A stretch of 64,000 bases of DNA from the human T2T-CHM13v2.0 reference genome, Homo sapiens. The translations under genes and the position numbers were made by a program. This document shows positions 1 through 64,000 of this stretch, one piece after another. The stretch is taken from assembly GCF_009914755.1 (NCBI RefSeq), contig NC_060930.1, one strand, 5' to 3'. The notes under the pieces were generated by a model. That model was not told where the DNA came from. It made no database searches and saw only the letters and a program-made list of their open reading frames with translations. Each line of letters starts with the position of its first letter. Within the stretch, counting starts at the first letter, position 1.

Positions 1-24
1 ATTTGGGAGGGGTCAGGTGCAGAA

Positions 25-430
25 TGATATGGTTTGGATCTGTTTCCCTGTCTAAATCTCATGTCAAATTGTAATCCCCAATGTTGGAGGTAGAGTCTGG
101 TGGGAGGTGATTGGATCATGGGGGCAGATTTTCCTATTGGTGCTGTTCTCAAAATTGAGTGAGTTCTCAAGTGATCTGGTTGTTTAAAAGTACGTAGCAC
201 CTCCCACATCTCACTCTTTCTTCTGCTTTGGCCATGTGAGACATCTCACTCCCCTTTTGCCTTCTGCCATGATTGAAAGTTTCCTGAGGTCTCCCCAGCA
301 GCTGAGCAGGTGTCAGCATCATACTTCCTGTACAGCCTGCAGAACCGTAAGCAATTAAACTTCTTTTCTTCACAAATTACCCAGCCTCAGGTATTTCTTT
401 ATAGCAATGTGAGAATGGACCAATGCAAAT
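25..430 (+). mobile_element. MST-type MaLR solo LTR
   Basis: tgatatggtttggatctg...aaattgtaatccccaatgttggagg...attaaacttcttttcttcacaaattacccagcctcaggtatttctttatagcaatgtgagaatggac matches the MSTA/MSTB pattern. Confidence 0.85.
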
Positions 431-499
431 ATGTTAGAAAGCTAGAAAAAAAAATAGGGGAAGAAGGATATGTAATGTTAGGAGAATTTGTATTTTCAC

Positions 500-1500
500 A
501 AAGTGGCAAGAAAAACTTTTGTTGAGGAAATGACTTTAGAGTAAGTATGTAAAAGAGTGAAAGAGCTAGCATATGTCTGTGGAAAAAGAATCCTAAATAG
601 GGGTCACAGCAAGTACAAAAACCCTGAGATGAGAATGTGTTTGGCAAGTTGGAGATAAAGGAAGAAGGCAGTGTGACTAGCATAGTGAGCAGAAGGGCAG
701 AGTCATAGGATATGAGGTCAGAGAGATAAGAAAAGCCAGATCATGGAGGGGCCTTCAGGTCATGGCAAGGACTTGGGTTTTATTATGCACATTTTATTTT
801 TCCTTTTCTTTTTGACCTTTACTCAGATACTCAGATAGCAAAATCATTCATGTAGCCTCAACAAGAATTTGTACTGTTACAGTAGGAATGAGAAAGGAGA
901 AGAAAATTGTACTTTTTTGGTAGGGAGGGGAAGAAGAAGGAGGATGTTCTGAGCTAGTAATAAAACGGGAATGCTCAAAGAAAGAAAGTTAATATTAGGC
1001 TTGATTTTGTTTCTTTCACTTTCAAGCAGGCTCATGAGTATCAAAAGGAAAGATTCTGAGGGGAGTAAAACACTGTTTATGCTATTAACAGCTCTAGAAA
1101 GAAAATAGAGGTAGAGACTGAAGACCACTGCCCCATCTCAGGAGGGGCTGAAGGATTTAGGAAGGAAGAGGGGGTGGTTGGGTGTGACCGAAGTTTTGTG
1201 TGGAGGGGAAGTCGAGGTGGAAGTGTAGAGGGGGCATGTGCTGATGGAGAAGTGGAAGTCTGCAGTAGAGGCAGCAAGGCTGAATACCTTTGGTAGACAT
1301 TGACAGGGAACATATGCAAGCCAGTGTCTGTGGAATTGTTGGGGATGGACCCTACATCTACTCTGCCTGCTCCCTGGGGGATTATCCATCAGAAGGACAT
1401 TCATATGTGCCCTGAGACTTTGCTGTACTGTCTGCACCACCACCATGCACGGATCCCTACAAGAACCTATAAAATAGCTCCCGTTCACAGCCTGGACTCT
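500..1500 (-). mobile_element. Ancient L2 fragments
   Basis: Purine-rich L2-like text, e.g. gaggtcagagagataag...ccagatcatggaggggcctt...gtcatggcaaggacttgggtttt; boundaries approximate. Confidence 0.55.
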
Positions 1501-1641
1501 TGTCATAATCCTGCAAACAAAGAGATGGGGTCAAGTTGGGGCACTGAATCTTTGGAGAGAAAGAGTCCTGGCTTCATGCTCAGAAGAGGCAGGACAGTAG
1601 AGCAAACAGCCTGGTTATACCATTAGGTAGAGTTGGCTTAC

Positions 1642-1770
1642 TGGTGGCCAAGTATTTATTTTTAAAATGCTTATGGATATGAAAATATTAACATTTTCCT
1701 TTTCGTTTTGACTTGTTCTCTGGTAGGCAGAATCATTCCCGTCGCCTCAAAAAGAATTAGTATTTTTACA
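1642..1770 (-). pseudogene. PAN-like pseudo-exon
   Basis: Donor CCA|GTAAGC; pyrimidine tract with mutated acceptor; peptide DSAYQRTSQNE (Y and S at expected Cys positions). Confidence 0.35.
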
Positions 1771-2148
1771 TTAGGAATGCAAAGAGAAGGAGGCAGTATT
1801 CTTGTGGGGGGTGGGGGAGGGTCATGTTCCAGACTACTAATAAAGAAGAAGTTTTAAAAGAATAATAAAATAAATAAAAATAATACATAAATAAATGTTA
1901 CTTTTGTTGGGCAAGAAAATTAGTACTTTAATTAGTGATATGAAATATAGATAACTTATCTTTTGTCTAGGTGCATAGCAGATATATTTGGACAGGATAT
2001 TTATTTAGATATGTAGATAGAACAAACATAGCAACTTTGAGAGACTTTATAAAGAAAAACATATTTTAGATGCGTACTCCTGGAAAAGCAGTTTCATTAA
2101 CTTTCATTTTGTGAAGGAACAGTTTAATTGTAAAGTAAATTCATTTAT

Positions 2149-2410
2149 TTTATATATATATAATATATATATTTTATATATAAAATATATATATTATATA
2201 TATAATATATATAATATATATATTTTATATATAAAATATATATATTATATATAATATATATATAATATATATTATATATATTTTATATATAATATATATT
2301 ATATATATTTATATATTATATATATTTTATATATATATTTTATATTTTATATATATATTTTATATATTATATATATTTTATATATATATTTTATATATTT
2401 TATATATATA
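2149..2410. repeat. (TA)n-rich low-complexity tract of about 260 bp
   Basis: Almost pure A/T with alternating TA runs. Confidence 0.95.
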
Positions 2411-2636
2411 GTACTATAATATGACAGGGACCTTTCCAGGTGCTAGAGGTACAATGGTGAACACAGCAAAGTTTTTGTCCTCAAAATTTTATGTTTCAAT
2501 AAATTAGTAAATAAATGGCTAAATAAAATACTTACAGATTGAACCAAGTTTTTAAAAATTAATTAACCTGGATTGTATAAACTATAGTATTTAGATTAAA
2601 ATGATCTAATTAATTTATGAATTCACACATCAATTT

Positions 2637-2863
2637 AGGGATCTGCAAATAGTAGCCCATGGTTCAGCCAATGGGTCAAATCTGAACTGCCACCTGTTTT
2701 TTAAAGTTTTATTGGAACACAGACACATACCTATTTATTACATCTGTCTGTAGCCGTTTTTGACCTACAACAGTGGAGTTGAAAAGTTGCAATAGATACC
2801 TCTGGCCCACAAAGCCAGATATTTACTATCTGATACTTTTCAAAACATGTTTGCTGACCCCTG
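2637..2863 (+). mobile_element. MER58A-like hAT-Charlie DNA transposon fossil
   Basis: agggatctgcaaat...aaagttttattggaacacag...tttgctgacccctg. Confidence 0.8.
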
Positions 2864-2919
2864 GATTAATTCAAATATAATTTGAGATAATGAAGTTTGA
2901 AAATTTTTTAAAATCGCAC

Positions 2920-3043
2920 AAGCAAAACTGTTTAAGATAGTGTAGGAGATGAAGTCCTATTTTTGTGTCAGATGGTGTTTTTATCAAAAGCTCAAAAGTC
3001 ATATATGTACATATGGAGACGTGCATTCAAAGCTTTGAGTTTC
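2920..3043 (-). pseudogene. PAN-like pseudo-exon
   Basis: Acceptor TATTTAG; peptide ETQSFECTSPYVHI (C-x3-Y). Confidence 0.3.
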
Positions 3044-3093
3044 CTAAATACTATTAAATAAGAAATACGGTAGAATAGTTACTGTGCCAGTAA

Positions 3094-4155
3094 TGAAATT
3101 GCCATTGCAAAATTTTGAGAGTAAGAGAAATCTGACATAGTTGACTTCACCTTGCTTCCAATCTGCAAGCTGTCCTTGGTCATTACTGGGCATAGGTCAA
3201 GCTAACTTTGGGAGGAATTAGTTTATAGTTTAACTTGAAAGGAAAGATGATAATAGTCCCTCCTTAAAACTTAACTCCCTCAGCTGGGTGTGGTGGCTCA
3301 CGCCAGCACTTTGGGAGGTCGAGGCTGGTGGATGGCTTGAACTCAGGAATTTGAGACTAGCTTGGGCAATGTGGTAAAACCCTGTCTCTACCAAAAATAC
3401 AAAAAATTAGCTGGGTGTAGTGGTATGCCCCTGTGGTCCCAACTACTCAGAAGGCTGAGGTGTGAGGATGCTTGAGCCCAGGGAGGCGGATGTTGCGCTG
3501 AGCTGAGATGGCACCACTTCACTCCAACCTGGGTGACAGAGTGAGACCCCATCTCAAAACAACAACAACAAAAACCCAAATAAACAAACAACAATAAAAG
3601 AACCAAAACTAACCCTCTCTTTGCTCAGGGACTGAAAGCCACCTTTGTAAAGCTAATGAAAGGCCACAAGAATAGGTTTATGGGAGGAGTGTAAACTCTG
3701 ATAAAATGTAGGCATAGTTTCTATAATCCCTTACTGTTAAGGAGTCATATGACCAGAGATCACAAGATTTGTGACTTTCCCAATTACTCTTATCAGCAAC
3801 ATCACTACTGTAGAACCTAAGATTTTCAGACTGACCCCATCTGGACTGGTGACTTATGGCTCAACTGGTCCTGTGCTTCCATCCAGAGGCCGACTCAGTG
3901 CACGAGGATGGAGGACAACTTTCCATCACCCTATGATTTCATCCCTAACGAATGAGCAGCACCCATTCCCCAGCCTCCTGCCCACCAAATTGTCCATAAG
4001 AACGCCTAGTCTCTGAGCCTGTGCAGAGACTGATTTGTGTGATAACTCCCATTCTCTTTCATGGGCCAGCTTTGTGCCAGTTAAACTCTTTTCCTACTGC
4101 AATGCTGTGGTCTCAGTGGATTGATTTTGTTTCTGCAATGAGCAGGAGTCACTTA
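3094..4155 (+). mobile_element. LTR8-family (MER4 group) solo LTR interrupted by an AluJ-like element at ~3281-3600
   Basis: tgaaattgccattgcaaaatt...gctaactttgggaggaattagtttatagtttaac; the LTR resumes after the Alu tail. Confidence 0.8.
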
Positions 4156-4269
4156 TTAAAAAGTACATAATTTTTTTGTTCTTAAGTTACATATGATTTT
4201 TTTTCTTTTACTGGATAGTTACGATAAATCTTAGTTTAAGCAATTTTTGATAAGGTTTAAGAACACATT

Positions 4270-4562
4270 TTGTTTGTTTGTTTTTTCCAAGATGGAGTCT
4301 TGCTCTGTTGCCCAGGCTGGAGTGCAGAGGCATGATCTCAGCTCACTGCAACCTCCGCCTCCTGGGTTCAAGCAATTCTCCCTGCCTCAGACTCCTGAGT
4401 AGCTGGGACTACAGGTGCCCGCCACACGCCTGGCTAATTTTTGGTAGAGACGGGGTTTCACTATGTTGGCCAGATTGGTCTCAAACTCTCGACCTCAGGT
4501 GATCTGCCTGACTTGGCCTCCCAAAGTACTAGGATTACAGGTGTGAGCCACTGCACCCAGCC
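4270..4562 (-). mobile_element. AluS-like element
   Basis: Antisense Alu dimer. Confidence 0.9.
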
Positions 4563-4655
4563 AGAAAACATGTTATGAGAGCAATAGAAGAGATAGAAGA
4601 GCATACAGTATTTAAGAACCAAAGTTCTAGATTCCAGCTTGTTATCATTGTTCAC

Positions 4656-4850
4656 CTACACCTCTAGTAGACTCCCACTGGTTTCCCAGAGGCTAATGTT
4701 GCTCTACTTCAGTGCATTCCCCCTAGGTTCTGTGATTGCTTTCAGTTGAATGTTATGCTTGATTCCTATCATTTACACTTATTTTCTTTTCATCATCTAT
4801 TCCAGACGTGTTCCTTTCCCCTACATTTCTACATTATATTATATATACTG
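4656..4850 (-). pseudogene. PAN-like pseudo-exon
   Basis: Acceptor TTTTTTTTCTGAAG then CAG TAT, the same phase-0 Q-C type start as the exons ending at 6308 and 8269; CRNVGE...ENKCK; donor TAG|GTGAAC. Confidence 0.4.
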
Positions 4851-4877
4851 CTTCAGAAAAAAAATTATCATTTTACT

Positions 4878-5352
4878 TGTTAAAGATGGTAAGGCAGACT
4901 TTACTCAAGGTAGGCCATGATGATAGGTATAGGGACTGCAATTGGGTCTTACAGTGGGGGACAGAGAGTGGACTCCAGTTTGTTTCCAGCAAGGGAAAGT
5001 TAGAATTTTTTTTTTCTTTTTGCTCCCCAAGAAAAGTATACAAGTGGAGATTTATAACCAAGGAGCAGGCTGGAGGTCAGTGGATGGGAAATTACTAGGA
5101 GGAGACATCAAGTATTAGGGGATCTCTGGCTCTACTTAGTAGTTTTATTGCTGAAGGGAAGATGGTGAGATCAGATATCAAGGGTAGTTAGAGACCCCAG
5201 TATCAGGGGTGGGGAATTTTTGGTAAACTGGCTAGCAGGATTTTTGATCTCACAGTTCTACAAGGATGGAGAGGGACCCTGAAGGTTGGTCCTAGTCAGA
5301 AAGGACTGGAAAGCCTCTCTAAAGTTTTGGTCAAAGGAGAGAGTCTTTGACA
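4878..5352 (-). mobile_element. MER31-like ERV1 solo LTR
   Basis: Reverse complement begins tgtcaaagactctctcctttgaccaaaac. Confidence 0.6.
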
Positions 5353-5481
5353 ATATCAATAGTATATTAATATTTAAGAAAAGGGAAGAAGGGCCACTGG
5401 CATTTCTACATTTTTCTGTCCTTTTAGTCTGTTTTTATTCACATATGAAATTTTCTTTTGAAAATTTATTGAACTTTTGAC

Positions 5482-5753
5482 CTTTCTGTCACTCTGGTTC
5501 TGTTTTCATTCTTCTGTGTTCCTCTTTCTTCATTTCATCATAATTTACCCACTCATGATCATAGTATTTCCTTTTAATTCCCATATAGTATTTACAGCAC
5601 CCATCATTTTGGTGATACCACACAAATGCTCTGAGTATGTGATTAGGGAATAGAGGGTGGAGGGAGCTCTTCTAAGATTTCAAAGCCTCATTTTGTAATC
5701 TGCCTGACTCTGCAACCCTTCAATTCACACAGTTGAGTCCATTTAATTCCTAT
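5482..5753 (-). pseudogene. PAN-like pseudo-exon
   Basis: Acceptor TTTACAG; peptides IKWTQLCELKGCRV (W-x3-C-x4-C) and CKYYMGIKRKYYDHEW. Confidence 0.5.
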
Positions 5754-5821
5754 CTGTAAATTCAACTCAACCTCTCAGACCAATCACCCTTAGGTAGTTT
5801 GAATTAAAAAAAAAAACTTGG

Positions 5822-5956
5822 CAATAATGTCATATCAAGTGAGCTTAGATCCTTGTTCTCAGTCTTTGTTTTACAGATAAAATATATAATTATTCTTGTT
5901 ACTGCATGACTTTGAAGAACTGGTTCCTTTTATTCTCCAATAACTGATGATGAACT
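5822..5956 (-). pseudogene. PAN-like pseudo-exon (boundaries uncertain)
   Basis: Peptide GE*KEPVLQSHAVTRIIIYFICKTK follows the GQDM-ending exon; implied intron is only 56 nt. Confidence 0.3.
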
Positions 5957-6012
5957 CTGTATGTATACTGTTGTGTCTCAGTTCCCCTAAAATTGGGAGC
6001 GAGGAGTTTAGC

Positions 6013-6308
6013 TTGGTTATTCATGTCTTGCCCCTTCAACCCATTTGGTACCTGAGACCACACATCTTCTGGTAAGACCTCCGTGACCTGACCCTGCCTT
6101 GGGAGAAGCAACTTGATTAAATTGAGATAAATCATTAAAAGCAAACAAAAAAAAATTGTCCTGTTGGAATAATCAATTACTCATGAGGATGGTTCTAGAA
6201 TTGGTCTATTGGAAGTAAACCAGACATTAACTGTTCACATCTAGGTCTTAGGTTGGAGAAAATAATGAACCTCTATTCTTCACATTTCTTTGTGACCTTT
6301 GAGTACTG
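6013..6308 (-). pseudogene. PAN-like pseudo-exon, paralog of 7977-8269
   Basis: Strong acceptor ttttgttttcattttctatag; QYSKVTKKCEE*RFIIFSN/LDVNS*CLVYF...RQGQVTEVLPEDVWSQVPNGLKGQDMNNQ (the last part is in ORF 5899..6144). Confidence 0.75.
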
Positions 6309-6945
6309 CTATAGAAAATGAAAACAAAACAAAACAAGAAAAGTCCAGGATAACTACTACTTGTTAAATTTATAGTTAACCACTTCACTTGGACCATGAA
6401 CACTGCTGGACAATGTTTTCTTTTTCCCAAGCGAGTTTATCCTTCTGCTCTTCATTGTGGTGATTTCAAGACTAGTGAATTTACCTCAAATATCTGACTT
6501 CAGCTATATTTCCTCTACCTCTCATATCCTTTTCTTCAGTGGATCCTCATAGAGAAAAGAGAAACCCTCAGATAGAAACTTCTGCAGTATTCCAGCACCA
6601 AATTTGCACACTGCTATGCAATATTACCTTTCTGCCTTTCCTGCCATTTTAATGGAAAAGGTTTGCCTCCTCCTCTCTCAGGCTACTCCCCCTATCTCTG
6701 CACTGGGTTTGAGAATTATCCTCCCTTTTTTCCAGTGTCATTGATTTCTAAGCAAATGCACTCTTGTGATCTTCCTCTTAATTCTCAGGCTACTTCAGTA
6801 TTTTTTGTTGACTTCTGCTTTTCTATCCATTCACAGAAATGCTATTTTCCATTAGGGCTCCATATTCTACCCCATTGTCCCCAGGTAATCTTTTTTTTTT
6901 TTTCACACTAATTGTGTAATTTTCTAAGGCGATCTATTAGTTTTA

Positions 6946-7297
<352 letters not shown>

Positions 7298-7391
7298 GTA
7301 TTAATTACTTGGATAACATGTAAAACTTTTTATAAGAAACTATGTAAACTAAGTAATCTTTATCTCCTCTCACAGCTTCTGTATTATCTAT

Positions 7392-7394
<3 letters not shown>

Positions 7395-7450
<56 letters not shown>
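7395..7450. repeat. (TG)n microsatellite abutting the 3' end of the U2 retrocopy
   Basis: About 28 TG units. Confidence 0.95.
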
Positions 7451-7635
7451 GTGTACCATTCCTGGAGGCACTGCAATACTAGGTAGATGTATGGAATGGA
7501 AGGAGCAAGCTTCTATTCCATCTCCCTGCTCAAAAATACATTTAATATATTGTCCTTGAATAGAGGACATATCAGATTTTAAGCTGTTAAGAACAGATAC
7601 CACATTTGATCTTAGCTAAAAGGCCAAGAAGAAAT
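7450..7635 (-). pseudogene. Full-length U2 snRNA pseudogene (retrocopy)
   Basis: Reverse complement aligns end to end with U2 (ATCGCTTCTCGGCCTTTTGGCTAAGATCAAGTGTAGTATCTGTTCTT...GGAACGGTGCACC) with many substitutions; the branch-point recognition GTAGTA reads GTGGTA. Confidence 0.95.
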
Positions 7636-7976
7636 TATTTATATTGTGAAACCTCTCAATTAAAAATTTCTAATTCAAATCTTTCTTGTGATCTCCAGTC
7701 ATATAAACCTAAGAGAATGATTTATACATCCAGTTTGCTGGCTCACAAGGAATCTCAACTTCAACTTATCCAAACCTGCATTTATTAAGTTCTCTTCCCA
7801 ATCCCCACTAAATTACCTGCTCCTTACCCTATGTTTTTTTCTATTTAGTATCTGACTTGCTTAAGTCAGCAAAATGGAATATCTTTCTTTACTACTTCTA
7901 CTTATCTCCAGCCTCCATCATGTTAACTTGAGGGTGTGTGTGTGTGTTCGCGTGTTTGTCGAGGTGGGTATCTAAC

Positions 7977-8269
7977 CTGATCACTCAGGTCGTGTCCCTT
8001 CACTCAGTTTGGTAGCTGAAACCAAATGTCTTCAAACAAGTTCTCTGTGACCTGATACTGCCTTCAGGGAGGAGCAACTTGATTAAATTTAGATGAGTCT
8101 TTAAAAACAACAAAACTTTTCTTACCCTTTTAGAACAACTCAGTTATTCAAGAGAATGAGTTTAGAATTGATCTTGTTGAAATAAGCCAAATCTTTCCTC
8201 TTCGCATCTAAGTCGGAGAAAGTAATAGACATGCATGCTTCACATTTCTTCCTAAGCCTCTGAACACTG
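7977..8269 (-). pseudogene. PAN-like pseudo-exon, paralog of 6013-6308
   Basis: Acceptor tttctgcag, donor CAG|GTTAGA; QCSEA/RKKCEACMSITFSDLDAKRKDLAYF...RQYQVTENLFEDIWFQLPN*VKGHDLSDQ. Confidence 0.75.
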
Positions 8270-8937
8270 CTGCAGAAATTTATAACAATTCTTAAATTTC
8301 TTAAGCCTGTGGAAGAGGCAGTGCCACTGCCTTAGTTCTTGTCACTTCCTCAATTCCAGATGCATTTGATGTCTCTCTACCTTTTTACTTTTCATTTCAA
8401 TTTGTAAGTTCCAGTTTAGGTGTCTGTTTTCTTCTGCTAATTTGGCTAGTTTGTGATCTTCTTTGGTTAGAGCTGTAATTATCCATCTTTGTCTTTCTAG
8501 TTAGTAACTTGTTTCAGTGCCCGGAGCTCATAAGGGAGTAAATAACTGAACAGTTGAATGACCCCCCTAATATTCAGCCACCCTGAACTCCACCTCCTCC
8601 CTGCCTTTTGAAAGACTGCCTGTGTATCTCATCTCTAGGTCCCAAGTATATTTAGTCTAAATTATCTGGATGCTTGCTAAAAGTAGGATTTCCTATTACA
8701 CAGATTCTACTATCTCTCAGCTCAGTCTTGCTAACATGTACATTTTGGTCTTCCAGACTCTCAAACTGAGTGCCCATGACCTGTGGAACTATGTGTGTGA
8801 TTACAAGAACATAAATGTCCTGTGTTATGTCGGTTTAGGCCACTTTTTAGTTCTTTGAGACAAAATATATATATTAAAACAGGAAAATATGCAGCTAAAG
8901 CAAAATTTGGGGTAATTTTAAAAGCAAAGTATAAGAT

Positions 8938-9070
8938 TTCAATGCATGAAACTTCAAAAATATTTTATGGTGGGATGGGACAGTCTCTGCTAAATCCTCA
9001 TATCCCTGAGGATATACCATTCCCTATTCTGTTTTGGGATAGTGAACTTCAGATGTTAAGTCTGAAAGCA
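8938..9070 (-). pseudogene. Pseudo-exon (phase 1 to 0 type)
   Basis: Acceptor CCTACAG; ends NIFEVSCIE, which would join QCSEA of the next exon; donor mutated to AT. Confidence 0.45.
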
Positions 9071-9239
9071 CTGTAGGTAGGTGTTGTCTGTGTGTGTATG
9101 TGTGTGTGTGTGTGTGTGTGTATGTGTGTGTATGTAGAAGGAAGGTTTTCCATGAAGATTCTACAGAAAGGATTTTTGAGTTTTGGCCTAAAAAAGTAAC
9201 ATTAAGGAAATCATAAAACCTCTTCAGAGTTTAGCACAC

Positions 9240-9432
9240 CAGGGATAGCACTAAATGGCTTTCTAGTATCAAGATATAACCATTTTAATAAAGGAAGATG
9301 AAATATCTTAAATCATCCTTCCCAGCAGCCATTATGAAGCCAAATGCCTCACTGCCCTGCTTATTAGTTGCTTGTGATGGGAATACGGGAGTAATCTGTC
9401 CCGCATGAAGCTAGAAATCTCTCTTGGTATGT
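9240..9432 (-). pseudogene. PAN-like pseudo-exon
   Basis: AG/GT boundaries; TYQERFL (Y and F at Cys positions) and WLHNGCWEG*F...KWLYL...IPG. Confidence 0.5.
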
Positions 9433-10179
9433 CTAGATTTAAGACAATAGGATTTGAATATTATCATATTAATATATAAGTAAAACCAACAGAGCATCAC
9501 AAAATTAGCATTAGTAATCTTGTTTAAGGAATGTCCCTGAGGATTTAAAAATCCCTTTAGAGAAATCATAAGGCATGCTTCTATGTTTTTCTGTCACGGG
9601 TAACCACAACAGAGATTGCATGTGTTCCATAATTTTTACCAAAAGAAACAGTTGGAGACCTGAATTTTGAGGGTTTTGTTTTTTAATAAGTCCTTACTTC
9701 ACAAATGAGTTAGATTCATATATATTAAAAAATAATCATTTTTCTTCCATATAAGACTAACTAAGCATGAATTTAGCTGTCTTTTCAATTTTTGCACGGA
9801 AGTATTTTAGGTTCATTCAGTTTCATTTATTTATTTATTTTCTAAGGAAGAAGTCTGTGAGGATTCAGTAGAATCCAGAGAACACTGACTAGCTTTGAAT
9901 ACTGAAAACTTCCTCCTTCAACTTGGTTCTTGGTTTTCGGTATCCATTAAATAAGGAGGCCATGCACTAACTCCAGTCTTTCTATCTTAAATAAGCTGTG
10001 ATAATACTGTAATAAACAAGGCTCTAGATGGAGGTTTTCCAAATGCAGCTCAAATGAACAGGTGATATCTCTTGTGTTTAGATTTGTTCAGTAAAGTTTA
10101 CATCGCATGTGTGTGTTAGAGTATGTATGTGTGAGTTTGTGTGTGTATAACATATATTTATTTTCATTTTTATTATTAT

Positions 10180-10928
<749 letters not shown>

Positions 10929-11355
10929 TAAGCAGGTTCAGGCCAAGCTCTGTAGTTTTTGATAGTTTCTCTTTCTGAAGATACTATTTAAAGAGTGGAA
11001 AAGGTAGGAGATAAAATGTGAAACAAATATGGTTCTTAGATATTAAATATCTTCACCAAAACAGAGCAAAAGTGTTAGGAAAAATCTTTTTGCTCATTGT
11101 TGGCTAACACAAGTTAGGATTTACTCGAAATAAGTCTTGTGTTCTTATTTTGTTGTGTTCAGACAGCCAAATTCTTTACTGTAATTCAAAGAATGTATAG
11201 CCAGTGTTGATGACATAATAAAAGGGGAAAATAAATGTAATAAATTTCCAAATTATCCTTCTTAAACTCACTGAAAAAGAGTCTAAGGATAATGTTTATT
11301 AAATGTACATGCACTTCTTTGGAAATATGTCAAGACTATTTAAAAACACACACAA

Positions 11356-11664
11356 GGCCGGGTGTGGTGGCTCATGCCTGTAATCCCAGCACTTTGGAAG
11401 GCTGAGGTGGGTGGAAGGATCACTTGAGGCCAGGGGTTTGAGAACAGCCTGGGTAACATAGCAAGACCCAGTCTCTACAAAAAGTTTAAAAAATTAGCCA
11501 GGCATGGTGGTGTACATGTGTAGTCCCAGTTACTTCAGAGGCTGAGGTGAGAGGATTGTTTGAACCTCTAGGAGTTGAGGTTACAGTGAGCTATGATAGC
11601 ACCACTGTACTCTAGCCTGGGTGACAGAACAAGACCCTGTCTCAAAAATAAATAAATAAATAAA

Positions 11665-11710
<46 letters not shown>
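11356..11710 (+). mobile_element. AluJ-like element with (AAAT)n and (CA)n tail
   Basis: Alu dimer followed by microsatellites. Confidence 0.9.
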
Positions 11711-11712
<2 letters not shown>

Positions 11713-11821
11713 TTATGGGCTACAATCTGAAAGCCTTGGTAGAGTTTATTTATACATAATTTAAAAATGTGTGCACAGAAAATATTTCTATGATTAAATA
11801 ATGACATTAAAACAGTAATAC

Positions 11822-11940
11822 TTCAACACTGGCAATAGGTTCAGATGAGTTTTGTGAGTCAAACCAAAGATTCTTGGTAAGAAACATCAGTAAATTATAA
11901 ATAGCAAGATAAAAATAGAAAACCATTAGCTCAGCAGGAG
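11822..11940 (-). pseudogene. Pseudo-exon with an open frame
   Basis: Strong acceptor ctctcttctctcccacatacacag, donor GAA|GTATTA; ...TKNLWFDSQNSSEPIASVE joins TYQERFL of the next exon in phase 0. Confidence 0.6.
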
Positions 11941-12121
11941 CTGTGTATGTGGGAGAGAAGAGAGCAAAGAGAAGTTGCATACATACTACAGATGACATTA
12001 AAAATCTAGTTTATTTAAGAAGAAAACTGAATACTAAAAAAATGGTATTTGAAACATTTTAATGGTATATTGTGGACTTTTTTCTACAGTGATACAGTAG
12101 GTATTATTATCTGTCGCTTAC

Positions 12122-13082
<961 letters not shown>

Positions 13083-13119
13083 CTAGAGACATGTGCAAGA
13101 TTAATGATTATAATTTTAT

Positions 13120-13420
<301 letters not shown>

Positions 13421-13709
13421 CAATTCTATAGTTCTTGAAAAAAGGACTGACATACACTTATTATGGCTTTAAGGAACAGGTAGACAGCTAAACATATTTA
13501 CTTGTTTCATTTTTTAAATGCTAGTAAAATATCAGCATACCACAGATAAATTATAAAATTGTCAAACCTATACAAAGTAGAGGATAACATAAGGAATCTC
13601 ATGTATTCATCACCCAGGTTTAACCATTTTCCCAGGTATTTTCCAATTTTCTCAGTAAATATTTCAATATGCATCTCAAATATAAAGACTGATTAAAAAA
13701 TAACCACTT

Positions 13710-15528
<1,819 letters not shown>

Positions 15529-15529
15529 T

Positions 15530-15970
15530 AATGGTTAACTTAATATGTCAACTGGGCTAGGTTATGATACTTAGATGTTTGATCAAACACGAATCTACAT
15601 GTTGCTGTGAAGGTATTTTTTGGATATGATTAACATTTAAGTCAGTAGACTTTGAGTGAAGTGGATTATCCCCTATAATGTGGGTGGGCCTCATTCAATC
15701 AGTTGAAGCACAAGTTTGAGGTCCCCTGAGAAAGAAAGGATTCTGCCTCCAGATAGGCTTCAGGTTTGAGAATGTAACATCAACACTTCCCTGGGTTTCC
15801 AGGCTGCTGGCCTACCCTGCAGATTTCAGATTTGCTATCCTTTGCAATTGCATGAGCCAATTCCTTAAAATAAATCCATCTTGCTCTCTCACTTTCTCTC
15901 CGTCTCATATATCTATATATATATACACACATCCTATTGGTCTTATTTCTCTGGAGAACCCTAATACATA
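15530..15970 (+). mobile_element. MLT2-family ERVL solo LTR
   Basis: atggttaacttaatatgtcaactgg...gattaacatttaagtcagtagactttgagt...ttctctggagaaccctaataca. Confidence 0.8.
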
Positions 15971-16654
15971 ATGAACTCTTTTGTGATGTAGAAAAACAAT
16001 TGCATCTAAACAATGATATATATTTTGACCAGGCTCTCAGCAAATCTGGAATCAAAAGATGTGAGTATTGTAAAAAAAACTTGGAGGTAATTTGCTCAAA
16101 TTTTTAAACTATACATTGTTAAAAATTATAATAATAAGAGCCAAATGATTCACGTGTATTATATATAATCTTCATAACAACCAAGGATAATATTATACAA
16201 TTTTATATATGAGAAGATGAGGCTCAGAGAAGTAAGTAAGTTTTCCAAGATGCTTGTTGCTGAGTCTGTATTGGAATTCAATATTATTTGAATCAAGTTT
16301 ATTGTTTATTAAATTAGATGGCTCTTTTTTAATGCAGCTTTTAAATGCTTAAATATTTTTGGTGATACAGAGGCCACTATATGAAGACTGTCCATAGATA
16401 TATCTATATATTTAACATCTTTCTTAGAAAGGTCTTCCATTTTTTGAGCTGAACTTTATCATGTATTTTGCCCTCTATAGCTACATTTCATTATGTTAGC
16501 TCTTCATAGCTATTTTACACAAAACAGTTCTTTAAAAACAATTTTTTTTAATAGGAAACAATTTTCAGATTCCTTCCCTCCAGATTGCTTGTACTAATCT
16601 CTGGCTGGCTGTTTGGTGGTAAGTTCCAGCAACTATTTTAAAAGTTTGACTCTA

Positions 16655-16945
<291 letters not shown>

Positions 16946-17279
16946 GTTTGACTCTAGTATCTTCTACCTAGAGAACAATGAAATACTTTTCCCTCTTGTT
17001 TTAGATACTATGCTATCTTAATGTAGTCTATGATTTACTAGCTTTCTAATGTAGTCTTCTGTCTCTTTTTTGTATATTCCTTTTTAAGGACTGGTCACTC
17101 ATGTTTATATCTGTATGATAGATATTTGCAGGACTTTGCATTTATCCACATTAAAATTTATATGATTAGTTTCAACCTAATGATTAAGTCTGCCATGATA
17201 TTTAAAATTGTATGTTCTGCCTTTTTCAATGCACAAGTTTGGTAATCATGCTCTGTTAACTTACAGAAAGTTTAGTTTA

Positions 17280-19910
<2,631 letters not shown>

Positions 19911-20043
19911 CTCATGTATTCAAACCTCCTCATATTACAGATTGAAGCTTAAAAGAACTTATCAAACATTATTCAGATGGATATTGGTAGTGCTGTCTTG
20001 AACTCCCAGTGCAGTACTTTTCTCACTGCACACTGACCCACCA

Positions 20044-20080
<37 letters not shown>

Positions 20081-20099
20081 CGCAAAAGAAAAGCCCATC

Positions 20100-20408
20100 T
20101 GGCAAGGAGAACTGCCAGTGCAGTGTTTTTGCCAGTGTTTGGAATAATTGGCTCCAGAGCCTCTGCGTGTTTATGGTGCCTGCTGAGGAGGTCTGCCTGA
20201 CACTTAGCTGATACAAATTGTTGTTAATTACCAACACTTTAGTAGACCAACAGCTGTCCGCTATGAGCAACAGCCAATAATAGCCCTCTTGGTTCCTAGG
20301 GGTTTCTAAGTTCCTACGTGTCAGCAAATTCAAGAGAAAAATGCCAAGGCAAATGGGCCTTTTACTGTGACAATTTAACAGAGTAATTTTCAGGAGGAGG
20401 CTCAGAAA
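20100..20408 (-). pseudogene. PAN-like pseudo-exon
   Basis: ORF 19962..20333 contains NQEGYYWLLLIADSCWSTKVLVINNNLYQL (Y-x3-L-x5-C...Y-x-L); acceptor TCTACAG then SEPPPENY. Confidence 0.6.
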
Positions 20409-20932
20409 CTGTAGATCTGTAGATCATCTGTAAACTCAGAACTGTAAGCATGGAGGGAATGTTCCTAGGGACCTGAAGGATATGTCCTATGTTTATCTTG
20501 TTGCCCAAGGCTCTCTGTAATTATGTGAGAGCAGAAAGTCAGCTGATCTCCTGGCAGATGGCACTGGCAAAAGAGTTTGAGAAAAACTATCAAGCTTATT
20601 ACAAAGGATAAAGAGCTTCCACATAGCATGCAACAAAAACCCAATGTGGAAATGAGAAAGGAAAGGGTTCTAGGAATGTGGCCAGATCTTGTGATGAGAA
20701 GTTGGTGAACAGGAGATTATAAGGAGAATGGAGGAGAAACTGCACAAGCGAAGCTACTTGGAAACCTCACACTCTACAGAACAATAGGAAGATTAATAGG
20801 CTCCAGAAAAAAGGTTCTCAAAAAACTTAGTCCATGAGTATCACATGAGGAGGAGTCTGCTAAAAATGCACATTCCTTGGATCCTACCCCTGAGATTCTT
20901 GTAAACCTTTTGTTATAGAAAATTCCAAACTT

Positions 20933-21477
<545 letters not shown>

Positions 21478-21719
21478 TTAGAGTATAGAATGGTCTTTAA
21501 TTTATTCAAATTAACTTATCTGAGACTAAGCAATGAGACTAAATGATAGAATAAAATTGATATAAGTAAGCCAATGCTAGAAATAAAAATTGACTTCAAA
21601 TTTGAGCAACAAAACTCCTCCTCATAATTATTTTATTTTCAGGGACAAATTAAAGACCCAAACTGAGTGTTTTAATCATTTATGGCTAAACTTGTAGAAA
21701 TTAAAGATTATGGTTATTT

Positions 21720-21863
21720 TCTGTTCTGTGTCAGTCAGAGGGGTCTCAGTCAGATGCCGGAGTATGTGGGAGTCCTGCAGCTGAAAACTCTTTCAGTGCA
21801 TTAGCTGAAATCAATTGCATTAAGCCAACCTCATGCCTCCTATGTGCCCTTCTTGTAGAGAAT
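21720..21863 (-). pseudogene. PAN-like pseudo-exon
   Basis: Acceptor aacttttcag; GT*EA*GWLNAIDFS*CTERVF. Confidence 0.5.
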
Positions 21864-21979
21864 CTGAAAAGTTAACAGAACCCTTAAGGCTATCACAGCC
21901 CTTGCCCCACACTCATAAACATGAACATTCTCTAGTATCCAATAAATGGTAAAATAAAGATTCATGTTATTATCATCAC

Positions 21980-22102
21980 CCAAGGACCACAGTGGACACT
22001 GACGACTTTCTAAGTGGAAACAGGTCTTTCAGACTTGGAAGATCTTCTTGGCTTCACTCTCAGAAGCATGCTGGTTGGTCTATGTCAGTTGTCTAACTCA
22101 AC
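21980..22102 (-). pseudogene. Pseudo-exon (linker-like)
   Basis: AG/GT boundaries; a phase-2 start matches the phase-2 end of 22515-22677. Confidence 0.35.
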
Positions 22103-22514
22103 CTGTGACTTAAAATTTGACAGGGAGACTTCCATAAAGATATTAATTAAGGCATTTATTATATTTTGGGGAAACAATCCCCTCATTCAACTGCCTTCTT
22201 TTTGGAAGGGCAAGTGAGGAAAGGGAGACATGCATAGGAAACCAGGTGGCATCCTGATTCACCAGGTTCTTATCTGAGATTCTTTTTCCCCATGTTGCAT
22301 GTTTAAAAAATATTCTTCACTTCTAGTTTTTTTTGTTTTTTTTTTTTGAAGCTTGTATTCCTGGTATCCCTGAATTGAAAATAAGACTGTTTAGTGGGAC
22401 AATTGCCACACTCTCTATTGAGCAAGTTGCCACTCCTCATTCATAGCAAATTTCATACCCAAGCATTTCTTGTTTCACAGGCCCCTCTCTAGTTCCTGTA
22501 TTTCTCCATGTTAC

Positions 22515-22677
22515 CTGCTGCCGTTGCATTTTCCTTTGGGAATCCTCGGTTCCATGCTATACACTTTGTCAGAACAGTTACCTTTGCAGCCCGGGCCATC
22601 ACATGTTGTGATGTCTCTGATGTCATGTGTCTCTGAGGTGCCAAACACACACCTACATTTTTTTCTGAGTTTTTCCT
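22515..22677 (-). pseudogene. Cys-rich pseudo-exon resembling a WSC C-terminal half; fully open frame
   Basis: TTTCAG|...CAG|GTAACA; EKLRKKCRCVFGTSETHDIRDITTCDGPGCKGNCSDKVYSMEPRIPKGKCNGS. Confidence 0.7.
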
Positions 22678-22804
22678 CTGAAATTTGAACATTTGATATT
22701 CTTGCAGCAACTCCATCTTATATTTATTCTTAATGTATGAGTATTATTACATTACGTTTTGGAGTGTTTCTGATATCCAAAACACATTGGAAGCCTTTGC
22801 TTAT

Positions 22805-22978
22805 GAGTTTTCTGATGCTTTTTTCCCCGTCTTTAGCATAGATGATACATTTTGACAAGCCCTTGATATTGAAATCTTATTTTGCTGGCTCAGAACATAC
22901 ATGAAATTTGCAACTTGTCAAGACTTGAATTTATTGCTGCATTCTCTCAGTTCTGCCACCCCTCCCCACCCCAAGATA
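22805..22978 (-). pseudogene. PAN-like pseudo-exon
   Basis: ELRECSNKFKS/LTSCKFHV...GLSKCIIYAK; donor mutated to ATAAGC. Confidence 0.65.
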
Positions 22979-23269
22979 CTTGCAGACAAGCAGTTTAAAG
23001 GCTACAAGGTGGGACCAAGAAATTGATGTTGGCTGGGGAGGAGTAGTGAGTGTCAGATTAAATTCATATCAAGAACTCATCAAAATTTACCTGTCCATGG
23101 ACACATTGTAGGAGAAAGAAATAACAGTAAGGAATGACATTTATTATAGCTAATATTTTATAGGAACAGAGTTAGCTTGCTATTTTGGCATATTTGCACA
23201 GATAGAAGAGAATACAGCAGTTAAAATAAGGGAAATAGGGATATACAATGATTTTAATACCACCTAAGT

Positions 23270-23895
23270 TTGTTTTTTCTTTTTGAGACAGGGCCTCACT
23301 CTGTCACCCAGACTGGACTGCAGTGGTACAATTGAGTGGGACAGGGGTCCCCAGAGAAACTCCAACCGGGCCCTGCACTGGGAGGAATGCATACAGGGGT
23401 GGAGCCACGGAAGTTCGCACCATTTGCAGCAGGGAGGAGCCTGGCCCCTCCTCTTCCTGGGTGGAACCTGGAATTCAATCACTGGGGCGGGAAGCATACA
23501 CGAGAAGGGCTCTTGCTCTACTGAGTCCCCTGTTTTTCCTTTTTGCCCAATAGATCCCATTATTCTCACCCTTCAAATTGTCTGCGAGCCTAATCTTTTG
23601 TGGCCGTGTGACAAGGACTCCATCTTTAGCTGAACTAAAGATAACTTCTGCAACATAATCTCAGCTCATTGCAGCTTCGACCTCCTGGAGCTCAAGCAAT
23701 CCTCCCACCTCTCAGCCTCCTGGGTAGCTGGGACCGCAGGCACCTGTCACCATGCCAGGCCAAGTTTTGTATTTTTTGTAGAGATGGGATTTTGTCATCT
23801 TGCCCAGGCTGGTCATGAACTCCTGGGCTTAAGCAATCCCCCTGCCTTGGCCTCCCAAAATGCTGGGATTGCAGGCATGAGCCACTGCGTCCAGC
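23270..23895 (-). mobile_element. AluJ-like element split by a solo LTR
   Basis: The Alu breaks at gcagtggtacaat and resumes at taatctcagctca. Confidence 0.85.
23333..23655 (+). mobile_element. MER61-like ERV1 solo LTR nested in the Alu
   Basis: TG...CA ends, degenerate 4-bp TSD caat/taat, ending ttagctgaactaaag...caaca. Confidence 0.75.
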
Positions 23896-23910
23896 CTTCC
23901 ACCCAAGTTA

Positions 23911-26775
<2,865 letters not shown>

Positions 26776-27020
26776 TAGTTTCTTTTTCTTTTGCCTAATT
26801 TTAAGTACCAAATCTGATAAGTGATTTAATTTAAATGTAAGTATAGTTACATTGCTACAGTTCTAGGGATTTTGTTAAGTAGATACTTTTCATTTTCTAG
26901 TTTTATGTAACAAAATAAGAAAAATTTAATTCTTTCAAAAATAGGAAAACAAACATAATTTACAAGGGTAATTGGACCACAGCACACAGACACATACATA
27001 CACACACGTGCTGCCACCAC

Positions 27021-27147
27021 CTCCACCACTACACATCTAAAACTATCTTTTGTTAATGGGACTTTCACTGATCTTGTCCTACAGATATGTTTGGATAATA
27101 TCTCTTGTATAAGGACACCTGTTTTTTGCTTGCTTGTTTTTACAGTG
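27021..27147 (-). pseudogene. PAN-like pseudo-exon
   Basis: ORF 26847..27191 contains QEILSKHICRTRSVKVPLTKDSFRCVV (S-x3-C...C-V-V); long T-rich acceptor tract. Confidence 0.55.
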
Positions 27148-27216
27148 TTTAAAATAAAAGAAAAAAAAATAGCGTATGAAAACCAATTCAAAACGAAACA
27201 TAAATGAAGACTTTCT

Positions 27217-27327
27217 CTTGATTAGGGTACACTGGAAGCTGCCATGCTTGTTCCAACATGGGTAACATGGGAGCACTGAGGCCTCATAACTGGACTCTTG
27301 GGAGTGGAGAAATAACCACCAGATCAG
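27217..27327 (-). pseudogene. Linker-type pseudo-exon
   Basis: DLVVISPLPRVQL*GLSAPMLPMLEQAWQLPV resembles QVAPP.RQYQVTENLFEDIWFQLP. Confidence 0.4.
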
Positions 27328-27886
27328 GTTAGAAGAAGACAACTAATTATATACAAATCTATGGAAGATAGTGGGAAAGACGAAGAAACAAAGCATGAAT
27401 AAATGCTTTATAGCTTATGCAAATTTTAAGTGTTTTCTCTGAATAGTTGTTTAGGCCAATAATAGATATTAGTAACTTAAATGCCCTTATAAGCAGAGGA
27501 CATTTTATATTCAAGGTTCCAATTCATTTTTTAAGTACATTTAAAATGCTAGAGATGTGAATCAAACACATTATCCCATTTTTTGTCCCAAATACTCTAA
27601 TACATAAACATGTGAATCTGTGTTTGATCTACATGTGGCAAGGGTAAGAGATGGGGATGGTGGAGAAACAGCAGAAACAGCTGTAGGGAGATAATTCTAT
27701 TAAATTTTGCATTAGCAAACCAGGCTCTATTTCAGAAAATCCTGATAGTAAATATCTTTACCACTGCAAACTTATGTCTCTATTTTTAAGTGACATTTTA
27801 AGCATCTAACATCTGTACACTGAGTTTTATTACAAACAGCAACATTTAGACAAATTAAACCTAACTAAAATCAACATTTATATTAC

Positions 27887-28063
27887 CATGTTCAGTTTCA
27901 AGAGCAGCAAACAAGTTGGAAGTCCTAATGAGACAATATCTGAGAGCTTATTACATCACTACGCATACATGTGGGCGCAGAGGAAATGGCTGGGACATTT
28001 CGATGGTCAAATGTTCGATGTGTTTATACTCAGCCAGATAGTGATTTTCTAACTTCGTATGGA
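27887..28063 (-). pseudogene. PAN-like pseudo-exon (whole domain in one frame)
   Basis: HTKLENHYLAEYKHIEHLTIEMSQPFPLRPHVCVVM**ALRYCLIRTSNLFAALETEH; donor ATG|GTAATA. Confidence 0.7.
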
Positions 28064-28334
28064 TTATAAACAAACAGCAAATAACTCTCTAATGGGGTGC
28101 AGTATTTTGTGAAGGTCAGCAGAAAGCTAGCCTTGAATGAAAATGAGGAAAACATGTGTTTTGTATTTAGCAAAGTCACATTAATTAATATTTAAAATAA
28201 CTACAAATTAACTTCTTATCAACCAGGCCTCCTGAACAAGCAGGGAGTTTGCATTACTGGATAGGGATGGGGGTTTCTGGAGATCTCTGCCAAAATTGGG
28301 GCTGGACTGGAACCTGAGGTTCTTAAATTCTCAC

Positions 28335-28580
28335 TAATAGTTTTCAGGAGAGAATCTGGAGTTGAAAGTCCAAGTCGTCATTCCAGCCAAAGGGTCAATC
28401 TGGAGAAACTAGGCACAGAAAGAGGAATTAGACATGAGGCAATGATTTAATCAAAGGCACGTAGACTCAACAAAGGGGTTTCTGGCAATATTCTGTGAGA
28501 TGTAGATGCTGGTGTTCTATAACCTCTGACTACACTGTAGATGATGAAGAAGCTAGTTGTTAAGGTGCCAAGGTGGTTTG
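28335..28580 (-). pseudogene. PAN-like pseudo-exon
   Basis: FFIIYSVVRGY.../TEYCQK/FVESTCL*LNH...; donor GTGAGA. Confidence 0.6.
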
Positions 28581-28766
28581 TTGTAAACCAGAAGTTGCAA
28601 AATGTTATGTTTTGCATATTTGATCCATTTGTTTGATCCATATAGTACTTCTCCAAAAAGTGATTTAAAGAAATTTGCATTAATTGTCAACATTTATCAC
28701 GAAGATATTTTGTCTGTGTATCTTGACTTACAAATTTTCTGAAAATATTAGAAGATTTAGCATTAC

Positions 28767-29000
28767 CAAACATGCTGGCATGCAGAGTATCCATAACCTT
28801 GTGCTGAGTTGCTCCTGCCTCTTGCAATGGACATGCACTCGCCTGTTCCACCAGTCCCCAACAATCCCCACTCTAATAGATGGCAGACTATTACCATCAT
28901 ACTTTTACCTTTTACCATCATACTCGTTTTGTTGTTTTGCTTGCAGCGGAATTAAGACAAATCTGAGATACTTCTTAAATCTGTTCTGTGTTTTTAATTT
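28767..29000 (-). pseudogene. PAN-like pseudo-exon (acceptor not located)
   Basis: RFKKYLRFVLIP.../*SAIY*SGDCWGLVEQASACPLQE; donor TTG|GTAATG. Confidence 0.65.
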
Positions 29001-29069
29001 TTTTTCTTTTTAACTCCCACTCATGACAACATATTCTATTTTTTAAATATAAGATTGAAAAGATTTTTA

Positions 29070-29870
29070 ATTTTATTTGCAGATATGGCATCTTGTTGTG
29101 TTTCCCAGGCAGGTCTTGAACCCTGGCCTCAAGCAGTCTTCCCACCTTGGCCTCCCAAAGTGCTGGGATTACAGGTGTGAGTTAACATGCCCAATCTTCA
29201 TAAACATTTTTAAAGCCTTTTATTAGAAAACATTTCAAACATATAGAAAACGAGATAAAATAGTTCAATAAATCCTCACTTTCCTATTTCACAGATTTAA
29301 CTAGCATTACTCAAGTCCAGTCTTGTTTTTCTATGCCCCCTCCCTACTACTTTCCAACATACTTTTAAAGCAAATTTTGGGCATCCTATCATTTTGTCTG
29401 TAAATACTTGAGCATGTAACAAGAGAGATAGGGACTCTTTTATAAAACCTAACTGCACAGCCATTCATTATCAAACATAAACATTAACAATAAGTATTTA
29501 ATATCATCAAATACTCAGGGTGCTCAAATTTGCAGTTGTTTTATATATGTATATGTATTACAGTTTGTTTAAATCAGCATTTGTATCTATTTATATATAT
29601 TTTATAGTTTAAGTCAGGATTAAAATAAAGTCTATACTAGGTAGTTGGTTGATATATCTTTTAAACCTCTTCTAATATATAGCTTCTCACTATTTCTCTC
29701 CCCGACCCCTAGCAGCTGTAAATAAACCAGTTTGGTTGTTTTGTGGAATTTTTTACAGTCCAAGATTTGCTGATTACCTCCCCATGGCGTAATTTAGCAT
29801 GGTCCTCTATCATCTGCATTTCCTGTAAATTGACTTGAAGTTTTTAGAAATAATATTTTATAGGTAGTAG
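29070..29870 (-). mobile_element. Alu left monomer (29070-29190) plus an old L1M 3' fragment
   Basis: Alu motifs; ttttattagaaaacatttcaaacatatagaaaa is typical of old L1M 3' ends. Confidence 0.6.
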
Positions 29871-30049
29871 AGTGTCCTCATTAGTATTTTAGTTTGCAAA
29901 CCTTGGTCTAAACTAATTCTAAATCATCAATATATTGTTCTAATGCAGAAGTATTATACAACAGGGTACAAAATAAATGACCTGAGTTACCTTATAATAA
30001 GGGAAAGAAAGCGAGGAAATAATTTATAATTATGAATGGTTTTATTTAC

Positions 30050-30226
30050 ACATCTCAGTCTGAACTCCAATTTATAAATAGCAGAATCTTGTAGACATTG
30101 TGGATTCACTTGTGAAATAAACCATGCGTATGATGTCCAGGAGTAATTGCTTTATTTACTTTGAATTTCAAAGGATACCTCTTTTGAGATTATCCATGTG
30201 GAAACACCCAATGAAATGATTTAAAA
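30050..30226 (-). pseudogene. WSC-like pseudo-exon
   Basis: CCCTTTAG|...|GTAAAT; LNHFIGCFHMDNLKR/YPLKFKVNKAITPG.../TRFCYL. Confidence 0.6.
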
Positions 30227-30659
30227 CTAAAGGGATGATGTATTTACCTGAATTTTTTGATTTCAGGATAGGAAGATGAAATGAAAACTAGCATTTATTG
30301 GCTAAAACATGCTAAGATGTTTCAAATGCATTATCTCATTTGATTATTACAATAACTCTCTTAGGTTGTATTATCTCCATTTTTTACTGAAGGAAATACA
30401 ATTTGTAATTCCAAAAGTTACATAAAAAAACTCCAGACTTTTTCTACTATAACATTTTAAGAAACCAAAAGTAAGAGGGAAAATGCATGGAGGGGAAAAA
30501 ATGTTTTCTTAGTCATCAAAATGAGTATCACAGAATTTCTGGGTCCATTTTGTGTAAGGAAATCCAACCCAGGAAATTGATTTATTTTTTTTCATTCTTA
30601 ATAAAATATATTATACCAAGGGAAATATAAATATATTATACCAAGGGAAAGGTTACTAT

Positions 30660-32005
<1,346 letters not shown>

Positions 32006-32309
32006 CCCTAGCTTTAAGTTTAATGAGATTATAATTTGTTATCTGATAGTTACTATCTATAGAGCACATTTAATAGGTTAAATCATATTAATGTTAATAC
32101 ACCAGATCAATCTAATTTACTTCAAGTTGTATTTTTTTTCTTCTCATTTGGTGAGAGATTTGGAAGCTGTATTTATATTTGCTTTAAGTCACTAAGGAAT
32201 TATAAGATAAAAATTCCTTATTAAAATTTTACCATTGCATATGTTGCAAAAGATAATTTTTATTTTATGAACATTAAGTTTTCAAATAAATAGTTTCATC
32301 CTCTAAGGA

Positions 32310-32465
32310 AAGACTGATAGATCAGTTATTTCTAATCCTAGAAATTCCAACTCAAGACAACCGAGAAATTGTCATCTACATGTGATGTCATTATTTGTCT
32401 TTTTGCTTTTACTTCTAAGGCATGCTGTGATATTAGTAATGAGGAGTATATTACCACAGCAGATG
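32310..32465 (-). pseudogene. WSC-like pseudo-exon
   Basis: ICCGNILLITNITACLRSKSKKTNNDITCR*QFLGC; pyrimidine tract with mutated AG. Confidence 0.5.
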
Positions 32466-32699
32466 TTTAAGAGAGAAAAATGCCGCAGGTCTAGTAAAAT
32501 ATTTCTTAAGGTTTGGAAATTTTTTTTTCTTTTTTGTATTTATTATTTTGTATATAACTATGGAAATGTAAAGAAGAGTAGAAGGCAAGATAAATAGTTT
32601 TTTTAAAGTGTGATTCATAGATTCTTATTCCATATTCATGTCCAATAAATTATTTTCTACTCCCAAGAAGAAGCAGAAGAAAATCCTTATTTAAATAGC

Positions 32700-34440
32700 T
32701 TTTTTTTTTTTTTTTTTTTTCTGAGACAGAGTCTCCCTGTGTCACCCAGGCTGGAGTGCAGTAGTGTGATCTCGGCTGACTGCAACCTCCATCACCCAGG
32801 TTCAAAGGATTCTCTTGTCTCAGCCTTCTGAGTAGCCTGGGTTATAGGTACTTGCTGCCATGCCCAGAGAATTTTTGTATTTTTAATACAGACAGGATTT
32901 CACCACATTGGCCAGGCTAGTCTCGAACTCCTGACCTCAAGTGATCTGCCCAACTCAGCCTCCCAAAGTGTTGGGATTACAGGCGTGAGCCACCGCGCCC
33001 AGTCCAGTATTTTGAAATATATAAAACTTAGGTAACGTTGTGGTTTGGCTGAGAGATTTACTGTGAAATGGCCACAATTTATTACATTGTAGTTCTCTTA
33101 GGAAATTATTTTTCTCTTTTACTGTATTTGCTTTATGCAAATGCTTGAATGAGTTTATGAACATGGTCAGCCAATTTACATCAAGATCTGCACTGCCAGT
33201 AAGGTAGCCAATGGTCACATGTAGCTATTTTTTTTCTTTTTATAATTTCAACTTTTATTTTAGATTCAGTTACATGTGCATGTGTGTTATATTGTGTGAT
33301 GCCGAGGTTGGGGATACCAATGGTCCTGTCATCCAGGTAGTGAACATAGTACCTAAAAGGTCATTTTTCAAACCCTTGCCCCCTTCCTTCCCTCCCACCT
33401 CTAGTAGTATCCAGTGTCTATTTTTGCCATCTTTATGTCCATGAGTACCTAATGTTTAGCACCCACTTATAAGTGAGAACATGTGGTATTTGGTTTTCTG
33501 TTCCCTCATTAATTCACTTAGAATAATGGCCTCCAGCTGCATCCATGTTGCTGCAAAGGACATGATTTCATCATTTTTATGGCTGTGCAGTATTCCATGG
33601 TGTATATATATATATATACTGCACAGCCGTGTGTGTGTGTGTGTGTGTTTCACATTTTCTTTATCCAGTCCACTGTTGATAGGCACCTAGGCTGATTCCA
33701 TGTCTTTGTTATTGTGAATAGTGCTGCAATGAATGTATGAGTGAAGGTGTCTTTTTGGGAAAATGATTTCATTGCTTTTGCATATATGCCCAGTAATGAG
33801 ATTGCTGGTCGAATGATGGTTACTTCTGTTTTAAATTCTCTGAGAAATCTTCAAACTACTGTCCACAGTGGCTGAGCTAATTTACATTCTCACCAACAGT
33901 GTGTAAGTGTTCCCTTTTCTTTGCAGCCTCACCAGCATCTGTTGTTTTTTGACTTTTTAGTAATAGCCATTCTGACTGGTGTGATATGGTATCTCATCGT
34001 GATTTTGGTTTACATTTCTCCAGTGATTAGCTCTTTTTTCTTTGAGACAGGTTATCGCTATGTTGCCCAGGTTGGACTGAAATTCTTGAACTTAAGTGAT
34101 TCTCCTGCCTTAGCCTGCTGAGTAGCTGGGACTACAGGCAAGCACCACTACGTCTGGCTCATGTGTAGCTGTTTAGCACACATGAAATGTGGTTAGTCTG
34201 AATTGCGATATACGTGGAAAATACACTCTAGATTTTGAAGACTTACTATGAAAAAAGGAATATAAAATATCTCATTAATTTTTTATTGATTACATCTTGA
34301 AAATGATATATTGGGTTACATAAATTATTAACATTAATTTGACCTGTTTGTTTTCTTTCTTTATGTGTCTATTAGAAAATTTAAAATTATATATGTGACT
34401 TGAGTTCATGGCTCTTGTATTTCTATTAGACACTGCAGTC
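32700..34440 (-). mobile_element. AluS-like (32700-33003); MER3-like transposon split by an L1PB-like 3' fragment (~33230-34030) and an Alu monomer
   Basis: L1 3' UTR text (cccacttataagtgagaacatgtggtatttggttttctg); catgtagct/tgtagct on both sides of the insert. Confidence 0.85.
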
Positions 34441-34804
34441 TAGATGCTTTAGTGTTTTCTCTTTTGTTTTCTTTCTTTTTTGCCCACACTCACTCATTCA
34501 CTCTCTCATACACGCAAACAGCTAGATGCTTTGGATTTTTCTTCAATTCTTTCTTATGAAAGTCTTCAAATAAGTTGAAACAATTTTATGGTGAGCATCT
34601 ATATATTCTGCAACCAACATTTTATTATACTTGTTTTATCACTTATCTAACCATCTAGCCATTTTTCTATTCATCGAACAATCCATCTTTTTTTTAATGT
34701 GTTTCAGTTATGTTGCAGACACCATTATACATTCCTCTAGATACTTCAGCATGTAGACACTTTAGCTTTGGACTCTATTAAAAATTGAAAATCCCTTTAG
34801 CCAC

Positions 34805-34962
34805 GTTTCTTCTTCTTTAGATTTGATTGTCTTGGTGTAGAGAGGCATAAACAGACTAAATGTATCAAATTGGGTTTAATAAATCTTCTGAGTAAAAGGA
34901 ACATTTAATCTCTGTTGACATTAAAGCAAAGATCGAGATTACTCAGCAAAGATTTGGAAATC
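34805..34962 (-). pseudogene. PAN-like pseudo-exon (second half of a domain)
   Basis: Acceptor GTTATAG; FPNLC*VISIFALMSTEIKCSFYSE. Confidence 0.65.
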
Positions 34963-35340
34963 CTATAACATTAAATACAAATTAGAAGAAAAATACAAAA
35001 AAACCTGCTTTCTTCATAGCAAGAAAAGAGGCAGAAGATCCAGTCTGAGTTCCATGCCAACTGTGTGATTATGGGATGGTCATATAACCTCTTTGAACTC
35101 CTGCTTTCAATATAATGCTTGTCTCACAAGCATATAGAGATTATAGGAAGCAATGTGTGTAACTGACCTACTGGTGTTTCTGGCAAATACCAACTTTTAA
35201 ATGTAAACTTAACTGGAAATCAATGCAAAATATTTGCAATATTATTTGGTAGGTGAATCAGAGGATCTTTGGCTATGTAGAAATATCTTTAAAAAGAAAA
35301 ATGATTATTCTTGTAGAATGTTCGTTGTTTACAAACATAC

Positions 35341-35497
35341 TCAGGAAGACACGTTATGTAATACTCTCAAAAGAAAGGTCTATTTGTCTCCTCTTCGTTT
35401 TACTTATAAATCTCTTAAATCACTGACTTCTGCCAACATTTACAGGATTGAACTTCCCAAACAATTTGCACTTGTGCTTGTGCTCAGATTGTAGACT
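35341..35497 (-). pseudogene. PAN-like pseudo-exon
   Basis: ttttctcttag|...|GTATGT; HKCKLFGKF...DLSFE/YYITCLP. Confidence 0.6.
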
Positions 35498-35679
35498 CTA
35501 AGAGAAAACATGTTTACTCAATTGTTGGTGATTCACTAACAGATGATGTGCTGGTTTAAAGGCCAGTACAGTCAAGGAATAGAAAATAAAATCTTAGTCA
35601 AGGAATAGATAGCTGTGTTTTCTACTTTTTGTGTATAGCTATATTTTCAAACTATTAAATATCCTTTAAAAGTTTTATT

Positions 35680-38450
35680 ATATTTAAAACTTTTTATTTG
35701 ATCAAGGCAACACATGCACATACTTTTTAAAAAGCTTAACACATAAAACCAGAGGTCCTTTCCCTTTATAGCTCCCTTGCCCTTATTACCGCTGCATAAA
35801 GGCAACTATTTTCAACTTTGAAAACAATTTTATAGTGTTTATTTAAATATTTATTTTGCCTTTTTAAAAATAATAATCTACTACTTTTTCTAATTATAGA
35901 GACAGAGTCTATCTGTGTTGATCAGAGTGATCCTTGAACTCCTGGCCTCAAGCAATCCTCCTGCCTTGGTCTCCCAAAGCGCTGGGATTATTGGTGTGAT
36001 CCACTGTGCCTGGCCTACTTACGTATTTCTAAATATTGTACAAGTATTGATGGTTCCTGGTTCATTCAATTTAGTTATTTTATATTCACCTCTTTAAAAG
36101 AAGGTAGAGATTTTAGTTCTTTTACATTCCCCTTATCTATCCCCACATCTGCCCAATAGTTAGAACGTAATTTTAAAAATCCTTAGTTAAAGGAGTTGCT
36201 ATGGTTATGTAATTTTTTTTAAATTGTGAAGCCAAATAGTATAGGTATGAGCTTGATTTTTACACTTTTACATATTTCTGAAGTTAATTCTCATTTCATA
36301 TTTTTTCATTTATTTCATTTCTTTGAACCAGGAGCTAAGTTTTCTACCCCTTCCAGTAGTTCTGCAAAATGCTTCTCATAGATTTCTACAATTTAATCTT
36401 GCCAAAATAATCTTTTTTTTGTTTTTGTTTTGTTTTGTTTTGGAAGACATTTCTCTTGAAACCATGTGTCCTCCTACTCCAGTTTGGACCAATGGCTCTC
36501 TAGGCATGCCCTAAACTTTGGAATTTCCTTCATGTCTTTTCTCATGTTTGACCTCAATTTCTTAAGACTCAGGCTTTCTTCCCTTTTGGTTTAATCACAC
36601 ACTTTAGTAGAGAACTTTTTCTGAGAGCTTCTTGAAAAAAACATAAAGAAAAAATAATTTTTTTTGAGTTTTTGAATCTTTAAAAAAGTATTTTATCTTA
36701 CCTTTGGTTAGTATTTGGTTGTCTATAGAATTTAGGATTGAAAGTCATTTTCACTAAGAACTTTAAAGGCATAGTCTTTGTCTTCTAGCATTTAATGTTA
36801 CAATTGAGAAGCCCATTCTTCGTCCTTTTTATGTAATTTTATATTTTTAAAAGTTTGAAAGCTGTTAAGATCTTCTTTTCAAACTTAAATTTTTGAGATT
36901 TCATAATAAAATGCACAGTCATGAGTCCTACTGTACCCCATTAATTTCACTGCATATTATTTTTATCCATTTTGAAAAATATTCTTTTCTGTCTTTCTTT
37001 GATGATAGTTTTCTTCCCACTTTTATTATTATTATTATTAACTCATTTTGGGATAGATATTTGTTGAATGTGGGATATTTTGGATCAATTCTCCATTTTT
37101 TTCTTTTGCTTTCCTACTATTTATTGTTTTGGGCCTTTTAATTATATTTTCTAGGAAAACAGACTTCATGTTGTAACCCATTTGTTGAATATTTTATTTG
37201 GAGGTATAATTTTTACTTTTCAAGACAACCCTTTTATGATTATTTGTTTTATGGTTATTTCTATTTTTCTCTTTCTTTCACTTTCCTTTCTTTTTTCTTT
37301 TCTTTCTTTCTTTTTTTTTTCTTTTTTTGAGACAGGGTCTTGCTCTGTTGCCCAGGCTGGGGTACAGTGGCATCATCTTGGCTCACTGCAACCTCTGCCT
37401 CCCTGGTTCAAGTCCTCCCACCTCAGCACCCACACCCCTACCCCTGACCCCGAGTAGCTGAGACTACAGGTTCACGCCATGCCACCATGCCTGGCTAATT
37501 TTCTAATTTTTTTTTTTTTTTTTTTTTCAGAAATGGGGTCTCTCTATGTTGCCCAGGCTGGTCTTGAACTCCTGAGCACAAGCATTCCACCAGCCTTGGC
37601 CTCCCAAAGTGCTGGGATTACAGGCATGAGCCACTGTGCCTGGCCATGAATATTTTTATTTTCATCATTGTCTTTTATGTTTAATGTTCTCAGTATATAT
37701 TCAGAAGTGGAACACCAATCGATAAAGGGCTTGGCAGATCTTTGTATTGGGGCAGGTTGCCCATTGGACTGGTGGACCTATATGATTTTTTAAGAGTGGG
37801 TTAGTGTTCCTAGAGGATAATCCTCCAGATTCCTGCTTTAAGATTATGTCTAGCAGCTGGCATTTGAGGGCTGAGTAGTTCTGGGAGCTGTTTACTTCAC
37901 AATTCAGCGTGTAGGTTTTTACTAAATCCATATCATTTCTCCCATTAACACCCAGAAACTAAGTCTAATATCTTACTCCAGAATTGCTTTGGATTTGTTT
38001 TTCAACTCTGAAAGACTTCAGGTTAAACTTCTTAAAAAAATCAATTCTTGCAGTGTACCTAGTTACCTAATAGCACAAAGATGGGACAAACTGAGGGTCT
38101 TACTGCTCCTTTCAAAGATTTGCAAATATTACTGCTGTTTTGAAACCCCTTACATGCTCACCTTCAGAGATACCTGATACTTCCAATTGCTGAAACTTTC
38201 AGGGGACCTGAACAACAAACTAGATTACTTTGCATCAGGATATATATATATATTTTGTCCCAAGCACTTGGATTTGGACTCTTTTGCTTCTCCTAAGAAA
38301 TATTCCATCTTTTCATCTGCTAGGTTTATAATCTATTGTGGATGCAGTTACAAATGTCTTCTGGTTTCATTAAAGAAGGAATTTGTGCTTCAGTTTCTTG
38401 TTCTCTTGGATTTTGTTTTCTTTGTTTGGTATATTTTTTAGTGCAGGGGA
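35680..38450 (-). mobile_element. Old L1M fragments with an Alu monomer (~35895-36015) and an AluJ-like element (~37300-37645)
   Basis: T-rich degraded L1 text; Alu motifs. Confidence 0.55.
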
Positions 38451-39239
38451 AGGGATGGAGACTGAGGTCCCAGAGCAGCCTATGTACCACCCACCTGGTC
38501 CCCTCTTCTCCTGCTTCCCCCTTCTTGTTCTCTTTTATTTTGGATGGTGATTTTTAAGAGAAGAAATCAGAAGAGTTTACTTAACCATCCAATGATATTT
38601 TCCTTTTTTTTTTTTTTTATCATTTTCTCTTCCCTTTTCATGTTTATCTATTTCTTAGTCTTTTTCTTCTTTCCTACCTTAAATATTACATTAATTTTAA
38701 ATTATTTCACCTACTTGCTGACTAAATAAATATTATCTTAACCTAGAATTATTTTCCATGGCTAACTAAATGCTTTCTTCACAGAGATGTGGTCTCAGCT
38801 TGACTGCTACCTTCTTTTGAAGGCTTTTTCCAAACCTTTAAAACTGGGATAGATTCCGTTACCATATGTAGCCTTAATACCATTGTAGCATTTGCTATAT
38901 TATATTAAAGTTAGTGGCTTACTTGCCTTTTTACAATTTCACTAAGAGTAGGGACTGCTTCTTGGTCATTACTGTATTCCCAACACTTAGCTCAATTATC
39001 TCAAATGTAGTAGACACTTGAGAAATATTTGTTGCTTTAATGAATGTTAAAATGCACAAGTTCTATCAGTGTAGGACAGTAAAACATTTTAGTTTATTAG
39101 ACTTACTACTGTTACTATTTAGATTATTGTAGGAAATGATAAAAACTAAAATTTTTAAATACATCCCAGCACTAATAATCTTTTTATTCTTTTACTGTAA
39201 TAAGTGAAAATGAGACTTCTCAAATGTTTCAAAGAATAC

Positions 39240-39393
39240 CTTTGAATAATTTCATTAATACTTTTTTATACTTTCCTTTGCGTTGTTTTAGCTTAAGTTG
39301 TTTTAAACTTTAATGACTTTGCTTTTCAGCTCTTAACTGTAGGGCATTTTTGTAATTTCTATATACTGCCTGCTTTCTCCTCACTGGGCAGAA
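39240..39393 (-). pseudogene. PAN-like pseudo-exon
   Basis: tcttttcttttatgaag|...AAG|GTATTC; LKLKQRKGKYKK (CGC and TAT at Cys positions). Confidence 0.55.
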
Positions 39394-39490
39394 CTTCATA
39401 AAAGAAAAGATACAGGCATTATAATATACGTCTTCAGACTGGGATAAAAATAACTGAGTGGTAAGATTTATATGCATGAAATATTTATGC

Positions 39491-39604
39491 TAGAATGAAG
39501 AATCTTTCACATTATCACATATAATTATGATTATCTCTCCCAGATTACTTCTTGGCTTCCAAAACAAAATGCTTTCCCAGGCTAAACTTCAAAGTAGGTA
39601 ATGG
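39491..39604 (-). pseudogene. Pseudo-exon
   Basis: Acceptor tttctatctctttgaag; ITYFEV*PGKAFCFG. Confidence 0.35.
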
Positions 39605-39964
39605 CTTCAAAGAGATAGAAATTTAGCCCAGACAACAAAACAAAACGAAACAAAACCATAAAACAAAACAAATCGAGATGGCTCAGGGGTAAGAGACTTG
39701 ACCAAAAATGTGGCGTTAGTCTTTAGAAGCTTTATTAAGAAAACTTCGAAAGTCAATTACCCATTTGTAGTTTGCCCCTCGAATACTGCACGGGCAGTGA
39801 GCTGCACTTTTTTTTTCTAAACAACAAATGGGTTAAAAATAATTCAACTTAATAATAATTGGAAAGGAGCAGCAGGTAATCAGTCACTCATGCTAATGCT
39901 TTGTGCTTTTCTTAAGGAATACTGCTTTATGTTGCTTTTACAGTATGAGGAATTTGATGCTTAC

Positions 39965-40181
39965 CCAAATTTTTAAATTAAGATGAAAACATAATACAAT
40001 GCACCACAGTCAAAATAAACAACTTTGAACACAGCCCAGATAAAATGGTTTTGTATTTTCACTGATGGAAATACCTATTGAGACATCCGAAGGGATTTAA
40101 ACTGCATTCACTTAAGCAACCGGAATATTTAGTTTTGATGTTATCAGCACCATGGGCAGGTTGTCTCCTGAACACGCTTGA
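39965..40181 (-). pseudogene. Best-preserved PAN-like pseudo-exon
   Basis: tatttttcag|...TGG|GTAAGC; ORF 40059..40244 gives KTKYSGCLSECSLNP, and after a frameshift VSIGISISENTKPFYL. Confidence 0.8.
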
Positions 40182-40420
40182 CTGAAAAATAGTTTGGCTT
40201 AGCTTAGTGTTTTGCTCATCAAAGGATAAAGCATTACTGGACATTTTTATGGATAATTTTTTTAAATGTCGTGAATATAGTGAACTATGTATCTTCCCTA
40301 AATTAATGTTTCCCAGATTCCCTTTGGCATACTTATGTGCACATTCAGTAACAGTAGAATGAAAAGAAGGGTGGGGTTTATTTAGGTTTAAAGTCTGTAG
40401 AAGGAAGAGACAGTATACAC

Positions 40421-40422
<2 letters not shown>

Positions 40423-40460
<38 letters not shown>
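40423..40460. repeat. (CA)n microsatellite
   Basis: Direct. Confidence 0.95.
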
Positions 40461-40463
<3 letters not shown>

Positions 40464-40689
40464 CTAAAGGTTATCTTTATTATACATGCAATATATGCTC
40501 ATTAATGAACATTTATCAAAAATAAACTGAAAAGAAAAAAACAAAATGCTCCTAGTTGCGTTTTATACCCATACGACGATTGTTAATGTTTTACCATATT
40601 TTGTTTAAAACATTATTTTCTACACATTTATTGTTGATATTATTTATTTTAGATATATGTTTAGATATAACAATCTTTTAACTATGATA

Positions 40690-41028
<339 letters not shown>

Positions 41029-41148
41029 TGAAACTCCATTGACTGATTCCACCTACATACAAGATGTTATGCAGATTATACTGTTTCAAAACCATGAATA
41101 TTTATTAGTCCACACATAGTACCTGACCCAAAATAGGCTCTAAAATGA

Positions 41149-41307
<159 letters not shown>

Positions 41308-41599
41308 TGAGGAGATGAATAATGTTTTTAACAGCAATAGATTGTGAAAATACTTGGTCTCTGCTCAAAAGATCTTATAATATTGTTGGAACGATGTCAA
41401 CACATAAAAATGTGACGTGTTGAAATGAGGGTAAGGATAAGTTCAGAGAAGGCAGTGGCCGGCAGGGCATGGAACTGTGAGAAACAATTCCCGAAGAAAA
41501 CAAGATTTGAGATGGACCATGAAGCTGAGTAGAATTTATGTTGTTTAGCTTAGAGGTAGAGATATCACAGATGGAAACAATAGCAGGAACAAAAGCTGA

Positions 41600-41842
41600 G
41601 AGAAGCTATTGGACACAATATATCCAGAAAAATAGCATGAAAGGAGGACTAATTGAAGAATAATATACCGATAGCTTAGGTCTAGGGATAAAGCTACATG
41701 ACAGCTTTCACGGGATAAGCAGAGCTCAAGTAAGTAGTTATAACTGTGATGACATTTACAAAGCTGAAGTTGTACAGCAGGTGTATCGGAGTATAGCTGG
41801 CACACTGAACCCATTGGACACATGAGTGTGCAGACAATGCAC
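41600..41842 (-). pseudogene. PAN-like pseudo-exon (donor uncertain)
   Basis: ORF 41545..41823: (CIVCTL)MCPMGSVCQLYSD...SYNYLLELCLSRESCHVAL (L-x3-C-x5-C). Confidence 0.7.
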
Positions 41843-43545
41843 CTGTATGTTGTCTCTCATTATCCCTTTAAAATTTGGAGGGAGGTGATTTTCTGCTCCC
41901 ATGAATACTTGGACAATGTCATTTTACATTTATGGTCACTTTAGATTACAAACATGTTCTAAGCCAGAAATTAGAGTGCTTGCCCCTTCTCATAGTCAAG
42001 TTTCTAGCTCCATTCCATGTAAATGCTGTGCTCCCTCAGGTTTTCAGTAGGGGTAGAGGTGTGGTTGCCTCCTTCTTTCTCATTCCTTTTTTACTAGTTG
42101 CTATTCCTGACTCTTCTGGGGAAGGGCTGAAGGTGTGAGGAAGAAAAATAGGAAAGAGGAAGAGAACATTTCTTATTGGATTAGGACTATTCTAAATTGA
42201 TTCCTTGGTCCTGGGCCTGGCCCTTGTCTAAAACTGACTCTTTTGAGGGTGATTTTGGATGTTCTTAGTAGAGTCTCTCACCTGTACTTTCCTTGCCTAA
42301 GGTGCTGTCTTCTCTTGCAGGTTGCATACACGTTCCTCACATGCCCTAAGAACCATGGGATACTTTTAGCTTCTCTCCACTGAGGTCTTCCTCCCTGCCC
42401 CTACGCCTAGATGGTCCTGATAGAACCTAAGTTGGCTCCACAACTTCTTTTCATTGTGCATGGCCCACACCTGCTCTTGGGGACCTTCACACAGCATTTG
42501 CCCTATTGATGATGGGAGTGCAGGCAGATTCCAAAGAAACTCATCTTCTTCAGATCATCTCTTAGTATGACAACCATCTCACATTCTTTTTGGCATTTCT
42601 GTACAGCATGTCAGACACCAGTCCCCTATATATTCTCTTAACTGTAGAAGATGAATAGCAAACTCTTTAAAAACTCTCCTTCAAGCCACTTTCACTAGGT
42701 TTCAGGTGTGAATAGACAATGGAGAGGTCCTCCCAGTGGTGGGTATTGGTCTCGCAGCCCAGCTATTCCCAATAAATCATCTTGAAAAACCTTTGATCTC
42801 CATATAAATGAAAGGTTAAGGAGTCATGAACTGGGTTTGACGTTTTTCTCTAAAGGTTTCCATCGTGGTTTTCTACCTCACCTTAATGCCATTTTAGGAA
42901 TTCACCCAAAACTTCTATTTTAAATCTTCTTCCAGGAGAATATATGTAAAATACAGGACCTAACTTTGTCTGTGAGACCAGCAAAAATATTCCTAAGGAA
43001 ATGAAGAGGGAAATTTCAATGAAGCAAAGAAAAGAACATTTCAAGAATGGAAGATTACTGAATAGTGTTAAAGGCTTATAAGAAGGCAAGTAAGAGAAGG
43101 ACTGAGAACTCATTTCTTTGGCAACCTTGGAAAGAACAAATACCATGAGAAGTGTAGGTGGAAATTAACTAGTATGAGGCTGAAAAAAGAATAAGTAAGG
43201 AAATGAAGACCACGAACTTTCAAACTTCAGAAAATTTTGAAGTGAAGAGGAGTTGTGGATTCTTTTCAAATAGGAAAGAAAGTGCTATAGGAAGAAGTTG
43301 GTAGATTAAAAAGTGGTTGATGATACCAGTAAGAGAAGTAATAATTTAAAGGATAGATAGTGAATTCAAAAAGACTAGAGGGGCTGGAATCCAAAGTTGA
43401 GGTAAAGCTTAGCCTTGGGCAAGAGAAACACCTCCTAGTCATGTATTAAGAGAAAAGAATTAGTGCACATTTAGGGGAGATTTGAAGATTTGGTATTTGG
43501 AAGCTGAAGAGTTCATGACTTGATGGCTTCTACTTCCTCAGTTTA

Positions 43546-43959
<414 letters not shown>

Positions 43960-44310
43960 TTATTTTGATTGATAATTTCAGACAGTGCTTACTCTGCACA
44001 AGAACCTGTACAAGTGCTTTGCAAACACACACCAATCCAATTCCGTGTCTCCACTCACCTGGGACTACTCTTAACTTCCAATCCATTCTTTCACCCCCAC
44101 AAACCATTCTCAGTACAGCAGCCAAAGTAGAGTTTACAAGAATACAAACCATGTCAACATCCCTGTTTTAAGCACAAGGTCTTGCATGGCTTCCCAGTGC
44201 CTGGAGGTAAGTCTCACATGGTCTGGACCCTGCCAGTCCCTGCAACTTCATCTTCTGTTGTGTGGTACATTGTTTTGGAACTCTGGTAAATAGATCTGTT
44301 TTTATTTCAC

Positions 44311-44426
44311 TTAAGGTTTCTAACAAGGTTTTTACAGGAATATGAGAAAGCTGTTGGGATTTATTTCAGATTATTTCTGAACATTACTTAGGTAATTTTT
44401 TGTAATACACATGTAAAATGAATACA
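44311..44426 (-). pseudogene. PAN-like pseudo-exon
   Basis: gtttctttcag|; YSFYMC... and YSCKN/C*KP. Confidence 0.55.
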
Positions 44427-44497
44427 CTGAAAGAAACCAATTCTCCCCCAAACCCTGAATTTCTTTTTCATAGAGCTTGAACTCTTATTTAAGTTTC

Positions 44498-44533
<36 letters not shown>

Positions 44534-44563
44534 AAAAGCTCTTATAAAGTGTTGTATTCTCAC

Positions 44564-44698
44564 TACCCAAGTAGGGATAGGGTAAACCAATGCATGGTAA
44601 TGAGAATTATGAGAAAATGCTGACACTTTGTTTTATACTTGTCTATTTATTCAAATCTCTCTCCTCTCACCCTATTTTGTTTTTATGCCTCTGTCAAC
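44564..44698 (-). pseudogene. PAN-like pseudo-exon
   Basis: cttattcag|; VRGERFE*IDKYKTKCQH/SHYHALVYP. Confidence 0.6.
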
Positions 44699-45373
44699 CT
44701 GAATAAGTATGTATTGGGCAGAATATCAAAATAAATTTTCTGTTATTTTTAGTCTTATTTCATATTTAAATAAACCTGTAAATTTGGGGTAGTTTTACTA
44801 ACCCATTAACATTTTCTGTGGGGATAAAAAAAAAGTCTGTGAAGTTTTACCACGGCGAGAATTTTTTTCCTCTTTTTTCTTTCTGTCATTTTTTTAAAAA
44901 AGCTAATGTAAAAAAATGTGGCAGTACATCCTTAAGTCTTAAGATTCCCCAAAATGAACAAACAAAAGATGATAAAAGACATTGGTTTAGTTTTAGTAGT
45001 TCTTTGTATTCCAAAATAAATACGTAAAACAGGAAATAATTCCTACTTAAATATTCTTGGGCAAGATCATTAGACAATATTTATTAATTTAGTGTGATCT
45101 ACATAAACTGACACTTTTGGCTATTTTGAAAATTTTTCAATGAGTCATTAGATTTCCAATTTGCACGTTTTAAAGAAAATGTTTTTAAAAATGTGGATGT
45201 TCAAGTAAGAAGATATCTCAAATTCATGTATTTGAAACACTTGATATATATTTTTCTATGACTTGTGAGTTACTACTCATTTTTTTGAGTTTTTTTTAAA
45301 TGTCCCAATAATTTGGTTAACTTTTGCAAATAACACCTATGCAGTAATCAGTAATGAAATAAATATCACTCAC

Positions 45374-45651
45374 CAAAGTCATAAAATAAAACTTAATTCA
45401 AGATAGTAGCATTCTTCTACTTTTTCTTCCACTCTGCTTTCTTCCACTTTTTAGATATATAGATATAGATAGATACAGATATAGATATAGACAGATTCTG
45501 GCTTTGTTACTGGGCATTTGCATGCAAGTATATATTTTGTTTTGACAAATCATTTTTCTACTCTACCTTAGTAGCTTTCATGACCTCTACTGACTCAATA
45601 GATTATAAGAGCAGACACACTGCTGTACTGATTTTTAAAATTGTATATTTG
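45374..45651 (-). pseudogene. PAN-like pseudo-exon with an internal (ATATCT)n expansion
   Basis: tttatttctctctaaag|...TTG|GTGAGT; ISTAVCLLL... and KVEESRVEEKVEECYYL. Confidence 0.55.
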
Positions 45652-45905
45652 CTTTAGAGAGAAATAAATTGAATAGGAAGGACTAGAAAAAATGATTTAA
45701 CCAAATACTAAGAGAGCAAATTTGATACATGTTGATCAGGTACTAATTCAGCTCATCCTTTCCTCTTCAGCAGGCTACTCCGGTTTACTCAGAATGTGAG
45801 GGGAGACAGGCGTCTATCTTTACATGTGGCCTAGTGACCAGAAGCATCAGCATCACCTAGGAACTTGTTAGAAATGCAAATCTGTGAGCACCATCTCAGA
45901 CTTGC

Positions 45906-46408
45906 TGTATTAGTCAGCGTTCTGCAGAAAAACAGAACATATTCATCTATATCTATCTATATCTGTATCTATATATCTGAAGATTTGTAATAGGAATTGG
46001 CTCACATAATTATGGAGGCCAAGAAGTCCCACAATCTGCCTGCTACGTGTATGTTGGAGATCCAGAAAAGCCAGTGGTGTAATTCAGTCTGAGTCTGAAG
46101 GCCACTGGGGAGCCAATGACATATAACCAAACCTGAGGTCATGAGAAGATGAAATGATATAGCCAAGCTCAAGAAGTTAGGCAGGAACAAAGGGGAAATT
46201 CCTCCTTTCTCAGCCTTTTGTTCTATTCAGGCCCTCCATGGATTGGATGATGCCCAACCACACTGGGGAGGGCAATCTACTTTACTGAGTCCACCGACTC
46301 AAATGCTAATTTCATTCAGAAACATCCTCCCAGACACACCCAGAAACAATGTTTAATTTGAGTACTCCCACAGCCCACCCAAGTTGGCACATAAAATTAA
46401 GCATCACA
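45906..46408 (-). mobile_element. MLT2B-like ERVL solo LTR inserted in a MER5A-like element, TSD cttgc
   Basis: tgtattagtc...aaaattaagcatcaca, with cttgc at 45901-45905 and 46409-46413. Confidence 0.85.
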
Positions 46409-46793
46409 CTTGCTTAATGAAAAGCCAGAGTGTGAGGTCTAGTACTTGTACTTTAACAGAGCTTCCAGATAATTCTGATTCTGGCACAGTTATCAAGAAA
46501 AGAACAGTGCTCCATGCAGAAGAATATAATTGATTTATTACATTGATTTATTACAAATATAAATATGTGAAATCAATGATGTAAATTGTGAAAATTATGT
46601 TATGGTTTTTGTTTGTTCCACACGAGTGTAAACCTCACAAATTTTTCAAGTGGATTTTCAAACATTTTAAACCCTATACCTTTTTTCTCACAAAAACATT
46701 TTATTCAGAATTATGGAAATTAGAACCAATCACAGATAGGACTACTTTAGCACAACCAAAACCACCCGTCTTGTCACCCTCACTTCTTAAGAC

Positions 46794-46987
46794 CTCTTAA
46801 GGTCCGTAACGTTTCTTCAAGATTCATAATAAAATCAGAGCAAGCCCTGTAATATTGCTTCAGCAAAGCATGACGTATCAATTGCACCATCTGGGGAGAA
46901 ACCTATGTGGTCTTATACATGAAATCTATGCTATTTCAATTGAACTCCCACAGCTAACTTCACCCCAATATTTTAGCCACACTAAGA
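46794..46987 (-). pseudogene. PAN-like pseudo-exon
   Basis: ttgttccttcccatag|; GAIDTSCFAEAILQGLL*FYYES. Confidence 0.6.
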
Positions 46988-47279
46988 CTATGGGAAGGAA
47001 CAAGCACTCAGAAATGCAGGGTGGTCAGCCAATTTGCATAATATGAATTCAATAGGTTTAAAATTTTTTATTTAACATTTATTTAGAGAAGAAGCTGTTA
47101 GTCTCATGGGGGCAGGGTAGGGTAGGTTAAAGCCAGTGATGGGGCCTCAGCTCTGCTCTGCAAAACCTACTTTACAAATTAAAGCTCCTCTTTTAAGTTG
47201 GACCCACCCTCTGACAGAGACAGTTTAATGACCATCTGTTTTTATTCAAAATACTCCTTGGGGGAAGGAGGCATCTCAC

Positions 47280-47452
47280 CTCACACTCCAAGCGGCTTAT
47301 CAAAGTATTTCCTTCCAACCAAAGACAAACATGTTCCCTGAGAAGAGAGCTGGTAGATATTTTCTTTCTTCATTTTTTTACATGTCCTGGAATGGTTCAG
47401 CAACCTAATAATGTTTTATCAATCCTCGTGAGCACTTCTCTCAGATCCTGGC
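47280..47452 (-). pseudogene. 3' part of the PAN-like exon split by HERV-H
   Basis: GQDLREVLTRIDKTLLGC*TIPGHVKK*RK/IYQLSSQGTCLSLVGRKYFD; donor GAG|GTGAGA. Confidence 0.75.
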
Positions 47453-47902
47453 TTTCATGCATGTCCGTGTGAAGAGACCACCAAACAGGCTTTGTGTGAG
47501 CAACATGGCTGTTTATTTCACCTGGGTGCAGGCGGGCTGAGTCCGAAGAGAGTCAGCGAAGGGAGATAAGGGTGGAGCCATTTCATAGGATTCGGGTAGG
47601 TAAAGGAAAATTACAGTCAAAGAGGGTTTATTCTCTGGCGGGCAGGAGTGGGGGTCACAAAGTGCTCAGTGGGGGTGCTTTTGAGCCAGGATGAGCCAGG
47701 AAAAGGACTTTCACAAGGTAATGTCATCACTTAAGGCAAGGACCGGCCATTTACACTTCTTTTGTGGTGGAATGTCATCAGTTAAGGTGGGGCAGGGCAT
47801 ATTCACTTCTTTTGTGATTCTTCAGTTACTTCAGGCCATCTGGGTGTATACGTGCAAGTCACAGGGGATGTGATGGCTTGGCTTGGGCTCAGAGGCCTGA
47901 CA
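47453..47902 (-). mobile_element. 3' LTR7
   Basis: TGTCAGGCC...CATGAAA on minus; AATAAA at 47512-47517; TATA mutated to TATGAAA; PPT AATATAAGAAGGCAGGAA adjacent. Confidence 0.97.
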
Positions 47903-49224
47903 TTCCTGCCTTCTTATATTAATAAGAAAAATAAAACAAAATGGTGTTGAAGTGTTGGGGCGGTGAAAATTTTTGGGGGGTGGTACGGAGAGAGAATGGG
48001 CGATGTTTCTCAGGGCTGCTTCAAGTGGGATTAGGGGCGGCGTGGGAACCTAGAGTGGGAGAGATTAAGCTGAAGGGAGGTCTTGTGGTAAGGGGTGATA
48101 TTGTGGGGATGTTAGAAGAAACATTTGTCTTATAGAATGATTGGTGATGGCCTGGATACGGTTTTGGATGAATTGAGAAACTAAATGGAATAACAGAAGG
48201 AGAAAAACAGGTATAAAAGATCGAAGAATTGGGACGACTCAGGACATCTGATTAGACAGTGCCTAAAGAGATTCAGCATAGTCCTGCCAGCAAAGATTAT
48301 TTATTTACTTCAAGAGTTAAGAGTGGCAGTTTGGGGATAGCACCAGGAGATATCAGCTGTGATGGCTTGGAAAAACAGTGTAAACTGGCAGTGTAAACAA
48401 GAGCAGGGCATGTATGAGTAGTTGAGAACAGTGAATAGGAGTATGACTAGACAGAAGATAGTAGGGATGACAAGTTTTTTGGGGGCACAGTCTAACTTGG
48501 TCTGGTGTCTAGAATGAGACTGGGGCCTAATAAAAAGGAGCGTCTATACAGGAGCTCAAATGGGCTGTACCCTGCAGCATTCCAAGGACGGGCCTAAATT
48601 CTGAGAAGGGAAAGTGGTAAAAGTATTGTCCAGTCCTTTTTAAGTTGGTGGCTGAGCTTGGTGAGGTGTGTTTTTAAAAGACCTTTAGTCCATTCTACTT
48701 TTCTTGAAGACAGAGGACCGTAAGGGATATAAAGGTTTCACTGAATACTAAGAGCCTGAAAAACTGCTTGGCTGATTTGACTAATAAAGGCTCATCTGTT
48801 ATCAGACTGTATTGAGGTGGGAAGGCTAAACTGAGGAATTATGTCTGACAGAAGGGAAGAAATGACTGTGGTGGCCTTCTCAGACCCTGTAGGAAAGGCC
48901 TCTACCTATCCAGTGAAAGTATCTAACTAGACTAAGAGGTATTTTAGTTATCCGACTCAGGGCATGTTGAGTAAAGCTAATTTGCCAGTCCTGGGTGGGG
49001 CAAATCCTCGAGCTTGATGTGTAGGGAAGGGAGGGGGCCTGAATAATCCCTGAGGAGTAGTAGAATAGCAGATGGAACACTGAGAAGTTATTTCCTTGAG
49101 GATAGATTTCCACGATGGAAAGGAAATGAGAGGTTCTGAGAGGCGGGCTAGTGGCTTGTTCTATAGCATAACCTGCCTTTGGTGGTGTGTGTCGATTAGG
49201 CCTGGTGGAATCGCCATCACTAAA

Positions 49225-50663
49225 TCAAGCGTGATCAGGGTGAGGAACAGGAAAGAAGGAAATTTGGGGAAATGGGGTGAATGTCAGGTGGATCAGAGAG
49301 ATACAGTCATGGGGGTCAGGTGTGGTATCAGGAATAATGTGGGAGACCGGATTGAAGTCTGGGCCAGGAACAACGGTAATTGTGGGAGACTCAACAAAGA
49401 GTGAGTATAGCTGAAGGAGCCGGGGAGCAGAAAGTATATGCATCAGGTATGAGGAAGCAAATAGATTTTGGAAGTTATGAGAACTATAGAGAGTGAGTTG
49501 AACATAGTTTGTGATTTTTAGGGCCTCTAAAAGTATTAAAGCAGCAGCAGCCACTGCACGCAGACATGAGGGCTAGGCTAAAACAGTAAGGTCAAGTTGT
49601 TTGGACAGAAAGGCTAAAGGGTGTGGTCCTGGCTCCTGTGTAAGAATTCAGACCATGCTAACCATGCCTAGGAAGGAAAGGAGTTGTTGTTTTGTAGAAG
49701 GTGCTGGGGTTTGAGAGATCAGTCGGACACGATTGGCAGGGAGAGCACGTGTGTTTTTATGAGAATTATGCCGAGATAGGTAACAGATGAGGAAGAAATT
49801 TGGGCTTGATTGAAGTAATGGGGGCTGTCTGTGAAGCTTTGCAGCAGTACAGCCTAGGTAATTTGCTGAGCTTGATGGGTGTCAGGGTCAGTCCAAGTGA
49901 AAGTGAAGAGAGGCTGGTATTAAGGGTGCAAAGGAATAGTAAAGAAAGCATGTTTGAGATCTAGAAGAGAATAATGGGTTATAGAGGCAGGTATTGAGGA
50001 TAGGAGAGTATATGGGTTTGGCACCACGGGGTGGATAGGCAAAACAATTTGGTTGATAAGGTGCAGATCCTGAACTAACTTGTAAGGCTTGTCTGGTTTT
50101 AGGACAGGTAAAATGGGGGAATTGTAAGGAGAGTTTATAGGCTTTAAAAGGCCATGCTGTAGCAGGCGAGTGATAACAGGCTTTAATCTTTTTAAAGCGT
50201 GCTGCGGGATGGGATATTGGCATTGAGTGGGGTAAGGGTGATTAGGTTTTAATGAGATGGTAAGGGGTGCATGATCGGTCGCCAAGGAGGGAGTAGAGGT
50301 ATCTTATACTTGTGGGTTAAGGGGGGTGGATACAAGAGGAGGATGCAAAGGAGGCTTTGGATTGGGAAGAAGGGCGGCAATGAGATATAGCTGTAGTCCA
50401 GGAATAGTCAGGGAAGCAGATAATTTAGTTAAAGTGTCTCAGCCTAATAAGGGAACTGGGCAGGTGGGGATAACTAAAAAGGAGTGCTTAAAAGAGTATT
50501 GTCTAAGTTGGCACCAGAGTTGGGGAGTTTTAAGAGGTTTAGAAGCCTGGCCGTCAATACCCACAACAGTTATGGAGGCAAGGGAAACAGGCCCTTGAAA
50601 AGAAGGTAATGTGGAGTGGGTAGCCTCCGTATTGATTAAGAAGGGGACGGGCTTACCTTCCAC
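49225..50663 (-). pseudogene. pol: HERV-H pro-pol remnants (protease, N-terminal RT, downstream pol fragments)
   Basis: FLINTEATHS (degenerate DTGA), SPYNSPILPVLKPD..LVQDL, LDLKHAFFTIPLHP; broken frames. Confidence 0.9.
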
Positions 50664-50843
50664 TGTGAGAGTTACCTGAAGCTTGGCGTCCGTGATGGTC
50701 TAGGGGGCTTCCAAGGCGATCGGGCAGTGTCAGTCTTCAGCTGCTAAGCCGAGAAGATCTGGGAAGGAGTCAGTCAGAGAGCCTTGGGCCAGAGTTCCAG
50801 GGGCTCTGGGAGTGGCTGCCAGGTGAGTTGAACAGTCCGATTT

Positions 50844-51762
50844 TCAGTGGGGTCCCACAGAGATGGGACGTGGCTTAGGAGGAATCCCGGGCTGCGGGCA
50901 TTCCTTGGCCCAGAGGCCAGATTTCCGGCACATGTAGCAAGCTCCTGTGGGAGGAGGTTCTAGAGGAATGCCTGGCCGCTGCGGTTCAGGTGTTTGCAAG
51001 TTCTTGTGTGCTGGAGATGTGGCTGGGGTTTGTCTCACAGTGGAGGCAAGGAATTGCAACTTTTTTCTATCATTGTACACCTTGAAGGTGAGGTTAATTA
51101 AATCCTGTTGTGGGGTTTGAGGGCCAGAATTTAATTTTTGGAGTTTTATTTAATGTCGGGAGCAGATTGGGTAATAAAATGTATTTTGAGAATAAGACGG
51201 CCTTTTGACTTTTTAGGGTCTAGGGCTGTAAAGTGTCTCAGGGTTGCTGCCAAACAAGTCATGAACTGGGCTGGATTTTTATATTTGATGAAAAAGAGCC
51301 TAAACGCTATCCGATTTGGGATAAAGAAAAAGGAGCATTAACCTTGACTATGCCTTTGGCTCCAGCCACCTTTTTAAGAGTAAATTGCTGGGCAGGTGGG
51401 GGAGGGCTAGTCAAGAACGAAACTGTAAGCCAGACCAGGTGTGAGGAGGGGAGGCGATAAAAAGATTATAGGGTGGAGGAGCGGAGGCTGAGGAAGCATT
51501 GGGACCTAGCTAGGCCTGGCGAGGAGGGGAGAGGTCAGATGGGTCTGTAGAAAAGGAAGATTAGAAAGACTCATCGATGCTTGGGTTTGGGACTTAGGGG
51601 ACAGGCGGGAGGGAAAGAAGGAAGATTTGGGATGATTTGCACTGGGCACAGAGACAAGGAAGGGACTGATGTGTAAAAGAATGCCTGGACGTCAGGCACC
51701 TCAGACTGTTTGCCTATTTTAGGACAAGAATTATTTAGATCTTGCAGGATGGAAAAATTCAA
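50844..51762 (-). pseudogene. gag: HERV-H gag remnants
   Basis: Degenerate zinc knuckle CYMCRKSGLWAKEC; NFSILQDL fragment. Confidence 0.85.
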
Positions 51763-52039
51763 AGTGCCATTTTCTGGCTGTTTGGAACTACAGTCGAGTT
51801 TGTATTGGGGTCAAGTGGCATTGCAGAAGAAAATAAGGCATTTAGGTTTTAGGTCAGTTGTGAGTTGAAGAGATTTTAAGTTTTTGAGAACACAGGCCAA
51901 GGGAGTAGAAGGAGGAATGGAGGGTGGAAGGTTGCCTATAGTGAAGGAAGCAAGCCTAGAGAAGAGAGTAGAGAAATGGAGGGAAGGGGTTTGGGGGGTC
52001 TTCCCTTCCAGAAAAGTGGGAAAAGGGGTTAGGGCACAG

Positions 52040-52450
52040 AGATAAGAGGTCAGGGCATGGAAATAAGGGGTTGGGGCATGGAAATAAGGGGTCAGGGCAT
52101 GGAAATAAGGGATTGGGGCACAGAGATACGAGGTTGGGGTGCGGAAATAAGGGATTGGGGGTTCTTGCCCCCTAGAAAAGCGGGACTTGCCGCTAAGGGT
52201 GAAAGAGAAGGGGTTGAGGGGTACTTGCCCCTCCCCCAGAAAAGCGGGACTTGCCACTAAGGGTGAAGGAGAAGGGGTTGAGGTGTACTTGCCCCTCACC
52301 CAGAAAAGCGGGACTTGCCACTAAGGGTGAAGGAGAAGGGGTTGAGGGGTACTTGCCCCTGCCCCAGGAAAGGAGAGAAGGGGTAGAGACAAGGAGAGAA
52401 GGGGTTGGGGTACTTGCCTCTTCCCCAGAAAGGCGGGACTTGCTGCTAAG
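52040..52450. repeat. Tandem repeats of the HERV-H leader (~21-bp and ~59-bp units)
   Basis: Repeated ggcatggaaataagggg and agaaaagcgggacttgcc.ctaagggtgaaggagaaggggttgag. Confidence 0.85.
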
Positions 52451-52732
52451 CGTGAAGGACCAAGGCAGGCGTCCCTGCGTGGTCTGACACCTTTGAAACG
52501 TGGGTGAATAATCAGAGAGGCATCCCTGCAATGATTAAACACCAAGGGAAGCCTGCCTTCCCAGTCTGTGACTGGCGCCGGAGTTTTGGGTCCACAGATA
52601 AAACGTGTCTCCTTTGTCTCTCCCAGAAAATGAAAGGAATTGAAATTAAGAGAAGGGAGAGATTGAAGAGTGGAAAGAAGAAAGTGGTTGAGGGACAGTG
52701 AGAGAGGTTGGAGAAGAGAGTAAGAAGAGGCC

Positions 52733-52741
52733 ACCTACCTG
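52733..52741 (-). other. HERV-H major splice donor CAG|GTAGGT
   Basis: Lies at the usual leader position about 145 nt downstream of the 5' LTR (TTTTAAATCAG|GT). Confidence 0.8.
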
Positions 52742-52864
52742 ATTTAAAATTGGTGAGATGTTCCTTGGGCTGGTCAGTCTGAGGACCTGAGGTCGTAGGT
52801 GGATCTTTCTCATGGAGCAAAGAACAAGAGGACAGGGGATTGATCTCCCAGGGGAGTTCCCCCA

Positions 52865-52882
52865 ATCCGAGTCACGGCGCCA
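52865..52882 (-). other. Primer-binding site for tRNA-His
   Basis: TGGCGCCGTGACTCGGAT, one mismatch to the complement of the tRNA-His 3' end. Confidence 0.95.
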
Positions 52883-52884
52883 AA

Positions 52885-53334
52885 TTTCATGCACGTCTGT
52901 GTGAAGAGACCACCAAACAGGCTTTGTGTGAGCAACATGGCTATTTATTTCACCTGGGTGCAGGCAGGTGAAAATAAGAGAGTCAGCGAAAGGGAGATAA
53001 GGGTGGGGCTGTTTTATAGGATTTGGGTGGGTAAAGGAAAATTACAGTCAAAGGGGGTTTGTTCTCTCGCGGGCAGGAGTAGGGGTCGCAAGGTGCTCAG
53101 TGGGGGTGCTTTTTGAGCCAGGATGAGCCAGGAAAAGGACTTTCACAAGGTAATGTCATCACTTAAGGCAAGGACTGGCCATTTACACTTCTTTTGTGGT
53201 GGAATGTCATCAATTAAGGTGGGCCAGGGCATACTCACTTCTTTTGTGATTCTTCAGTTTCTTCAGGCCATCTGGGCATATACGTGCAAGTCACAGGGGA
53301 TGTGATGGCTTGGCTTGGGCTCAGAGGCCTGACA
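52885..53334 (-). promoter_or_regulatory. 5' LTR7 promoter, LTR7up-like
   Basis: Intact TATAAAA at 53012-53018; two ACAAAAGA motifs at 53190-53197 and 53240-53247. Confidence 0.9.
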
Positions 53335-53395
53335 CTGGCCTTGATTAAGATTTAGGGGAAGACATGCTGTCTGCAGTGCACTCTACTTAATCTTC
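53335..53395 (-). pseudogene. 5' part of the PAN-like exon split by HERV-H
   Basis: Acceptor ATTGCAG; SALQTACLPLNLNQGQ runs in frame through the TSD into DLREV. Confidence 0.7.
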
Positions 53396-55016
53396 CTGCA
53401 ATATCTAAATTTATTAATCTCAATTTGCTAGTCTCCAAAATAGGAGTCATTAACCCTTTTTATAGATGAAAAAATGAGTTTCAGAAATCAAGATACTAAA
53501 GTTTAGGTAATATAATTCACAAATTACACAGCCTAGATTCAAAATCATGGTTTCAAATAGCATGATTTGCCCATGACCTTTCCCCTATATACTGCAGGAA
53601 AAACTATACTAGACAATACTATCCCCAAGTCTCATATGTAAGAAACAAAGCCAGCTTAAGGATGTAGAGTAAAGAGATTTGGATTTTATGGACAGAGGGA
53701 TTATGAATATGTTTTGTTTTATTTTGTTTCTTATTTGTTTGTTTTTTGTTTTTCCTAGCTGGAATACGGCATGTAGTGTGGAGAGATTAAAGAAAGAGGG
53801 AAATGAGAAGGTTTAGGTTCATTTTTGGAAAATTGAAATACTTAACACTTATTTTGCTATTGTCATCTAACATGTATTGAGCATTATCTTACACAACCTT
53901 GATCTAGTATTATTTTAATCACGATTTCTAAGACTTCTGGAACCACATGGCAACTGGAACTACACAGCAAGTATTCTTCATCTGGGTCCTTAGATATGAG
54001 AAGATAAGCTTCCAGGGGTCCATAAATACAGAGATTAGAGGCAGAGTTTTACCTGTGAGTGCCTTTCTCTGGGAAGAGGTTCAATAGTTCCTTCAGATCA
54101 TGAAGAGTATCCATGAGCTAAAAGTAGTTAAGGAAAACAAAATTTCTATAGCTTCATATTGCAGTTCTAAGGAATCTTGCCCTTTCTCATGACTTGTATA
54201 ACCTACAACCTACACTGTCTTTAGGACTTCAGACATAACATTTAGTCTCCTAATGAACATCAACCTTAAGAGGTCCTATAGCATTTGCAAACTCAGGATG
54301 TCTAAATGTGTGTTGTGCATGCATTGCACACACATTCTCCTCTTGATTTCATATCTCATTTGGTGACAATACCATCCTCTTCTCCATCCAGGAAAACTGG
54401 TTCTCATCCTATTATTCCCTTTCTGCTTCTTTTAATCAAACACCAAACACTGCTAATTATATACCTCATAAGAAACTGTTGAATCCATTCTCTCTTTTGT
54501 AGTTCTAGGTTGGCTTTTACAACCTCCTTCCTCTGTGATCTCTTTCAACCATCTACTCCACTTACTTTAAGTGGCTCTTCAAAGATGCTGATACTTTTCA
54601 TGGCACACAAAGTCTGCAACACTTTTTCATCTTTCCCACTATTTTGCCTACACACTTAATATTCCGTTTTCATAACTACATCTTTTGTAGAACAAATTCT
54701 CCCTATATTTTTTCTTAAATGCTTGCTCTTTGTATTGCACTCATTCTGATCTTCCTCTCATCCCTCACAAATTTCTATCAAAATTAATGACTCTTTTTTG
54801 AAGCCTCCCTGACTGCCCAAGGATGAATTAAGTGCTCCTTCTCTGTGCTTCTGTCTAGGGCAGTGGTTCTCAAATTTTAATTGCAACAGAATCACCTAGA
54901 GGGCTTGTTAAAACATCAATTGCTGATTCAGGTGCTGATTCAGGTTCTGATTCAGCAGGTCTTGGGGTGGAGCCTGAACAGCTGACCAGGTCAAACAGTT
55001 ATCATCTGGGACTTAG

Positions 55017-55200
55017 CTCCACACGCACTGAACTGGGTCAACTCCTGGGTCACTCTGGTTCATAGAAATCCCGAGCCAAGACAATGGCTCAGCATGTTAC
55101 TAAGTAGCAATCTCTGCATGAGGTTTGTTCTGTATCACCAGCCAGTCTTCTCATAAGGGGTTCTAGAACTTGGACAGCATGTGGAGTTATATATGACTGC
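55017..55200 (-). pseudogene. PAN-like pseudo-exon
   Basis: GDTEQTSCRDCYLVTC*AIVL; donor mutated to CTAAGT. Confidence 0.7.
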
Positions 55201-55296
55201 CTACCAAGCACAACTGCACCAGAGGTATTGATTCACATTACTTTTTTTTACTGAAGTACTAGCGTTTCATCTCCAGCAGCAAAATTCACTACTTAT

Positions 55297-55459
55297 AGAA
55301 ATACTTTTACTGACTTGAGCTCCATAATTTTCAATTGACTGACTTTTAGGAGAGAATTATCAAAGCTATCAGAGTTGTAACATCTCTGAACTAAAATGAT
55401 CTGGATACATTTATTTTCTAGTTTTAAGAAGCAGTAACAAACTGAACAATTATTTGACT
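55297..55459 (-). pseudogene. PAN-like pseudo-exon, fully open 53-codon frame
   Basis: ACTTGCAG|; SNNCSVCYCFLKLENKCIQIILVQRCYNSD...; donor mutated to ATAAGT; phase matches the next exon. Confidence 0.75.
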
Positions 55460-55649
55460 CTGCAAGTAATTATGAGAGACAGCAAAGAAAAAATAGTTTT
55501 ATGGTTATTTGGAAAGCTAAGGTCATATTTGCAAGGATAAAACAGTCCTTTTAAACTGCTGAGAAATATGCCTGTATAAAAAGAAATGACTCAAGATTTT
55601 CTGCTTGTATTATTGAATAAATGTATCTAAGAACAGTCAGGCAATTTAC

Positions 55650-55895
55650 CTATTTGAAAAACAAATCTGCTAGCAGATTTCTTAAGAAGGACCTCTACCA
55701 TGGTGCTGACTTTACTAGAGTCATAATGCACTTTGCATTACATAGTTGGAAACAAACAGCAATAGAAACTCATTGTATCTTAATACCTCATTCTCTGCTT
55801 TGAAATTCTTTGAAGGTCATTTTCCTGTTTCAGTTTAAGAAGTCACGGAAAAAATTTTATGTTGCATATCTTTAAAACATAACTTTTCTGTGATC
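55650..55895 (-). pseudogene. PAN-like pseudo-exon
   Basis: catttctctag|...TAG|GTAAAT; MTFKEFQSRE*GIKIQ*VSIAVCFQLCNAKCIM. Confidence 0.7.
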
Positions 55896-56088
55896 CTAGA
55901 GAAATGTAGGAACACAAAGGAAGATATGTCTTCTTCCTCCACTCCGCCCCCATTTGAAGATACTCCTTTTTGTTAGCATTTATTAAATCAAACATTCTTT
56001 CAAAAACTGTCTTCAACATGTTTCAAATTATATAGCATGTTTAAGACATTACCTACTTCATTCACATGAATAAATATGAATCTCTTAC

Positions 56089-56294
56089 CTGATCTGTTCA
56101 GTATCTAGCGCCTAATGAATGTTAAACATCCTGGACTCTGCCTCTCCCCTTTGAGCCAAAGGGGATGCTTGTCATTTGCCCTCTCAAATGTGGATTAGAA
56201 AAAGAGCCTCAACAGCCCCTTTTCTAGCAGTCAGTTTCTGCCAGATGTCTTTTGATCTGAACCAGAGTCCTCAACTGGCAGTCTCACTGGATGC
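56089..56294 (-). pseudogene. PAN-like pseudo-exon
   Basis: CCCTTAG|...CAG|GTAAGA; LPVE/LWFRSK...HI*EGK*QASPL/PGCLTF. Confidence 0.7.
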
Positions 56295-56390
56295 CTAAGG
56301 GTCCTTCTAACTTTATAGGGTATAGTAACTTATTTCCTGAATCCCCTCATACTTTAGGCAAACTGGAACCAGCAGGCTTTCGTAGACTTC

Positions 56391-56586
56391 CTGGATGTAT
56401 CAATGCCTTTATAAAAATCGCCTATAATTGTGCCCTTGAAGCAGGACACTTCTGTTTAGTTTCCTTTGTGTAGTGCCACACACAGATGTTTACCCAATGC
56501 TTTTGAGTGATCCAAATCAGCCTGGTAATCTACATTTTTTCAAACTATATTGATGTCAGCATAGATGATTTTAATGCATTTTTTAC
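56391..56586 (-). pseudogene. Apple/PAN-like pseudo-exon
   Basis: CCCCAACAG|; FEKNVDYQADLDHSKALGKHLCVAL...VSCFKG (apple-like NVD[FY] start). Confidence 0.65.
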
Positions 56587-56682
56587 CTGTTGGGGTAATG
56601 ACCCAAGATTCTCAATAGAGCATCTTTTTAAATAAATTCTTCACCCCAATCTCCTAACCTCTTCTACATAGCTAGCTAGTAC

Positions 56683-56886
56683 TCAGCACCTCATTGCAAC
56701 AGTCAGGGACAGGAGAGATATCAGAAGATAAAGTCTACTATTCCCAGGGTAGGATATAGCCTTGGTTTCCACCCAGCTTTAAACTGTGATTCTCATCATC
56801 AGAAGACTTTTGCAAGACTTTTGGCGTTTATGTGACAGAAAAGAAACTCGTCTTACTGCTTTACACACTGTCAAAGTATTTCTTCC
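56683..56886 (-). pseudogene. PAN-like pseudo-exon
   Basis: TTTGTAG|; KKYFDS.../KSCKS/SDDENHS. Confidence 0.55.
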
Positions 56887-57009
56887 CTACAAATATTTGT
56901 TATACTTCTGTAAGTTAGGGTTTAAAATGAGCTGCATTTACTCTTAAATTTACTTCATAAAGAAAATATCTTATTTTCTTTTTCATGTTAGTATCTCCTT
57001 AATCATGAT

Positions 57010-57227
57010 TTCTTTTCAAAATCCTTTGTTTATTTTAGTTTTTTGAAGACTTCAAAATTAAAAGCAGGATTATATCTCCCAAAGCAGTAAAGAAACATAT
57101 CTTATAGAAGGTTATTAAAGACATATAATTGTTTGACTTTACCATCATTGAGATAAAATATTAAATGCTTCCAATGAATTATATTCTTGACAATCTGCTG
57201 AATTAGAATCCAGGAAAGTTAACAGAA
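57010..57227 (-). pseudogene. PAN-like pseudo-exon
   Basis: CCTACAG|; EYNSLEAFNILSQ/YMSLITFYKICFF. Confidence 0.55.
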
Positions 57228-57570
57228 CTGTAGGCTATCAGTCTCATTTTCAAACACTTATGGCCATGCAAAACAATGCTCAATATTTTTGCAATTATTA
57301 TTTAATTTAGTTTCCCCAATAACACTGTTAGATAAGTATTATTATTTCTAAGTTTCTGAAAAGAAACTAGTGGTCAGAGATAGTAAGTGATTATCGAAGG
57401 TTTTACAGTGATGTTGCAAATAGGCGTATAGATTATATAGGAATCAATGTCATAATAGTAGTAATACTGTTAATGCAATATATTCTAGAAAATAAGTTAA
57501 TATATTATGCCAAGGCATGTAAAACCAGAAAGTAGGTCATTTTTATAGTTAATAAATTTCTTAATTTCTT

Positions 57571-57698
57571 CCTATTTCTGCCTTCATTAAATTTAAGGTC
57601 ATCCTCCAAGGACTCATATACTAGAGTCAAAAGTTTGACTCTTCATATCACAAAGGAGTCAGTTTTTCTAAGTATGAATTTCCCATTGATATATGTGC
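57571..57698 (-). pseudogene. Pseudo-exon
   Basis: Pyrimidine tract with mutated AG; near-open TYINGKFIL...YESLEDDLKFNE. Confidence 0.35.
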
Positions 57699-58062
57699 AT
57701 AAGAAGAGAAGAACACTGTCAGCATTTAAGAGATGTTTTTGAAAAGAAGAAAAAAAATTATTCTTCACAGAGCAGAGCATAGTAGACATAGTGTTTGTGA
57801 TCATTATAAATTACTTCCTAGCAAGGAAGTGCTTGTTCTTCCTGTGTTATTTTTTCCTTTTTTTTTTTTTTTCCTGTAGTAAAGAAGTAAAGTCAAGGTG
57901 TGCTGAGTCATTGCATAGTGTTCTCTTATATCCTGTTATTGGCCACCTTACAAGTAATAACTTCTCCCAGCTGCCCTTTGTTGACTATTTTCTATGTGCC
58001 TGCTATTATGTAAGGTGCTCCTGTCTTGACAAAAATCCCATAAGGTCAGTATTATTACTCAC

Positions 58063-58240
58063 CAGTTCTCACTGCAGCAACAACTAATAAAGCAAATTAA
58101 ATATAAAGGGATCCCCTGTAAGGAAGAATCCTAGGATTTGAGCCCAGGCTTCTAAGGTTCATGATTTCTGTCTGGAATGGAAAATCCAAGCAACCTTTTG
58201 TACCTGACCAAATAGAAGACTTTAATACTATTATTTTACA
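58063..58240 (-). pseudogene. PAN-like pseudo-exon
   Basis: Donor CTG|GTGAGT; SSIWSGTKGCLDF (ORF 58097..58285)/TLEAWAQI/YLICFI. Confidence 0.55.
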
Positions 58241-58537
58241 TGCAGAGAATTCAAAAGGAAAGAAAAACCTTGTAAATTGTATCAAGGATAGATTTATTAG
58301 AAGTAATAGCTGTTAGTCAGAAATTGTCCCCTAAGAAGAAGGTAGCTGGATATAAATAATTCTGTACTGTTTATACCAACCCACATTTCATGCACCAATC
58401 CTTCTCACCCACCATGCTTTCACTCTCTTCCTATTACTAATTCCCTCATTAGCCTATATTTTCATGTATCACCTACGCATTTTCCTCTAAATATTGATTA
58501 TCTTTTATCTTATTTCTCTTGTCAAAAAATAAACTTC

Positions 58538-61470
58538 TGTATCATACAGGTTTTTTGAAGCCCTAATATCTGAGACAGGTCTGTTAATTTTGAAAGTTTA
58601 TTTTGCTAGAGTTGAGGACTTGCATGCATGACACAGCCTCAGAAGGTCCTGATGACATGTGCCCAAGGTAGTTGGGGCACAGCTTGGTTTCATACGTTAT
58701 AGGGAGACATGAGACATCAATCAATATATGTAAGATGTACCTTGGTTTCATACAGAAAGTCCAGATAACTAGAAGCAGGAGGGGGCTTCCATGTCACAGG
58801 TAGGTGAGAGGCAAATGGTTGCATTCTTTTGATTTTCTTATTAGCTTTTTCAAAGGAGGCAATCAGATATGCATTTATCTCAGTGAGCAGAGGGATGACT
58901 TTGAATAGAATAAGTCAACAGTCAAAAGCTGTTGGCCCTGTTTCAGTCAAGGAAACTTTTATTTTGAGCTACTGACAGCTTTTAACAATTAAGTAAAATA
59001 TATTCTTGTGAACAAAATTTGGAACATATTTGTTTCTCTCTACCTGATTTCTCCAGAATTTGGAAACTATTTGTGAGTATTCTTAACTTATGGCAATACA
59101 GTTATTTGCATAAGAGTCTCTTTTCATTTGAACAAAATTTGGTTCACAGGAGTGTACTTTACTTCATTGTTAAAGCTCTTAATAGCTCAAAAGAAAAGTT
59201 TCCTTGACCCTAAGCAGTTCCCAGCTTGACTTTTCCCTTTAGCTTTGTGATTTGGGGGCCCCAATATTTATTTTCCTTTCACATTTTCCCCGTTTTGTTT
59301 TTAAAATCTTTGGAGAAAGTATTTTAGAAGAAAATGAATTTCTGGTCTCAGCTTTTGTCTGATCTCTCATGGCTAGGATGGTTTATTCCTAATCAGGTAG
59401 GTCCTGAGTTATTAGAAAAGCTCATTTTAGCAGCTTGTGAAGTCTCATATCCTATGAAGACAAAATAGGGAAAGGAAGGGAGAAAAACAACAACAAAAGA
59501 ACAATCCTGGAAAATTGATATAGGCTACATTACTCTGAAGTCCATACATCAGCAGGCAGGTATGAAAGTGGCTTATGTATGTAACTAGGTTGCTGTTATT
59601 TTCTTCTAAAGTTTAAGTTGTCTAGCTTCAGTTTGCAGGGCTTTAATAAAGCACAGCTTAATTTTCAGTGATTTCAAATTAGGAAAAATGGAGGAAAAAG
59701 GAAAAGAAAGAAGAAAAAAATGAAAATATTATTTTGGAGTTATGTAGCTGGAAAAATTAGAATTCAGTCCAAACTGTAGAAAACAATAAAATTGGAAAAA
59801 CATTAGGCAAGACTAGAATCTAACAACAGGTGTACTACAGTTTTTGAAACATAATTTTTCTCCCTGCAGTTTCCCATTTTTACTAAAGACAAATCATGTT
59901 AGGACCAATTTGCTTTATTATACTTGGCCAGATGATTTGTATAAAGTGCAGCAAGACTAATTACTTTTCACATAGGCTTTTTAGACTGGCTTTTATGGAA
60001 CTTTGTTCCATAGAAGGAATCTCAGATAAGACTTTCTTAAAACCAAGCCCAGCCATGGATTTGTACCATCAAATACCTATGAGTTGGGTGAATTCCCCTC
60101 CTCTTGAGGTCCCAAGATAACTTGGGGCTCCTGAACCTGTCAGAAAGTGGCATTCTTTACTTACCACAGGTCAGGAACCCTGTACAGGGACTGTGTAGAC
60201 AAGGTATGAGGCCAGTTTTCCCACGGGGCTTTTATTGGCCGTATAAGTCAAATTTAATTTCTTAAAGGAAAACACACTATTTCAGTCAAAGCCTTGGTAA
60301 AATAAGCACTTTCTCCAATTGTGTCTTGTTACAAATGAAAATAGACTCTTATTACATTTATGAACATAACCATATTGCCATAAATTAAGAATAATCACAA
60401 ATAGTTTCTAAATTCTAGAGAAATGAGGTAGAGAGAAATAAATATGTTCCAAATTTTGTTCACAGAAGTATACTTTATTTAATTGTTAAAAGCTGTAAAC
60501 AGCTCAAAAGAAAGGTTTCCTTGACTCTGAAAAATAAAACAAAGAATCAGCAACATTTTAAGCAAAAGGTCAAAAAGATTACTTTAATCTTCTATTAGTT
60601 CAGTCCACACAGTTAATTCCTGTTCTGCTTGATATTCATGAACATTTCAGCTATCTGTGAGTCTTGAAAGTTTTTCCTCTGTTCTGATGTCACAATCTCC
60701 AATCTTATCAGAAACCTACATTCAAGAGCACCTGTTAAAGTTTTATAGCTGATTATAAAACCACCTTCTAAAGAGGACCAAAACAAGACAATTATCTATG
60801 GATGACAAAAAGTTTTAGGGCAGCCACAGTCAAAGACGCTATTGACAAGGAAATTTGTTACCTCTGTGGCACACAATAATTTAATATAACAATTATAATT
60901 ATTACTGATAAAATACAGTAAGTCATATCAGAATTATAGGAGTTTCTCATAATTTTGGAACACATACCAATAACATATATATACAAATACAGCCCAAAGA
61001 AAGCCAAACACCATTTCATATTTGACAATGCTTCCTGTATAATTTGTATAACAAATAAACTAAATATGTCATTTTTGGACTTTAGGGAACCTACTATTTT
61101 AAAGGATTAATTAGGTCAAAAAAGTATATGATTTATAATTTGATTTTGGAAAGTTTGTCAAATATCAAAGGTTTAAACACTTGCTATCACAAAATAGGAT
61201 CACAGGTCATTGTCAAATAAGTCATTGATTTAACCAAAGTGATCACTCAAGGATTTCAAAAAAAGCAAAAGCCTTCATTCTTTGAGATAGGAGACTTAAT
61301 TTTCCAAACAATAAGCCCTAATAAAAACATCATGAAGCCAATTAAATTTGTGTTTCAAAATTTTATATAAACAATCTATAAAATTTTAATCTTGACCATA
61401 AGATATAACTTCCATAAGCCTTTTATAACCTTTGTAAGCTTTATTAAGGTGTTGGTTAATACTTCTTAAT
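58538..61470 (-). mobile_element. MER4A-type 3' LTR (~58538-59283) plus MER4-group internal sequence
   Basis: aatatctgagacaggtc...gacatgtgcccaagg...atttattttcctttcaca, followed by a PPT-like ttttccccg and AT-rich MER4-int text. Confidence 0.85.
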
Positions 61471-61476
61471 ATTAAC

Positions 61477-62915
61477 CAGTGCCCGATTAGCCAGCAGCAG
61501 AGACCAACACTAAGCCCTCGATAAGGCACTATTCCTTGGGGTGATCAGCCAGCTACCTGGTGGCAGGGTCATTATATTTGACCTCTTCCAACATGGAACA
61601 GGCAGAGGTTTGTCCTCACTGGAATAGACACTTACTTTGGATATGGGTTTGCCTATCCTGCATGCAATGCTTCTTCCAAGACTATCATCTGTGGACTCAT
61701 GGAATGCCTTATCCACCATCATGGTATTCCACACAGCATGTACTCTGACCAAGGCACTCACTTTACAGCTAAAGAAGTGCAGCAGTGGGCTCATGCTCAT
61801 GGAATTCACTGGTCTTACCACATTCCCCGTCATCCTGAAGAGGCTGGATTGATAGAATGGTGGAATGGACTTTTAAAGTCACAATTACAATATCAGCTAG
61901 GTGACAACACTTTGCAAGCCTGGGGCAAAGTTTTCCCGAAGGCCATGTATGCTCTGAGTCAGTGTCCAACATATGGTACTGTTTCTCCCAAAGCCAGGAT
62001 TCACAGGTTCAGAAATCAAGGGGTGCAAGTGGAAGTGGAACCACTCACCATCACCCCTAGTGATCCACTAGCAAAATTTTTGCTTCTTGTTCCCATGACA
62101 TTAAATTCTGCTGGCCTGAAGGTCTTAAATCCAGAGGAAGGAATGCTGCCACCAGGAGACACAACAACAATTCCATCAAACTAGAAGTTAAGATCGCCAC
62201 CTGGACACTTTGGGCTTCTCCTATCTTTAAGTCAACAGGCTAAGAAGGTAGTTACAGTGTTGGCTGGGGTGATTGACCCAGACTATCAAGATGAAATCAG
62301 TCTACTACTCCATCCAGAGGTAAGGAAGAGTATGCATGGAATATGAGAGATCTGTTAGGGCATCTCTTAGCATTACCATGTCCTGTGATTAAGGTTGATG
62401 GGAAACTACAACAGCCCCATCCAGGCAGGACTACAAATGGCCCAGACCCCTCACTAATGAGTTTGGGTCACTCCAACAGGAAAAAAATAAGACCTGCTGT
62501 GGTGCTTGCTGAAGGCAAAGGGAATACAGAATGGGTAATAGAAAAAAGGTACTAATCAATATCAGCTACGATCACGTGACCAGCTGCTGAAATGAGGACT
62601 ATAATTGTCATGAGTATTTCCTCCTTCTTTTGTTAAAAACATGTTTGTTTATGTACACACTTGTACTAAGAAAATATCTTCATTTTATTTTCTTCTCCTT
62701 TATCATGTGACATGTGATTAATTGACTTTGTATCAGCATGTAAGTGTTGTTAACTTTATGTAATATTATTTGGGTTGGGGATTGGTGCATTTCCAGTTGT
62801 ATGAAGGATAGTTGTATTATGTTAGGTGTAATTATGACCTTATTGTTGTCTTTATTTGAAGATTGTGTATGATCTCAGGAGATGTGTGTGGGTTCAGGTT
62901 GACAAGGGGTGGACT
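61477..62915 (+). mobile_element. HERV-L internal 3' part: integrase and dUTPase remnants
   Basis: HGIPHSMYSDQGTHFT...HPEEAGLIEWWNGLLK (integrase core); dUTPase-like gctggggtgattgacccagactatcaa; PPT gacaaggggtggact. Confidence 0.9.
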
Positions 62916-63228
62916 TGTGATGGTTAATACTGAGTGTCAGCTTGATTGGATTGAAGGATGCAATATTGATCCTGCGTGTATCTGTGAGGGTGTTGCCAAA
63001 GGGATTAACATTTGAATCAGTGGGCTGGGGAAGGCAGACCCACCCTTAATCAGTTGGGCACCATCTAATCAGCCATGAGCCAATATAAAGCAGGCAGAAA
63101 AATATGAAGTGATGAGACGGGCCTAGCCTCTCAGTCTACATTTTTCTCCCCTGCTGGATGCTTCCTGCCCTCAAACATCAGACTCCTGGTTCTTCAGTTT
63201 TGGGACTCAGACTGGCTCTCCTTGCAGT
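62916..63228 (+). mobile_element. MLT2A-type HERV-L 3' LTR, truncated
   Basis: tgtgatggttaatactgagtgtcagcttgattggattgaagg... Confidence 0.85.
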
Positions 63229-63259
63229 AAGCTGGAGACTCAGGAGAGTTGAGTTGGAA

Positions 63260-64000
63260 CTCTCAATTTCACTTCTAGGAACACTGATTAATTAGCCAAA
63301 GCCAGAGGTCTTCACGAGTCAGACTATTCTGATTGCTGCTTTGCCACTGCTGTCCATTACAGGAGCTATGCCCACCTTGCCTTTGATTGCTGAGTGCTGT
63401 CACTTGGCCCCTGTCACCTCGGGATCCAATTATTCCATTTATATTTAAATTTTGTAGTTGAGTGACTGTGGTTCCCACCATTAGATCTGACATACAGAGA
63501 AGAGCAATTACAGGGCTCTTCAAAAATGCAGGTGCTGCCCTCACAAATCTATTTCAGAAGGCATTGGTCAAGGGTATATCTTCTGGACCCTTCCAGCTGG
63601 GATGAGTAGGTCTAAGGTGACCACAATCCACTCCACCATCCCCATCTCCCTAAGTCTTTCCTCTACATTAAACCAAGGGAGATCAGGCATTTCCAGCTCA
63701 CTCACAGTGGGCCATCTTTTAATCCATATTTTAGCTAACCACGCAAATAAACTATTAGAACCTTTTTTAACTCCCTGAGCTGAGCTGCAACATTAAATGC
63801 AGAGTCCCTACTTAGTGGGCCCAGATCAATAAATTCAGCCTGATCTAACTCTATGTTCTTTCCACCACTATCCCATACCCTTAATATCCATTCCCATGCC
63901 TGTTCTCCAGATTACTGTTTATATAAATTAGGGAACTCAAACAGTTCTTTTCGAGTGTAGCACACCTCCTCATGGGTCACATTCTCAACCTCACCTCTAG
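63260..64000 (-). mobile_element. HERV-L gag remnant in the opposite orientation
   Basis: ORF 63275..63544 ...QLQNLNINGIIGSRGDRGQVTALSNQRQGG...DLWLWLI. Confidence 0.85.

What the first reader, a model, noticed from the sequence alone, without database searches (positions are those of the whole stretch)
47280..53395. HERV-H integrated inside a fossil exon; removing it restores the reading frame
Seen: deleting 47453-53334 and one CTGGC copy gives AG|...CTT AAT CAA GGC CAG GAT CTG AGA GAA GTG... = LNQGQDLREVLTRIDKTLLGC*TIPGHVKK*...IYQLSSQGTCLSL...|GTGAGA. The TSD falls in the G-Q codons of a GQDL motif that matches GQDM and GHDL in the 6-kb and 8-kb exons. The LTRs differ by about 22 substitutions plus small indels (~5%, counted by eye), far less than the decay of the host exons. 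Inference: the gene was long dead before the insertion.
Basis: partly seen in the sequence, partly recalled or inferred. Interest (0 to 1): 0.7.

Follow-up and report, generated by a model that had tools for sequence, protein, structure and literature searches.

The report
Catalogued HERV-H provirus, no fossil exon
This is an already catalogued, broken human endogenous retrovirus that likely inserted 10-15 million years ago into what is most likely ordinary non-coding DNA; the 'fossil exon' said to surround it scores no better than random DNA nearby.

Summary
The provirus is real: 47453-53334, minus strand, two 450-bp LTRs, 5-bp target duplication, 22 substitutions in 432 LTR sites plus one mutation cluster. 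It is listed in Carter et al. 2022 (PMC8912925, Supplementary file 1) as a full LTR7up1/HERV-H with hESC promoter marks. The fossil exon is not supported. Removing the insertion gives the quoted peptide, but the open stretch is 32 codons (2489 of 3000 random points do as well). The 229-nt 'exon' needs 3 disablements (540 of 576 random windows need 3 or fewer), and its acceptor has a median pyrimidine tract. Similarity to the 6-kb/8-kb pair is at background by DNA (598 and 126 of 948 windows score as well); by protein it is nominally 2-17%, depending on the window chosen. That pair is a real two-copy 71%-identical duplication without coding-type substitution bias and without a vertebrate protein relative. 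Orthologous empty sites could not be read. Side finding: a likely template switch, unique to this 5' LTR, is predicted to part-bury its poly(A) signal.

The parts
47453..53334 (-). HERV-H provirus, LTR7up1 subfamily, 5882 bp, coding-dead, no env match
   Evidence: Carter 2022 Supplementary files 1, 2 and 6
52885..53334 (-). 5' LTR (450 bp); keeps the TATA box, a KLF-type GC box and both SOX-type motifs
47453..47902 (-). 3' LTR (450 bp); differs from the 5' LTR within the TATA and GC boxes; lies under the RefSeq enhancer 47396-48048
   Evidence: hub annotation
47448..47452 (.). target-site duplication, left copy
53335..53339 (.). target-site duplication, right copy
52865..52882 (-). primer-binding-site-like stretch after the 5' LTR (tRNA-His type by recall; not tested against a tRNA)
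50409..50675 (-). protease remnant (Pfam RVP, E 3.4e-8)
49806..50099 (-). reverse-transcriptase remnant (Pfam RVT_1, E 7e-4, below the curated cut-off)
48717..48947 (-). integrase remnant (Pfam rve, E 2.4e-7, just below the curated cut-off)
52966..52976 (-). mutation cluster in the 5' LTR that reads as an inverted copy of nearby downstream sequence (likely one template switch)
6009..6327 (.). 6-kb copy of an old two-copy local duplication
7973..8288 (.). 8-kb copy of the same duplication (71% identical)

Best explanation
A HERV-H provirus of the LTR7up1 subfamily sits at 47453-53334 between two copies of a 5-bp target site; it likely integrated about 10-15 million years ago into DNA that was most likely non-coding, and the GQDL 'exon' is most likely a chance reading. 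Shown: bounds, target duplication, LTR differences, broken pro-pol remnants, catalogue entry, background-level exon statistics. From established retroviral biology: integrase makes a staggered cut and repair duplicates 5 bp, so taking out the provirus and one copy restores the pre-insertion sequence whatever it was, and every frame reads through the joint. Inferred: age (from a recalled clock rate and the subfamily's published age range); present role as an hESC-marked promoter/enhancer (published ChIP and GRO-seq calls, not tested here); non-coding status of the target (from negative tests, without orthologues).
For: Bounds, duplication, LTR alignment. Catalogue row chr6:121620422-121626300 (hg38), 7up1, minus strand, with a matching LTR sequence. 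Clock: 22/432 (95% CI 3.2-7.7%) gives 11.6 Myr (7.3-17.5) at 2.2e-9/site/yr; 13/414 non-CpG-type differences give 15.7 Myr (8.4-26.8) at 1e-9 (rates recalled). Carter section 6: 178 of 208 7up1 elements found in gorilla, 14 of 208 in orangutan. Host site: 32 open codons, matched by 2489 of 3000 random points; 3 disablements, 540 of 576 random windows need 3 or fewer; acceptor pyrimidine fraction 0.47 = median of 18,624 YAG sites; DNA score against the pair reached by 598 and 126 of 948 random windows; no hit of the pair's DNA profile at the joint among 38 hits to E 100; no protein relative.
Against: With the window narrowed to 6 residues either side of the joint, only 70 of 3000 random points match the pair's GQDM/GHDL block as well (150 at 10 residues, 505 at 22); window and frame were chosen after seeing the motif. 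By eye, 13 of 18 bases around the motif match the 8-kb copy and all 5 differences are at third positions, 3 of them changing the residue (sequences). The donor-like end is a good match, and the best DNA alignment to the 8-kb copy spans both ends, though it does not pair the motifs. Short, decayed queries make the protein searches weak, and no other mammal's DNA could be read.
Confidence: 0.88

Rival explanations
1. One reading: the provirus split an exon of a long-dead repeat-exon gene whose other exons are the 6-kb and 8-kb copies.
For: Motif at the joint, nominal 70-505 of 3000 depending on window; third-position pattern over 18 bases; all three motifs on the minus strand; good donor-like site at 47279.
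Against: Background openness, acceptor and DNA similarity; rank 2019 of 38,400 translated windows; motif not colinear with the donor; no protein relative; 0 of 150 minus-strand open stretches match Pfam.
Confidence: 0.05
2. The 6-kb/8-kb pair are fossil exons of a lost gene, but the HERV-H target is unrelated to them.
For: Similarity starts at an AG with a pyrimidine tract (0.79 in the 6-kb copy) and stops near a GT in the 8-kb copy; the 8-kb copy can be read as two phase-compatible pieces around a 64-nt gap with 2 stops; the GQDM/GHDL frame has the lowest dN/dS of its block, 0.34.
Against: Column shuffles reach the best frame's pN/pS in 966 of 3000 and its BLOSUM score in 314 of 3000; the other three blocks are no better; the best-conserved 40 columns lie in the supposed intron; the profile search found only the human ORF itself and two tandem-repeat artefacts.
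Confidence: 0.1
3. The 6-kb/8-kb pair are two remnants of an ancient transposable element or a duplicated regulatory element, not part of any gene. Compatible with the best explanation.
For: Even identity across blocks: 31/41, 54/75, 53/72, 66/92; sharp ends at about 310 bp.
Against: Only these two copies found genome-wide by BLAST and by a 27-base pattern with up to 3 mismatches, which argues against a high-copy element; no repeat library could be searched.
Confidence: 0.5

Closest known systems
LTR7up1/HERV-H locus chr6:121620422-121626300 (hg38) in Carter et al. 2022, PMC8912925
   Same: Same locus: position, minus strand, length about 5.88 kb and diagnostic LTR bases agree. Listed calls: top-seventh GRO-seq 1, RNA 0, chimeric transcript 0, NANOG, KLF4, MED1, FOXA1, FOXP1, TCF4, KAP1, ZNF534, ZNF90 1, OCT4 and SOX2 0, H3K4me3, H3K9me3, H3K27ac 1.
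   Different: Nothing of kind. One LTR base differs between the hg38 row and this assembly. I did not see the mutation cluster or any host exon discussed in the passages read.
Common env-less HERV-H proviruses (review PMC12228294, passages)
   Same: Non-coding, transcriptionally used element lacking an intact env; here 52, 55 and 72 stops per frame, longest open stretch 169 codons.
   Different: This copy is not scored as making a chimeric transcript and is not among the dimorphic loci seen in Thomas 2018.
Unitary pseudogenes interrupted by retroelements (general class, recalled)
   Same: A mobile element inside a former exon can be dated and read across.
   Different: Such cases are defined by an intact orthologue elsewhere; none was found here.
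HIV-1 poly(A) hairpin (recalled, not looked up)
   Same: An R-region stem that part-hides AAUAAA is predicted for this 5' LTR.
   Different: Here it is a private post-insertion mutation of one LTR, predicted only, with no evidence of function.

Membership tests
HERV-H provirus | Two direct LTRs flanked by a short target-site duplication | tested here: met
   450-bp LTRs, 5-bp duplication
HERV-H provirus | Retroviral pro-pol remnants in order between the LTRs | tested here: met
   RVP, RVT_1, rve in order on the minus strand; two of three below Pfam's cut-off; no gag or env family at E 0.01
HERV-H provirus | tRNA-His primer-binding site | not tested
   PBS-like stretch seen; match to tRNA-His is from recall
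LTR7up1 subfamily | 8-bp SOX2/3-motif insertion in block 2b | tested here: met
   Motif at LTR positions 88 and 138 in both LTRs; definition from PMC8912925 passages; also shared with 7u1
LTR7up1 subfamily | Placement in the 7up1 clade of the LTR7 tree | not tested
   Taken from Carter Supplementary files 1 and 2; no tree built here
Fossil exon of a unitary pseudogene | Intact homologous protein in another species or a paralogue | tested here: inconclusive
   None found; the word-index database holds vertebrate proteins (GJA1 control), but the queries are short and the host site was not run in the full HMMER library
Fossil exon of a unitary pseudogene | Reading frame more open than background | tested here: not met
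Fossil exon of a unitary pseudogene | Acceptor with a polypyrimidine tract, and a donor | tested here: not met
   Acceptor at the median of YAG sites; the donor-like site is good
Fossil exon of a unitary pseudogene | Homology to the proposed sister exons at 6 and 8 kb | tested here: not met
   protein match nominal 2-17% only
Fossil exon of a unitary pseudogene | Syntenic conservation with coding-type constraint across mammals | not testable with these tools
   No other vertebrate genome is held (header: no relatives)

The most novel reading that the evidence does not exclude
An unannotated multi-exon gene, lost so early that no intact relative turns up in vertebrate protein sets, once ran across at least 47 kb downstream of GJA1; the 6-kb, 8-kb and HERV-H-split stretches are its repeated exons, and the provirus puts a lower bound on its death.
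Probability: 0.05. Interest if true: 0.5.

Novelty: already known. Interest (0 to 1): 0.1.

Why it matters
As it stands it matters little: one of 208 catalogued LTR7up1 insertions, in an intergenic stretch about 170 kb past GJA1. If the exon were real it would mark an unrecorded gene loss and allow loss and insertion to be ordered in time. Two smaller points are of use: LTR-LTR dating should count the 11-base cluster as one event (6.0% falls to 5.1%), and the predicted hairpin over the 5' poly(A) signal can be checked in existing hESC 3'-end data.

Tried and rejected
Translated self-comparison of the window linked the host site to neither copy in the part of the output shown (its middle was cut). 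Pfam on 7 exon pieces gave only DUF1103 at E 0.19; PDB gave Cren7 at E 0.4 or worse: rejected as noise. A PAN/apple, WSC or ricin-B reading of the peptides (recalled resemblance) got no Pfam support. P0123 and P0124 (E 1e-8 and 1e-7) were rejected as five weak stretches summed over tandem repeats; P0122 is the 6-kb human ORF letter for letter. Host flanks are single-copy by BLAST, so no common repeat explains them, though very old repeats can be missed. Rfam found only U2 at 7446-7635. The ESM Atlas and earlier scan findings were not available. The locus was not found by coordinate in the supplements of PMC6629862 (2 files), PMC9483895 (4 files) or PMC6298018 (10 files), so no locus-specific ape presence data were seen. 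Paper searches without a relevant result: 'unitary pseudogene'+GJA1+HSF2 (0), HERV-H+GJA1+LTR7 (0), unitary pseudogenes/gene loss/primate/6q22/HSF2 (1, unrelated listing), 6q22.31+HERV-H (3 listings, not opened). Only 30 kb right of the window could be read, against 200 kb on the left. Plus-strand open stretches and 19 of 169 minus-strand ones were not scanned with Pfam.
Full report
Observation. Local alignment gives LTRs at 47453-47902 and 52885-53334, 450 bp each, with the same five bases at 47448-47452 and 53335-53339. It lies on the minus strand: a primer-binding-site-like stretch follows the right-hand LTR and a purine tract precedes the left-hand one (tRNA-His type is recalled, not tested). 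Protease, reverse-transcriptase and integrase remnants follow in order (Pfam RVP E 3.4e-8, RVT_1 7e-4, rve 2.4e-7; no gag or env family at E 0.01). The 4982-bp interior has 52, 55 and 72 stops in its three frames.

It is catalogued. From recalled hg38 coordinates of nearby genes I searched the supplements of Carter et al. 2022 (PMC8912925; seen: passages, section 6, rows of supplementary files 1, 2, 5, 6). File 1 lists chr6:121620422-121626300, 7up1, minus strand, top-seventh GRO-seq, NANOG/KLF4/MED1/FOXA1/FOXP1/TCF4/KAP1/ZNF534/ZNF90 positive, OCT4/SOX2 negative, no RNA call, no chimeric transcript; file 2 calls it full length. The LTR row in file 6 carries the same private bases as this window's 5' LTR. 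Both LTRs hold the SOX-type motif that marks 7up and 7u1.

Age. The LTRs differ at 27 substitutions and 4 one-base gaps in 448 columns (K2P 0.063). Five substitutions and two gaps form one cluster; outside it 22 of 432 sites differ (5.1%, 95% CI 3.2-7.7%), 9 of them CpG-type by a loose context rule. With recalled rates this gives 11.6 Myr (7.3-17.5) or, on non-CpG sites, 15.7 Myr (8.4-26.8). Carter's lift-over puts most 7up1 insertions at about 10-14 Mya, 178 of 208 in gorilla and 14 of 208 in orangutan; their branch-length summary says 4-10 Mya. The best unrelated LTRs in the genome are 93-95% identical to this 5' LTR (40 of 2556 candidates scored), as close as its own partner. No locus-specific ape data were found.

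The proposed exon. Taking out a provirus and one target copy restores the pre-insertion DNA whatever it was, so read-through at the joint is no evidence in itself. The empty site does translate as quoted, but the last peptide is in another frame. The stop-free stretch over the joint is 32 codons against a median of 52 (2489 of 3000 random points as long or longer). The acceptor's pyrimidine fraction, 0.47, is the median of 18,624 YAG sites. The donor-like site is a good one.

Homology to the 6-kb and 8-kb copies. These two are truly related: 71% over about 310 bp, E 3e-33, and the only two copies found genome-wide. The host site is not detectably a third: a DNA profile of the pair gives no hit at the joint among 38 hits to E 100; alignment scores of 80 and 96 are reached by 598 and 126 of 948 random windows, while the pair scores 351; in translation the site ranks 2019 of 38,400 windows, and G[QH]D[LM] occurs 6 times in the region, 3 at unrelated places. 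Against my reading: with only 6 residues either side of the joint, 70 of 3000 random points score as well (150 at 10, 505 at 22), and 13 of 18 bases around the motif match the 8-kb copy with all differences at third positions (by eye). Both figures use a window and frame picked after seeing the motif. The motif also sits at different distances from the donor-like ends, and the best DNA alignment does not pair the motifs.

Are the two copies exons? Their similarity starts at an AG and ends near a GT, and the GQDM/GHDL frame has dN/dS 0.34. After allowing for the choice among six frames, shuffles match that pN/pS in 966 of 3000 and the BLOSUM score in 314 of 3000; the other three blocks give 773, 1878 and 2112 of 3000. 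The best-conserved 40 columns (34 identical) fall in the would-be intron. Protein searches: none at E 10 in the word-index database for the 6-kb ORF or the host site (proteins longer than the query only), though it holds 4254 GJA1 relatives from many vertebrates. A profile of both copies against 1.84 billion representatives found 3 proteins: the human ORF itself and two tandem-repeat artefacts. No human paralogue appeared (one E 6 hit). None of 150 minus-strand open stretches of 46 or more residues (of 169 listed) matched Pfam at E 0.01. These negatives are weakened by short queries and by the lack of any other mammal's DNA.

Mechanism. Shown: an env-less, coding-dead HERV-H with a 5-bp target duplication. 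Established: integrase-mediated insertion. Published for this locus: hESC promoter marks together with KAP1 and H3K9me3. Inferred: insertion in the great-ape or African-ape ancestor into non-coding DNA; the GQDL reading is chance.

Side finding. The cluster at 52966-52976 reads as an inverted copy of sequence about 9 bases downstream, the pattern of a template switch (recalled mechanism; listings only). The strand folds with z -2.99 (2 of 200 shuffles) against -0.81 for the 3' LTR. The 37-base stretch occurs once in the genome at up to 3 mismatches, and the hg38 row shows the same loss. As RNA from an assumed start, the first four bases of AAUAAA are predicted paired at 0.26-0.88 in the 5' LTR and 0.01-0.02 in the 3' LTR. 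Function is untested; one search (4 listings, not opened) showed nothing on it by title.

Literature seen. PMC8912925 as above; PMC12228294 passages; PMC6298018 passages and supplement search (this locus not among the listed dimorphic loci); PMC6629862 and PMC9483895 supplement searches only. No paper on a lost gene here was found; the library lacks most subscription journals, bioRxiv supplements were closed, and the store of supplements gave no answer, so files held only there were not listed.

Verdict. Provirus: already known. Fossil exon: not supported. Interest 0.1.

Noticed in passing
window 52966-52976 (5' LTR, minus strand): Mutation cluster that reads as an inverted copy of nearby sequence, unique in the genome; predicted to part-pair the 5' LTR poly(A) signal.
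   Followed up: partly
window 47453-47902: The 3' LTR differs from the 5' LTR in its TATA and KLF-type boxes, yet it is the one under the RefSeq enhancer 47396-48048.
   Followed up: no
window 53340-53362: A more pyrimidine-rich acceptor-like site (0.74; 8% of YAG sites score as high, though this one is AAG) ends exactly at the right target-site copy.
   Followed up: partly
window 6009-6327 and 7973-8288: Old two-copy local duplication, 71% identical, sharp ends, no other copy found; origin unexplained.
   Followed up: yes
window 5902-6135: A 78-residue ORF in the 6-kb copy is held letter for letter as a predicted protein (P0122) with no relatives.
   Followed up: partly
window 58920-59200 and 60297-60551: Inverted pair, 88% complementary over 169 bases, 1.2 kb apart.
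   Followed up: no
window 837-982 and 1726-1862: Weak local direct similarity.
   Followed up: no
window 61582-62181 (+): 200-codon stop-free stretch with weak similarity to the provirus's integrase region, likely part of another, older ERV.
   Followed up: no
window 52033-52170: Short tandem repeat-like run inside the provirus leader region (seen in the translations).
   Followed up: no
window 7446-7635 (-): U2 snRNA pseudogene RNU2-8P confirmed by Rfam, 137.6 bits.
   Followed up: yes
L024 (G000:C6:122753392-122755427, -): LINE-1 ORF2-like open stretches of 314 and 371 codons just left of the window (identity by recall).
   Followed up: no
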